Assembly: GCA_963736855.1 (NCBI GenBank)
Contig: CAVTQK010000015.1
Location: 704,001 to 768,000, forward strand
Reading direction: 5' to 3'
DNA length: 64,000 nucleotides
Origin: an uncultured delta proteobacterium
Lineage (GTDB): Bacteria; Desulfobacterota; Desulfobacteria; Desulfobacterales; UBA2156
Both the position numbers and the translations under genes were made by a program. Numbering within the stretch: the stretch's first letter is position 1; each line of letters begins with the position of its first letter. Under the pieces are notes generated by a model. It was given only the letters and a program-made list of their open reading frames with translations, ran no database searches and was not told where the DNA came from. Positions 1 to 64,000 of this stretch are shown piece by piece.

Positions 1-1593
1 GGCTTCCCGAATGGCTTCGATGCTTTTCTTGACTTTATAAGGTTTGATCTTGGTGACAAAGGGAACACCAAGACCTTTGACGACGTTTTCGATATTGAGG
101 CGACCGTAACCGCTGAGGTTGAGCAGGGACATGTCTACACCGGGATGGGGTTGATGTCCTGTCATGGCGGTGATCCCGTTGTCCAGGATCACGAGGGTCA
201 GGTTGTGATTGTTGAAAATAGCGTTGATGAGCCCTGGAATTCCGGAATGAAAGAAGGTGGAATCCCCAATGAAGGAAATGACTTTCCGGTCCGTTGCCTT
301 GGAAAAACCTCCTGCCGTTCCCGTGGATGATCCCATACACAGGAGAAAATCCGCCATAGAAAGGGGGGGAAGGACACCCAAGGTATAGCAGCCGATATCT
401 GTCGGATAAACGGTCTCCATTCCCTCCACCGCCTTTTTGACGGCGTAATAGGTGGCTCGATGGGAGCATCCGGCGCACAGCGTCGGAGGCCGGTCCGGGA
501 CTTCAGGGGCATCACTGACGTCTACGGAGACCGGCTTTTTGTAAGGAATTCCAAAATATTTTGCGATGCGTTCGCGAACCATCCCCGGGTCGAACTCGTA
601 AAGCGGCGAAAAAAAACCTTCTCCTTTTCCCCGGATCTCCACGCAATTTCCATCTTCCTGGGCAAAAGCCTTTACGGCTTCTTCCATGTAAGGCTCGCCT
701 TCTTCCACCACGAGAACCTTTTGACACCCTTTGAGAAACTGTTTTATCAAAGATCCCGGCATGGGATGGGAAAAGCCGATACGCAGGATTCTCGCTTTTC
801 GGCCGATGTCGAGATCTTTGACGGCATCTTTCACGTAGGCATGGCTGATGCCGTTGCAGATAATGCCCCAGGCACCGTCCCCTTCAAGGATGTTCAGGGG
901 AGAGGTTTCGGAAATCGTCCGGGCTTTTTCGATGTTTTTAAGGAGTTTGACATGCAGCTTCCGGGAGACTGCCGGCACGGTTACCAGATTGAGGGGATCT
1001 TTTTTAAATTCTCCCTTGACGACCCGGGGGCGCATGGGACCCAGGGTGACGACTGCGGTGGAGTGATTGATGCGGGTCGTGGTCCGAAAGATGACCGGTT
1101 CCTGGAGCTGTTCGGAGACCTCAAAGGCATAAGGAACCAGTTCCTTGGCTTCCTGGACGGATGACGGTTCGATTACCGGGAGTCCGGAAAGCTTACCGTA
1201 ATACCGATTGTCTTGCTCGTTTTGACTGGAGAACATAAAGGGATCATCCGCGGTGAGCACGACCATCCCGCCTTTGACACCCACATAAGCCAGCGTCATG
1301 AGGGGATCTGCGGCCACATTCAGACCCACATGCTTCATGACCGCCATGCTGCGAAGGCCGCAGTTTGCAGCAGCAGCCGCCACCTCGAGGGCGACTTTTT
1401 CATTGGTGCTATACTCGAAATAAAGATCGCTTTCCTGGGACATTTGGAAAAAGCTCAATGAAACCTCCGAAGAGGGCGTCCCGGGGTAAGTGCTGGTGAA
1501 AGCGACTCCCGCTTCAATGGCCCCGCGGGCGATGGCCTCATTACCGAGGAGGAGCATTTTTTCGCCGGCTCTATCCGTCAATAGCTTATGCAT
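1..1593 (-). CDS. iorA: Indolepyruvate ferredoxin oxidoreductase alpha subunit (3' end runs off the window)
   Basis: Manual translation from ATG at 1593 gives MHKLLTDRAGEKMLLLGNEAIARGAIEAGVAFTSTYPGTPSSE...STNEKVALEVA...MKHVGLNVAADP...DDPFMFSSQNEQDNR. It is missing from the ORF track because there is no stop in the window. Confidence 0.92.
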   Translation of the reverse strand, partial: MHKLLTDRAGEKMLLLGNEAIARGAIEAGVAFTSTYPGTPSSEVSLSFFQMSQESDLYFEYSTNEKVALEVAAAAANCGLRSMAVMKHVGLNVAADPLMTLAYVGVKGGMVVLTADDPFMFSSQNEQDNRYYGKLSGLPVIEPSSVQEAKELVPYAFEVSEQLQEPVIFRTTTRINHSTAVVTLGPMRPRVVKGEFKKDPLNLVTVPAVSRKLHVKLLKNIEKARTISETSPLNILEGDGAWGIICNGISHAYVKDAVKDLDIGRKARILRIGFSHPMPGSLIKQFLKGCQKVLVVEEGEPYMEEAVKAFAQEDGNCVEIRGKGEGFFSPLYEFDPGMVRERIAKYFGIPYKKPVSVDVSDAPEVPDRPPTLCAGCSHRATYYAVKKAVEGMETVYPTDIGCYTLGVLPPLSMADFLLCMGSSTGTAGGFSKATDRKVISFIGDSTFFHSGIPGLINAIFNNHNLTLVILDNGITAMTGHQPHPGVDMSLLNLSGYGRLNIENVVKGLGVPFVTKIKPYKVKKSIEAIREA

Positions 1594-1736
1594 GGTCCCT
1601 TCCTCATTCTGGTTGAAGTTGCATGAAGGTTTTTTAAACGATCTCTAAACCGGATTCAATATATTAGACTAGCAAAAAGCTACATTACAGCTACAATACA
1701 GTACAGTCAAGAAAATTGTTGAGGAAAGGAGGGCGC

Positions 1737-1860
1737 ATGATCGTTCGAAACATCAATGATCCGGAGGTTCTTGAAACCACTTATCCGGCCTACGGCGGTG
1801 CCGTTGCTCAAATGATTCTGGATTACCGGATTTTGAAGGAGATCGGATTTTTAAAGGAAA
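1737..1860 (+). pseudogene. Truncated N-terminus of a small cupin-like protein
   Basis: RBS (ggaggg) then MIVRNINDPEVLETTYPAYGGAVAQMILDYRILKEIGF. The similarity ends at the hairpin at 1853. The family is recalled, not searched. Confidence 0.35.
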
Positions 1861-1891
1861 AAGACCCATGCGCTACGCATCTTTTTCCTTT
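1853..1891. terminator. Inverted repeat overlapping the stop of the EHD-like gene
   Basis: aaaggaaaaag...atgcg-cta-cgcat-ctttttccttt. Confidence 0.45.
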
Positions 1892-3348
1892 TCTGCGGTC
1901 AGGGCGGCCAAGAATGGACCCGGCGGGTCGATGATGGGAACATCGGGTCGCAGGGAGGCTAACTCATTGAGAGATTCCCGGATCTCCTTGGAGCCTCGTT
2001 CAAATACTACCCGAACGGTTTCCAGGTCCTGTTTTACTTCTCCGGTGGAGAAGCGACCCGAAGTCTTTTCCAAATACGTTAGGACAAGTTCACGAATGGC
2101 CTGCCAGGTATCCCGGCGGCTTTGATTGTCCTTTGTCGTCAATGTGTCGATGTTAGTAAGTGCCCTGCGATGAAAGCGTTTGCGCAGGAGCTTCGTCATG
2201 ACAGCCAGCCACAGGATTATCAGTGCTACGGCAATGCCGGTGCCGATCAGGACGAGAAGGGAAAAGTCTCCCACCGCGCTGCTGGTGGCAAGCAGAGAGG
2301 TGCCGGCTGCAGCGCCGACCAGGCTGATGAACACTCCGATCAGTGTGTGCCTGAGAGTGGCCTTTCGGAATTGTCTTCGATAACTGAAGAGCGCTTCCAG
2401 AAAATGGCTCAATCTCTCGCTGTGGGTTTCCACGAATGTAGCCAGGTTGTCCAGGCGATATCGGGGGGCCTCCAGGACGGCTTTTTTCAGGTCCTCCCGC
2501 TGGTTTTCGAGATATTTCAAGAATCCAAGATCATGACTCTGAAGGTTTTGCGACGCCATCAGGGCTCGTGGAGAATAGGTCAGATGGATCATCGGAATGT
2601 CTTTTCGGCCCGTGATCTGGGAAAGGTTCCAACACAAGGTGCCGTAAACCCGAAGCAGGTCGTTTAAGGAGCCGCATTCATCGATACGGTTGAGAACGAA
2701 GAGGATCCTGTCCTCAAAAGTGCGGGAGGGGAGGGTATCCCGCAGGCTGGTATGGGTTTCCCGAACGGTGCCGGCTTTGTGGGGATCGAACAGGACCAGG
2801 ATCAAATCGGCCATTTGGGCCAGGTCGCCGATAACCTCCTGATAGTTGTATCCACGGTCCCGCTCCGTGATGCTGTCCAGCATACCGGGGGTGTCGATGA
2901 GGGCCAGCGTATTGAGGAAAGGGGATGCGACTCGTTTAAGACGAAAGTGCGCTGAAAATCGCTGCCCGTGTTTTTTCAGCGATTCAAAGGGAAATTCGGG
3001 ATCGTTGAGCAGATACTTGCCGTCTCGTTCTTCCGTGACACGAATGGGTCCGTCGTCGGGCTGCTTTTCATCCATTGTGATGACAGTGAAAGAGTCATCC
3101 GTAGGCGCTTGCCCGGTAGCCTGGATATCGGCTCCCAGGAATTCATTGATCAAAGCGGATTTGCCGGAGGAGTAATTACCTATTACCAGGACCAGAGGGC
3201 GCCATTTGATGCTCGTCTCCAGGGGTGCTTCACTATAAGAATAACGCAGAGCCACCGGTGTCAGGAGATCCCGAACCATCTCCTGGAGCTCGGAACGCAG
3301 GGCATTGATATAATTTTCACGATAAATCTGCATGGGCAAAGGTGGCAA
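1873..3348 (-). CDS. Dynamin-superfamily NTPase, EHD/sarcalumenin-like, with C-terminal transmembrane hairpin
   Basis: P-loop GNYSSGKS, TGQAPTDDSF, IDTPG, RGYNY, LFDPHK, VLNRID and LLRVYGTLCWNL, plus two hydrophobic helices (TLIGVFISLVGAAAG; LLVLIGTGIAVALIILWLAVM). Confidence 0.85.
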   Translation of the reverse strand: MPPLPMQIYRENYINALRSELQEMVRDLLTPVALRYSYSEAPLETSIKWRPLVLVIGNYSSGKSALINEFLGADIQATGQAPTDDSFTVITMDEKQPDDGPIRVTEERDGKYLLNDPEFPFESLKKHGQRFSAHFRLKRVASPFLNTLALIDTPGMLDSITERDRGYNYQEVIGDLAQMADLILVLFDPHKAGTVRETHTSLRDTLPSRTFEDRILFVLNRIDECGSLNDLLRVYGTLCWNLSQITGRKDIPMIHLTYSPRALMASQNLQSHDLGFLKYLENQREDLKKAVLEAPRYRLDNLATFVETHSERLSHFLEALFSYRRQFRKATLRHTLIGVFISLVGAAAGTSLLATSSAVGDFSLLVLIGTGIAVALIILWLAVMTKLLRKRFHRRALTNIDTLTTKDNQSRRDTWQAIRELVLTYLEKTSGRFSTGEVKQDLETVRVVFERGSKEIRESLNELASLRPDVPIIDPPGPFLAALTAEKEKDA

Positions 3349-3642
3349 TTCTTTAAGCCGAATAGCTATCAGAACCCGACGGTTGCGTCAATACCCCTTA
3401 GAAACCGGAAGAATACCGGTTCATCCGACTAAAGCGTACTTTGCCTGATGGAGTGTGAATATTTTGATTCTGAAGGATTCCTATTTGGGTCGTGGCGTGA
3501 TCATGGAGTCTGCGTCTGAAATCAGGGCCGGAAACCGATGCCTGACATGGAAGGGGTTACTAACGATATTCTATTTTAAAAGAGGGTCAAATTATCTGAT
3601 CGACATATTCAATTTGCCGTCCAACCTGTTTTTTACTGCTTG

Positions 3643-3708
3643 ATTTTACGGGTCGGAAAGATCCCGCCACCAGGCGGGATGATCGAGCAAACAAACTGCC
3701 CGTAAAAT
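3643..3708. terminator. Nested hairpin downstream of tRNA-Pro (terminator/REP-like palindrome)
   Basis: A 10-bp IR attttacggg/cccgtaaaat encloses the perfect 8-bp hairpin atcccgcc-acca-ggcgggat. Confidence 0.5.
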
Positions 3709-3723
3709 TTGCAATGTTTTTAT

Positions 3724-3800
3724 TGGTCGGGAAGACTGGATTTGAACCAGCGACCCCAGCGTCCCGAACGCTGTGCTCTACCAGACTGAGCCACTTCCCG
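3724..3800 (-). tRNA. tRNA-Pro(CGG)
   Basis: Reverse complement is CGGGAAGTGGCTCAGTCTGGTAGAGCACAGCGTT-CGG-GACGCTGGGGTCGCTGGTTCAAATCCAGTCTTCCCGACCA: full cloverleaf with encoded CCA. Confidence 0.97.
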
Positions 3801-3801
3801 A

Positions 3802-4854
3802 CTATGTTTGCTGCTTATGCGTATCAATACTTTGGGAAAATGTATTTTCCCCGGTCAGATTCAGCCCCGGCATTCGGGATACCAGGGCGCGGGCGGTGTC
3901 GATATCGGTATGGCCATAGACCCTGAGCGTGGTGTCTTCTCTTGAGTGCCCAGCCATTTTCGACACGGTTTTCAAATCACCCTCTCTGATTAAATTCGTG
4001 ATGGCGGCGTGCCGGAGATCGTAAAGTCTCAATCTCCGGGTTATCCCCGCACGTTTCTTGGCCCGATTCCAGGCGGTTTTCAATGAGCCGATCCCCTTTC
4101 CCCGCCATTTGATGATCGGTCCGGATTCGGGCTTCCCGTCAGCTTCATGCCACATTCTGAGATGAGATTCAAGCTCTTTGTGTAAAGGCGGCATCCGATT
4201 TCTCGGACCTCCTTTTGAGGCGCCGTGGATGGTGATCGTCTGTCTGTTAAAGTCGATCCTATCCCATGTTAATCGGTTGAGTTCGGACAAGCCCGGTTTG
4301 GCCTCGGTATAATACGCCAGGAGAAGGGCGCGGCGGAATTGGGGGCTGACGCTGTTCCAGATCCGCTTGACCTCGTCAGGGGTTGGAGGCTGAATAATGG
4401 CGTCGTCCCGCTGGGGTTTGCGGTATCCGGCAACCGGATTCTTCAGGGGGTATTTACGGCTGACGGCCCAATTGAGGCTGGTTTGGATATCGGCCAGTTC
4501 CCTGCAGACGGTCACTTGTTTGACGGATTCCAGGCGTTTCGAAACGAAAAAATCCAGGGTGGAAGGATCCAAAGCGGCGGCGGGGATGTGTCCGATCAAC
4601 GGATTGATGACCGATTTGAATTTGTAATCCCAGGTTATGGATGTCATCTCTGCCACCGATCCGTATTTGGCGGTGACAAATAGATTAACAAGTTCGCTGA
4701 ACGTGGCCCCTGTTCGGTTGCGGGAGCCGGCTGATTTCAACGACGCATCGAAGGTCATGGCGTCGGTTTCGGTGGCGAAGTAGCGGCGTTTCCGTTTGCC
4801 TTTGATGTAATAGGCGGCAAACCATTTTCCGTGGCGGGTTTGATGGACGGACAT
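3802..4854 (-). CDS. Tyrosine recombinase / phage integrase (first catalytic Arg apparently lost)
   Basis: N-terminal arm-binding-like region (GKWFAAYYIKGKRKRRYF), RLYDLRH, AGHS and YGH. The box I position reads YTEAKPG instead of TGxR. Confidence 0.9.
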   Translation of the reverse strand: MSVHQTRHGKWFAAYYIKGKRKRRYFATETDAMTFDASLKSAGSRNRTGATFSELVNLFVTAKYGSVAEMTSITWDYKFKSVINPLIGHIPAAALDPSTLDFFVSKRLESVKQVTVCRELADIQTSLNWAVSRKYPLKNPVAGYRKPQRDDAIIQPPTPDEVKRIWNSVSPQFRRALLLAYYTEAKPGLSELNRLTWDRIDFNRQTITIHGASKGGPRNRMPPLHKELESHLRMWHEADGKPESGPIIKWRGKGIGSLKTAWNRAKKRAGITRRLRLYDLRHAAITNLIREGDLKTVSKMAGHSREDTTLRVYGHTDIDTARALVSRMPGLNLTGENTFSQSIDTHKQQT

Positions 4855-4863
4855 CAGTATTTA

Positions 4864-5331
4864 TTATCTTTTTCGCGTGGGAGGTTTTCCCCTATCGAAT
4901 TTTGCTTTGAGTTTTGATATCGAGTCAACGATTCCAGGCCGCAATAATCGCCGAAAAACGGGTTCTATATTATTATCTTCGGATGCAAATAAGCAGCTAA
5001 TTATTTCTTCTGTCAATTTGGCATCAAGGGTTCCCTCGAAGGTAATATCCGGATCATTGCTGATATCGTTTGCCGGAATCGGATATCTTTCCCAAAGTTG
5101 GACCCAAGTATCGAGAGGAAAGAATGCTTTATTGGAAGGAATGAAAAAGAGACTGAGTTCTTTGATACAGCCCGGCACCCGGGGCTTATTTTTCTGTTTT
5201 GAAGTGGTTTTAACAAAAAGGTAGGGTTCGTTGTTGCCGGGGGTGTTTAAAAGGATCAAATATTTATTGCCTATGACCCCGTTTTTAAAGACGAGATGTC
5301 TATGTTGAAAAATATCTCCACGCGAATGCAA
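4864..5331 (-). CDS. Putative toxin of a Panacea TA pair, possibly PemK/MazF-like fold
   Basis: The TTG start directly follows the antitoxin stop. RGDIF...KYLILLN...VKTTSK pattern resembles the PemK-like beta barrel. Confidence 0.5.
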   Translation of the reverse strand: MHSRGDIFQHRHLVFKNGVIGNKYLILLNTPGNNEPYLFVKTTSKQKNKPRVPGCIKELSLFFIPSNKAFFPLDTWVQLWERYPIPANDISNDPDITFEGTLDAKLTEEIISCLFASEDNNIEPVFRRLLRPGIVDSISKLKAKFDRGKPPTRKR

Positions 5332-5892
5332 TCATTTAACTCCAAAAAGTTTATACATTTCCTCTCGCTCTTCAACGCGTTCCCTGATTTCTTCAGGAGA
5401 TAACCTAACAACATCACTATCAATTGCCAGCATGTAATCGATTTTTTGGTACTCTCCTTTTTCCCTTAGAGTTTTGTCCCAAGGTTCATTTTTTAGGTGT
5501 GTGGATTCAATCATTGCATCTGCTTTGGTGTCATAAAAGACGAAGGCGATTTCCTCTAAAAGCTGCATCTCTTTTTTAGTAAAATAGAGATCAGAAAATT
5601 TTTTTCGTGGCTGGATTTTTTGAAAGGTCTCTTCTGAAGACAAATCGTGAATGGATTCAATCAAATCCGGCTTCATTTTTCCGGAAATCTCCTCGTAGAG
5701 ATCTTTTGGTACCGGCCCCATTTTCCACGCGAAATACTCGAGGCCGGTAACAGATTTGCCGTTCTCCTTGAAGTGTCTGAAATCTAAGAAGTACAACAGC
5801 TTAAGAAGTTTTGTTTTGCCGCAATACAGGGTATTTTTGGCAAAGTAAATGATGGCGTTTATTAATTTTTCTCTATGATAGGTAATAATCAT
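5332..5892 (-). CDS. Panacea-domain (DUF4065/SocA/GepA) antitoxin
   Basis: KLINAIIYF...KTKLLKLLYFLDF...GKSVTGLEYFAWKMGPVP...STH...PW. Confidence 0.88.
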   Translation of the reverse strand: MIITYHREKLINAIIYFAKNTLYCGKTKLLKLLYFLDFRHFKENGKSVTGLEYFAWKMGPVPKDLYEEISGKMKPDLIESIHDLSSEETFQKIQPRKKFSDLYFTKKEMQLLEEIAFVFYDTKADAMIESTHLKNEPWDKTLREKGEYQKIDYMLAIDSDVVRLSPEEIRERVEEREEMYKLFGVK

Positions 5893-5898
5893 ATTAAT

Positions 5899-5927
5899 AT
5901 CTTAGTACGCAAGTGTCAGAAAGTCAA
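5899..5927 (-). promoter_or_regulatory. Sigma70 promoter of the PanAT operon, probably leaderless
   Basis: TTGACT-17 bp-TAAGAT, ending 6 nt before the ATG at 5892, with no SD sequence. Confidence 0.6.
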
Positions 5928-5986
5928 ACTCGGCATTGAACGGTCCAGCGCCCGTCTTTGCGGAGATAAACGGCCATGGTCGGCAA

Positions 5987-6565
5987 TCAGTTGGAAATGC
6001 ATTTAAAATATGTTCCGACAATTTTCCAGGTGCCGCCGGCATAAGTGCTTCCGACCCAGTCGGAGCCTTCGAAAATCCTGGAGGCGCTTCCACCGACATT
6101 TTCAACCGAAGTTATAATATTCGTAAAACCGCCCTTGTCGCCGGATAGGGAAATGAAGACCTGAAGCAATTTACAGGCTCCTCCGCCGGATACCCTTCCG
6201 GACACCTTGATCCGGTCTTCGCCTTCTTTGGTTACGCTGATGGAGGAGACCTGATAATCGGCCGCTGCTTTGGCTTTTTCGGCTTCGATCCTCCGAGTCT
6301 GCCGATTCGTTTCTATTTCCTTCATGGAATCCTTATATCGTTCGGTGGCTTTTTCGAGTTTGTCTTTGACGGTTTCGGGCTTTTGCGGAGTATGTGCGGC
6401 TTCGCCCTGTTCCTGGATGTTTTCGGCCTCGGGCGGCGGGGCAGTGTTGGTGACGTGCTTTACTCCGTCCTTATCGGTCCAAATATAGATTTGAGCGAGA
6501 GAGACGGATGGAAATGCAATTGAAATGAGGGATGCTATGAAAAATGCTATAAGTTTGGTTTTCAT
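5987..6565 (-). CDS. Secreted DUF4124-domain protein
   Basis: Signal peptide followed by QIYIWTDKDGVKHVTNTAPP. Confidence 0.8.
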   Translation of the reverse strand: MKTKLIAFFIASLISIAFPSVSLAQIYIWTDKDGVKHVTNTAPPPEAENIQEQGEAAHTPQKPETVKDKLEKATERYKDSMKEIETNRQTRRIEAEKAKAAADYQVSSISVTKEGEDRIKVSGRVSGGGACKLLQVFISLSGDKGGFTNIITSVENVGGSASRIFEGSDWVGSTYAGGTWKIVGTYFKCISN

Positions 6566-6583
6566 GGCGATGCCTCCGTTTGG

Positions 6584-7135
6584 TCATCTATAATTTGTAA
6601 GCCCTTCCCTTGTGGTCCATAATTTTATCCCTTCATAAACGAATTGGGTTTCTCCCCCAAACATACCAGGATGTTCTAGGACGGTCACGGTTATCCCGCT
6701 TTTGATATTAAAGCATTTATTGGATTTAAAGTAGCTGTCGAAACTACCTCGATCTTTTGCTGCTATGAAATGAATCAAATCGTCGAGCCATTCTTTTGTC
6801 CGGCATGCGACACAGTTTTCGCTTGTCGTGGCGATTCCTGTCCCGGAAGGATCGATTCTTTTTTTGGGAGGTTCATAAGAACGAATTGCTTTTTTCGGTT
6901 CCGTAATGGGAAACGTTTCATGTTTTTCTCGAAGGATGTTTTTGACGGTGCTTTTCGGAATGCACTTTTCCTTGCCGTCATGCCAAAAGCATATGTTGTC
7001 CCCGTCTTTCCAGTGGTATTTCGTTTCATAGCTCGTCCCGTCTTCAAGGATGATCGCATACTGGGCAAGGACATGTGGCGCATATCCGATGAGGAAAAAA
7101 ACCGTGGCAATAAAGATTCTACTTTTTATTTTCAT
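6584..7135 (-). CDS. Secreted hypothetical protein
   Basis: Signal peptide (..HVLA/QYAII), 183 aa, RBS aaagga, several Cys. Confidence 0.7.
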   Translation of the reverse strand: MKIKSRIFIATVFFLIGYAPHVLAQYAIILEDGTSYETKYHWKDGDNICFWHDGKEKCIPKSTVKNILREKHETFPITEPKKAIRSYEPPKKRIDPSGTGIATTSENCVACRTKEWLDDLIHFIAAKDRGSFDSYFKSNKCFNIKSGITVTVLEHPGMFGGETQFVYEGIKLWTTREGLTNYR

Positions 7136-7571
7136 GACCTATCCTTTCCACGGACCCACCAAGATCCTTGCCCTCCAGGGTTGATGATTTGCGCGGATGA
7201 TGGCATGGCGTCTCGCCGTTTTCCCTTCGATCGAAAGGAGATTTCCGGCGATTAGGATAGCGCCGACAATAAGGATCTTTCCGATATTTCCATACATGAT
7301 CTCTTTGATGGGTTCCAGGTTGAGTATGGCGCCTACATTTTCAGCCAGTTTATGTAGAGATCCAGGGTATCTCAGGCCGATAAGAAATTTATGTTAGGGA
7401 GATTTTATACAAGAAAGAGTATAAATCAATGGTAAAATTCGTCAGAATGGAAGAAAAGGGGTGAGAATTGAAGCTTTTCCAGGCTTCCATACATTTTACC
7501 TGTGAAATTAAATTCAAAGGAATTACAGAAACTTAAAGGCGAGTGGTACTAAAATCCCGACCGATGTTGAA

Positions 7572-7600
7572 ATCCTATGACCAGGCCGCTTTTTTGTCAA
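7572..7600 (-). promoter_or_regulatory. Near-consensus sigma70 promoter, likely the original tRNA-Pro promoter
   Basis: TTGACA-17 bp-TAGGAT followed by TTCAACATCGGT-CGGGA, where CGGGA equals the first 5 nt of tRNA-Pro. Confidence 0.65.
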
Positions 7601-7629
7601 ATGGAAAGTGTACGCTTCTATGTATGGGC

Positions 7630-9389
<1,760 letters not shown>

Positions 9390-9497
9390 GGATTTTTGCT
9401 CTAAAGCAAATGTGCTCCGTATGCAACCGAAATGAAGTTCCCGTTGACATATCGTCACATTTTTTCTAAAAAAGAGTTGTTTGCTGCATGAGTGCGT

Positions 9498-9573
9498 GCG
9501 CCCGTAGCTCAGTGGATAGAGCGCCGGACTACGAATCCGTAGGCCGCCCGTTCGAATCGGGCCGGGCGCACCA
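9498..9573 (+). tRNA. tRNA-Arg(ACG)
   Basis: GCGCCCGTAGCTCAGTGGATAGAGCGCCGGACT-ACG-AATCCGTAGGCCGCCCGTTCGAATCGGGCCGGGCGCACCA. TTGACA lies upstream at 9444. Confidence 0.97.
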
Positions 9574-10170
9574 AATTATAACTGATGTAGGTTGAAAAAT
9601 ATGGACACCAAAGTTTACGAGGTGAGGATCAAGAGGCAGCGCGGTGGACCCCATTGTTTGAACAGCCTGATGGGAGGGATAAGCTCTGAACCGGTTGCTC
9701 AGCATTGAGAACTTGGTGGGGATCGATGATGCCGAGCTAAGAGTGGCTGCCAAGAGCGCGAACTGTTTTCTTCGGGCCGTAGCAGCTTGAAGACAGACCG
9801 TCCGACCCGAGACCAACCCAGGCGAAGAAGGTCAGCAGCGAGATCTGGTGAAACACGCGCGGGTCGCTCGGGTCCTTTGGACGCCCAATGACCATGTGCC
9901 TGGCCTTGCCCAAGACGCCGATGACCCGTGGGCTGACACCCTCTTCGATCATCGGCGTCAGGTCACCCTCCCTCCAACCGCTCATCATACTACCTCCGCT
10001 TCTGCGCACCTACTAACAGCTGGCGTGGTCGAGTGATTGAGAGCGCGCTGAGGCAGTGGCGGCGATCGAGATCCGCAATTCGAAATCGGAAATCCGAAAT
10101 GGACCACTTGACCCACGGGCGCCGCCTATCGCCCACCCGCAACATGTACGCGAAATCTACGCCGACGCGC

Positions 10171-11409
10171 CTACAAGCCCGGGACGCGAAGGATTCCCTG
10201 CAGATCTCTGGCTCTGAGGAAGAGCGTACAGGCGTTTGGCGCCTGGTCGCCGCAGAACCGGATCGTCATGCCGTGCGCCAGGGCACCGGATCTTCCAACC
10301 GTGGTGAGCACGACTGCCGAGTCAACGGATGCGTTCATCGTGCAGTCGTTGCTCCTGCAGTGGGACCCCTCGTTCCACGGCTGAGGGATGATGCTGCCGC
10401 CGATCGTGGGGCCCTGGGTCCGCCCATGCACTCTCGAGCCGGATGGGACCAGGCCAAAGGGGTGACCGATCTCGTGGAGCAATACTCGCCTGACATCGAA
10501 GAGCCAGTCGCTGTTGTGCAGATACTGGCTCGACGGCATGCTATTGCAGGCCACAGTAGCTATCGTGTGGCCCGCGACTCCGCGCGCGGAGGTGCCTGCT
10601 GATGCACCCTGCGGCGCCGGCAATCGGTCCACCGCAACGATCCAGAGCTCGCGCTCCGGGAGATCGGATTCGTAGATGCCCTGAGTCAAGGGCCGATCGT
10701 GCGCATAGTTGAAAATCCTCTCTACATCCGACAGGGCCGCGGGGTTCTGGTGCGGTCTCGGAATCGCTGTAACCGGGGTTCCTCAGGGTTGCTCATGTTC
10801 CAGCAGGATGCCGTAATTGTCACGGTAGAAGTCGATCGCGTACTGCAGCACGTTTCTCTCGTCTGCGGTGAGCCTGGTCCCAGGGTCGTTCGTGCTCGGG
10901 AATTGCGTCAGGCTCCATCTCCCGCCGGTTTTGCTCATCTCCACATACCGGAAGATGATTCGTTTTCTGACTGTTATTCGAGCCTCAGGGGCCGGTGACC
11001 CGGCCTGCAGGAAGGTAACGACATACCTGTCGAGGCCGCACCCCGATGTCTTGAAACTCACCGTCGTTCCAGCTCCACTCTGTTGCGTATTCGGAGCGAT
11101 GTAGACTGGACTCCCACTGACAAGGACCGACGTCATATACGTTTCGCCCAGCACATCGTGCGGGACGTTTCTCTGGTCTGCGGCAATTCGCCAGTTTGCG
11201 CCGGGAAGTACGGTGGCGGTGGAGCCAGGGGCAACGGCTCCCTGCTGCATCACTGCGCCTTGCAGGGAAACCGTGATGTCGCGGGCGTTGTCAATGCTGG
11301 ATGAATCGTTCGAGTCCGGCGGTTCATTGATGTAAACATAGTATTCGTTGTTCTCTGGGCTAATGGTACGCCGATGCCCCTGCGCACCCTGCTCGACCGT
11401 TACAGGCAT
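10171..11409 (-). pseudogene. Protein with C-terminal zincin metallopeptidase motif, split by one in-frame TGA (10783-10785)
   Basis: ORFs 10783..11409 and 10171..10689 share a frame, with an open 31-codon linker. HEIGHPFGL and a downstream HC...CTM Met-turn-like motif are present. Confidence 0.6.
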
Positions 11410-11424
11410 TAGCTCCCTCCGAAT

Positions 11425-12198
11425 TCAGCTCTGATGGAGATCACGAAGCCGACCTTGCGTCGCTTCATCGGCCTCTCCCGTGACCGTCAAGCCGTTCTTT
11501 TCCTGAAATGCCCTCAGAGCCGCTTCGAGCGCCGGCGTTGGCTCTTCCGTGAGATCTCCGCACCCGAATCCCAAGTTCGCCAGACGTTGCTTGACGCCGC
11601 TCAGCTCCGATATCGGATTTAGGTGCCCGATTCGGAACTCGAAGACCAGCTCGTTGGGAGTCCCACCGTCAACTACCAGCCTGCCCGCACGCGCATTGGG
11701 CCTGATGCTGCACTCGACGACGCCATCGTCACCCAGATTGCCGCTGGTAAGAACGCCGTCGATCTCTAACGTGTAGGGGGCGTTGGCGCGAGGCGTGCTC
11801 CTCGCCGCCGTCTGAGCCGTCGTGCCTTCTCGACCGGACGTGCCCTGCACCCCCCCAGACGAGGACCGCGCGGCCTGACCGTCCTCTGCCTGCCCATCCT
11901 GCGGCGCCTCACCCTCATACTTCATCACGCGGATGCGGAGCGTCTCCGGCACGCCCTTACGCCTGAACGAATGCCGCTCCTCCGTGGCCCCAGACTCATC
12001 TCTCTCCCTGCGTTCCGGCACGAAGAGCATATCACTGGGATGGAGAACATTGCGATCTGCCCGTCTTCCCTTCAGATCAGCATTGCTGGGATGATCCCAA
12101 ATGGTCTCCGGGAGCAGGCCGTGTCGAAATGCGATGCTGGAAGTGGAATCGCCCTGCCGAACCGTGTACAAACCCATTCCCCCAAAACCCTCCCTCAC
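11425..12198 (-). CDS. LysM-like + C-terminal peptidoglycan-binding (PG_binding_1) protein
   Basis: YTVRQGDSTSSIA...IWDHPSNA...NVLHPSDMLFVP at the N-terminus, and GVKQRLANLGF...ALRAFQEKNGLTVTG at the C-terminus. Confidence 0.85.
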   Translation of the reverse strand: MREGFGGMGLYTVRQGDSTSSIAFRHGLLPETIWDHPSNADLKGRRADRNVLHPSDMLFVPERRERDESGATEERHSFRRKGVPETLRIRVMKYEGEAPQDGQAEDGQAARSSSGGVQGTSGREGTTAQTAARSTPRANAPYTLEIDGVLTSGNLGDDGVVECSIRPNARAGRLVVDGGTPNELVFEFRIGHLNPISELSGVKQRLANLGFGCGDLTEEPTPALEAALRAFQEKNGLTVTGEADEATQGRLRDLHQS

Positions 12199-12599
12199 CG
12201 CAGATACCTAGCCCGCGCGAACCGCGTTTCTCTGCATGTCCCGTCGATCATATCGGCCCAGCGAAGCGGCTGTCAACGGTGTGCGCGGTTCCGTAATCCG
12301 GCGGAGGCATCTTTGCATCCGTGAACGATTGATAAGAAATCGCTTTCTAAGCATATCTAAATCTTAGCAGAAAAAACGGGTATGTCAAGGTGTTGTCTTG
12401 CTTGCCATCCCCCAGTTTTGATGAGCAAGAGGGATGAAAGGGGAGAAACAGGAGCAAAGCGGCAGACTTCTGCTACGAGGCGGACAGCAGGGATGGACAG
12501 ATGATGCGGAAAGTAGTTGCTACTGAGGGCATGGCGATAGAGTTTTTTCGGACAAAGACATATAGATGCCCTTCTGAGCTTATGTTGCTGGCAAGGGAT

Positions 12600-12905
12600 T
12601 ATACCGCACTGATCAGCGAGAGCGCGGAGGTAGTAAAGACCATTGATGCCTACGCCCGCGCTGTGCGCTGGATCAGTGAACATTTTGATTGCTGCCCCGA
12701 TCAGTTGACTCTGGAACAGCGGGAAGTCTATTTTTCCGACCTAGTGAAGTCCCATTACTGGAGTACCATCAAAATTGACCGTAATGGTTTGCAGTTTTTC
12801 TGGAAACATGTCCTCAAACAAGACTGGCAGTGGGTCAATATCATCAAAGCCCCCAAAGTGCGTTCACTGCCCGATATTCTCACCATCGCCAAAGTTGAAC
12901 AATTG
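12600..12905 (+). pseudogene. N-terminal (SAM-like) fragment of an IS91-associated-type tyrosine recombinase
   Basis: KTIDAYARAVR...PDQLT...YFSDLV...WSTIKIDRNGLQFFWKHVL...LPDILT. The catalytic domain is absent. Confidence 0.65.
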
Positions 12906-13110
12906 ATCGGTGCAGGTCTCAAACGCCGTGGAAGCGTTGATTTTCCTGGCTTCAGCACGCTTTTGAGAAAATCCTTTACAGACACGGTTTTTCCGGATAC
13001 GATATCTTTGCGTTTTTACCATCTGGGTACCTCCTGTCGTGGATGTTTAGGTTCGGCAAAACCCTTTCCATAACAGTGTTCCCAGATGGTTTTTTATTTT
13101 TCAAGATCTC
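12900..13110 (-). mobile_element. IS remnant: transposase 5' fragment (IS1380-like) and element end
   Basis: ATG at 13022 with RBS GGAGG gives MVKTQRYRIRKNRVCKGFSQKRAEARKINASTAFETCTDQL. It fuses head-on into the recombinase fragment. The family is recalled, not searched. Confidence 0.4.
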
Positions 13111-13234
13111 TTTAGTGAAAGATTCAGGTAATAAACGGAAGGTCCTTGCTTTTTTAACAAATTAGGGCTATTTTGACTATGACAATCAAAGCAATCCGCT
13201 TGTCAGTTTCCTAATCTGAAAGGAGGGTTTCATT

Positions 13235-13471
13235 ATGGCTCCTTCGGTCAATGAAAAATATATCGTCGATGAGAAAGGCAACCCGACTGCGGTTATCCTT
13301 CCAATAAAAGACTACAAAAAGATGCTTTCCGTCCTGGAAGAAATCGAGGATCACCGAGAAAGCAAAATTCTCTCTCAATCGGCTGAATTCAAGAAATTGG
13401 TAAAGAGAGGACTGGAGGATATCAAAGCGGGTAGAACGAAGCCATGGAAGGAAGTCTGGGATGACCTATGA
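13235..13471 (+). CDS. Type II antitoxin (Phd/YefM-like)
   Basis: KYIVDEKGNPTAVILPIKDY...GLEDIKAGRTKPWKEV; strong RBS; overlaps the toxin start. Confidence 0.75.
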   Translation: MAPSVNEKYIVDEKGNPTAVILPIKDYKKMLSVLEEIEDHRESKILSQSAEFKKLVKRGLEDIKAGRTKPWKEVWDDL

Positions 13472-13550
13472 TGTTTATTTAGCAGACACCTTTCAGAAAT
13501 CAATCAAGGCTCTGAAAAAGAAGTATCCTCATGTTAAGGATGATCTTCTT
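13461..13550 (+). pseudogene. RelE/ParE-family toxin, truncated after ~29 aa by a repeat element
   Basis: MTYDVYLADTFQKSIKALKKKYPHVKDDL, then non-homologous palindromic sequence. Confidence 0.65.
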
Positions 13551-13655
13551 ATTGCACCGCATCTGCTACGTTGCCGAAAGCTCGACGTACGAATTGTACG
13601 CCTTCGCTTCCGGACGCCTTGCATCTGCGGCAAATTCGAAAATCACTCAATTTAG
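13551..13655 (-). repeat. Palindromic MITE/REP-like element related to the 21345-21509 element
   Basis: The reverse complement of 13582-13603 (aggcgtacaattcgtacgtcga) matches 21429-21450 at 19/22. The caaggcgtc and gcaacg motifs are shared in the same order. Confidence 0.6.
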
Positions 13656-13704
13656 GTTGAAGTACTATTGAAGTAATTTCATTGCAGAAAAGGGGTATTA
13701 TAGA

Positions 13705-13760
13705 GGATGAAAAGGGATTGAACGGTAGAGCCAGAATTCCGCTCAACTCCGCATTATGCC
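13705..13760 (+). other. Degenerate attC-like site
   Basis: ggattgaacgg pairs with ccgctcaa(c)tcc with one extra base. It ends in ATTATGC, one change from GTTRRRY-like GTTATGC. Confidence 0.4.
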
Positions 13761-13772
13761 CTAAGATAAGGC

Positions 13773-13801
13773 TTGACAAAACGTACGCAATAACGTACCT
13801 T
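13773..13801 (+). promoter_or_regulatory. yefM-yoeB promoter/operator
   Basis: TTGACA-17 bp-TACCTT overlapped by two GTAC palindrome cores (13783, 13795) 12 bp apart, as in known YefM operators. Confidence 0.75.
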
Positions 13802-13825
13802 GAACAACAAAAAACGAGGTGCACC

Positions 13826-14068
13826 ATGCCGACATTATCAGCAACCGAGGCAAGAACGAAACTTTATAATCTTATCGATCAAACATCGTCAACCCACGAG
13901 CCAATACTTATAACGGGCAAACGTGGAAACGCCGTATTAATTTCCGAGGATGACTGGCGTTCCATTCAAGAAACCATATACCTTTTAAATATTCCCGGTA
14001 TGCGCAACTCCATCCGCGAAGGCTTGGCAACACCATTGGAGGAATGTGGAGAGGAGCTTGATTGGTGA
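13826..14068 (+). CDS. yefM: Phd/YefM antitoxin
   Basis: LSATEARTKLYNLIDQ...HEPILITGKRGNAVLISEDDWRSIQETIYLL. Confidence 0.92.
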   Translation: MPTLSATEARTKLYNLIDQTSSTHEPILITGKRGNAVLISEDDWRSIQETIYLLNIPGMRNSIREGLATPLEECGEELDW

Positions 14069-14328
14069 ATTGGCGACTTGTTTATACCAAGCAAGCCCAG
14101 AAAGATGCTAAAAAATTAACCGCTTCCGGACTCAGAGCGAAAGCTGAAGAAATAATTCAAATCCTGCGCAAAAATCCTTACCAAGCCCAACCTCCCTTTG
14201 AGAAACTTGTCGGTGATCTAACGGGGGCTTATTCAAGGCGCATAAATATTCAGCATCGGCTTATTTATCAGGTTTTAAATGATAAAAAGGTTGTCAAAAT
14301 TATCCGCATGTGGACTCACTATGAATAA
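14065..14328 (+). CDS. yoeB: Txe/YoeB addiction module toxin
   Basis: PPFEKLVGDLTGAYSRRINIQHRLIY...RMWTHYE; GTGA overlap with the antitoxin stop. Confidence 0.93.
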   Translation: MNWRLVYTKQAQKDAKKLTASGLRAKAEEIIQILRKNPYQAQPPFEKLVGDLTGAYSRRINIQHRLIYQVLNDKKVVKIIRMWTHYE

Positions 14329-14337
14329 CGGAGGAAG

Positions 14338-14400
14338 AACGAAAAAGACTTCGCAGCGGACGATCGGGTACACGACCCGCCGCTTAGCCGGGTCGTTTTT
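14338..14400 (+). other. Degenerate attC-like site after yoeB
   Basis: gacttcgcagcggac...cgggt-acacg-acccg...ccgcttagccgggtcGTT: imperfect IR ending in GTT. Confidence 0.4.
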
Positions 14401-14624
14401 TGCTCCCCTGAAAGAGGAGGCGCAGGTTCCCATATCTTGTGCCGAATATGACGGTAAACCACAGCTAACGCACTCATTTATTCAACCCTAAAAAACTTTC
14501 CATCAAAATGTTGCCCCCGACAAAAGGTCGGAGTAAAGTTTTCCGTCTGTTTTTGGTGAAGCGCGACGCCTTAACGGCTGCCGTATTTGAAACATGGACT
14601 ATTAGAAGAAAAAGGAGGGTGACA

Positions 14625-15656
14625 ATGAAAAAGGGTATCCTGGTATTCATGGCGACAACGATGGTGATTTTTTGTTGTCTGACCGGAGCGGCATTCTCCG
14701 CCGACTACAAACCCGAATACAAGCTTTCGACAGTAGTGGGAAAACCCTTTCCCTGGGGGATTGCGGGCGAGCGATGGGCTGAACTCGTGAAGGAGAAAAC
14801 CGCCGGCCGCATTCTGATCAAGACATACCCCGGGACCAGCTTAGTGGGCGGCGATCAGACCAAGGAATTCACCGCCATCCGTCAGGGAGCCATCGACATG
14901 GCCATCGGTTCCACCATCAACTGGTCCCCGCAGGTGAAGGAACTCAATCTGTTCTCCATGCCGTTTCTGATGCCCGACTATAAGGCCATCGATGCGTTGA
15001 CTCAGGGAGATGTGGGAAAAGATCTTTTCAAGATTCTCAGTGAAAAAGATGTCGTTCCTCTGGCCTGGGGCGAAAACGGATTCCGCGAACTCACCAACTC
15101 GAAGCGGGCCATTCGCACCCCGGCGGACCTGAAGGGGCTGAAAATCCGCGTGGTCGGATCTCCGCTTTTTCTGGATACTTTCACGGCGCTGGGCGCAAAT
15201 CCTACCCAGATGAGCTGGGCGGATGCAGTCCCCGCCCTTTCAAGCGGCGCAGTGGATGGCCAGGAAAACCCTCTGACCATCTTTACCGTGGCCAAACTGG
15301 ACACCGCTGCAAATCAGAAGAATCTTACTCTTTGGGGATACGTGGCGGACCCGCTGATCTTTGTCGTGAGCAAGTCCGTTTGGGGAACATGGACGCCCGA
15401 GGATCAGAAGGCTGTCCGCGAAGCCGCCGAACAGGCGGGCCGTGAAAACATCGACGCAGCGCGAAAAGGATTGATTCCGCCCGACGACTCCATGATCAAG
15501 GAAGTGGGAGCCAAGGGCGTCAACGTCGTGAAATTATCCGATGCCGAGAAGGAGGCGTTCAGAAAGGCAACCCGCAGCGTTTACGATAAATGGGCCATAC
15601 AGATCGGCGCAGATCTCGTGAAGAAAGCCGAGGAAGCCATCGCCAAACGAAAATAA
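14625..15656 (+). CDS. dctP: TRAP transporter solute-binding protein
   Basis: Signal peptide; WGENGFRELTNSKR, DLKGLKIRV and GAVDGQENP. Confidence 0.95.
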   Translation: MKKGILVFMATTMVIFCCLTGAAFSADYKPEYKLSTVVGKPFPWGIAGERWAELVKEKTAGRILIKTYPGTSLVGGDQTKEFTAIRQGAIDMAIGSTINWSPQVKELNLFSMPFLMPDYKAIDALTQGDVGKDLFKILSEKDVVPLAWGENGFRELTNSKRAIRTPADLKGLKIRVVGSPLFLDTFTALGANPTQMSWADAVPALSSGAVDGQENPLTIFTVAKLDTAANQKNLTLWGYVADPLIFVVSKSVWGTWTPEDQKAVREAAEQAGRENIDAARKGLIPPDDSMIKEVGAKGVNVVKLSDAEKEAFRKATRSVYDKWAIQIGADLVKKAEEAIAKRK

Positions 15657-15695
15657 ATCAGTAATTCCTTTGCATTTAAAGGCACTGGAGTTGAT

Positions 15696-15740
15696 GGCGC
15701 GCATCGCGGCGCCTTCTTCAAAATCGCGGTGCGCGCTTTT
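15696..15740 (+). terminator. GC-rich hairpin + U tract between dctP and dctQ
   Basis: ggcgcgcatcgcg...cgcggtgcgcgc-tttt. Confidence 0.55.
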
Positions 15741-15773
15741 CTTTAAATTGGAGCTTGGACAAGGAAACGCGGC

Positions 15774-16280
15774 ATGCAAGACGAACTGGACTCCTGCCCC
15801 CAACCGGCGAAACCGAATACACGGGTGCCGTTGAAGATCGAGGAGACCCTGGCCGGAATCGCCATCGGGCTTTTGGCCCTCATCACCTTTGCCAATGTGG
15901 TCGTGCGCTACGCCACCAATTTTTCCTTCGCCTTCACGGAAGAGTTCTCCATCTTTTTAATGCTGTTTATGGCCTTTATCGGTGCATCGAGCGTGATGGC
16001 GAAAAATGGGCACCTGAACATCACCTACTTCGTGGACAAATTCCGACAGCAAAACCGTCGGTGGATCCTGCTTTTCGCTGCCGGAATGGCGGGCGTTGCG
16101 TTCGCTATTCTTTCGCTGCTGGGCGGATGGATGGCCTATGATGAATATCGCTTCGAGGTGACCTCCCCCGGACTCGGGATCCCGACCTGGATCTATACGG
16201 TCTGGATGCCCATTTTATGTTTGGGCATCCTGGGTCGTACGGTCGGCCTGATGATGCGCATTTGGAGGGACAAAGCCTGA
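15774..16280 (+). CDS. dctQ: TRAP small permease
   Basis: Four TM segments; NVVVRY...FTEE...GHLNI. Confidence 0.92.
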   Translation: MQDELDSCPQPAKPNTRVPLKIEETLAGIAIGLLALITFANVVVRYATNFSFAFTEEFSIFLMLFMAFIGASSVMAKNGHLNITYFVDKFRQQNRRWILLFAAGMAGVAFAILSLLGGWMAYDEYRFEVTSPGLGIPTWIYTVWMPILCLGILGRTVGLMMRIWRDKA

Positions 16281-17569
16281 TGTCGGCTGCCATCATACTG
16301 TTCGGCGGATTTTTCCTCCTCATGCTCGCAGGTGTTCCCATCGCCGCATCCCTGGGGCTTGCCGGCACCCTGGTCATCGCCATGAAAAGCCTGGGAGTCA
16401 TGGCCATTCCCACAAATGTCTATGCAGGTATCGCCAAGTATCCGCTTTTGGCGATTCCCATGTTTGTTCTGGCCGGCGCCATCTTCGATCGATCCGGTGT
16501 AGCTTCCCGGCTCCTGCGCTTTACGACCGCCATTGTCGGCCATGGACGCGGTGCCCTGGCCGCAATCACGATCCTGGTCGCCATGATCATCGGGGGCATC
16601 TCCGGATCAGGTCCGGCGTGTACCGCCGCGGTGGGGGGTGTGATGCTGGGGGCCATGATCCGGGCCGGATATCCACGCGGTTTTGCTGCAAGCGTGACGG
16701 CGGCAGCGGGATCCACAGACATCCTGATTCCGCCTTCCGTAGCCTTCATTATCTATAGTGTGCTCGTTCCCTCAGCCACGGTTCCCGCTCTTTTCGTTGC
16801 CGGCATCGGCCCGGGGATTCTCGCCTGTATCACGCTGATCATTCCCGCGGTGCTTCTCAGCCGCTACTATGGTTTCGGGGCGACCCAGGGGAAAGTGGCC
16901 CGACCGGCGTTCTGGCAGTCGTTCAAGGAGGCGTTTTGGGCGCTGATGGCGCCTGTGCTCATTTTGGGCGGCATGCGTACGGGATGGTTCACCCCCACAG
17001 AAGCCGCGGTGATGGCGGTTTTCTACGGCCTGATTGTCGGTTTTTTCATCTACCGAAGCCTCACCCTCCGGGATATTGGTGAACTCCTGGTGCAATCCGC
17101 AGAGACTTCCGCGGTCATTCTGATCGTCGTGGGTCTTGCAAGCGTTTTTGCGTGGGCATCGAGCACGATCGGAATCGTTGACCCCATCGCCAAAAGTTTG
17201 GTGGCGCTCGGCGGGGGAGAAACCGGGGTCATCGTGCTTATGATGGTATTCCTGGTGATCGTGGGCATGTTCCTGGACGGGATCTCCATATTCCTGATCT
17301 TTACCCCGCTCTTCGTTCCGGTGGCGGAGACTTTCCATTGGGATCTGGTCTGGTTCGGAGTGCTCATCACCTATAACGTCGCCCTCGGGCAATTCACCCC
17401 GCCCATGGCGGTCAATCTCATGGTGAGCTGCCGGATCAGCGGGGCCTCCATGGAGTCCACGGTGCGTTGGGATATCTGGCTGCTTTTGTCCATGTTTACC
17501 GGCCTGCTCTTGATCATCGCCTTTCCATCCGTGGCGATATGGTTGCCCAAAGTTCTCGGTTTCATGTGA
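16280..17569 (+). CDS. dctM: TRAP large permease
   Basis: LLAIPMFVLAG, GGISGSG, ILIPPS, FTPTEAA and TPPMAVNL. Confidence 0.95.
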   Translation: MSAAIILFGGFFLLMLAGVPIAASLGLAGTLVIAMKSLGVMAIPTNVYAGIAKYPLLAIPMFVLAGAIFDRSGVASRLLRFTTAIVGHGRGALAAITILVAMIIGGISGSGPACTAAVGGVMLGAMIRAGYPRGFAASVTAAAGSTDILIPPSVAFIIYSVLVPSATVPALFVAGIGPGILACITLIIPAVLLSRYYGFGATQGKVARPAFWQSFKEAFWALMAPVLILGGMRTGWFTPTEAAVMAVFYGLIVGFFIYRSLTLRDIGELLVQSAETSAVILIVVGLASVFAWASSTIGIVDPIAKSLVALGGGETGVIVLMMVFLVIVGMFLDGISIFLIFTPLFVPVAETFHWDLVWFGVLITYNVALGQFTPPMAVNLMVSCRISGASMESTVRWDIWLLLSMFTGLLLIIAFPSVAIWLPKVLGFM

Positions 17570-17587
17570 AGTATCAAGGAGAATTTC

Positions 17588-18553
17588 ATGTTTTCAGACA
17601 AGCAGACATTCTTGAAGATTTATCGCACCATGGTCACCATCCGCCAATTCGAGACGATGGCCGGTGAACATTTTGCAGCCGGGCAGATCCCCGGCTTCAT
17701 CCATCTTTCCATCGGCCAGGAAGCCTCCAGCGTCGGGGTCTGCTCCTGCCTGCGCAAGGATGACTATGTGGTCACGACCCATCGGGGGCATGGCCACATG
17801 ATCGCCAAGGGCGCCGATCTGAAGCGAATGACCGCCGAGCTGTTCGGCAAAAAGACCGGCTACTGCAAGGGCAAGGGAGGCTCCATGCACATCGCCGACT
17901 TTTCCATCGGCATTCTGGGGGCCAATGGGGTGGTGGCCGGCGGATTGCCCATCATCACCGGTGCGGGGCTGTCCATCAAACTGCGCAAAACCGACCAGGT
18001 GGCGGTGGCCTTTTTCGGAGATGGTGCGGCCAACCGAGGTCCGGTTCACGAGGCCATGAATATGGCCGCCATTTGGAAACTGCCCGTCCTCTTTGTGTGC
18101 GAGAACAACCAGTACGCTTCGACCACGCCGATGCATTATGCCTGTTCAGCAGGAGACCTTTGCACCCGCGCCGCAGCCTATGACATGCCCGGGGAGAAAA
18201 TCGACGGAAATGATGTCCTGGCGGTCCGCGAGGCCACCGCCTCAGCCGTTGCCCGGGCCCGGGCAGGGGAGGGGCCGACGTTTTTGGAAAACGTGACCTA
18301 TCGACTCAAAGGACACTACGAGGGGGATCCTCAGAAATACCGGACAGTGGAGGAGATTGAAATCCGGCGGCAGAAAGATCCCATCGAACACTTCGGCCGG
18401 ATGTTGGCCCAAAAAAAATATCTTACCGAAAAACACGCGGCCCAGATCCGGGAAGAGGTTCAGGCCGAGCTGGAGGAAGCCCTGGCTTTTGCCGAGAGCA
18501 GCCCCTTCCCTGAACCCGAGGATGCAATGGCCGACTTGTACAGTAATTCGTAA
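17588..18553 (+). CDS. TPP-dependent 2-oxoacid/acetoin dehydrogenase E1 alpha
   Basis: GFIHLSIGQEA, GKGGSMH, GDGA...NN TPP motif and YRLKGHYEGD. Confidence 0.93.
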   Translation: MFSDKQTFLKIYRTMVTIRQFETMAGEHFAAGQIPGFIHLSIGQEASSVGVCSCLRKDDYVVTTHRGHGHMIAKGADLKRMTAELFGKKTGYCKGKGGSMHIADFSIGILGANGVVAGGLPIITGAGLSIKLRKTDQVAVAFFGDGAANRGPVHEAMNMAAIWKLPVLFVCENNQYASTTPMHYACSAGDLCTRAAAYDMPGEKIDGNDVLAVREATASAVARARAGEGPTFLENVTYRLKGHYEGDPQKYRTVEEIEIRRQKDPIEHFGRMLAQKKYLTEKHAAQIREEVQAELEEALAFAESSPFPEPEDAMADLYSNS

Positions 18554-18563
18554 AGGGGGAAGC

Positions 18564-19544
18564 ATGTCGGAAAGAATTCTAACCTGTTCCGCCGCGTTGG
18601 CCGAGGCGCTGCACGAGGAGATGCGACGGGACGAGAGTATTTTCATTCTGGGCGAGGATGTGATCGCTAATGGCGGCATTTTTGGCCAGTTCAAAGGCAT
18701 CCCTGAAGCATTTCCGGGCCGGATCATCGATTCCCCCATCTCCGAAACCGGCATCGCCGGATGCGGGGTTGGCGCCGCTATGACCGGCATGCGGCCCTTC
18801 ATCGATTTTCATTTCTCCGACTTTCTCACCTGCGGCATGGACGAATTGTGCAACCAGGCCGCCAAGATCCGCTACATGTCCGGCGGACAGGTCAAACTGC
18901 CGATGGTTATCTGGTGCCCGGACGGCGCCGGCCTGCGTGCCGCGGCCCAGCATTCCCAGTCCCTGGAGGCATGGTTCGTGCACACCCCCGGGCTCAAGGT
19001 GGTGGTTCCCAGCGAACCGGCCGATGTCAAAGGGTTGATTAAGGCCGCCATCCGGGACGACAATCCGGTGATGTTTTTCCAGCACAAGAAGCTTTTTGCC
19101 AAAGAGGGGCCGGTTCCCGAGGAGGACTATATTATTGAACTCGGGAGGGCGGCTGTTAAAAAAGAGGGCAGGGACGTGAGTCTGCTTTGCTACGGTGCGG
19201 CTTACTATCTCTGCCTTGAAGCGGCATCAGCGCTGCGCGAGGACGCCATCGATGTGGAAATCGTCGATCTGAGAACCCTCAAACCGCTGGATATGGATAC
19301 GGTGGCGCAATCAATCCGGAAAACTCACCGTGCGGTCATTGTCCACGAGGCCTGTCTGACGGGAGGCTTCGGCGCCGAACTGGCGGCTCGGATCCAGGAT
19401 GAATTGTTCGATGAGCTGGATGCACCGGTCAAGCGTGTCGGCACCAAAGACGTGCCCATTCCATTTTCTCCTTCAATGGAGGATTTTGTGCTGCCCAGTG
19501 TGGCCGACGTTCTCGAGGCGGCCCATGCGGTAACCTATCGGTAG
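18564..19544 (+). CDS. 2-oxoacid/acetoin dehydrogenase E1 beta
   Basis: LGEDV, DSPISE, AAQHSQSLEAW and DLRTLKPLD. Confidence 0.93.
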   Translation: MSERILTCSAALAEALHEEMRRDESIFILGEDVIANGGIFGQFKGIPEAFPGRIIDSPISETGIAGCGVGAAMTGMRPFIDFHFSDFLTCGMDELCNQAAKIRYMSGGQVKLPMVIWCPDGAGLRAAAQHSQSLEAWFVHTPGLKVVVPSEPADVKGLIKAAIRDDNPVMFFQHKKLFAKEGPVPEEDYIIELGRAAVKKEGRDVSLLCYGAAYYLCLEAASALREDAIDVEIVDLRTLKPLDMDTVAQSIRKTHRAVIVHEACLTGGFGAELAARIQDELFDELDAPVKRVGTKDVPIPFSPSMEDFVLPSVADVLEAAHAVTYR

Positions 19545-19556
19545 ACAGGGGTGCGC

Positions 19557-20801
19557 ATGGTCGTAGAAATCAGAATTCCCAAACTCGGACTCACCATGAC
19601 GGATGCGGTGCTGGTCAAGTGGCTCGTCGGCGCCGGGGAACGCGTGGTCAAGGAGCAGCCTGTTTGTGTTATTGAAACCGACAAGGTGACCCTGGAGTTG
19701 GAAGCCTCGGGAAAAGGCCTGGTTCATCCCATCGTCGAACCCGGTCGGCGTGTGGCTGTGGGAGAAGTGATCGGCTATATTGCAGCCGATGAAACGAAAC
19801 TGGAAGCGCTCCGGGCGCAGCACGCCGCGTCGCCGACCGGCCCCAAGGAAACGCCTGCTCCAAAAAAGGTGAAAAAACTCCGGGCTCCTGCCGCGATTCC
19901 GCGAAAATCGGCAGGCCATGGGCGAATCCTCGCTTCACCGGCAGCCAGGAAATTGAGCACGACGCTCGGCGTCGAATTGAAGGGCATTCCCGGCAGCGGT
20001 CCCGGCGGGCGGATCATTTTATCGGATGTGCAACGATTCGCCGATACCATCCGTAGCACGCCATTTACCGGCGGGTATGATATCGGGACCGGAGCGCCGG
20101 AAACCGAACTCCTTACTGTGGCCGAAACGATCACCATCCGCGGGATTCGTAAAATCATCTCACGGAACATGACGCTGAGCCTCAGCCGCCAGGCCCAGTT
20201 GACCTTGCACACCGAAGCGTCGGCTGCGGCGTTGCGCGATACGCGAACTCTGTTCAACGCCCGCCTGGAAGAGGGACAATCCCCTGTCTCGTATAATGCG
20301 ATCATCGTCAAGGCAGCCGCCCAGGCCCTGCGCCGATATCCCATGATCAATGCCATAGTGGACGGACGGGACATCAGGATTTGGAAGCAGATCCACATCG
20401 GGGTGGCCATGGATTTCGGAAAGGGCCTGATCGTGCCCAAGATCCGCTATGCCGACACCAAGTCGATCCAAACCATCTCAGGGGAGCTGGAGAATCTGGC
20501 CGCCAGGGCGGAAAAACAGCACCTGGTTCCGGACGAGCTTTGGGGAGGCACATTTACCATCACCAATCTGGGAAATTGGGATATCGACCATTTTACGCCG
20601 GTCAACAACTTTCCGGAAAGTGCAATTCTCGGCGTGGGCCGAATTGTGGAAAAGCCATGGGTTCGAGATGGTAAAGTCGTGGCCGAACCGCGCATTTCAT
20701 TGAGCCTGACCTTCGACCACCGGATCATCAACGGCGCACTGGCGGCCGAATTTCTAAAATCCATCAAGGACAGACTTGAAGACACGCGGTTGATTCTCTA
20801 G
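19557..20801 (+). CDS. Dihydrolipoamide acyltransferase E2
   Basis: Lipoyl motif ETDKV, subunit-binding ASPAARKL...GSGPGGRI, GGTFTITNLG and FDHRIING. Confidence 0.93.
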   Translation: MVVEIRIPKLGLTMTDAVLVKWLVGAGERVVKEQPVCVIETDKVTLELEASGKGLVHPIVEPGRRVAVGEVIGYIAADETKLEALRAQHAASPTGPKETPAPKKVKKLRAPAAIPRKSAGHGRILASPAARKLSTTLGVELKGIPGSGPGGRIILSDVQRFADTIRSTPFTGGYDIGTGAPETELLTVAETITIRGIRKIISRNMTLSLSRQAQLTLHTEASAAALRDTRTLFNARLEEGQSPVSYNAIIVKAAAQALRRYPMINAIVDGRDIRIWKQIHIGVAMDFGKGLIVPKIRYADTKSIQTISGELENLAARAEKQHLVPDELWGGTFTITNLGNWDIDHFTPVNNFPESAILGVGRIVEKPWVRDGKVVAEPRISLSLTFDHRIINGALAAEFLKSIKDRLEDTRLIL

Positions 20802-20887
20802 CAAAGGGGACATGCGATGTTACCGGAATAGTAGCCTTGATCGGATGGGGATTGCAAAGCATCCATAGAAAGTGGGGAGCGATAGAC

Positions 20888-21220
20888 ATGACTGAGCAGC
20901 GACATATTGAAATTTCGGAATTGTTCAAACAGCTGCAGGACGATTTGCCCGAAGAGTTAGAGGCTTTTAAGGGGCTGAGCCGGGTTTTGGAACGCGACGG
21001 CGCCATTGACCGGAAAACCAAGGATCTGATCCTGATTGCCCTGGCGTGTTCCACACGGTGCGAAAAATGCATCGCCGTGCACATCCGCAATGCCGTCATG
21101 AATGGGGCAAACAAAAAGGAGATTCTGGAGGCGGCCATGCTGAATGTTCTTTACAACGGCGGCACTAGCATCATGGATATGCATGTCGTTTACCAGGAGC
21201 TGTTCAATCATTTTGATTGA
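20888..21220 (+). CDS. Carboxymuconolactone decarboxylase / AhpD-like CxxC protein
   Basis: GAIDRKTKDLILIALACSTRCEKCIAVH...GANKKEILEA. Confidence 0.88.
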   Translation: MTEQRHIEISELFKQLQDDLPEELEAFKGLSRVLERDGAIDRKTKDLILIALACSTRCEKCIAVHIRNAVMNGANKKEILEAAMLNVLYNGGTSIMDMHVVYQELFNHFD

Positions 21221-21327
21221 TGGCACAGAGCTTGCCTCGGCGCAAGCGCCTCAAACAGCTTGAAATTATTAACGCTCAGCCGTTCGCATCTCTTTTTCCG
21301 AAAATGCTCAAATCTCGCTTGCAAAAG

Positions 21328-21509
21328 CTTTTTACGAAGCCATCAAATTTGATGAACTCGTAAAAAGTCGAAAATCAGATGGCAAAGTAAAAAGTTCAAG
21401 TTCAAGGCGTCGCGAATCCCGTGTGATGAGGCGTACTTATCGTACGTCGAAATTGCAACGGGATGAAGCGCAACGCAGAAATTGGACTTTTTACGAAGCC
21501 ATTAAATTT
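21328..21509. repeat. MITE-like element with terminal inverted repeats, preceded by the end of a related copy
   Basis: Perfect 12-bp TIR tcgtaaaaagtc (21358) / gactttttacga (21485), extending imperfectly to aaattt. A 23-bp direct repeat ctttttacgaagccatYaaattt occurs at 21328 and 21487. Confidence 0.75.
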
Positions 21510-21518
21510 TGCTTCGTA

Positions 21519-22170
21519 TCAATACGGCGAATAGACCTTAAGGTTATCAAAATGGACTTCCACAGGATTTTCTTCATAGGAGATCGCGATCAGAGCGATG
21601 TCCCCGTCAAGTAAACGATAATCCTTTACGCCGCCCATAAAAATGCCGTTGATCCAAAAATTTAAAGAAACGCCATTGGCGACCACTCTGCAAGACGTTG
21701 GTGTCATTTCCCTGACGGATGACGGGAGAATAGGTCCAGAAGATCAGGGCTTCGATTTTCCGATCCGCAATCTTTAAAATGCTCCAGTACCCATCTCCAC
21801 TAATCAGAAATGCATACGCACTGAAAGGTTTTTCCCACTCCGTATATCGGCAAAGCACGCCGTAAGCATTATTGTTGTTTGCCGGTGACTCCACCTGGGT
21901 CGTCGTCACCTCCAGATCGAGGTCACCCAGAGTAATTTTCGGATTGCCGAATATCATGGCCGGCCACGGCTTGTTGGTTCGAACGGCATATTTCCCGTCG
22001 ATGTACTCCAATTTGCCGATTTCTTCGTCTTCACCTCTCGGCCACCCCGACTCCGGATCTGAAAAGTCATCCTCGTAGAGCAGGGTGTTGCAACGGACAA
22101 ATTGGGGTGTTGCCAAAAAGCATAAACAAAACACCATGATCCATGCTGAAAAACGGCCCATCTTCTTCAT
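21519..22170 (-). CDS. Secreted beta-sandwich (ConA/DUF1080-like) protein, frameshifted
   Basis: Signal peptide; LLYEDDFSDPESGW...YAFLISGDGYWSI...; C-terminus GDIALIA...VHFDNLKV lies in the second frame. Confidence 0.65.
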
Positions 22171-22387
22171 ATCATCCTTCTTTGGAAATAGAAAAATTCT
22201 TATATCAAATAAATACCTTTTTGGTATGATAAAATTTTTTATTGACAGAGATTATTATTCCTCTCTAAAAAAGGTCCTTGAGCGTATTCATACAAGTATC
22301 GACTCTTTGGAGTGATGTCTTATTAAGATCCATCAGTATTCAATTAACCCATTTAAATTCATTTTGCCATAAAAAAGTAACCGATGC

Positions 22388-24156
22388 ATGACAAAAATCC
22401 TGGTAGTAGATGACGATCCGGTCATCGTCATGTTTTTGACTGAGTACTTGACCTCCATGGGCTATGAAGTCATTGGAACAGCATCTGATGCCCAAGAAGC
22501 CATTGAAAAAACCGCGTCCTTGAAACCCGACCTTATCCTCATGGATATCGTTTTAAGCCACAATACCGACGGCATCACAGCAGCCCAACAAATTCTAAAA
22601 CAGAATGATATTCCTATCATTTTCATATCCGGGCACAAAAGCGATGCTTATCTCCAAAAAGTCAAAGCTTGTGGCGCGTCCGGGTTCATCATCAAGCCTA
22701 TTGAACCCTGGCAGCTCAAGGCCTCCATCGAGATTGCCCTTCATAATAACATCTTTGATCAGGAAGTCAAAGAAATCAAATCGCAACTCCAGGAGCAGGT
22801 CAAAGAACAAACAGCTACACTGAAAAAAATCAATCGTGATCTTCAGCAGTCGTTGCTCGAATATAAGCAGATAGAATCGGAGTTGAGAGCCGGTGAAGAG
22901 AAATACCGGAAGCTCCTGGATTGCATGAACGAAGGGTTCGTTCTCACTGATATCGAAGGGACGATTTCCTACGTCAACAAAAAGTTTCTGGACTTGTTAG
23001 GCTATGAGGAAGGAGAAGTTGTCAGCCATTTCCTAACCGAATTTACCGATGATGAGGGTAAAAAAATCATTCCGAAGCAGAGAGCCTTGCGCGAAAAGAG
23101 AATATTTGATCCCTATGAAGTCATGTTCATACGGAAGGACGGAAGGCCTGTTTATACCCTCATATCCCCGCAAGTGTTTACCGATGAGAAGGGGCGCATA
23201 AAAGGGCGGTTTGGAACGGTTACTGACATCTCGTCCTTGAAACACATTCAGGCAGCCTATCGCCGGGATGAAGCCCACCTTCGCTCTCTGATGGATACCG
23301 CCTCACATTTTGCTATTTTTCGACTGATCGCCGAGCCGACCCAGACCCTGGGATTTCGGGTCGTCTTCGCAAGCCCGTCTATTTCCGAGATCATGGGCAT
23401 TGCCGAACCGATGGATTTCTCCACATGGTTTATCAATATTCATCCCGAGGAAAAATCCGGATGGTTTGAGATGATCAGAGAGTCCCTCGTCGCCCGGGAT
23501 TTCAACCAAACTCTGCGACTATATTTTCCTCAAAATAAAGTGCCGCGATGGGTTCAGATGTTTTCTCAGAGCGTGGTAGATCCGAAATCAATACCACCTA
23601 TGTCAACGGCATATTCATCGATGTCAGCAGGCTGAAAATCGCGGAAAAGGAATTATCGATAAAGACCGCACACCTCGAAGAGCTCAACACCGCCATGAAA
23701 GTCCTTCTTCAACGCAGGGACGAAGACAAGAAAGCCATGGAGGATCGAATTCTCCAAAACGTCAAAATCGGAATCCTGCCACACATCGAAAGACTCCAAC
23801 GCTCCTCCATGCAAGCTCAACTTCAGGATCATGTGGAAGCCATCAAGACTCAAGTGATGAATGTGGTTTCACCATTTATTCATGAACTCTCATCCCAATA
23901 CCTGGATCTCACGCCGACGGAAATTCAGATCTCCCAGCATATCAAGGAAGGAAAATCTTCCAAGGAGATTGCCGAACTGATGAGCATCGCCAAGTGCACC
24001 GTGGATACCCACAGAAACAACATCCGGAAAAAACTCAACATCCAAAATAGGAAGGAAAACCTCAGATCCCGCCTGATGGCACTCAAAGACCGCCGCGACT
24101 TTGAGGGTATTTTGCCGCGCCGCCATTTTTCTCCCCGGGATTTTCCGCTCAATTGA
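22388..24156 (+). CDS. Response regulator with REC, PAS domains and C-terminal LuxR HTH (frameshift near 23590)
   Basis: KILVVDDD...DLILMDI...KP; PAS (YVNKKFLDLLGY, RKDG); LTPTEIQISQHIKEGKSSKEIAELMSI...TVDTHRNNIRKKL. Confidence 0.88.
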
Positions 24157-24204
24157 TACGTTTTGGCAAACCGGCAAAAACTACGGAATTGTCGATTGAA
24201 TATA

Positions 24205-25419
24205 CCTATGTGACTGGACCGGGCATGACACCACCGATTTGCGTCCGACCCGTCACGGGCTGCCTCCCGGCGATACTACGGAGATGGGTCATTGCCGTCG
24301 GGATTGATGAGAGCAGCGGAGCCCGAAGTTGGGCCGGAGGGGTTTATTTGGTTTGCGTGTTTTGGTGGGCGTTTCCGGATGCACCGGTGAGGTATTCGGA
24401 CAAGGTCTTTGCGGACTGTTTGTAAATGTCCGGTCGGATAAAATAGCCGGCCGCCAGGATCAGAAAGATCGCTCCGCGAACACCCGCAACTATTTTATTG
24501 TGCAGGTTCTTTTTATCGGTTTTGGCGGTTTGATGTCCGCCAGATGTCGGGGTCCGCTGCTCTTTATGCGGCTTCGGGTCCGCTTTTAAATCCGAGCGGT
24601 TTTGAGATTGTCCCGGAACGGCCAGGCCCGGCCGCGCATTCTTCGATGATGTTGGTATTGATTACTTGCACCCCCCGCACAAAGCCGGTCAGAAGCGCAT
24701 GATCGCACAGCACGTTGATGCGTCGGGGGTATCCCCCGCATACCCTGAAAAGCGCTTCCAACGCCCCTTGGGAAAAAATTTTACGGTTCTTCACACCGGC
24801 GACTCCGATTCGGTATTCCACATATTCCCGGATTTCCGGCCATGAAAGCGGTTTCAGATTGTAGGTGATGGTGATCCGCTGTAAAAGAAACCTTGTTTTT
24901 CGGATCCAGCAGAATGTCGTTAAATTCATTTTGACCGACGAAGAATATATTGAGAATTTTGGTTCCATCCTGCTCGAAGTTGGATAATACGCGAATTTCT
25001 TCAAGCAGTTTGAAGCTCATCCGCTGGGCTTCGTCGATGATGAGCAAGACCTTGCGCCCTTTGGAATGGGCATGCCTTAAAAAATTTTCGAAATAGATCA
25101 GAAACTGGCCTTTGGTGGCGAATGTTTTGTGGATCCGGAAAGAATTGATGATATAGTTGAAAAAATCCATCCGATCCAGCCCGGGATCCGGAATGCTGGC
25201 AGTCAGGACATCTTTTCCCAGGCTTTTGAGCAGCGCATGGATCAGGGTGGTTTTACCGGTGCCGATGTCTCCGGTTAAAAGCAGAAACCCTTTGTTGTCC
25301 AGCACCCCGTATTTAAGCACCGCCAGGGCTTCCTGATGCTTTTCCCCCAGCCACAGGAATTTCGGATCCGAGGAGATGGAAAACGGCTTGGCAGTCAGTT
25401 GGTAGTGGTCGAGATACAT
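24205..25419 (-). CDS. ExeA-type AAA ATPase (PEP-CTERM/XrtA-associated type), several frameshifts; 3' end approximate
   Basis: MYLDHYQLTAKPFSISSDPKFLW, TGDIGTGKTT, LLIIDEAQ and GGYPRRINVLCDHALL. Confidence 0.85.
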
Positions 25420-25570
25420 GGTCAGAAGTCAGAGGGCAGATGCCAGATGTCAGAGGGCAGAAAAAAAGTACGAAGTTCGAAGTGAGAAAAACAGATGTTA
25501 GGTGTCAGGTAGCGGATGTCAGATAAAAGACATTCGATGTGAAACGTTAGAAGTTTGAACTGTGTGAAAT
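25420..25570. repeat. Degenerate 7-bp tandem periodic tract
   Basis: gtcagaa gtcagag ggcagat gccagat gtcagag ggcagaa ... gttcgaa ... gttaggt gtcaggt ... gttagaa gtttgaa. Confidence 0.7.
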
Positions 25571-25768
25571 CGGAGATAGATATCTGCATGTTCCGATAGC
25601 GAATCCAAGCCCGAATATATAAACCGTTTTAGAGTGCGTAACGATTTTTTGAAGCTTATCAATAGATATGCAATACGTCAAGCTACGTCGCTTCATCTCG
25701 GCTGGAAAAAGGCTCTGGACGAAAAATTGTATTAGGGAGAGAATCCGAGCGAGGGTAAGTGTCAGCGT

Positions 25769-26565
25769 CTAGGACGTCGATCCTTCCTGCCTGTTTTTCC
25801 GGAAACGGCCCAAAGCGAGCCCGATCACCCCGGTTCCCAGAAGAATCATTGTGGCCGGTTCAGGGGCGGAAGTGCTGCCGCCGTCGTGTGAATAAGGGGT
25901 TTTGACATACTGAAAATTGCCGTTTTGTCTGATATAGTGATCATAAGCGATGAGATTCACATAGTCATAACCGCTGACATCGATATGAAATATCTTGACC
26001 ATCCCTGAGTGGTATCCTCGAATTCTCCGGGGAAATAGTTGTTCACATCGTATGAAGGCGTGAAATCCCCGATGAAGTACTCGTAGAAATCCGTCGGGAA
26101 TATGCCGCCGCCCGGAAGCGGCGACCCGCCCCCGTCCAACGGAATACCGTAATCGAACGCGTATAAGTCAGGATCGGGATTTAATGCCCCTTCGTAAAGA
26201 TCCCGGTAGGCTGAATATGACAGCCCCCCGGACTCGCTCATGACCAGCGGTTCGGTATCCAATGTGCCATAGTTGCAGTTGTGAATTTTCCCAGGAAATG
26301 GTTATGGATCCGTCCTTGCCTTCTCCCGACCCTTCCGGGACGGCGAAAGCGATTCACGTTCCATAACCTGATTCGCCCCGATCACCCACAAATCGTAACT
26401 GGTACCCGGAACGATCCAGGTTTGAGTACTTTCTTCGTAATAGGCATCAGGACTCCACATTTGCAGCATCGGAACGGCCCAAGCACCACTTGATACCACA
26501 GCCACAAATAAAATCGCGCCGAAAAGCGCCATAAAATGATGTTTCATGACATTATTCTTAAACAT
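25769..26565 (-). CDS. PEP-CTERM sorting-domain protein (choice-of-anchor N-like), frameshifted in three pieces
   Basis: Signal peptide then AVPMLQMWSPDAYY. C-terminus is PYSHDG...APEPATMILLGTGVIGLALGRFRKNR. Confidence 0.88.
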
Positions 26566-26624
26566 ATTTACCTCGATAATATGATTTGACTCGGATGCTT
26601 CCCATATCTCAATCTAAAAATTAA

Positions 26625-26641
26625 AGCAAAAATCATGCTCA
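26625..26641 (-). promoter_or_regulatory. Sigma54-like -24/-12 site upstream of the PEP-CTERM gene
   Basis: TGAGCATGATTTTTGCT versus consensus YTGGCACGRNNNTTGCW (AG instead of GG). TGT...ACA enhancer-like words lie at 26714-26753. Confidence 0.4.
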
Positions 26642-26759
26642 AATGTTTAGAATCTTAAAAATCGTGTAAAATCAAACGATTGTAATCCAGGCTGGCAAAT
26701 ACCAAATGGAAATTGTGAAGTATATGTAAGAGTGTTTATGTACTTTATTTCACACCCGG

Positions 26760-26919
26760 CCCCTTGAACCCTTTCATTTTTTACTTTTTTCCTGCCCTCC
26801 GCCTTCTGTTCCTGCTTTCCCGTTCTTCATTCTTTCTACCATCTTTTCTTAAAACTTCGAACTTTTCAAATTTCCTCATTCCACAACTTCGAACTTGTAA
26901 CTTATAACTTCGAACTTCT
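26760..26919. repeat. Degenerate 7-bp tandem periodic tract
   Basis: ccacaac ttcgaac ttgtaac ttataac ttcgaac directly beside the acyltransferase stop. Confidence 0.7.
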
Positions 26920-27639
26920 TCACGGATGGTACCTCGCCTCCAGACCTTGCAGCAGCATCCGCAGGGTCGTGGGGTAACGCTCCTTCAGAATCAGCTCCAT
27001 CTCCGCTACTTCCCCCATGTAGGGAATCCGGGTGCCGTGGTATTCCACAGGATCTCCGATCTGTTTGAAGTAGATCCCGAAGTTTCTTAACGCATAGTAG
27101 AGCTTCTGCTTGGTGATCATATACATGTGGGTGATGCCGCGTCTTTTGGCTTCGCGGTACATCACCTGGAAAGGCCCAGCACGATGACCGGCCGCTCCCG
27201 GCGGATGATTTTCGGCGGACTCCCGTTATCCGGCAGGATCCCCCCTTCGGAGCGCTTCAGATAGGATTCCACGCCGAAGATTCCGTCTTCCTGCCGCCGC
27301 CGAAAGGTCCGGCTCACCGCCAGTCTGGAAATTTCCGACGTCTGATCCGGGGGAGGAGGCTTATAGCCGTTGAAGTTCAGGTGGGCCGCATGCTCGATGG
27401 GGAAACCTTTTACTGAGTTGAAAATCATCCGGATGGTGCCGATGACCTGGCCGTTTGTGTCGGTGGCTGCAAAATGAATCGAATACGGATCGTACGGATC
27501 TTTTCCATTCCTAAGGATGGTCTTCAGGCTTTTCGAATCCGAACTCATTTACATAGATTTCATACCGAAGGCGATAAAGCTCCTGCAGCAATGCTTCGGA
27601 TTCCACCCGGTCGAATGTAAATCTGCCGTAGGTGATCAT
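26920..27639 (-). CDS. PEP-CTERM/exosortase-associated GNAT acyltransferase (N-acyl amino acid synthase-like), frameshifted
   Basis: ATG at 27639 gives MITYGRF...ELYRLRYEIYVNEFGFE...DPYDPYSIHF...GTIRMI...EISRLAVSRTFRRR...IGDPVEYHGTRIPY. Confidence 0.85.
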
Positions 27640-27765
27640 CGGTCCCCCTCCTTCAACCAAACGCCCTCAGAGCAAACCCCTTGCGCCTGGTTTCCGCTAT
27701 TTTGCTTGCATTTTTCGCCCGTTTATTCTACAAACACAAATAGAAACGCATTATCGGATACTATT

Positions 27766-28584
27766 ATGTTTGCCTCAAAAAGAAAAAAATATCAACATTT
27801 ATTATGCATCGTACTCTTTTTTTTACTCTTCCCCCCCATTGCTGATGCTTCAGATAAACCCAGCCCGGCCGCGGCGGTATCCCTTTCCGGAAAAGATGTC
27901 GCCACGCAGGTCTATTATCGCGAAAACGGGGAAAGCGCTTCGGGCGCCATACAGATGATACTCATCGACGCTGCGGGATCCGAACGGTTACGCGAATTTC
28001 AGTTTTTCCGAAAAGACGCCGGCCCCCTCTCCAAGAACCTCACCCGTTTCACGGAACCCCCGGATATTCGGGGAACCGCTTTCCTTTCCATCGAAAAATC
28101 CGAAGGCGAAACCGAACAATTTCTTTTTTTGCCGTCGCTGCGCCGCACTCGTCGGATCATCGCTTCCCAAAGGGACACCGTTTCGTGAACAGCGACTTTA
28201 CATATGAGGACATGGAGCGGCGCCCGGTGGAAAAATTCGGCCACCAAATCACCGGCGAAACCCAGCGGGACGCCATCACCTGCCAGATCCTGGAAAGCAT
28301 CCCCTGAAAACAAAGCCGACTCGCAGTACGGCCTCATCCAGAGCTTCATCAACAAGACCGATTTCATGCCGATTCAGGTCGATTTTTTCGACATGTCCGG
28401 AAAGCGCGTTAAAATTTATCGCGTCCTTGAAGTTAAAACGATCCAGGGGATTCCCACGGAAACGCAGGTCGCCATGGAAGACCTCGTACAAAAACACAAG
28501 ACTGTTTTGAAAGTCCTGAGCCTTTCTTATAACACCCGCCTCGAAGACGCTTTGTTTACGCAGCACAAAATGGAAAACTGGTAG
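27766..28584 (+). CDS. Outer-membrane lipoprotein-sorting (LolA-like) protein, frameshifted
   Basis: RFTEPPDIRGTAFL...QFLFLPSLRRTRRI...FVNSDFTYED...YNTRLEDALFT. Confidence 0.82.
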
Positions 28585-28591
28585 CAAAATC

Positions 28592-29025
28592 ATGAAAACC
28601 GCGGTTCTGTTCGATTCCGCTTCTAGATGCTTTTCCCTTATGCTGCTCTTTCTCAGGAAAATGAAAGCCCCTTTCGTTTCAGCGGGTTCATCCGGGCTCG
28701 CGGAGACACCGACATCGAAGAAAGCGAGGCGGCCGAGCAGATGCGATCGTTTCGAAACATCGCCCGTCTGCAGGGGAAGTGGCGCCCCGCCGGAGACGAT
28801 TCCATGCACCTGCTCGCCTCGGTGGAGTCGAATTTTTTGTGGTTCGGCCCGGATCCGGAGCACGACGAATATGACTTCGATCTTTTCGAAGGATACCTCT
28901 TTTCACTGCCGCGGCCCCTTTGACATGACTCTGGGAAAGCAGATCGTTCGTTGGGGAAAAAACGACGAGATCAGCCCGTCGATTTTCTCAACTCGCAGGA
29001 TCTTCGCGAGTTTTTTATCTATGAA
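28592..29025 (+). CDS. DUF1302-like outer-membrane barrel, 5' part only (cut at junction)
   Basis: FRFSGF...LFEGYL...TLGKQIVRWGKNDEISP..NSQDLREF; typical neighbour of the LolA-like gene. Confidence 0.6.
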
Positions 29026-30062
29026 TACGCTGCGATCCAGGCAAACTCCCGGATAGGCGGGATCCGGCTCACCGCCAGCGATGCAAACCCCACCGCCGTA
29101 GTCAGCGTCGTTAAAAAACATGGGAGTTCCACCTGTCGGATTACCTCGGCAAGGGCTGCTTCCTTGCTTCCGAAGCGGATGAGCATCCGGCGATCCAGGT
29201 GGGAAAAAATGTGCACCGTATCGCACAAGGCGAGCGCCATTACCAGCGGTATCACCACGATGGTCACGTTGTGAGGGCAACCCCGGTCATCCCCATGAAT
29301 CCCCGGGTCGCCCGCACGCACGCCGAAATATTGATCACCGCAAGCAAGGTGACGAGTCTTCCTGAAGAAAAACCACACCGTCAGCGTAATGAAAAGATAG
29401 GTCACCGGCACAAAGGTCGTCATGTCTTTTTTTAAATATTGGCTTAAGCTTAGATTGGTAACGGTCCAGCCGGCCAGGTGAAACGTTCCGGCCTTTTTTT
29501 CGTATTCGGATAAAATGTTTCGGGTTTTTTCAATGAGGCGCTTACGGTAATCTCCATCCTCGGGCCGGTCGGCCGTTTCCACCACGATGGCCGCCGTCTT
29601 GCCGTCCGGGGAGATCAGGTTTTTCAGATAAAGCGCATTTCCCAGGGCACGGGCTTTAAGTTCGGCAAGGCTTTCTTTGTCTTTCGGGATCTCTTCCAGG
29701 AAACGCCGGACCTCGAAATAGTCCTCGCCTCCCACAATATCTTCCACATTGGCAAGGCTTCTGACTTTTTCCGCTTCTTCAAGTTTTTCCAGGTCCGTGG
29801 TGATATCCCGAAGGAGCCCGAGATTTTCCGCCGTAAAAAGATTGTCCGTTTCAAAGGCGATGACGAAGAACTCGTCGTTTCCGAAGACCCGTTTGAATTC
29901 CTCGTAGAAGGCCGCCGCGGGATCATCTTCTAAGCGGAAGTAATCCACGTTGTCCACGGTGCGCACAAACGGATTGAATTCCGAGAATACAGTCCCGAAC
30001 AGCACGGATAAAACCAGCCACATTCGCGGCCTCCGCGTCACCCCGGAAAGATCCATTTTCAT
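29026..30062 (-). CDS. MMPL/RND-family transporter, N-terminal half only (cut at junction)
   Basis: VDNVDYF...YEEFKRVFGNDEF...LISPDGKTA...PCFLTTLTTAVGFASL...IPPIREF. Confidence 0.82.
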
Positions 30063-30149
30063 CTTCTGCGGTCTCCTCGTTTCAAACCCCTATATCACAT
30101 CCACAAAAACCCCGAAACGACATTTCGTCCGCGGCGGGACTTATCCTCC

Positions 30150-30460
30150 CTTCTCCGCTCTTTCTGCCATCTGCTATTCGAACTTCGAAATGATCACTTC
30201 GAACTCCTTTTCCTGCCCTCTGTCTGCATTTCCTTACCCTGTTTTCGCTATCCTTTCGCCAAACCATCACCAGACACCAGGATACCAGGATGCCTCCCAA
30301 CCATACCGACGACCCGAATTCCGAATCTCTGGCATCTTATTTCTGCCATCTGCCATCTGTCATATGCTCTTCAACTTCGAAATTATCACTTCAAGCTCGG
30401 GACTTCTAAAATGCCTTTTTCCACAACTTATCACTTCGAACTTCGAACTTCGAACTTTCT
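30150..30460. repeat. Degenerate 7-bp tandem periodic tract
   Basis: ttcgaac ttcgaaa ... ctgccat ctgccat ctgtcat ... ttcgaac ttcgaac ttcgaac. Confidence 0.7.
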
Positions 30461-30990
30461 TAAAGAGGCCTTCTCCCGCAATATCGGCCTTTTCACCCGG
30501 CTGAACAGGAAACCCTCCTTCGCTCCAAAGTCGCCATCCCCGGGAATGGGCGGAGTCGGTGGAACCCATCTTCTCACCCTCACCCGCACCGGCATCGGCG
30601 CTTTTCACATCGCGGATTTCGACATCTTCGAACCAGCCAACATCAACCGCCAGGCCGGCGCATCGGTGAACACCTTCGGCCGAAAAAAACTTGACGTCAT
30701 GAAAGAACAGGCCTTAGCCATCAACCCTTACTTGAACATCGCGGAATTCCCCGAAGGCATCCATGAGCAAAACATCGACGCCTTTCTGGACGGCGTCCAG
30801 GTGGTGGTGGATGGCCTCGACTTTTTCTCCTTTGACACCCGGCGCCTGCTCTTCACCAGGGCCCAGGAAAAGGCGCCTACGTGGTCACCGCCGGCCCCAT
30901 GGGCTACAGCGCCGCCCTCCTCGTCTTTTCCCCTAACGAAGGCATGACCTTCGACGACTATTTTGCCGTTACAAAAGACATGCCCCCGAA
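30455..30990 (+). CDS. ThiF-family adenylyltransferase (PEP-CTERM-associated type); start unclear, 3' end cut at junction
   Basis: EAFSRNIGL...PGMGGVGG...ADFDIFEPANINRQ...VVVDGLDFF...GMTFDDYF. Confidence 0.85.
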
Positions 30991-31335
30991 CCCCCGCCCG
31001 GCTTCGAGATGGAGTCGGTGCAGCTCGTCCTGCTGATGCGGGCGCCGAGCTGGAAGAAGCTCCCCGACGCGGAGGCGGCGGCCCTCCAGAAGCAGCACAT
31101 CGGCCACCTCACGGCCATGGGCGAGGCGGGAAAGATGGTCGTGGCCGGCCCGTTCTCCGACCAGGCCGACCCGGCCTACCGGGGCGTCTGCATCTACCGG
31201 GTCGGCTCGGTCGCCGAGGCACGCGCCCTCGCCGAGCAGGATCCTGCGGTGAAGGCGGGCCAGCTGCGGGTCGAGGCCATGACCTGGTGGTACGGCAAGG
31301 GCTACATGACCTTTCCGAAGGCGGTGGCGCCCTAG
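30990..31335 (+). CDS. YciI-family protein (N-terminus cut at junction)
   Basis: QHIGHL...GKMVVAGPF...GVCIY...EARALAEQDPAVKAG. Confidence 0.8.
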
Positions 31336-32221
31336 CGAGGCCTGACCCGCGCCTCCGTGTCGGCGCGGGAGAGCCGGGCCAGGCCTGCCAGTCGAACCGC
31401 CCTCCCCCACCCCACCGCCGCCGCGGCGAGCTGGGCGAGGAGGACGCCGGCCACGACGGCCCAGCGCGGGCCGGCCGGCAGCCGCTCCCGGATGGCCATC
31501 AGCGACGAGCCCCAGCACCGGACCGGCCAGCGCGCCCGCCAGGCCGATGGAGAGCGCGTGGAGCGGCCGGCGCAGGACCAGCCAGGTCCCGGAGAGCCAG
31601 GCCTTGAAGGCGCTGCGCCGGTCGGGGCGCGACGCCATGCGCGCGCGGCCGGCGTCGAGGGTCAGGTGCGCGACGAGGAGGAGCGCGACGGCGGCCACGA
31701 GCGTCCAGCGCTCCCGGGAGGCGGCCGCGGCCTCGGTGACCATCCGCTCGACGGCCCGATCGGTGCCCTTCCGGAGCGCGACGGCCGCGGCGGCGGCGAT
31801 GCCCAGGGGGATCGCCCCGACGATCACCATGCGGAACATCCGGCCGTAGAACCGGCCGGCGCCGGTGAGGAGCGGACGGAAGTGGAGCGGGTGGTCCGAG
31901 CCCGCCTCGGCGAGCATCGCACCGGTGAGGGCCGGCGCGAAGAAGAGGGCGACCACGAGCGAGCTCGCCATCCAGCCGGGGATGGCCTGCCCATGCGGGC
32001 TCTCCGAGAGCGCCCGGGCCAGGTCCGGGAGCCACGACGCCTCGAGTCCCCAGGTGAGCAGCGCGGCGCGCGGCGCGCGGTCGAGAAGCCCGGAGAGGAA
32101 TCTCCAGATCGGCAGCGGTGGCGATCGCGGCCGGCACCGCGGAGAGGAGCACGCACAGGAGGACGAGCCGCCACCGGGTGGCCCGCCGGAAGCCCGTGCG
32201 GATCGACTCGCCGATGGTCAC
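31332..32221 (-). CDS. Multi-pass membrane protein coupled to the M1 peptidase, frameshifted
   Basis: GTGA overlap with the peptidase stop. Hydrophobic segments are spread over ORFs 31499..32740 and 30958..31971. Confidence 0.6.
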
Positions 32222-34386
32222 AGGGACTCCAGCACGGCGAGGAGGAACTGGATCCAGCCGCCCACGGAGAGCGCCATCCGCGTCGCCGGGCCGCGGTGCG
32301 CCTCGCGGGTGCGCCCGTCGTCGAGCTTGTTCAGGTCGAGGAGGACCTTCCGCTCCCCGTCGAGCTGGGCCGAGCGGACCTTCACCGGACGGATGAGCTC
32401 CCAGCGGCCCCAGCGCTCGGCGGCCGGCCAGTCGAGCCGCTCCTCCGTCCCGTCCTCGAAGGTGACCACCACCACCTGCGGAACCGCGGCCCCCTGGCGC
32501 CGGGCCGCGATCACGTTGCGCCAGGGGAAGGGGCCCGGCTTGCCGGGGGCCGGCTGGCCGTGCTCCTTCGTCCAGGCCGCGCGGGCCTCCTCGACCGCCT
32601 TCCCGCGACCCGTCGCGGTGACCTCCTCGCGCTTGCCCTCCTTCTCCTGGAATCCGAGCGGGGGAACCAGCTCCTCGGCCTCGACCGCCACGATCCGGTC
32701 GTCCACCGGCCCGTTCGCGAAGACCTGCTCCTCGAACCATCGCTCGACGAGCGCGCGGTCCGCCCCGGCGTCGACGAAGGCCTCGCGCAGGTCGGCCGTG
32801 CCCGGGTGCCGGAAGCGCCAGCGCTCGAAGTAGAGCTTCATGGCCTTCTCGAAGAGCGGCGTGCCGAGCACCTGCTCGAGATCGTGGAAGACGAGTGCGG
32901 TGCGGGCGTAGACGAGGCCGTAGCTCCCGCTCGACCAGCGCTTCCAGGAGTTGCCAGCGATGGGATCGGCCTGGTGACGGGAGGTGCCCGCGCCCCGCTC
33001 CATGTCCCAGGCGTCGAGCTGCGGGAGCCGGAAGCCCATCCAGCGCGCCAGCGCCGGCAGCCGGAGCCGGTATCCCTCCGCGGCCAGCATGCGCGCGCTC
33101 CAGAGCTGGGTCATCCCCTCGTCGAGGAAGGGCTCCTCGAACTCGTTCGAGGCCAGGATTCCCATGAAGTAGCCGTGGCCGAATTCGTGGACGGTGGTGA
33201 AGCGGGTCATTCCGCCGGCGTTCACCGGGAACTCGTTCGATCCGATGGTGGTGAAGAAGGTCTCGTACTCCATGCCGCCCGCCTCGGCGGCGTTGAAGGG
33301 CGGGACGAGGACGGTGAGGTGGCGGTACGGGTACGGACCGAGGGTCCGGGAGAAGTATGCGAGGGCGTCGGTGGTCGCCTGCAGGGCCTCCCGGGCCGAG
33401 CGCTCGAACTCGGGTGGGTACCAGACCTCCACCTTCACCCCCGGGCTACCCGGGCCCGTCCAGGTGGCCCTGAGCGGCTCGGCGAATCCGTCCCAGGCGG
33501 TGAAGACCACGTCGTGGACGTCCTCCGCGCGGAATCGCCAGGAGACGCCGCCGGGTCCCTTCTCCGGGCTTCCCACCGGAACGCCGCTGGCCGCCACCCG
33601 GTAGCCCTCGGGCACCACCACCTCGAGGTCGTAGGCGCCGAAGTCGGCGTAGAACTCGCTGTTCAGGTGATACTCGTGGACGTTCCACCGGGGGCGGGTG
33701 GCGCCGCGCTCGCCGGGCAGCTCGAGGACCCCGATCTTCGGGTACCACTGGCCGGCGAGGTGAAACCTGTCGAACCACCCCGAACGCGCAACCAGCCGGG
33801 GGAGCTTTCCGAGGAAGTCGATCCCGAGCGTCGTGGAGCCGCCCGGCGGCACCGCCTCGGGAAGGTCCACCCGCACCACGGTGTGGTCGGTCTCCGGGCC
33901 GCCGTCGGGGTGGACGAACGTCCAGGAGGCCGGGCGGCCACCCTGCTCGACGCGCCGCAGCTCGATGTAGCCCCACCCTCCGTCGCCGGTCGCGACGTCG
34001 CCGCGGAACCCGCCATACCGGCGCCTCTCCTGCATGAACGTGGAGCCCTCCGACTCGAAGGCGTTCAGGTAGAGGTGGAGGTAGATGCTCCGGATCGGGA
34101 TCGCGCTCCGGTTGCGCCAGGTGAGCCTCTCCGTCCCGGTGATGGTGTGCTCGACCGGGTCGAGGACGGCGCGGATGTCGTGGTCGGCGACCCGATCGGA
34201 GAGTGTCGGCTCCTGGCCGGTGCGCGGACCGCCCCAGGCTCCAGGAGCGCTCGGGACCTGGACCGCTCCGGCGTCGGCTCCGGCGAGCTCGACCTCGCCC
34301 GGCGATGGAGAAATCGTTTCTGCCGCGGGAGTTGCCGGGAGCAGCAGGATCGCGATCGCCAGGGCGGCCGTCCGCATTCCCCCCAT
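32218..34386 (-). CDS. M1-family metallo-aminopeptidase
   Basis: Signal peptide; QWYPK, GGMEY and HEFGH...SNEFEEPFLDEG. Confidence 0.93.
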   Translation of the reverse strand: MGGMRTAALAIAILLLPATPAAETISPSPGEVELAGADAGAVQVPSAPGAWGGPRTGQEPTLSDRVADHDIRAVLDPVEHTITGTERLTWRNRSAIPIRSIYLHLYLNAFESEGSTFMQERRRYGGFRGDVATGDGGWGYIELRRVEQGGRPASWTFVHPDGGPETDHTVVRVDLPEAVPPGGSTTLGIDFLGKLPRLVARSGWFDRFHLAGQWYPKIGVLELPGERGATRPRWNVHEYHLNSEFYADFGAYDLEVVVPEGYRVAASGVPVGSPEKGPGGVSWRFRAEDVHDVVFTAWDGFAEPLRATWTGPGSPGVKVEVWYPPEFERSAREALQATTDALAYFSRTLGPYPYRHLTVLVPPFNAAEAGGMEYETFFTTIGSNEFPVNAGGMTRFTTVHEFGHGYFMGILASNEFEEPFLDEGMTQLWSARMLAAEGYRLRLPALARWMGFRLPQLDAWDMERGAGTSRHQADPIAGNSWKRWSSGSYGLVYARTALVFHDLEQVLGTPLFEKAMKLYFERWRFRHPGTADLREAFVDAGADRALVERWFEEQVFANGPVDDRIVAVEAEELVPPLGFQEKEGKREEVTATGRGKAVEEARAAWTKEHGQPAPGKPGPFPWRNVIAARRQGAAVPQVVVVTFEDGTEERLDWPAAERWGRWELIRPVKVRSAQLDGERKVLLDLNKLDDGRTREAHRGPATRMALSVGGWIQFLLAVLESL

Positions 34387-34436
34387 TACCCCGATGTGGC
34401 CTTTCGCTGCCAGCCTCGGGGTCCTAAGTCCCCGCC

Positions 34437-35162
34437 ATGCTCACCATCCGACGCGCCGAGGACCGGGGCCGGTTCGATCACGGCTGGCTCGACACCCGCC
34501 ACACCTTCTCCTTCGCCGGCTACCGCGACGAGCGCTTCATGGGCTTCTCCGACCTCCGGGTCATCAACGAGGACCGGGTGAAGGCCGGACAGGGCTTCGG
34601 CACCCACGGCCACCGGGACATGGAGATCCTCTCCTACGTGCTCGAGGGGGAGCTCGGCCACCGCGACTCGATGGGCAACGGTTCCACCATCCGTCCTGGC
34701 GAGGTGCAGCGCATGAGCGCGGGGACGGGGGTGACGCACAGCGAGATGAATCCTTCGCCCGACGAGCCGGTCCACTTCCTCCAGATCTGGATCCTGCCCG
34801 CACGGGAAGGCATCCGCCCGGGATACGAGCAGCGCGCCTTCCCGGAGGCGGAACGCCGCGGGACGCTGCGTCTCCTCGCCTCCCCGGACGGACGCGCGGG
34901 CTCGGTGACCATCCACCAGGACGCGGCGATGTGGGGCGCGGTCCTGGCGCCGGGCGACCGGGTCCGCCACGAGATCCCGGCCGGACGGGTGGCCTGGGTC
35001 CAGGTGGCGCGGGGCGAGGTCTCCGTGAACGGGGAGTCGCTCCGGGCCGGCGACGGCCTCGCCGCGGTGGACGAGGGCGCGCTCGAGATCCTGGGCGGCG
35101 GGAGCGCGGACGCCGACGTGCTGGTCTTCGACCTGGCCGCAAACCCGGACACTAGCGGCTAG
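34437..35162 (+). CDS. Pirin family protein (YhhW-like)
   Basis: HGWLDTRHTFSF...LRVINED...HGHRDMEI...MSAGTGVTHSE...FLQIWI. Confidence 0.95.
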   Translation: MLTIRRAEDRGRFDHGWLDTRHTFSFAGYRDERFMGFSDLRVINEDRVKAGQGFGTHGHRDMEILSYVLEGELGHRDSMGNGSTIRPGEVQRMSAGTGVTHSEMNPSPDEPVHFLQIWILPAREGIRPGYEQRAFPEAERRGTLRLLASPDGRAGSVTIHQDAAMWGAVLAPGDRVRHEIPAGRVAWVQVARGEVSVNGESLRAGDGLAAVDEGALEILGGGSADADVLVFDLAANPDTSG

Positions 35163-35171
35163 AATGGCGCG

Positions 35172-36056
35172 GTGCGCCAGGTCCCGAAGCCCGCTTACGA
35201 GCCCAGGAACTGGGAGGAGGTCCCTTGCCCGTTCTGCGGCTCGCGGAGGGCGCGCCTCTACGAGCGGTTCGGCTGGAAGCTGCGCTTCACCTACCAGCAC
35301 TGCCTCGACTGCGGGCTCGTCTACCAGTCGCCGCGTCCCCGCTACGACGAGGACTTCGTCCGCGCCGCCTACGGGGACTACTTCGCCTTCTCGGAGGACT
35401 TCCGCCCCGGCGATCCGGTGAACCACGCCACCCAGGCCAACTGGGAGGAGCTGGTCGCCGAGATGGTGACCTTCGACACGCGGCGCAGCGCGGTCCTCGA
35501 CGTGGGCTCGTGCATGGGGAACTTCCTGCTCGCCGCGCGCCCGCACTGGAAGCGGGTGGAGGGGGTGGAGGTCTCCGAGAAGATGCGGGCCTTCGTGGAG
35601 CGCGAGATCGGCGTCCCGGTCCACGGCGTGCCCTTCGAGGCCCTGCGCACCCAGGAACGCTTCTCCTGCATCCACATGAGCCACGTCATCGAGCACGTGC
35701 CCGACCCGGCTGCCTGGCTGGTCCGCGCGCGGGAACTGCTCCTCCCGGGCGGCCTGCTCGTCATCGCCGTCCCCAACATGTTCTCCCTCGACCGGCGCTG
35801 GCAGCTCGCCCTGAAGCGGGCCGGGCTGCGGCGGGGGGAGTGGAAGAACCCGGCCAAGACCCCCGACCACCTCTTCGAGCCCACCATCCCGTCGATGCTG
35901 CGCTTCCTCGACGCCCACGGGTTCGAGGTGGTCTCGCGCTACACGTACAGCCGGTCGGACGAGACCTCCCGGAAGCCCTTCAACCGGCTCTACCGCCGCC
36001 GCCTCCTCCTGGGATCGAACGCTCGCTTCTACGCACGTCGCCGGGCCGGTGTATAA
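35172..36056 (+). CDS. Class I SAM-dependent methyltransferase with N-terminal Zn ribbon
   Basis: CPFC...CLDC; VLDVGSCMG; HVIEHVPDP. Confidence 0.88.
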   Translation: MRQVPKPAYEPRNWEEVPCPFCGSRRARLYERFGWKLRFTYQHCLDCGLVYQSPRPRYDEDFVRAAYGDYFAFSEDFRPGDPVNHATQANWEELVAEMVTFDTRRSAVLDVGSCMGNFLLAARPHWKRVEGVEVSEKMRAFVEREIGVPVHGVPFEALRTQERFSCIHMSHVIEHVPDPAAWLVRARELLLPGGLLVIAVPNMFSLDRRWQLALKRAGLRRGEWKNPAKTPDHLFEPTIPSMLRFLDAHGFEVVSRYTYSRSDETSRKPFNRLYRRRLLLGSNARFYARRRAGV

Positions 36057-36085
36057 GGACCCGATTCGTCACGCCTTCCGAGAGG

Positions 36086-37262
36086 ATGACCATGCGCCGC
36101 GCCCTTCTCCCGTTCCGCTCCGTCCCGTCCCTGGCCCTGCTCGCGGCCCTCTCCCTGGCGGCCTGCTCCAAGGAGAAGGCGCCCGCCGCGCTGCCACCGC
36201 CGGAGATCCCGGTGGTCACGGTGACCGCGAAGGACACGCCGCTGGAGTTCGACCTGGTGGCGCAGCTGCGCGGACTCGAGGACGTGGAGATCCGGGCCCG
36301 CGTCGAGGGGTATCTCGAGACCATCGACTACGTGGAAGGCTCGACGGTCCAGAAGGGGAAGCTGCTCTTCACCATCGACGACCAGCAGTACGTCGCCGCG
36401 CTGGCCCAGGCCCAGGCCACCCTGGCGGCCGGCCAGACCCAGTTCGACAAGGGCGACCTGGACGTGAAGCGCTTCACGCCGCTGGTCGCCGAGCGGGCCG
36501 TGAGCCAGGCCGAGCTCGACAACGCCATCTCGGCCCGGAAGTCCGGTGCCGCCCAGGTGGAGGCCGGCAAGGCCAACCTCGAGAGGGCGCGCCTCAACCT
36601 CTCCTACACGCGCATCTCCTCGCCCATCACCGGGCTCGTCGGCAAGGCCGAGCACAAGGTGGGCGACCTCGTGGGCAAGGGCGAGCCGACGCTGCTCACC
36701 ACGGTCTCCTCCATCGACCCCATCCGCGTCAGCGTCGCCATCCCCGAGGCCGACTACCTCCGGTTCGCCCGCTCGGTGGGGGACGCCAAGGCAGAGGCCG
36801 CGAAGAGCCCACCCGTCCTCATCCTCTCCGACGGCACCCAGCATCCCTACCCGGGCAAGCTCATCTTCGTCGACCGCGCCGTCGACACGCAGACCGGGAC
36901 CCTCCGCGTGGACCTCGCCTTCCCCAACCCCAGGAGGACGCTCCGCCCCGGGCTCTACGGCAAGGTGAAGGCCGAGTCGGAGGTGGTGAAGAACGCGCTG
37001 CTCGTCCCGCAGCGCGCGGTGCAGGAGTTGCAGGGCACCTACACGGTCGTCGTGGTCGGCGAAGGCGACAAGGTCGAGACGCGCAAGGTGACCCCCGGCC
37101 AGAAGGTCGGCAGCCAGTGGATCATCCAGGAAGGGCTGAAGGGCGGCGAGCGGGTGGTCGTGGAGGGATTCCAGCGGCTGCGCGACGGGATGACGGTGGT
37201 CCCGAAGCTGGCCGATGCGGCAGCCGCCCGCCGCGAGCCCCGCGCCGGCCGGAGGGAAGTAG
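36086..37262 (+). CDS. RND efflux periplasmic adaptor (frameshift near the 3' end)
   Basis: Lipobox LAAC; EIRARVEG; YTRISSPITG; LRPGLYG; LLVPQRAV. Confidence 0.92.
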
Positions 37263-37265
37263 GTC

Positions 37266-40200
37266 ATGGGCAGCTTCTTCATCCGCCGCCCGATCGTGGC
37301 GATGGTGATCTCCATCGTCATGGTCATCATGGGCGCGGTGGCCATCACCCGGCTGCCGATCGCCCAGTTCCCCGACATCACGCCTCCGCTCATCCAGGTC
37401 ACCACGACCTACACCGGCGCCAGCGCGCTCGACGTGGAGTCGTCGGTGGCGGCGCCCGTCGAGCAGCAGGTGAACGGCGTCGACAACATGATCTACATGA
37501 AGTCGACGAACGCCAACGACGGCACCTACAACCTGCAGGTGTCGTTCGAGGTCGGGGCCGACCTCGACATGTCGAACGTGCTCGTCCAGAACCGCGTCTC
37601 GCAGGCCAAGGCCTCCCTGCCGCCGGACGTGAAGACCTACGGCGTCACCGTCAAGAAGTCGCTCAACTTCCCGCTCATGCTGGTGACGCTCACCTCCCCG
37701 TCGGGAGCCTTCGACAACAACTTCCTGTCGAACTACGCGGTCATCAACATCAACGACCAGCTGAAGCGCATCTCCGGCGTCGGCGACATCGTCCTGTTCG
37801 GCGGCTCCGACTACGCCATGCGCATCTGGGTGCGCCCCGACCGCCTGAAGACGCTCGGGCTCACGGTGGCGGACCTGTCCAACGCCGTGAAGCAGCAGAA
37901 CGTGCTGCTCCCGGCCGGCCAGATCGGCGGCCCGCCTGCCCCGAAGGGCACCGAGTTCACCTACGTCGTCCGCACCAAGGGGCGCCTCCTCGACGCGGAG
38001 GAGTTCGGCCAGATCGTGGTGCGCTCCAACCCGGACGGCTCGCAGGTGCGGCTCAGGGACGTGGCCCGGATCGACCTGGGCTCGGTGCTCTACAACTCGA
38101 TGGGCCGGCTCGACGGGAAGCCCGCCGCCGTCATCGCCGTCTACCAGGCGCCCGGCTCGAACGCGCTGGCCGTATCCGAGACCGTGAAGAAGACCGCCGA
38201 CGAGCTGGCCACGCGCTTCCCACCCGGCGTGAAGCACCAGATCACCCTCGACACCACGCTCGCCATCACCGCCGGCATCGAGGAGATCCTCCACACGCTC
38301 CTGGAGGCGGTGCTGCTCGTCATCCTGGTGGTCTTCGTCTTCCTGCAGAACTGGCGCGCCACGCTCATCCCGCTGCTCACCGTGCCGGTGGCCCTCATCG
38401 GCACCTTCATGATCTTCCCGCTGCTCGGCTTCTCGGTGAACACGCTGTCGCTGCTGGGCCTCGTGCTCGCCATCGGCATCGTGGTCGACGACGCCATCGT
38501 GGTGGTCGAGGCGGTCATGCACCACATCGAGCACGGCATGTCGCCCAAGGAGGCGACCGCCCAGGCCATGAAGGAGGTCTCCGGGCCGGTCATCGCCATC
38601 GCGCTGGTGCTCACGGCCGTGTTCGTGCCGGTGGCCTTCATCAGCGGCATCTCCGGCCAGCTCTACCAGCAGTTCGCCATCACCATCGCGGTCTCGGTGA
38701 TGTTCTCGGCGGTGAACGCGCTCACGCTCTCGCCGGCGCTGGCGTCGCTCCTGCTCAAGCCCAAGGGGGGGAAGCGCTCCTTCCTGCAGCCCTTCTACGA
38801 CGGCTTCAACAAGGTCTTCGACAAGTTCACCGGCGGCTACATGTCGATCACCTCCATCCTGGTGCGGAAGCTCTTCCGGAGCGCCGTGCTGGTGGCGATC
38901 TTCGCCGTCCTCGCCGTCGTCATCGCCGGCCGCATCCCCGGCGGGTTCATCCCGGACGAGGACAACGGCTACTTCCTGGCGGCCCTGCAGCTTCCCGACG
39001 CGTCCTCCCTCGAGCGCACCGACGCGGCGGCGAAGAAGGTCGAGTCCATCCTGATGAAGCACCCGGCGGTGGCCTACACGACCACCATCTCCGGCTACAG
39101 CATGCTGTCGGGCGCCTACGCCTCCAACACCGGCTTCTTCTTCGTCTCCATGAAGCCCTGGGAGGAGCGCAAGTCGAAGGAGGAGCGCGTCTTCGAGGTC
39201 ATGCGCGCCCTCAACGCCCAGTTCGCCCGAGAGGTGCCGGAGGCGACCGCCTTCGCCTTCGGACCGCCCCCCATCCCCGGCCTGGGCACCGGCTCCGGCT
39301 TCTCCTTCATGCTCCAGGACCGGAGCGGCGGCACGCCCGAGTACCTGTCGCAGAACCTCGGCAAGTTCATGGCGGCGGTGAAGAAGCGCCCCGAGATCGG
39401 CATGGCGAACTCCATCTACCGTGCAGCCGTTCCGCAGATCTTCGCCGACGTGGATCGGGACAAGGTGCTCAAGCTCGGCGTCCCGCTCTCCGACGTCCTC
39501 ACCACCATGGGGTCGTACCTGGGCGGCAACTACATCAACGACTTCAACCGGTTCGGGCGCGTCTACAAGGTGTTCCTGCAGGCCGAGCCGGAGTACCGGA
39601 CGAAGGTGAAGGACCTGGGGCTCTTCTACGTCCGCGGGCCGAAGGGCGACATGATCCCGCTCGACACGCTCCTGTCCACGAGCCCCACCTCCGGCCCCGA
39701 GTTCACGAACCGCTTCAACCTCTTCCGGTCCGCCGAGGTGACGGGCATCCCGGCCCCCGGTTACAGCTCGGCGCAGGCCATGAAGGCGCTCGAGGAGGTC
39801 GCGGCCGAGGTGCTGCCCAAGGACATGGGCTACCAGTGGTCCAACGTCTCGTACCAGGAGAAGAAGGCGGAGGGCACCGCCGCCATCGTCTTCGTCTTCG
39901 CCATGATCATGGTGTTCCTCATCCTGGCGGCCCAGTACGAGAGCTGGTCGCTGCCGATGAGCGTGCTGCTGGGCACGCCCTTCGCCGCCTTCGGCGCATT
40001 CCTGGGGCTGTGGCTGGCCCGCTTCACGAGCGACAGCTACGTGAACAACATCTTCGCCCAGATCGGCCTCATCATGCTGGTGGGGCTCGCCGCCAAGAAC
40101 GCCATCCTCATCGTCGAGTTCGCCAAGATGAACGTGGAGAAGGGGATGGAGCCGGTGGAGGCCGCCCTCGAACGCGGCCAAGCTCCGCCTGCGCCCCATC

Positions 40201-40440
40201 CTCATGACCGCCTTCGCCTTCATCCTCGGCGTGCTCCCGCTGGTGCGCGCGGCCGGCGCCGGCGCGGAGAGCCGCAAGGTGATGGGCATGGCGGTCTTCG
40301 CCGGCATGCTCGTCGCCACCTTCCTGGCGGTCTTCCTCGTCCCGGCGCTCTTCGTCATGATCGAGAAGATGGGCGGCAAGCGCCACAAGCCCGTTCCCGC
40401 CGCCGGGGAAGTCCCCCCGGCCGCCCCCGCCTCCCACTAG
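37266..40440 (+). CDS. HAE1 RND efflux permease (frameshift near 40175)
   Basis: FFIRRPI, AQFPDITPP, GIVVDDAIVVVE, KNAILIVEFA and MTAFAFILGVLPL. Confidence 0.95.
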
Positions 40441-40450
40441 GAGCGACACC

Positions 40451-41894
40451 GTGACGAGAACCCTCGCCGCCGTCTCCCTCCTCGCCTTCTCCGCCTGCGC
40501 CGTGGGGCCGAAGTACCAGCGCCCCGAGACGGAGGTTCCCGACACGCCTTCCGCTACACGCTCGGCCCGGCCGAGGCGGCCTCCATCGCCGACCTCGGCT
40601 GGTGGGAGATGTACCGGGACCCGATCCTCCAGGGGCTCATCGAGGAGGCCCTGCGCAGCAACCAGGACCTGCGCGTGGCCGCGGCGCGCGTCGACGCGTT
40701 CCGGGCGCAGGTGGGCGTCGCCGCCGCCGACTTCTATCCACAGGTCGGGCTCGGCGCCGCCGGCGGCTACGGCCAGCAGTCGGCCAAGAACTACGTCCCG
40801 GGCCAGGGGCCCTCGGGGGCCTTCGCGGTGAACCTGGGCATGTCCTGGGAGCTCGACATCTGGGGGCGCGTTCGCAACGCCACCGACGCCGCCCGGGCCG
40901 AGCTCATGGCCACCGAGGAGTTCCGGCGCGGCGTGGTCCTCACGCTGGTCGCCGACGTGGCCCAGACCTACGCCGAGCTCATGGAGCTCGACGTCGAGCT
41001 GGAGGTGGCGCAGCGGAACACCGTCACCCGCCAGGGCACCCTCGACCTCTTCACCAAGCGCTCGCAGGGCGGCGTGGGCAACGACCTGGAGGTGAACCAG
41101 GCCCGGGCCGACCTGGCCGTGACCGCCGCCGCCATCCCGGCCACCGAGCGGCTCATCGCGCTGAAGGAGAGCCAGATGGCGGTCCTCCTGGGCCGGCCGC
41201 CCGGGCCCATTCCTCGGGCCAAGGCGCCGGTCCAGCAGGTCGCGCCCGTGCTCCCCATGGGCGTGCCGGCGGCTCTTCTCGAGCGGCGCCCCGACATCCG
41301 CCGCGCCGAGAGCCGGGCCATGGCGGCGACGAGCAACGTGGGCGTGGCCGTCGCCAACCGGCTCCCCAAGCTCTCGCTCGAGGGCGTCATCGGCCTGGCC
41401 GGGCCCTCGCTCGCGACCACCTTCAGCCCCGAGGGACTCCTCTGGAGCGTCGGCGCCGGCCTGGTCGCCCCCATCTTCGAGGGCGGACGGCTCGCCTCCC
41501 AGGAGGAGGCGGCCTGGGCCGTCCTCGACGAGAACGTGGCGCTGCTACCGGCAGCAGGTCATCACGGCGTGGCGCGAGGTGAGCGACGCCGCGGTGAGCG
41601 TGCGCAAGCTCGGCGAGGTCGCCGTCCAGGCGGAGATCCAGGTCGTCGCGGCGAAGAACGCCGAGCACCTGGCGCGGCTGCGCTACGACGGCGGCGTGTC
41701 GAACTACCTCGAGGTGCTCGACGCACAGCGGTCGCTCTTCAACTCGGAGCTCGACGCTGGCCCAGACCAACCGGGACCAGCTGGTCGCCATGATCCAGCT
41801 CTACAAGGCGCTGGGGGGCGGCTGGCACGAGAAGGTGCCGGACGCCCCGGCGCGCAGACGGTTCCGGCCGGATGCTCCCCCGAAGGGATCCTAG
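40451..41894 (+). CDS. NodT/OprM-type outer-membrane efflux lipoprotein, frameshifted
   Basis: [55 protein letters not shown]. Confidence 0.92.
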
Positions 41895-42512
41895 GGCTCC
41901 AGGAAGCGGACCGGCCCGGTGGCGATGTCCGCCACCGCGCCGGCGAGCTGCAGCACGCCCTCGGCCTGCCGGGCCCGGGCCTCCGGCGTCTCCATGATCT
42001 GGCGCATCGTCCAGCGCACGTTCGGCCTCCACGCCGGCGCGGAGCTGCTCCTCGGGCGACGCCGCGGGGTCGATCCCCTCGAGCCCCGGCAGGAGGTTCT
42101 GGAGCAGCGCCTCGATCCGGCTTCGCTCGCGGCGCGCCGCGGAACTTCACCTCCAGGGCCGCCTGGACCGCGCCGCAGCCCTCGTGCCCGAGGACCAGGA
42201 AGAGCGGCGTCCGCAGGTGAGCGCCGGCGTACTGGAAGCGTGCCGGCCACCTCCGGCGAGAGGACGTTGCCCGCGAGCCGCACGATGAAGAGCTCGCCGA
42301 AGCCGGCGTCGAAGAGGAGCTCCGGCGGCACGCGCGAGTCGCTGCAGCCGAGGATGGTGGCGTAGGGGCGCTGTCCCTTCGCCAGCGTCCGCGAGGACCT
42401 CCTTCTGCACGGTGGGGAAGCGCGCCTCCCCGCGGACGAAGCGGGCGTTCCCGGCGCGGAGCCGCTCGAGCGCCTCGGCGGCCGTGTAGGGGGCGGGGGA
42501 GTCGTGGCTCAT
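41891..42512 (-). CDS. Beta-class carbonic anhydrase, frameshifted
   Basis: [12 protein letters not shown]...[14 protein letters not shown]...[11 protein letters not shown]...LGHEGCGAV. Confidence 0.88.
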
Positions 42513-42667
42513 GGGGCGGGTCTCCTCGGGATTCTGTATCACGGTGCGTGAGGTACCCGCACGGGCCAGCGGACCCTGGGGACCGGTCCGGGTCCCACTC
42601 GGGTCGGCCCGAGTTCTCCCTGTACGCCTCTGCGTCGAAGCCGTAGGCTTCCCGTCCGGAGGGGGCC

Positions 42668-43984
42668 ATGTTCTGGGTCGAGCTCGCCGTCGTCCTGGCG
42701 ATGATCGTGATCGGGGCCCGCTACGGCGGCCTCGGCCTGGGAATGATGGGCGGCCTGGGGGTCGCCATCCTCTCCTTCCTCCTCGGGGACCTCCCCTCCG
42801 ATCCCCCGATCGAGGTCATGCTGATGATCGCGGCGGTGGTGACCGCGGCGGGCACCCTGCAGGCCGCCGGCGGCATGGACTACCTCGTCGACCTGGCCGA
42901 GAAGGCGCTCCGACGCCACCCGCCGGCGATCACCTTCGTGGCTCCGCTGGTGGCCTACGTCTTCACCCTCTTCGCCGGCACCGGGCACGTCGCCTACGCC
43001 ATCCTCCCGGTCATCGCCGAGGTCTCCCGGCAGGCGGGGGTGCGCCCGGAGAGACCCCTCTCCATCTCGGTGATCGCCTCCCAGCAGGCCATCACCGCGA
43101 GCCCCATCTCGGCCGCCACGGTGGCCCTGCTCCTCCTGGTCTCCGGCGCGGGCATCACGCTCGGCGGCCTGATGGCCGTGTGCATCCCGGCCACGCTCGC
43201 CGGCGTCCTCGCCGGCGCGCTGGTGGCGAGCCGGCTGGGCAAGGACCTCGACGAGGACCCCGAGTACCAGCGCCGGCTGGCCGCGGGCGAGGTCGAGGCC
43301 CCCGCCACGGAGGCCCGGCCCCCCGCGACCTGGAGGGCCAAGCTCTCGGTGGTCCTCTTCGTCGCCGGCGCCCTCGCCATCGTCCTCTTCGGATCGATCC
43401 CCTCCCTGCGACCCACCTTCGACGCGAAGGGGCTCGAGGTGCAGATGGAGATGGCCGACGCCATCGAGATGCTGATGCTCTCGATCGCGGCGCTCATGGT
43501 CATCGTCTGCGGGGCGAAGCCGGAGAAGGTGGCCCACGGATCGGTCTTCCGGGCCGGCATGCAGGCGGTGATCGCCATCTTCGGCGTGGCCTGGATGGGC
43601 GACACCTTCTTCCGGGCCAACCAGGCGACGGTCCAGGGGCCGCTCACGGCCATGGTCCAGGGAGCGCCCTGGACCTTCGCCATCGCCCTCTTCGTGATGT
43701 CGATCCTGCTCTACAGCCAGGCCGCCACCGTCCGCACCCTGATGCCGCTCGGCATCACCGTGGGGATGCCCGGCTGGGCGCTGGCGGGCATGTTCCCGTC
43801 GGTGAACGGCTACTTCTTCCTGCCCAACTACCCCACGCTGGTGGCCGCCATCAACTTCGACCGCACCGGCACCACCCGCATCGGGAAGTGGCTCCTGAAC
43901 CACAGCTTCATGCTTCCCGGGCTCGCCGCCTCCGTGGTCTCGGTGACGGTCGGGCTCCTGCTCGCACGCCTGTTCCTCGCCTAG
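42668..43984 (+). CDS. Anaerobic C4-dicarboxylate transporter (DcuA/DcuB family)
   Basis: [43 protein letters not shown] and GTTRIGK..NHSF. Confidence 0.93.
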
Positions 43985-44007
43985 GCGAGGCCCCCAAGGA
44001 GACGCAC

Positions 44008-45482
44008 ATGGCATCGAATCCGTTCCGCATCGAGCACGACTTCCTCGGCGACCGCGAGGTCCCCGGCCGACGCCTACTACGGCGTCCAGACGCTGCGGGG
44101 CGCCGAGAACTTCCCCATCACCGGCCTGCCCCTGCACCCGGCGCTCATCCGGGCCATGGCCATCGTCAAGAAGGCCGCGGCGCTCGCCAACCGCGACACC
44201 GGCCACCTCGACGCGAAGATCGCCGACGCCATCGCCAGGGGCGGCCGACGACGTCATCGCCGGCAAGCTGAACGCGCAGTTCATCGTCGATCCCATCCAG
44301 GGAGGCGCCGGCACCTCGATCAACATGAACGCCAACGAGGTGATCGCCAACCGGGCGCTGGAGCTCCTCGGGGAGCCGAAGGGGAACTACAAGGTCATCA
44401 GCCCCAACTCCCACGTCAACATGGCGCAGTCGACCAACGACGCCTTCCCCACCGGCGTCCACATCGCGGCGCTCGACCTGGGCCGGTCCCTGGTGGCAGG
44501 AGCTGCAGCGGCTCCACGACGCCTTCGCCGCCAAGGAGAAGGAGTTCCACGGCATCATCAAGATGGGGCGCACCCACCTGCAGGACGCCGTGCCCATCCG
44601 GCTCGGCCAGGAGTTCGGCGCCTACCGGCGCGTCATCGGGCGCGACCTCGAGCGGATCAAGCTGGTCGGGAAGCAGCTGCTCGAGGTGAACATGGGCGCC
44701 ACCGCGGTCGGCACCGGCCTGAACGCCGACCCCGACTACATCGTCGCGGTCGTGAAGTACCTGGCCGAGTTCAGCGGCTTCCCCATGAAGACCGCCGAGG
44801 ACCTGGTCGACGCCACCCAGAACACCGACTGCTACACGGAGGTCTCGGCGGCGCTCAAGGTCTGCATGATGAACCTCTCCAAGATCGCCAACGACCTGCG
44901 GCTCATGGCCTCCGGCCCCCGCTGCGGCCTCTTCGAGCTCAACCTGCCGGCCCGCCAGCCCGGCTCGTCGATCATGCCGGGCAAGGTGAACCCGGTCATG
45001 GCCGAGGTGGTGAACCAGGTGGCCTTCCAGGTCATCGGCAACGACCACACCATCTGCCTCGCCTCCGAGGCCGGCCAGTTCGAGCTCAACGTCATGGAGC
45101 CGGTGCTGGTCTTCAACCTGCTCCAGTCCATCGGCATCATGACCAACGTCTTCGTGGTCTTCCGGAAGTTCCTGGTGGAGGGGCTCACCGCCAACGCCGA
45201 GCGGATGAAGGCCTACGTGGACGACAGCGTGGGCGTCATCACCGCCATCAACCCGCACGTCGGGCTACGAGACGGCGGCGCGCATCGCCCGCGAGGCCAA
45301 CCTGACCGGCAAGCCGGTGCGGGAGCTGATCCTGCGCGACAAGGTGCTCACGAAGGAGCAGCTCGACGCCATCCTCGACCCGTTCGAGATGACCAGGCCC
45401 GGCATCGCCGGGCTCCAAGGAGAAGCAGCGCGAGGACGTCTGGTTCAAGGAACACGGACACGAGAAGGAGAACGCGTCATGA
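44008..45482 (+). CDS. aspA: Aspartate ammonia-lyase, multiple frameshifts
   Basis: [43 protein letters not shown] and [12 protein letters not shown]. Confidence 0.93.
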
Positions 45483-46579
45483 CGACGCGATGCGAACCTG
45501 GAGCCGGCACCCTGCTCGTCGGCGGCCCTGGCGGCCGCGCCTGCCCCTCGCCGGCCTGGCCCAGGCCGCCCAGAAGCTGGCGCCGGCGAAGCCGACCGTG
45601 ACGATCCTGGCCACCGGCGGCACCATCGCCGGCGCCCAGCCCAAGGCCGGGCGAGGCCGGCTACAAGTCCGGCAGCTTCTCGGTGGAGTCGCTCATCCAG
45701 GCGGTCCCCGGGATGGAGAAGGTCGCCGTCGTGAAGGGCGAGCAGATCGCCAGCATCGGCAGCCAGGACATGAACGACGCGGTCTGGATCAAGCTGGCGC
45801 GCCGGGTGAACGAGCTGCAGACGGAGCCCGGCCGTGGACGGGATCGTCATCACCCACGGCACCGACACCCAGGAGGAGACCGGCTACTTCCTCGACCTGG
45901 TGGTGAAGGGCGACAAGCCGGTGGTGCTGGTCGGGTCGATGCGGCCGGCCACCGCCATCTCCGCCGACGGCCCGATGAACCTCTACAACGGCACCGCCGT
46001 CGCCGTCGACCCGGCGGCCCGCGGCCGCGGCGTGCTCTGCGTGCTGAACGACGACATCCACTACGCGCGCGAGGCCACCAAGACCAACACCACCTCGCTG
46101 CAGACCTTCGCCTCGCCCAACCGGGGGCGCGCCGGCATCGTGCTCTTCGGCAAGGCCAGCTTCTACTCGCCGCCGGTGCCGAAGCACACCAGCGGCAGCG
46201 CCTTCGCCGGCAACGTGCCCGACGCGCTCCCCAAGGTCTTCATCGTCTACGCCCACGCCAACGTCGGCCCCGAGCTCGTGGACGCCGCGGTGGCCGCCGG
46301 GGCGAAGGGGATCGTGCTGGCCGGCGTCGGCGACGGGAACGGCACCGACCCGCTCATCGAGGCGCTGGCCGCCGCCGCCAAGAAGGGCGTGGTGGTGGTG
46401 CGCAGCTCCCGGGTCGGCTCCGGCACGGTGGCCCGCAACGTCGAGCTCGACGACGACAAGCTCGGCTTCGTGGCGGCCATGGAGCTGAACCCGCCCAAGG
46501 CGCGCGTGCTGCTGCAGCAGGCGCTCACCAAGACGAAGGACGTCAAGCGCAGATCCAGAAGTACTTCGACGAGTACTAG
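45479..46579 (+). CDS. ansB: Type II (periplasmic) L-asparaginase, frameshifted
   Basis: ILATGGTIAG, IGSQDM, GIVITHGTDTQEET, GSMRP and SADGPMN. Confidence 0.9.
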
Positions 46580-46588
46580 GGGACGCCC

Positions 46589-47800
46589 ATGAACGAGAAC
46601 CATCCTGCTGTCGCGCCGCTCGCCGCGGCTGACGCTGCTCCCCGGCCCCGGCGCCGGCGCCCAGGAGGTCGTGCGCAAGCCCACCTTCGAGGTCTACGGC
46701 TTCGCCCAGGTCGACCTCATCCAGGACTTCAAGCGGGTCCGCCCGGACTGGAACGCCACCCTGCGCCCCACCCGCATCCCCACCGCCGAGGGGCCGTACG
46801 GCGCGAACGGCGAGACCGTCTTCAGCGTGCGCCAGAGCCGGCTCGGCGTGCAGGGCTCGTCCCTGCCGGTGGCAGACGACCTGCTCACGACCCGCATCGA
46901 GTTCGACTTCTTCGGACTCGGCGAGGGCGACGTCCGGACGCCGGCGGCCAGAACGACGTCCGCCTGCGCCACGCCTACGGCGAGTGGGGCCCGGTGCTCG
47001 GCGGCCTCACCGCCAGCCTCTTCATGGACGCCGACTTCTGGCCCAACATCATCGACTACTGGGGCCCGGCCGGCATGTTCTTCTACCGGAACGTCCAGGT
47101 GCGCTACACGCCGTTCACCGGCGAGCACACCTTCGCCGTCGCCCTGGAGCGCCCCGCCACCGACCTCGATCCCACGGGCGGTCCGGCCGGCAACCCTCGC
47201 GCCGCGCTCAGCCAGCTCCCCGACCTGACCGCCCAGTACCGGCTCGCCGGCGGACTGGGGCTACCTCCAGGTCGCCGGCATCCTGCGCTGGCTCGGCTAC
47301 GACACGCCGGGCGCGGCGGTCGGCAGACCAAGGACAACGCCATCGGCTACGGCCTCGACGCCAGCTCCCAGGTCAAGCTCATCCCGGACAGGCTGAAGCT
47401 CCTGCGTGGCGGTGCTGGGGGCAAGGGGATCTCCTACTACATGAACGACGGCGGGACCGACCTCGCCTTCGGGGGCACGCTCGCCGACCCGAACGCCGAG
47501 GCGGTGCCGCTGCTGGGGATGATCGCCTACGTCGACGTCTCCTGGAGCAAGCTCTTCAGCAGCTCCGTCGGCTACAGCACGCACCATGATGGACAACACC
47601 GCGCCTCCAGGGCCCGAGCGCCTTCAAGACCGGCCAGTACGCCTCGGTCAACCTGCTGGTGACGCCGGTTCCGGAACTTCATGGCCGGGCCGGAGCTGCT
47701 CTGGGGCAAGCGCACCGACAAGGGCGGCGCCACCGGCACCGACATCCGGCTCCAGGTCTCGGTGAAGTACAGCTTCACGAGCCTCGACTTCTGGAAGTAG
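46589..47800 (+). CDS. DcaP-family outer-membrane porin, frameshifted
   Basis: FEVYGFAQVD...LRPTRIP...SVRQSRLG...RLRHAYG...PNIIDYWGP...PDLT. Confidence 0.8.
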
Positions 47801-47840
47801 CCGGCGAGCGGCCGGCCGCGGCGGCGCACGGCCGCCGCGG

Positions 47841-49386
47841 TCAGGTCATCAGCGCGACGATCACCGGTCCCCACGCGGTGAGGAGGATGTTCCCCACCGC
47901 GTAGGGGACGGTGTAGCCGAGCACCGGCACCTTGCTCCCGGCGGCGTCCTGGATGGCCTTCAGCGCCGGCGGTGGAGGTGCCGGCGCCGGCGCAGGCGCC
48001 CAGCAGGATGACCGGGTCGATCTTCAGCACGAGCCGCCGACCAGCGAGGCCGACCGGCCTGGGGAAGGATCGCCGCGACCACCCCGGCGGCCACCAGGCC
48101 GAAGCCGGTCTGGCGAACGCCGGCCACGAAGCTCGGGCCGGCGGTCAGCCCCACGGCGCCGATGAAGGCCGGCGAGCCCGACGTTGTCGAAGACCCAGAG
48201 GGCGGCCGTCGGGGATGTAGCCCGACGGCGGGGCGGGTGGAGCGGAGCCAGCCGAAGACCAGCCCCATGACCAGCGCGCCGCCGCTGGTCGGTGAGGGTG
48301 ATGCGCCACCCCGCCGACCTTCACCGAGAGGAGGCCCGAGGAGCCCGCCGACGACGATGCCGACGCCGACGAAGACGCACGTCGGTGGCCGGGCGAGGTG
48401 CGGTCCAGGTAGCCGAGGGCGCTGGCCGGCCCGTTCCACGTCCCGCTCGTGGCCGGCGAGCTGGAGCAGGTCGCCCCGGTGCACCGACCGTGCCCGGCTC
48501 GAAGGGCATCTCGAAGCCCGCGCGAACGAGCCGGCGCAGCACCACGCCCCGGCCGTGCAGCGCGGCGAGCTCCGCCAGCGTCTTCCCGGCAGCATCCTTG
48601 CGCGGTGACCACCGCGTCCAGGGTCGCCATCGGGAAGTCGAGCAGCTCGGGTCCTCGATCTCGGGGCCGACGCCGGCCAGCGACTGGAGGAGCACGCTCG
48701 CGCCGGACCAGCAGGGCCACGACGTGTCGCCGGCCCGGACCAGGATGCTCGGGAGCCGGATCGACCAGCTTCCCGTGCCTGGCGGAGCCGCTGCACGAAG
48801 AGGCGGGCGCCGGGGATGGCCTGCTCGACCTGCGCGACGGTCCGCCCCGCCCAGTGCGGCCCCTCGACGCGGAAGGCGCGCAGTACCCAGGCCTGCGTAG
48901 GCCGAGCGGACGCCGGCCGCCTGCTCCGGCCTGCCCGGACAGCGCGGTCTCCGAGCCGGCGGCTCGCCGCCGCAGGTCGATGCGCAGCAGGCGCGGCGCC
49001 AGCGCGGAGAGGAACCAGACCACGGCGGTGGTGCCGACCAGGTAGGTGACCGCGTAGGCGACCGGGATGTTGTTCACGAGGCGGGCCTTCTCGGCGTCCG
49101 GCAGCGCGAGCCGCTGGATGGCCTCGCTGGCGGTCCCGATGACCGTGGACTCGGAGAAGGCGCCGGCCAGCAGGCCGGCCGCGGTGCCGACGTCGTAGCC
49201 GAGGAGCCGCGACAGTCCGACCGCGGTCAGCAGCGACGTGACGCAGATGACCACGGTGAGGGCGAGCTGCGGCAGGGCGTCCTGCTTCAGGCCGCGGAAG
49301 AACTGGGGGCCGACCTTGTAGCCGGTGGCGAAGAGGAAGAGGTCGAAGAAGATCGTCTTCACCACCGGGGCGACGGCGACGCCGAC
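47841..49386 (-). CDS. aspT: Aspartate:alanine antiporter (AAE family); N-terminus missing, multiple frameshifts
   Basis: [24 protein letters not shown], TrkA-C-like loops, [12 protein letters not shown] and [11 protein letters not shown]. Confidence 0.85.
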
Positions 49387-49899
49387 TCAGATCGCCCCGA
49401 TGACCGCGAAGATCCACTGCGGCATCGGGGCGTCGGGCCACCGGTTCGCCGTGCCCTTGAAGTGCATCGAGGTGGTGCGTCCGCCGCTCATGTAGCAGTA
49501 GCCGTCCGCTTCCCGGCCGCACTCGACCTGCCGGTCGCCCACCCGGCCCACGAAGGTGGTCGCGGTCGCCTTCACGCGCACGCGGATGCCCGAGATCATC
49601 CCCTCCACCGAGAGGCTGGCCGCATCCTGCTTGACGACCAGGTTCACCCCGGCCCCGCTGATCCGGTCCGGGGCGACCTTCAGCATGACGTCCTTGGTGA
49701 GGAGGTTCCCGCCCCAGTGCCCGTCCTTCGTCACCGCCATGTTGACGTTGGGGCCACGCACCCTCGTCGCATCGTAGGCGGCGCTCGTGCGGTAGACGAC
49801 CTCGCCGGTGGAGACGAAGGGGGCCTCGGGCTCGGCGGCCAGGGCGGGGAGGGCGAGGGCGGCGAGGGCGAGGGGGACGAGCACTGGGAACGGACGCAT
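49387..49899 (-). CDS. Secreted hypothetical protein (beta-rich)
   Basis: Signal peptide MRPFPVLVPLALAALALPALA; RBS aggag; GC3-biased codons. Confidence 0.7.
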   Translation of the reverse strand: MRPFPVLVPLALAALALPALAAEPEAPFVSTGEVVYRTSAAYDATRVRGPNVNMAVTKDGHWGGNLLTKDVMLKVAPDRISGAGVNLVVKQDAASLSVEGMISGIRVRVKATATTFVGRVGDRQVECGREADGYCYMSGGRTTSMHFKGTANRWPDAPMPQWIFAVIGAI

Positions 49900-49921
49900 G
49901 TGGGTCTCCTTGGGCCTGGGA

Positions 49922-50545
49922 CTACCCCGCCTTGTCCCCGACGAACTTGTCCCTCTCGTCGCGGAAGAGCAGGTTGAAGCTGGTCAGGCTCCCATAACAC
50001 CTCGTGACGTAGCCCTGCATCTCCACCTTCTCGGCGTCGGAGAGCTTGGGGTGCGCGTTCACCTTCTGCTCGAGCACGCGCAGCCGGTCGCGGACCATGA
50101 CGACCTTGTGGAAGAGGGCGTCGAGCGGCAGCTCCTTCGCCTGCAGGGACGGGTCGCCGGGCTTCACCAGGATGGAGCCCCCCTCCCACTTGGGCGCGAG
50201 GGGCACCTCGGGGGCGTCCTCCCGGAGGGCGTCGCGGATGGCCTGGGCGAACTCTTCACGCGTCATGGCGAGGATCTCCTCGGGAAGCGGGGGAAGTGGG
50301 GCACGGTGGACGGTGGGAGGGCGCGCGGCCGGCGAGCGCCGGGTCTCGCGCGGGGGCGCGGGCGCGGGGATGGTGCGGTCCCGCCCCAGGTACTGCTCGC
50401 AGGCCGGCGCGGTCCCCGGAAAGTCGCCGGTCCTGGCCCCGTAGCGACAGGGACCGATGGGTCCCCGCGCGTCCTCGAGGATGGGACGCCACCAGCGGCA
50501 GCTGCCGCACTCCCTGGGTCCGTAGGCGATTCCCTCGGGGTCCAT
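49922..50545 (-). CDS. Conserved hypothetical protein with N-terminal Cys cluster
   Basis: CGSC...C...C, Pro linker, then KWEGG...LFHKVVMVRDRLRVLEQKVN...YGSLTSFNLLF. Confidence 0.75.
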   Translation of the reverse strand: MDPEGIAYGPRECGSCRWWRPILEDARGPIGPCRYGARTGDFPGTAPACEQYLGRDRTIPAPAPPRETRRSPAARPPTVHRAPLPPLPEEILAMTREEFAQAIRDALREDAPEVPLAPKWEGGSILVKPGDPSLQAKELPLDALFHKVVMVRDRLRVLEQKVNAHPKLSDAEKVEMQGYVTRCYGSLTSFNLLFRDERDKFVGDKAG

Positions 50546-50659
50546 CGGTGCGGCAGTCTAGTCCCGGCCGGGTCGCCGTTCCACCGCGTCTCGCGCCCAG
50601 GAGGGTTGTGGTGACGCACCGGTGACAGCGCCCGGGTATCCTCCCAATCTCTCCTCCAA

Positions 50660-52466
50660 ATGACCAAGCTCACGCTCCAGCGGTTCCCCGATCGCACCAT
50701 CCTGGCCCTGCTGCGCGGCACCGCACGCCGCCGCCCCGACGCCCCCTTCCTGCGCGTCCTCGACCCGTCCGACCGCGACCGGCCCCCCGCGCGACGTCAC
50801 CTTCGCCGCCTTCGAGCGGGGCGTGCGCCGGGCGGCAGCCTCGCTCGCGCGCGCGGGTCTCCGCGCCGGCGACCGGGTGCTCATGCTGGCCGAGAACTCG
50901 CCGGCCTGGCAGGAGGTGGCGATCGGCGCCCAGGCCCTGCGCGCCGAGCCGGCCGCGCTCTTCGCCAGCCTGGACGGGGAGCCGGCCCGCGCCATTGCAC
51001 TTCGGGTGAAGCCCAGGGTGGCCTTCGTCTCCGGGCCGGCCCAGTGGGAGAAGCTCGCGCCCTCGGCCGGGGAGCTCCGTGCAGGCGGGCTCGAGGCGGT
51101 GGTGAGCGAGAGGCCGCTGGCGGCGGATGCCGTGCCGCCGGGGGTACGGCTCCTCACCGCCGCCCAGGTGTCGGGCGAGGAGGCCCCGACGCTCGACGAC
51201 GCGGCCTGGAATGCGCTGGTCGACGCGGTGGGGCCCGAGGACCCGTTCCTCATGATCTTCACCAGCGGCACCACCGGGCGCCCCAAGGGCGTTCGCCTCC
51301 CGCAGCGCTCCCTCGTCCACGCCATCGACGCCGGCAATTCCTCGGTGGGCACGGGACCGGGCGACCTGGGCGTCCACTTCCTGCCCTTCGCGCACGTGGC
51401 CGGCCACGACCAGTTCTTCCTGGCGCTGGCCCAGGGGCATGCGCTGCTCCTCGTGCTGCGGCGCGAGGACATCGAGCGGTCCTTCTCGTTCGGCCCGACC
51501 TACGCCTTCTCGGTGCCGCTCATCTACGAACGGTTCCGCTCGGGCGTGGAGACGAAGATCGACTCCCTTCCCTCCCCCCTGCGCCGCCTGGCCCGGGCCG
51601 CCCTGGCGGCCGGCGTGCGGGTTCGCGTGGAGGGGAGCCGGACACCGGGCGACCGGATCCTCACCCGGGTGGCCGACCGGCTGGTGGGTGCCCCGCTCCG
51701 GGAGAAGCTCGGCGGCAACATGCGTGCGCTCTTCTCCGGCGGCGCGCCCGCGTCCCCGGCGCTCTTCCGCTTCCTGGAGGGGCTCGGGATTCCCTGCGTC
51801 GAGCTCTACGGGATGACCGAGACCGCCGGCATGGTCTCGGCCAACGTCCACGACGGGGTGCGGCGTGCCGGGTCGGCCGGCATCCTCACTCCCGACCACG
51901 AGGTCCGCTTCGACGACGACGGCGAGCTCCTCCTGCGCGGGCCCCTGCTCTTCTCCGGCTACCTCGAGCCCGAGGACGCCGAGGGCGCCTTCACCGCCGA
52001 CGGCTTCTACCGCACCGGGGACCGGGCCCGCATCGACGAGGAGGGATTCCTGCGGGTGGAGGGGCGAAAGAAGAACCTGCTCGTCCTCTCCACGGGAAAG
52101 AAGCTCGCCCCCGAGCCGCTCGAGCAGGCCATCGCCGGAACCCCCCCGTTCCAGGGCGCGGTCCTCCTCGGCGAGGGGCGTCCCTTCGTCTCGGCGGCGG
52201 TCTTCGTCGCCCCGGAGTTCCTGGCCCGGCTCGCCGCCGAGGGACGCGACGCCGCCGAGGCCCTCCTGCCCCTGGTGCGCTCCACGCTCCAGGCCTTCAG
52301 CGACTACGAGAAGCCCCACAAGCTGCTCGTCATCCCCGGCTCCCCGGCCGACCACCCCTCCATCGTCACCCCAACACTCAAGGTGAAACGCGACGCGGTG
52401 ATCGCCTTCCTGGGGCCGCGGCTGGCAGCGGTCTACGAGCCGCGCGCCAAGCCGGCGGCGGGGTAG
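50660..52466 (+). CDS. Long-chain acyl-CoA synthetase (AMP-binding), frameshift near 50790
   Basis: IFTSGTTGRPKG, YGMTET, FYRTGD, GRKKNL and TPTLKVKR. Confidence 0.92.
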
Positions 52467-52478
52467 TGCACCGGGCGC

Positions 52479-53213
52479 CTACACGCCCAGCCGATCGAGG
52501 AAGTAGGGCAGCATCCTCCGCCACCACGTCCACTCGTGGTCCACGTCGGCCCCCCAGTAGTCGAACCAGGCCGGGATGCCCTTCTCGCGCAGGATGGCCT
52601 CCAGCGCCCGGGTGTCGGCCAGGCAGTCCTCCTCCCACCTCCCCTGCCCCACGCCGAAGGCGATGGCGGAGCGCCGGTAGCGGTCCAGGTAGGTCGGATC
52701 GGCGAGGCCGGGAAGGTACTGGAGCGGGCTGTTGAAGTAGGTGGCGTCGTCCCACTGTCCGTTGACGAAGCTCGCGGCCGAGTAGAGCCCGGAGAGCCCG
52801 ATCACCCCGTCGAAGGCGTCCGGGCGCCGGAAGAAGAAGTTGGAGGCGTGGAAGGCCCCCATGCTGCAGCCGGTGACCCACATCGTCCCGCGCCCGGTGG
52901 CCTTGCGGACGAAGGGCACGAGCTCGTCCAGCACGTAGCGGTCGTAGTCGAGGTGGCGCCGGGCCCGCTCGGCGGGGGCGACGGCGGCGTTGGTCCAGCT
53001 CTGCCAGTCGATCCCGTCCACGGCCACGAGGCGCATCCGCCCGGCCTCCAGGATCTCGCCGCACGCGTCGACCATGCCGAACCCGGCGAAGTCGCCCATG
53101 CGCCCGTCCTGGGACGGGAAGGCCAGCACGGGGCGGCCGGCATGTCCAAAGACCTCGAACTCCATCTCCTGGCCGAGCGCCGGACTGTGCCAGCGGTGTC
53201 GCTCCCCTTGCAT
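52479..53213 (-). CDS. Esterase family alpha/beta hydrolase
   Basis: WHSPALGQEM...FGHAG; GCSMG nucleophile elbow; DVDHEWTWW. Confidence 0.88.
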   Translation of the reverse strand: MQGERHRWHSPALGQEMEFEVFGHAGRPVLAFPSQDGRMGDFAGFGMVDACGEILEAGRMRLVAVDGIDWQSWTNAAVAPAERARRHLDYDRYVLDELVPFVRKATGRGTMWVTGCSMGAFHASNFFFRRPDAFDGVIGLSGLYSAASFVNGQWDDATYFNSPLQYLPGLADPTYLDRYRRSAIAFGVGQGRWEEDCLADTRALEAILREKGIPAWFDYWGADVDHEWTWWRRMLPYFLDRLGV

Positions 53214-53226
53214 GCCCTGCCTCTCC

Positions 53227-54387
53227 CTAGACCTTGGCCTGGATGTCGGCGGCCGCCTGCTCGAGATCCTCGAGGTGCGGCGAGCGGAGGATGAAGCCGT
53301 AGTTCCCGATGGCGGCGCTGAAGACGTCGTTCACCGGCTCGTGGTGCACCAGCAGTCCCGCGTGGCGCGCCAGCACCTCCTCGAGCGGGAGCGCGTAGCG
53401 GTAGCGGTCCTTCCGCCCCACGTAGGCCACGCACCAGGGGCGCTCGAACCTCTGGGCCACGTTGCCGTGCACGAGCAGCTCGGCCCAGGCCCGGTAGAGG
53501 TCGGCGTCGTTCTGGTAGTTCCACATGTCGACGGTCATCCCGCCGGGCGGCCGCATATTCACCTCGAGTGCGACGAGCGATCCGTCCTTCCGGCGGAAGA
53601 ACTCGATGTGGAAGAAGCGCTCCCGGATGTCGAAGGCGCGGACCAGGCGCCGGCCGGCGTCGGCCAGGTCGGGCTCGATCTCGCGCGAGGCGTGGTACCA
53701 GACGTCGGTGTCCTCGTTGACCACCTCCATGATCCCGCGGCTGTAGCGGAGCGAGGCGTCGAAGACCACGCGGCCGTCCCGGTCGGCGAGGCCGTCGTAG
53801 GTGACGATGTCCCCCTCGACGAACCCCTCCAGGACGTAGTCGACCGCCGGGCGCGATCCCAGGAAGGATTCCAGGTCGGACGCGGCGTGGAGCTTCCAGG
53901 TGCGGGAGGCCCCCACTCCCACGTCCGGCTTGGCCACCAGCGGATACCCGACCCGGGCCACGAAGGCGCGGGCCGCCTCGGGCTCGCGGACCAGGTGGGC
54001 GGGCGCGGCGGGAATCCCCGCCCTGGCGAAGAGCCCCTTCATCCCGGTCTTGCGCTGGATCACCGCCAGGTCGGCGGGCCGGAGCCCGGGGACGTTGAAG
54101 TCCTCCCGCAGCCGGGCCTCGGTCGAGAGCCAGTACTCGCTCATGGAGTCGATCCGGTCGATCTTGCCGTGGCGGAAGGTGAGGAATCCCAGCCCGCGCA
54201 CCAGGTCGTCGTACCGGTGCATGTCCGGGACCCGGTAGTACTCGGCCAGGGCTCCCTGGAGCCCGGGGCGCAGCCGCTCCCAGGGCTCGTCGGCCAGGGC
54301 GAGCGGGTTCGCCCCGGCGTCGCGGAGGGCGACCACGAAGTGCCAGAAGTTGAGGGGGAAGTGGGGGGATAGGAAGACGACGTTCAA
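53227..54387 (-). CDS. ATP-grasp domain protein
   Basis: TTG start with GGAGG RBS; FLSPHFP, YPLVAKPDVGVGA, FFHIEFF and LEVNMRPPG. Confidence 0.88.
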   Translation of the reverse strand: MNVVFLSPHFPLNFWHFVVALRDAGANPLALADEPWERLRPGLQGALAEYYRVPDMHRYDDLVRGLGFLTFRHGKIDRIDSMSEYWLSTEARLREDFNVPGLRPADLAVIQRKTGMKGLFARAGIPAAPAHLVREPEAARAFVARVGYPLVAKPDVGVGASRTWKLHAASDLESFLGSRPAVDYVLEGFVEGDIVTYDGLADRDGRVVFDASLRYSRGIMEVVNEDTDVWYHASREIEPDLADAGRRLVRAFDIRERFFHIEFFRRKDGSLVALEVNMRPPGGMTVDMWNYQNDADLYRAWAELLVHGNVAQRFERPWCVAYVGRKDRYRYALPLEEVLARHAGLLVHHEPVNDVFSAAIGNYGFILRSPHLEDLEQAAADIQAKV

Positions 54388-54502
54388 GGGGGGCCTCCGC
54401 CGGAGGATTACCACGATCGGGCTCCTCCTTCGTGGATGACAACGTCAGACGGAAGATCTAGGTTGCGTCGCTTCTCTTCACCCACCAGAGGGATCACACC
54501 AC

Positions 54503-55351
54503 ATGAACTCGCCGTACCTCCGCAGGAAGCTGCCGCTTCTCGCCGCTCTTCTCTCGCTCGCCATCGCAGCGCCGGCCCGTGCCGAGGCGCCCCCTCCGCC
54601 CAAGGAGGAGTCCTTCTTCACGACCACGAACGTGCAGCTGCTCTGGGGCGGTGGCTTCTCCGACGCCCAGCTCGGGTACTTCACGAAGACCCAGAGCATG
54701 TTCACGCTGACGCTCAACAACTACACGCAGTTCAAGTACGGCGACAGCTTCGCCTTCGTCGACATGTACCAGGGCGACTTCGTGGACCCGTTCCTCCCGG
54801 GCAACGTGTCGGCCGGCAACGCCAAGCTCTACGCCGAGTGGCACCCCCGCCTCTTCATCAACAAGATGATCGGCCAGAAGGACCCGGTGCTGGGCGTCAT
54901 CGGCAACTGGGGCCCGGCCTTCGAGATCAACGTCGGGAACAACTTCGTCGCCTACCTGGCCGGCGCGGGTGCCGACCTGTTCCTCCCCTTCAACATCTAC
55001 GTCGGGGTGAACCTCTACTACCGGTACAGCGCGCTGTGGATCTTCCCCGGCGCGGGCGGCACGATCTACACCCACACCTGGCAGTTCAGCCCCTTCTGGA
55101 CGGTCCCCTTCCAGATCGGCCCGGTGCCCTTCCTCTTCACCGGGTTCCTGGACATGTACCGCTACAACACCGGCGGCGTGGACGTGATGTTCCAGCCCCA
55201 GCTCGTCGTCGACGTCCTGGCGCCGTTCGGCGGCAAGAGCAACACGCTCTTCGCCGGCATGGAGTGGTACCTGCACTCCTACGTCTTCGACGGCTTCGAC
55301 CGCCACACCGTGTCGGCACCTCAGATGATGGTGCAGTGGAACATCCACTGA
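54503..55351 (+). CDS. Tsx/OmpK-like nucleoside-specific outer-membrane channel
   Basis: NVQLLWG...YGDSFAFVD...YAEWHPR...FTGFLD...QPQL...GMEW; adjacent to a nucleobase permease. Confidence 0.72.
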   Translation: MNSPYLRRKLPLLAALLSLAIAAPARAEAPPPPKEESFFTTTNVQLLWGGGFSDAQLGYFTKTQSMFTLTLNNYTQFKYGDSFAFVDMYQGDFVDPFLPGNVSAGNAKLYAEWHPRLFINKMIGQKDPVLGVIGNWGPAFEINVGNNFVAYLAGAGADLFLPFNIYVGVNLYYRYSALWIFPGAGGTIYTHTWQFSPFWTVPFQIGPVPFLFTGFLDMYRYNTGGVDVMFQPQLVVDVLAPFGGKSNTLFAGMEWYLHSYVFDGFDRHTVSAPQMMVQWNIH

Positions 55352-55432
55352 TCGCGGCCTGACGCGGGGGCGCACCGGGCGGTCCCGGCGCGTCCTCGCG
55401 GTCCTGCTCGCCATCCACCGACCGGAGGACTC

Positions 55433-56731
55433 TTGGCACCTCGCACCGTGGGCATCACCGAGCGGCTCCCGCTTCTCCAGGCGCTGCCCCTCTCGCTCCA
55501 GCACCTCTTCGCCATGTTCGGCGCCACCGTCCTCGTTCCCTTCCTGGTCGGGCTCGACACCTCGGTCACGCTCTTCACGAGCGGCGTCGGCACGCTCCTC
55601 TACATCGTCATCACCAAGGGGCGCATCCCGGCCTACCTGGGATCGTCCTTCGCCTTCATCGCCGCGCTCTCCGGCATCCTGGCCGTGAAGCCGGGGCAGA
55701 TCGCCCCCGACGAGCGGGTGGCCATCGCCATGGGCGGCTGCGTCACGGTGGGCGTCATCTACATCGTGGTGGCCGCGGCCATCGGCAAGTTCGGGACGGG
55801 CTGGGTGGACAAGCTGCTCCCGCCCGTGGTCATCGGCCCGGTGGTCATGGTCATCGGGCTCGGGCTGGCCGGCGTGGCGGTGAACGTCATGGCCATGCAG
55901 GGCGGCACCGGCACCTACCACCCCGAGTACTTCCGGGTCGCGCTGGTGGCGCTCGCCATCGCCATCCTGGCGGCCGTGTTCCTCAAGGGGTTCCTGGGAG
56001 TCATCCCCATCCTCATCGGCATCGTGGGCGGCTACCTGGTGGCGTTCCTGGCCGGCCAGGTCGACCTGTCCGGCGTGGCCGCCGCCAAGGCCATGGCGGT
56101 CCCGCACTTCACGCTGCCCAGGTTCCAGTGGGGCGCCATCCTGACCCTCGCCCCCATCTCGCTGGTGGTCATCACCGAGCACATCGGCCACCTCATCGTC
56201 ACCGAGAACGTGGTGGGCGTGAAGCTGGTGAAGGACCCGGGGCTCCACCGGTCGCTGGCCGGCGACGGGGTGGCCACCGCGGTGTCCGGCCTGCTGGGCG
56301 GCCCTCCCAACACCACCTACGGGGAGAACATCGGCGTCATGGCCATCACCCGCGTCTTCAGCGTCTGGGTCATCGGCGGCGCCGCGGTCATCGCCATCGC
56401 CATGTCGTTCTTCCCGCCCATCGGGGCGCTCATCCGCAGCATCCCCACCCAGGTCATGGGCGGCATCTGCATCCTGCTCTTCGGGATCATCGCCTCGGCG
56501 GGGGTGCGCATGCTGGTGGACGCCCGGGTCGACTTCTCCGAGACCCGCAACCTGATCATCGCCTCGGTGATCCTGGTCATCGGGATCGGCGGCGCCAAGA
56601 TCCACCTCGGTCCGGTGGAGATCGGCGAGATGTCGCTCGCCACCTACGTGGGCGTGATCCTGAACCTGGTCCTTCCCGCCCGCCGCGGCTCGCCGGAGCT
56701 GGCCGCCTCGGCCGCGGCGCCGGACGTGTAG
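55433..56731 (+). CDS. uraA: Uracil permease (NCS2 family)
   Basis: LQHLFAMFGATVLVP, YLGSSFAFI, EHIGH and PNTTYGENIGV. Confidence 0.93.
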   Translation: MAPRTVGITERLPLLQALPLSLQHLFAMFGATVLVPFLVGLDTSVTLFTSGVGTLLYIVITKGRIPAYLGSSFAFIAALSGILAVKPGQIAPDERVAIAMGGCVTVGVIYIVVAAAIGKFGTGWVDKLLPPVVIGPVVMVIGLGLAGVAVNVMAMQGGTGTYHPEYFRVALVALAIAILAAVFLKGFLGVIPILIGIVGGYLVAFLAGQVDLSGVAAAKAMAVPHFTLPRFQWGAILTLAPISLVVITEHIGHLIVTENVVGVKLVKDPGLHRSLAGDGVATAVSGLLGGPPNTTYGENIGVMAITRVFSVWVIGGAAVIAIAMSFFPPIGALIRSIPTQVMGGICILLFGIIASAGVRMLVDARVDFSETRNLIIASVILVIGIGGAKIHLGPVEIGEMSLATYVGVILNLVLPARRGSPELAASAAAPDV

Positions 56732-56794
56732 GCCTCCGGTCCGGCCGGACCGATGGGGTGGCGCCCCGATCCGGTATCCGCTATAACGGAAGCC

Positions 56795-57499
56795 ATGTCG
56801 ACCCATCCGTTCCGGACCGCCGATCCCTACCGCGACCTCGCCGTGATCGACGAGCGGGCCCCGCGGCTGAACCAGCTCCTCACCGGAGTCCTGGCGCTCT
56901 CCGCGCTCCTCACCGGTGCCTGGCCGCTCGTCGCCCTGGCGGCCGTCCAGATCTCCACCGGCCTCCTCCTGGGCCGGCGCTGGTGCCTCGCCTGCCGGCT
57001 CTACTTCGGGCTCGTCCAGCCGGTCCTGGGCGAGGGGCCCGTCGAGGACGCCCGTCCCGTGAAGTTCGCCAACCAGGTCGGGGCGGCCTTCCTGTGGTCC
57101 TCCACGCTGCTGCACCTGGCGGGCCTGCACGCCGCGGGCAACGTGCTGGCCGGCGTGGTGGCCGCGCTGGCCCTGCTCGCCGCCAGCACCGGATTCTGCG
57201 CGGGCTGCACGCTCTACCGGGCCTGGGCCTTCCTGCGGGGAGTCCGGGGAGGGACCCCGGGGCATCTCGACCTGGCCGAGGTGGGCGGCACCCCTGGCCG
57301 GGAGTCGGTGGTCCAGTTCACCCACCCGCTCTGCGCCGACTGCCAGGAGCTCTCCACCCGCCTGTCCGCCTCCGGCCAGGACCCGGTGCTGGTGGACGTG
57401 TCCAGGCGGCCCGACCTGGCGCGGAAGTACGGCGTCGCCGTGGTCCCGTTCGCGGTGGCCGTCCGCGCCAACGGCAGCGTCGAGCGCCGGGTTCACTGA
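56795..57499 (+). CDS. DUF4395 membrane domain fused to a thioredoxin-like domain
   Basis: IDERAPRLNQ...EDARPVKFANQVG...GFCAGCTLY; C-terminal VQFTHPLCADC...DLARKYGV. Confidence 0.75.
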   Translation: MSTHPFRTADPYRDLAVIDERAPRLNQLLTGVLALSALLTGAWPLVALAAVQISTGLLLGRRWCLACRLYFGLVQPVLGEGPVEDARPVKFANQVGAAFLWSSTLLHLAGLHAAGNVLAGVVAALALLAASTGFCAGCTLYRAWAFLRGVRGGTPGHLDLAEVGGTPGRESVVQFTHPLCADCQELSTRLSASGQDPVLVDVSRRPDLARKYGVAVVPFAVAVRANGSVERRVH

Positions 57500-58065
57500 C
57501 CGCGGCGTGCCCGGAGGCGCCGCGCCAGCAGTACCCGAAGCACCCCGATGCACGCCCAGCCCCACAGGGTTCCCCAGGCCGCACCGATGACGACGTCGCC
57601 GGGCCAGTGGACGCCCACGTACATGCGGCTCCAGGCCATCCCCACGGCCAGGGCGAAGAGGAGCGGGGCCAGGGCCGGCAGGCCCGCCGATCCCACCGCC
57701 GCCATGGCGAAGAAGTTCGCGACGTGGAGGCTGGGGATGGACCCCACGTTGGCCGCCGGCGACAGGAACCGGACCGTTCCCTCCTGCAGGGCATAGACCG
57801 GCCGGGCCCGGGGCAGGAGCGGGCGGAGCACCTGCGAGCCGAGCCCGTCGGTGAGGGCCAGCGCGGCTGCGAGGGCCAGGACCCAGGCCAGTCGCTCCCC
57901 CTGGCGCCGGAGGAGCAGGCCGGCCGCGAGCAGGACCGCCACCGACGCGCCGAAGGCCGGGGTGGAGAGGGCTCGCGCCAGGGCGTCGACCCACGGGCCG
58001 GCGTCCACGTTCACGGCGCGGAAGATGCGCTCCTCGACGGCGAGATGGAGGTCGGCGGGGGTCAC
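57493..58065 (-). CDS. PAP2 family phosphatase
   Basis: RARP, SIPSLH and SRMYVGVHWPGDV. Confidence 0.88.
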   Translation of the reverse strand: MTPADLHLAVEERIFRAVNVDAGPWVDALARALSTPAFGASVAVLLAAGLLLRRQGERLAWVLALAAALALTDGLGSQVLRPLLPRARPVYALQEGTVRFLSPAANVGSIPSLHVANFFAMAAVGSAGLPALAPLLFALAVGMAWSRMYVGVHWPGDVVIGAAWGTLWGWACIGVLRVLLARRLRARRGQ

Positions 58066-58180
58066 GGACGGGCCAGCGACGCCGAGGATACTCCAGGACC
58101 GCCCCCAGAGGGTCGATGCGCCCGTTCCTCCGCCCGGTACAGTCGATCGGGGACCGGGGAGAGCCCGGGGAGGGGGAGAC

Positions 58181-59365
58181 ATGCGGGGGAGTCCTGCGCT
58201 CGCGGCGCTCGTTGTACTCGGAGTGACGTGGGCGCCCGATGCCGCGCCGGCCGGCGGTGACTGGCTCGACCGGCCGACGCTGGCGGAGTGGAACAAGGCG
58301 GGCGCGGAGATCCCCCGCGCGCCGAGGTTCGACCCCGACCCGTTCCTCGCCAGGCAGTGCGCCGGGCAGGCCCGCGCCCCGGTCTCGAACGGCGACCGGG
58401 CGGTCGTGGCGGCCGGCTGGAAGCTCATCGGCGCCTCCCAGTCCTTCGGGGGGACCGAGGTGGTCCTGGGTCGCTCGGGAGTGGACGGGATGTGCCGGCC
58501 GCTGGGCTTCCAGGCCTTCGTCTTCGTGGGCGGACGCTTCGCGGGCACGCTGGCCCCGCGCCCCGTGGACTCCCGGTCAGACGGCATGGCCCAGGTCCCA
58601 CAGATGTGGTCCGCCGACGGGATCGTGGTGCCCTTCTCCCGCTACGCGAGCACCGACCCGCTCTGCTGCCCGTCGCGCGTGAGCACCGTCCAGTACCGGA
58701 TCGAGACCGGGGCCCGGGGGCCGGTGGTGAGGGCCGTCGGGGTCACCACCATCGCCGCCGGCGACGCACCCCCTCCTCCTCCCCCGGCCAGCATCGCGCT
58801 CCGGACGTGGCAGCTCGTGCGGATCCAGATGATGGACGACGCGGTCCTCGTCCCCGATCACCCGTCCCGGTACACGCTGGAGCTGGGGAGCGACGGGCGC
58901 GCCTCGGTCCGGGCCGACTGCAACCGGGGGAGCGGGCCCTACAGGCTGGACGGCCGGTCGCTCACCTTCGGCCCGCTCGCCACCACGCGCGCCATGTGCC
59001 CACCCGGTTCGCTCTCCGACCGCTACCTGGCGCAGCTCTCCCAGGCCGCCTCCTGGCTCGAGCGGGACGGGAAGCTCCACGTCGCCACACGCGCGGACGG
59101 CTCCATCCTGGAGTTCCAGCCCGCCCCCGGGCAGGACGGCCTCATGAGCCCGTCCGAGCGCTGCACCCGGAGCGGCGGGACGGAGGGCTCGGCGAGCTGC
59201 TGCGGCCTGGTGGGCGACTTCCCCAACACCTGCCGCGCCGGGACCTGCGGCTGCGCGCCCGGGAGCAGCCACGCGGTCCAGGTGTGCCAGTGCCCTCCGG
59301 GCCAGTGCTTCGACGGCAAGTCGTGCACGGCGGCGACGACGCCTCCGGCCGGTCAGCTCCGGTAG
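58181..59365 (+). CDS. Secreted LppP/LprE-like + META (HslJ) domain protein with Cys-rich tail
   Basis: DGMCRP...DPLCCPS; WQLV...ADCNRGSGPY...LATTRAMC; C-terminal tail with nine Cys. Confidence 0.72.
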   Translation: MRGSPALAALVVLGVTWAPDAAPAGGDWLDRPTLAEWNKAGAEIPRAPRFDPDPFLARQCAGQARAPVSNGDRAVVAAGWKLIGASQSFGGTEVVLGRSGVDGMCRPLGFQAFVFVGGRFAGTLAPRPVDSRSDGMAQVPQMWSADGIVVPFSRYASTDPLCCPSRVSTVQYRIETGARGPVVRAVGVTTIAAGDAPPPPPPASIALRTWQLVRIQMMDDAVLVPDHPSRYTLELGSDGRASVRADCNRGSGPYRLDGRSLTFGPLATTRAMCPPGSLSDRYLAQLSQAASWLERDGKLHVATRADGSILEFQPAPGQDGLMSPSERCTRSGGTEGSASCCGLVGDFPNTCRAGTCGCAPGSSHAVQVCQCPPGQCFDGKSCTAATTPPAGQLR

Positions 59366-60672
59366 TCGGCGTTCTCGGTCACGTACTCGTGGCTCCGGTC
59401 GGCGCCGAGCACCTCGGCCACCGCGGAGCCCAGCCCGAGGTCGACCTCGATCTCCACCGAGCGCTCGTGCGGCGGGTAGTCCACCGGCGGACGGAAGGTC
59501 AGGCCGTCCGGGGGCGGGACCGAGGCGTACAGCTCGGCGCCCTTCATGTGCAGGTGCAGGCGCCGCTCCCTCTCCGGGTCGAGGCGCATGGCCCCCTCCT
59601 CGAAGATGGTCTCGCCCCCGAGCCGCAGCCGCACCGCCGCCGGGTCGAGCCCGAGCCCGCTGCGCCCCGCCTGCTTGCCGATGGCGGCCAGCAGTCGCCC
59701 CACGTTGGGGTCGTTGCCGTTCACGGCGCACTGCACCAGCGGTGAATTGACCACCGCCTTCCCGATCTCCCGGGCCGATCGCGCGTCGGGCGCGCCGCGG
59801 ACCACCACGTGCAGGACGTGGTGCACCCCCTCCCCGTTGCGGACCACGTCCTCGGCCAGGTCGCGGGTCAGGCGAGAGAGCGCCTCCCGGAAGGCCCGCG
59901 GGTCCGGCGCGGGGCGTCGCATCGAGGAGACCAGCGCCACCGTGTCGGAGGTGCTGGTGTCCGAGTCGACGGTGATGCACTGGAAGCTCCCCTCGACCGC
60001 CTCGTCGAGGGCGGCTCGAAGCTCCTCGCGCGGAACCGAGAGGTCGGTCAGGAGGTAGACGAGCATGGTGGCCAGGTCGGGCTCGATCATGCCGGCCCCC
60101 TTGGCGATGCCCACGATGCTGCCCTGCCCCACCGCCACGCGGCGCACCTTGGGGTAGAGGTCGGTGGTGAGGATGGCCTCCGCCGCGGGCAGGACGCTGT
60201 CGGCCTGGAGCGAGGCCACCGCGCCGGGCAGGGCCGCGACCATCTCCTTCACCGGAAGTCTCCAGCCGATGACGCCGGTGGAGCTGGGGAGCACCTCGGT
60301 CGAACCCACCCCGAGCAGGCGCGCCGCGGCCGCCGCCACCTCCTCGGCCGCCTCCACGCCGCCGGGAGCGCACACGTTCGAGACCTTGTTGTTCACCACC
60401 CAGGCGGCGAGCCGCGGGCCGGCGAGGCGAGCCCTTCCCACGATCACCGGCGCGCCGGGGAAGGCGTTGCGGGTGAACTTGGCGGCGAAGGACGGGGTGG
60501 GCGCGTCGACGGCGAGGATCGCCAGGTTCATCCTCGCCGGCTTCGGGACCTCCACCGGCGTGAAGTCGAGACGCGCGGTGCCGACGCGAAAGCCGAGGGG
60601 GAGGCGGGACTGGGACTCGAGCCAGGCCCGGTGCTGGGCGCGGCTCGTGAACGTTAGCTGGGTGCTCGGCAT
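59353..60672 (-). CDS. argJ: Bifunctional ornithine acetyltransferase / N-acetylglutamate synthase
   Basis: FTRNAFPGAP, STGVIG, KGAGMIEPDLATML autocleavage site, DTSTSD, NGEG and DPNVGR. Confidence 0.92.
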   Translation of the reverse strand: MPSTQLTFTSRAQHRAWLESQSRLPLGFRVGTARLDFTPVEVPKPARMNLAILAVDAPTPSFAAKFTRNAFPGAPVIVGRARLAGPRLAAWVVNNKVSNVCAPGGVEAAEEVAAAAARLLGVGSTEVLPSSTGVIGWRLPVKEMVAALPGAVASLQADSVLPAAEAILTTDLYPKVRRVAVGQGSIVGIAKGAGMIEPDLATMLVYLLTDLSVPREELRAALDEAVEGSFQCITVDSDTSTSDTVALVSSMRRPAPDPRAFREALSRLTRDLAEDVVRNGEGVHHVLHVVVRGAPDARSAREIGKAVVNSPLVQCAVNGNDPNVGRLLAAIGKQAGRSGLGLDPAAVRLRLGGETIFEEGAMRLDPERERRLHLHMKGAELYASVPPPDGLTFRPPVDYPPHERSVEIEVDLGLGSAVAEVLGADRSHEYVTENADYRS

Positions 60673-60808
60673 GGATTCCCCATCCAAGCGTCGCGGCGCC
60701 GCGAGGTCAACCCCGAACGGGTCTCCTGATGGTACGCGGCCCCCTGGCCGCTTATATGTGCCTTTCGCCGCCACTCCCGCCGTCGACCCATTCCCCGGAG
60801 AACCACAG

Positions 60809-61213
60809 ATGAAGAACGCCGTCCGCACCTTGCTCGTCGCCGTCCTCGCCGCACCCACCTTCGCCCTCGCCCAGATGCCCTCGACGCCCCAGGTGCCGTC
60901 GGCTCCCCCGGCCCCGTCCACCACGGACCTCAAGGCGGCCGGCACCACCGCCGGCGCCAAGGCCACCGACTCGGCCAAGGCCACCGGCGCCGCCGCCACG
61001 GACGCCACCAAGGCCCAGGCCGCCTCCACCGGCCAGCAGGTCAAGGCCACCGCCAAGACCGAGGGCAAGAAGGCCGCCAAGAAGGGCGTGGACGCCGGCG
61101 CCGCCAAGACCGGCACCGTGGGCGCCACGGTCGCCCCGCACGCGCACGATGCCGCCGCCACGGGCGTCGACAAGGGCGTGGACAAGGCCGCCGACAAGGC
61201 CGGCATCAAGTAG
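60809..61213 (+). CDS. Secreted Ala/Lys/Thr-rich low-complexity protein
   Basis: RBS ggag; signal peptide MKNAVRTLLVAVLAAPTFALA; repetitive KA/DKGV motifs. Confidence 0.75.
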   Translation: MKNAVRTLLVAVLAAPTFALAQMPSTPQVPSAPPAPSTTDLKAAGTTAGAKATDSAKATGAAATDATKAQAASTGQQVKATAKTEGKKAAKKGVDAGAAKTGTVGATVAPHAHDAAATGVDKGVDKAADKAGIK

Positions 61214-61312
61214 CCGACCCTGGCAGGACCCGCGGCCCCGCCGGGTTGGCCCTGGTGGGGCCGTATCGCGTCCGCCGCCGGGCGCCCGACGCCCGGTGCT
61301 AGGCTCGGGACC

Positions 61313-62457
61313 ATGGGTCCCGCGGGCGTGCTTCCCGAGGCACCGGCCGCGATGGAGACGTCGCGGGAGGGGGGGCGACGCTCGTCGTCCGGCTTCGGGG
61401 CGCCTGGCGCCTCGCCGGCGAGCTGCCCGCCGCCTCCGAGGTCGAGCGGGAACTGGCCCGCGCCCCCGCCGCCTCGCTGCGGATGGACGCGACCGGAGTC
61501 GGCGGGTGGGACAGCGGGCTCGTGGTCTTCCTCTACGGAGTGCTCGAGGCCTGCCGCGCCCGGGGCGTCCCGGTGACCCACTCCGGCCTGCCAGGGACGC
61601 TCGAGCGCATGCTGGCGCTCGTCCAGGAGTCGGCACTCCCGCCGTCGGCACCGGCCACCCCCGGGGGATGGCTCGAGCGGCTGGGGCATCGCGCGCTCTC
61701 GTGGCGGGAGAAGGCCCGGGCCACCGCCCTCTTCGTGGGCGAGACCACGCTGGCGCTCGGGCGCTTCGTGGTGGGACGCGCCCGCTTCCGCGGGCAGGAC
61801 CTGGGACTTCTCTTCGAGGGTGCCGGCCCGGGCGCGCTCCCCATCGTCGCCCTGGTGAACTTCCTCGTCGGGATCATCCTGGCGTTCGTGGGCATCACGC
61901 AGCTGCGCCGCTTCGGGGCCGAGTACTACGTGGCCGACATCGTGGGCATCGCGGTGACGCGCGACATGGCGGCCCTCATCACGGCGGTGGTCCTGGCGGG
62001 GCGCAGCGGCGCTGCCTACGCCGCGCAGCTCGCCACCATGAAGGTGACCCAGGAGGTGGACGCGCTGCGCACCCTCGGCATCTCCCCCGTGGAGTTCCTG
62101 GTGGTGCCCCGGCTCGTCGCCCTCACCCTGATGATGCCGTTCCTCACCCTCTTCGCCGACCTGATGGGGATCCTGGGCGGCGCGGCGGTGGGCACCACCA
62201 TGATGAACCAGGCGATGGCCGCCTACCTGCGCCAGACCTCCCAGTCCGTCACCACGGGTGACATCGCCGGCGGGCTCGCGAAGTCGGCGGTCTACGGCAC
62301 CCTCATCGCCCTGACCGGGACCGCGCGCGGGCTCGAGGCCGAGCGGAGCTCGGAGCGGGTCGGCGAGGCCGCCACCAAGGCGGTGGTCACCGGGGTGGTG
62401 GCCATCATCGCCGCCTGTGGCGTATTCCAGTACGTCTTCTTCCTGTTCGGGTGGTGA
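61313..62457 (+). CDS. mlaE: MlaE-family ABC permease with STAS-like N-terminus (frameshifted 5' end)
   Basis: GALPIV...AGRSGAAYAAQLATMKVTQEVDALRTLG...VGEAATKAVV. Confidence 0.9.
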
Positions 62458-63209
62458 ACGTGGCCGACGCGATCCTGGGCGTGCGGGACCTGACCATGGC
62501 CTTCGGCGATCGGGTGGTCATGGAGGGGCTCGACTTCGAGATCCGGCGCGGCGAGATCTACGTGGTCATGGGCGGGAGCGGCTGCGGGAAGAGCACGCTC
62601 CTCCGCCACATGCTGGGGCTGCAGGAGCCCGCATCGGGGCAGGTGTTCTACGGCGAGGAGAGCTTCACCCGGGCCGGTCCGGCCGACCGGGAGCGCCTCC
62701 TGCGCCGGGTGGGGGTGCTCTACCAGGGAAGCGCGCTCTGGACCTCGATGACCCTGGCCGAGAACGTGGCCCTGCCGCTCCAGCAGTTCACCACCCTCTC
62801 CCCCTCCCGCATCCAGGAGGTGGTGGAGCTGAAGCTCGCGCTGGTGGGGCTCCACGGCTTCGAGTCCTTCCATCCCTGGGAGCTCTCCGGCGGGATGCAG
62901 AAGCGGGCGGGCCTGGCCCGCGCCATCGCGCTCGACCCGGAGATCCTCTTCATCGACGAGCCGTCGGCCAGCCTCGACCCGCCCACGGGGAGGCGTCTCG
63001 ACCGGCTCATCCGGGAGTTGCGGGACGCGCTCGGCACCACGGTGGTGGTGGTCACCCACGACGTGGCGAGCATCCTCGGCATCGCCACCCGCGCCCTCTT
63101 CCTCGACGCCGAGACCCGGCGGTCCATCGCCGAGGGGCCCCCCGCCGAGCTTCGCGATCACGGCCCCGAGCCGGTCCGGGCCTTCTTTGCCGGGGGCAAG
63201 GCCTCCTAG
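62451..63209 (+). CDS. mlaF: MlaF-family ABC ATPase
   Basis: GGSGCGKST, LSGGMQKRAGLARA, DEP and THD. Confidence 0.92.
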   Translation: MVNVADAILGVRDLTMAFGDRVVMEGLDFEIRRGEIYVVMGGSGCGKSTLLRHMLGLQEPASGQVFYGEESFTRAGPADRERLLRRVGVLYQGSALWTSMTLAENVALPLQQFTTLSPSRIQEVVELKLALVGLHGFESFHPWELSGGMQKRAGLARAIALDPEILFIDEPSASLDPPTGRRLDRLIRELRDALGTTVVVVTHDVASILGIATRALFLDAETRRSIAEGPPAELRDHGPEPVRAFFAGGKAS

Positions 63210-63218
63210 GGAGAAGAC

Positions 63219-64000
63219 ATGGCACGAAGGTTCAATCCACGGCTGGTCGGCGCCTTCGTCCTGGCGGCCGCCGCGCTCGGGGTGGCCGCCTCCATCTGGC
63301 TGGGCTCGAACCGGGTCTTCCAGCGGAAGGTCCGCTTCGTGGTGGTCTTCTCCCAGGACATCGCCGGGCTCGAGGTGGACTCGCCGGTGAAGTTCCGCGG
63401 GGTGCCGGTGGGGAGGGTGGCGAGCATCCACCTCTCCATCGGCTCGCCCGAGGCGCCGCTCCAGCAGATGTTCATGCCGGTGGTCATCGAGCTCAACCAG
63501 ACGCGCATCCGGGAGATGGGGGAGAACACCGACCTCGGCAACCCGGAGGTGGTGAAGACGCTGGTCGAGCACGGGCTGCGGGCGCGGATCGCGCTCGAGA
63601 GCTTCCTGTCCGGGCGGCGCTACGTGGACCTGGACATCGTCTCCGATGCCCTGCCGCCGGAACCACCGCCCTTCGCCCTCACCTACCCGGCCATCCCCGC
63701 CCAGATCGAGCCCGGCCTGCTGTCGCTGCAGTCGGACGCCGCCAAGCTCATCGGAAAGCTGCAGTCGCTCGACCTGGACGGGCTCGTCGCCGACCTCCGC
63801 TCCGCGGCGAGAGGGGTGAGCCGGGCCTCGGGGCGGATCGACGAGGCGGGGCAGGGGCTTCCGCGCACGCTCGAGAGCATGGACCGGGCGCTCGCCGCCA
63901 TCCGCGACGCCGCCCGGGCGCTCGAGAAGGAGGTTCCCGCCGTGGCCGGGGACGCCCGCGCTTCCATGCAGCGTCTCGCGTCGGCCCTGGACCAGCTGGA
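63219..64000 (+). CDS. mlaD: MlaD/MCE protein (runs off the window)
   Basis: Manual translation gives MARRFNPRLVGAFVL...FSQDIAGLEVDSPVKFRGVPVGRV...GLRARI...LSGRRYVDLD. Confidence 0.88.
   Translation, partial: MARRFNPRLVGAFVLAAAALGVAASIWLGSNRVFQRKVRFVVVFSQDIAGLEVDSPVKFRGVPVGRVASIHLSIGSPEAPLQQMFMPVVIELNQTRIREMGENTDLGNPEVVKTLVEHGLRARIALESFLSGRRYVDLDIVSDALPPEPPPFALTYPAIPAQIEPGLLSLQSDAAKLIGKLQSLDLDGLVADLRSAARGVSRASGRIDEAGQGLPRTLESMDRALAAIRDAARALEKEVPAVAGDARASMQRLASALDQL

What the first reader, a model, noticed from the sequence alone, without database searches (positions are those of the whole stretch)
1873..3348. Bacterial membrane-anchored protein following the eukaryotic EHD (endocytic membrane-remodelling) motif set
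Seen: motifs in order GNYSSGKS, TGQAPTDDSF, EFPFESL, IDTPG, RGYNY, LFDPHK, VLNRID and LLRVYGTLCWNL, then a two-helix TM hairpin. Known: eukaryotic EHD proteins have GQYSTGKT, IGPEPTTDSF, KPF, IDTPG, RGYDF, LFDAHK, VLNKAD and LMRVYGALMWSL, and they are ATP-using membrane tubulators. Classical bacterial dynamin-like proteins (DynA/BDLP) do not share these detailed motifs. Inference: this is an EHD-clade enzyme that lacks the EH domain and is fixed in the membrane. It is a candidate for bacterial membrane remodelling or repair, or for anti-phage defence, and could inform EHD origins.
Basis: partly seen in the sequence, partly recalled or inferred. Interest (0 to 1): 0.72.

Follow-up and report, generated by a model that had tools for sequence, protein, structure and literature searches.

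The report
Bacterial MfnL dynamin, EHD's membrane-anchored cousin
This gene encodes a membrane-anchored, dynamin-like enzyme of an already described family (MfnL, studied in trypanosome mitochondria) that is the closest known relative of the EHD membrane-shaping proteins of eukaryotes, so it is a good bacterial model for them but not a new kind of protein.

Summary
ORF 1873-3348 (-) has all eight motifs in order and a two-helix hydrophobic hairpin. It matches EHD far better than classical bacterial dynamins (profile E 5e-64 vs 4e-7; fold Z 27.5 vs 15-19).

It is not an EHD. It lacks EHD_N, DUF5600 and the EH domain, and lies outside the EHD clade. It belongs to the published MfnL family: it hits proteins named as MfnL by Morel et al., is 33% identical to the T. 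brucei gambiense orthologue, and scores 258 bits full-length on an MfnL profile against 117 on an EHD profile. Bacterial EHD relatives with a transmembrane pair were also reported in 2020 (PMC7016017).

My searches did not find the bridge in print: MfnL is EHD's sister or stem group, keeps EHD's helical domain, dimer tryptophan and PF loop, and carries its hairpin where EHD's lipid-binding loop sits.

The gene is single-copy and stand-alone, with housekeeping neighbours; it is widespread but patchy in Desulfobacterales and was not found on plasmids or phages. Most likely it is a cytoplasm-facing inner-membrane remodeller working like EHD. ATP versus GTP use is open, and defence is weakly supported.

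The parts
1873..3333 (-). Gene for a 486-aa MfnL-family dynamin-superfamily protein (likely ATG start at 3333; the ORF extends to TTG at 3348)
3244..3321 (-). N-terminal helix (res 5-30), equivalent to the N-terminal part of the EHD composite helical domain
   Evidence: AF2 model; aligns to EHD residues from about 15
2473..3204 (-). EHD-type extended G domain (res about 44-287): G1 GNYSSGKS, G2 Thr, G3 DTPG, RGY signature, G4 NRID
   Evidence: Pfam Dynamin_N 66 bits; EHD2 alignment; motif counts
2986..2994 (-). F-P-F loop (res 114-116), counterpart of the EHD KPF oligomerisation loop; the Lys is not kept
   Evidence: role in EHD from PMC9741607
2680..2691 (-). G4 motif N-R-I-D (res 215-218) followed by Glu; Arg replaces the usual Lys in the Desulfobacterales clade (120 of 120)
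2629..2631 (-). Trp235, aligned with the EHD dimer-interface tryptophan; invariant in alignment A1 (122 rows)
2347..2469 (-). Long stalk helix (res 289-329) leading to the membrane
2194..2346 (-). Transmembrane hairpin (res about 330-350 and 359-380), inserted at the position of the EHD helix 8-helix 9 lipid-binding loop
   Evidence: hydropathy; model; profile-profile alignment
1957..2193 (-). C-terminal helices (res 381-459) completing the EHD-like helical domain; no EH domain follows

Best explanation
A stand-alone bacterial member of the MfnL family of dynamin-superfamily proteins, the family most closely related to eukaryotic EHD/RME-1. It is anchored in the cytoplasmic membrane by a hairpin at the tip of its helical domain, with the G domain and C-terminus in the cytoplasm. 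Shown here: the family membership, the EHD-like fold and the position of the hairpin. Inferred by analogy to EHD2/EHD4 and TbMfnL: it dimerises through the Trp235 helix, polymerises through the PF loop and nucleotide-dependent G-G contacts, and so bends, tubulates or branches the inner membrane; nucleotide hydrolysis releases the scaffold. The likely role is non-essential membrane shaping or maintenance. GTP is somewhat more likely than ATP (about 55:45, judgement), because the EH tail that ties up the G4 Asp in EHD2 and the Met after G4 are both absent.
For: The window protein's own search hits P0218 (E 1.9e-42), named JKF63_04376. A second-round search from another of its hits returns TRSC58_06192, TM35_000191450 and DQ04_08691020. 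All four are listed among MfnL sequences in the Fig. S1 legend of the Morel preprint. The T. brucei gambiense protein P0279 has Lys141 in G1, as TbMfnL does, and aligns at 33% identity, E 8e-45. Profile scores: MfnL 258 bits over res 10-463, EHD 117 bits over res 12-244, classical DLP 20 bits. Fold (pLDDT 91.8): EHD4 Z 27.5, rmsd 4.7, 367 aligned, model 6-458 against chain 19-403; Mfn1 19.1, IniA 17.6, SynDLP 16.2, BDLP 15.5. hhalign of the family against EHD gives E 4e-52 over 386 columns, with the hairpin as an insertion at the EHD tip loop, which is EHD's membrane-inserting site (PMC9741607). TbMfnL needs its G1 Lys and its TMs to branch the mitochondrial inner membrane. Recurrent neighbours are housekeeping genes and there is no second dynamin gene in 81 loci. 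The gene lies next to iorA in 4 close relatives and outside the tRNA-Pro-linked insertion.
Against: No bacterial member has been tested (the preprint says so), so every mechanistic step is analogy. TbMfnL inactivation or silencing did not alter mitochondrial shape (section title); the phenotype comes from overexpression. The KPF Lys and the canonical G4 Lys are not kept in this clade. The distribution is patchy: 16 of 401 genomes of the phylum have a full-length match, which also fits an accessory stress or defence gene. MfnL monophyly is not firmly resolved: EHD nested inside at 84/97 in one tree and was sister at 92/84 in the other; AU p = 0.074.
Confidence: 0.62

Rival explanations
1. A membrane-fusion or tethering enzyme that works like mitofusin, atlastin or BDLP: TM-anchored protomers on facing membranes join through their G domains and pull the membranes together (repair, vesicle fusion).
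For: [quoted passage not shown] Mitofusins are the next-best folds, Z 17-19. TbMfnL overexpression increases junctions.
Against: Sequence and fold are much nearer EHD. At 486 aa it is shorter than the roughly 590-750 aa classical DLPs seen here. The EHD dimer Trp is invariant, which suggests a constitutive G-domain dimer rather than free monomers.
Confidence: 0.2
2. An anti-phage or envelope-stress defence protein, like Eleos (LeoA/LeoBC) or DynA (DynA's role in phage and antibiotic damage is recalled; the preprint mentions such surveillance roles).
For: Patchy distribution. Weak PADLOC hits to LeoA (1.8e-8) and LeoBC (5.3e-6). LeoBC profiles also reach human EHDs (bioRxiv 10.1101/2022.12.12.520048). 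An integrase plus Panacea-antitoxin element lies 450 bp upstream in this genome. SPFH and NfeD genes are near the gene in 9 and 8 of 81 loci.
Against: No two-gene system. 1 of 73 recurrent neighbour ORFs hit PADLOC, an ATPase-type match. No match in 72,556 plasmids, 50,697 phages or IMG/VR. The element is absent between purA and tRNA-Pro in L002, while the gene-iorA pair is conserved. One-off neighbours were not scanned.
Confidence: 0.13
3. A true EHD, acquired from a eukaryote or giant virus, that lost the EH domain and gained a membrane anchor.
For: EHDs are the best solved relatives. EH-less true EHDs exist, for example in a giant-virus contig (L081).
Against: No EHD_N, DUF5600 or EH hit in the protein or in 99 representatives scanned. 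It lies outside the EHD clade in both trees. The family is deep and diverse in bacteria.
Confidence: 0.05

Closest known systems
MfnL family (TbMfnL, Tb927.7.2410; Morel et al., bioRxiv 10.1101/2023.06.28.546890; cited as Curr Biol 2025 in PMC12699882)
   Same: G1-G4 domain followed by two adjacent C-proximal TM helices; bacterial members lack the targeting peptide; full-length profile match of 258 bits; family motifs shared (GN[YH]S[SA]GKS, PTDD, RGY, YG.LCWNL, KD.P, late Trp).
   Different: It belongs to a bacterial GNYS/NRxD subclade, whereas named eukaryotic members have GNHS/NKxD. Desulfobacterales are not mentioned in the preprint's main text (its tree figure was not visible). No MTS.
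EHD/RME-1 ATPases (EHD2, EHD4; PDB 2qpt, 4cid, 5mtv, 7sox)
   Same: Extended G domain, composite helical domain, RGY signature, PF loop and dimer Trp; about 20% structural identity over 350-375 residues.
   Different: No EH domain, no EHD_N or DUF5600 match; a TM hairpin replaces the peripheral lipid-binding loop; G4 is NRIDE; separate clade.
Bacterial relatives of EHD/sarcalumenin with a TM pair (PMC7016017, Front Genet 2020)
   Same: [quoted passage not shown]
   Different: The accession list was in a part of the supplement that was cut, so identity with this exact subclade (rather than the L098-type clade) is inferred from the description. No structure or link to TbMfnL was seen in the section read.
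Classical bacterial dynamin-like proteins (BDLP, Cj-DLP1/2, DynA, LeoA, IniA, SynDLP) and mitofusins
   Same: [quoted passage not shown]
   Different: Profile E 4e-7 or weaker against 5e-64 for EHD; Z 15-19 against 24-27.5; longer proteins; often paired genes (this genome has such a pair elsewhere, on C21); long branch in the trees.

Membership tests
MfnL | GTPase domain with G1-G4 motifs | tested here: met
MfnL | Two consecutive C-proximal TM helices | tested here: met
   Hydropathy and model; a hydrophobic peak in 120 of 120 close homologues, 94 of 99 representatives, 87 of 105 second-round MfnL hits. Predicted, not measured.
MfnL | Homology along the whole TbMfnL protein, not only the G domain | tested here: met
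   Profile of 60 second-round MfnL hits covers res 10-463, 258 bits; BLASTP to P0279 33% over res 15-355
MfnL | No mitochondrial targeting peptide in prokaryotic members | tested here: met
   The N-terminal helix starts at res 5 and G1 at res 52, against Lys141 in P0279
MfnL | Groups with named MfnL proteins to the exclusion of EHD | tested here: inconclusive
   Yes at 92/84; EHD nested at 84/97; monophyly not rejected, AU p 0.074
MfnL | Inner-membrane location and nucleotide-dependent membrane branching | not testable with these tools
   Shown only for TbMfnL
EHD/RME-1 | EHD-type G domain with signature motif | tested here: met
EHD/RME-1 | Composite helical domain from N- and C-terminal flanks of the G domain | tested here: met
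   VIA-align model 6-458 against EHD4 19-403, Z 27.5, rmsd 4.7, 367 aligned; hhalign
EHD/RME-1 | EH domain | tested here: not met
   No EF-hand/EH Pfam hit; the model ends in helices
EHD/RME-1 | EHD_N (PF16880) and DUF5600 (PF18150) profiles | tested here: not met
   Absent at E 0.1; present in the true EHD control L081
EHD/RME-1 | Peripheral lipid-binding loop between helices 8 and 9 | tested here: not met
   Replaced by the TM hairpin; 3 of 118 EHDs have a comparable hydrophobic peak
EHD/RME-1 | Dimer-interface Trp and KPF loop | tested here: inconclusive
   Trp kept (120 of 120, 102 of 102, 104 of 105); Pro of the loop kept in 120 of 120 close homologues, Lys not. Residues only; oligomer state is not known.
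EHD/RME-1 | ATP rather than GTP as substrate | not testable with these tools
   The Met after G4 invoked for EHD2 (PMC5084822) is Glu here, but only 38 of 118 EHDs have it
EHD/RME-1 | Falls inside the EHD clade | tested here: not met
   14 EHDs monophyletic without it, 99/100 and 99/92
Classical BDLP/DynA/LeoA (incl. Eleos) | Curated family model cut-off | tested here: not met
   DynA model 14 bits (cut-off 1600), LeoA model 13 bits (cut-off 325); PADLOC LeoA/LeoBC 32 and 24 bits, partial
Classical BDLP/DynA/LeoA (incl. Eleos) | Adjacent second dynamin-like gene | tested here: not met
   None among 2532 ORFs from 81 loci; many loci are cut short by contig ends

The most novel reading that the evidence does not exclude
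MfnL is not mitofusin-like but the membrane-anchored sister or stem group of EHD, and it works by the EHD mechanism (Trp-helix dimer, PF-loop filament), possibly with ATP. Eukaryotes would then hold two descendants of one bacterial lineage: cytosolic EHD, which swapped the hairpin for a short lipid-dipping loop and gained an EH domain, and mitochondrial-matrix MfnL, which kept the hairpin. The 486-aa bacterial protein would be the minimal ancestral machine, and some bacteria may pair it with catalytically dead paralogues.
Probability: 0.4. Interest if true: 0.6.

Novelty: new member of a known kind. Interest (0 to 1): 0.36.

Why it matters
The family and its bacterial EHD connection are each in print, but in two literatures that, as far as my searches reach, do not meet. 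Joining them gives structure-based predictions for an uncharacterised bacterial protein and for the mitochondrial MfnL of protists: which residues make the dimer and filament, where the membrane anchor sits, and whether the substrate is ATP or GTP. It also makes one step of eukaryote evolution testable, namely how a peripheral endocytic tubulator arose from an integral bacterial membrane protein. The gene itself is an ordinary member of a family with at least 194 matching stretches in the GTDB scan.

Tried and rejected
Complex prediction of two copies (res 4-462): no verdict, score 0.26 against a mark of 0.42; not used for or against.

Sequencing runs: no RNA holder listed; no reads were laid.

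Conserved antisense ORFs in 70 of 81 loci: rejected as shadows of the coding frame, since their positions vary and nearly all overlap the gene.

Gene as cargo of the tRNA-Pro integrase element: rejected by synteny.

Mobile copies: none in IMG/VR, plasmids or phages.

Taxonomy of the unnamed 50%-identity representatives could not be looked up, so which 'rep' rows are bacterial rests on the Atlas listings and on names.

The accession list of bacterial EHD relatives in the PMC7016017 supplement was cut when stored. Supplements and figures of the Morel preprint were not visible; its tree may contain Desulfobacterales.

Tree limits: G domain only (214 columns). Outgroups were 8 classical DLPs of one family, then 6 of them plus L117. 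L113, L114 and L127 were dropped because my G4-based slicing found no motif. Of 158 sliced rows, 4 short ones, two thirds of the representatives and 20 near-redundant rows were left out for run time (72 kept); 10 more were dropped and 5 added for the second tree (67). Sarcalumenin, mitofusin, DynA, IniA and LeoA were not in the trees, only in the PDB sequence, fold and family-model comparisons. Some position labels printed are offset (PF loop, res 253-254); the residues quoted in this report are the true ones.

Neighbours: 73 of 96 recurrent ORF clusters were scanned with PADLOC and 35 with Pfam.

Literature searches: 'bacterial EHD' 0 papers; 'MfnL'+'EHD' 3 listings, all on unrelated subjects by title; 'EHD-like'+bacteria 1 review whose single use refers to plants; some searches gave PMC7016017 as the only direct prior statement. 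Most subscription papers, including the Curr Biol version of Morel et al. and Leipe et al. 2002, were not searched.

Full report
Observation. The window holds a 491-codon ORF at 1873-3348 on the minus strand. Close homologues are 486-487 aa long, so the real start is probably the ATG at 3333; numbering below is for that 486-aa form. Against solved structures, 6 of 7 phmmer hits are EHD2/EHD4 (best E 1.6e-28) and the only bacterial dynamin is at 5.4e-5. Pfam sees only Dynamin_N and MMR_HSR1 above cut-off. NCBIfam DynA and LeoA models score 14 and 13 bits, far under their cut-offs.

Distribution and context. Of 248 pattern matches in GTDB contigs, 194 encode a relative; the best 80 are 60-93% identical and almost all labelled Desulfobacterales or Deltaproteobacteria. 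In an even sample of the phylum, 16 of 401 genomes (this one included) have a full-length match at E below 1e-140, one has a divergent match at 2e-32, and the other 41 genomes with a match have only weak hits, mostly to roughly 600-aa classical DLPs. Among listed genomes of the same order, 5 of 14 carry it. The gene is single-copy here; other Dynamin_N genes, including a pair, lie on contig C21. In 81 loci there is no second dynamin gene among 2532 ORFs. The commonest neighbour occurs in only 24 loci, and recurrent neighbours are housekeeping genes; 1 of 73 scanned hit PADLOC. An integrase, a Panacea-domain antitoxin and other ORFs lie beyond tRNA-Pro, 450 bp upstream. In L002, purA lies next to tRNA-Pro without that element, while the gene-iorA pair is kept in L001, L002, L003 and L013. 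The gene is therefore backbone, not cargo. No copies were found in IMG/VR, plasmids or phages.

Which family. A search of 1.84 billion representatives gave 177 hits below 1e-30; the best 150 were listed. None of the 99 longer ones scanned has EHD_N, DUF5600 or an EH domain, and 94 of 99 aligned ones have the hydrophobic segment. One direct hit, P0218, is JKF63_04376. A second search from hit P0241 returned TRSC58_06192, TM35_000191450, DQ04_08691020 and a T. brucei gambiense protein. The four locus tags are in the Fig. S1 legend of Morel et al. (bioRxiv 10.1101/2023.06.28.546890; I read the abstract, sections 5, 9, 11 part 1 and 30, and passages). The T. brucei gambiense protein has Lys141 in G1, the residue mutated in that paper, and aligns to the window protein at 33% identity, E 8e-45. 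The preprint defines MfnL as a new dynamin-superfamily group with G1-G4 and two C-terminal TMs, found in protists and in bacteria (mainly PVC and Proteobacteria), and says the bacterial members are uncharacterised. The window protein scores 258 bits over res 10-463 on a profile of 60 second-round MfnL hits, 117 bits over res 12-244 on a profile of 60 EHDs, and 20 bits on a profile of 13 classical DLPs. It is an MfnL.

Relation to EHD. True EHDs were obtained through an EH-less EHD on a giant-virus contig. The trypanosome MfnL itself has EHD2/EHD4 as its best solved relatives (E 4e-30). The family profile gives EHD2 5e-64 against 4e-7 and 3e-6 for Cj-DLP and BDLP. The AlphaFold model (pLDDT 91.8) aligns to EHD4 with Z 27.5, rmsd 4.7 over 367 residues, spanning model 6-458 and chain 19-403, that is the G domain plus the whole helical domain. 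Mitofusin-1 scores 19.1, IniA 17.6, SynDLP 16.2 and BDLP 15.5. Profile-profile alignment (E 4e-52, 386 columns) places the hairpin as an insertion at the EHD tip loop, the helix 8-helix 9 loop that inserts into the bilayer in membrane-bound EHD4 (PMC9741607, passages). The Trp of the EHD-specific dimer interface is kept in 120 of 120, 102 of 102 and 104 of 105 MfnL rows and 118 of 118 EHDs; the Pro of the KPF loop is kept in the Desulfobacterales clade but the Lys is not. In G-domain trees, EHD and MfnL are separated from the sampled classical DLPs at 100/100 and 98/98, and EHDs are monophyletic without the window protein (99/100, 99/92). EHD is nested within MfnL at 84/97 in one tree and sister at 92/84 in the other; MfnL monophyly is not rejected (AU p 0.074). 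The outgroup is narrow and on a very long branch, so the root is unsure.

Prior art on the EHD link. Its accession list was cut from the stored supplement, so the match to this subclade is by description. The Morel preprint has no occurrence of EHD, EH domain, Eps15 or sarcalumenin in its main text and used no EHD outgroup. A 2026 EHD review has no passage on prokaryotic homologues among those found (PMC13282721, passages), and the MidX paper mentions neither (PMC10280142, passages). Searches for the link found nothing relevant, but subscription papers were out of reach.

Mechanism. Shown: family, fold and hairpin position. Taken from papers: TbMfnL is an integral inner-membrane protein facing the matrix whose overexpression branches the mitochondrion, needing its G1 Lys and its TMs; EHDs dimerise through the Trp helix and form filaments through the KPF loop and the G interface. 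Inferred: the bacterial protein sits in the cytoplasmic membrane facing the cytoplasm and bends or branches it as a nucleotide-timed scaffold (confidence 0.62). Fusion in the manner of mitofusin or BDLP is the main rival (0.2); defence is weaker (0.13); a degenerate true EHD is unlikely (0.05). Nucleotide choice is open. The EHD2 explanation for ATP use invokes the EH tail and a Met after G4 (PMC5084822, passages); both are absent here, yet only 38 of 118 EHDs have that Met.

Verdict. A real and well-read observation of a protein that belongs to a known family. The added value is the explicit, structure-level bridge between MfnL and EHD. Novelty: new member of a known kind. Interest 0.36.

Noticed in passing
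L098:1330-2817 (G319), L118-L124: A second, more divergent bacterial clade with an EHD/MfnL-like G domain and TM hairpin (59 bits on the MfnL profile, 31 on the EHD profile); long branch, placement unstable between the two trees.
   Followed up: partly
P0147, P0148, P0165, P0171, P0224: MfnL-like proteins with degenerate G1/G2/G3 motifs but intact helical region and hairpin: candidate pseudo-enzyme paralogues. Genomic context unknown.
   Followed up: no
L081:1991-3193 (-): A giant-virus MAG contig encodes a true EHD (EHD_N, Dynamin_N, DUF5600) of 400 aa without an EH domain.
   Followed up: partly
window 3724-7500: tRNA-Pro followed by a tyrosine integrase (3802-4854), an unknown 155-aa ORF (4864-5331) with no Pfam, NCBIfam or PADLOC hit, a SocA/Panacea antitoxin (5332-5892) and two small ORFs with signal-peptide-like starts. 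Absent between purA and tRNA-Pro in L002, so probably an integrated element; the 155-aa ORF may be the cognate toxin.
   Followed up: partly
window 7630-8920 (-): An adenylosuccinate-synthetase-like gene (recognised by eye) is split over two overlapping ORFs: a frameshift or an assembly error.
   Followed up: no
window about 30800-64000 (to the end of contig C15): GC jumps from about 52% to 69-75% and stays there for the last 57 kb of the contig, the only such block in the genome. Possibly a misjoined foreign contig; it lies 27 kb from the gene studied.
   Followed up: partly
window 10171-12198 (-): A roughly 61% GC patch with a LysM-like plus peptidoglycan-binding ORF (11425-12198, recognised by eye) and neighbours of unknown function.
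   Followed up: no
L051:4425-5381, L036:3272-3865 and related loci: SPFH (band 7) and NfeD genes lie 1.5-2 kb upstream on the same strand in 9 and 8 of 81 loci, probably one related subgroup; a possible link to membrane microdomains.
   Followed up: no
G000 C21 (L113, L114, L117): The genome also encodes three further Dynamin_N proteins (748, 653 and 605 aa), two of them adjacent.
   Followed up: partly
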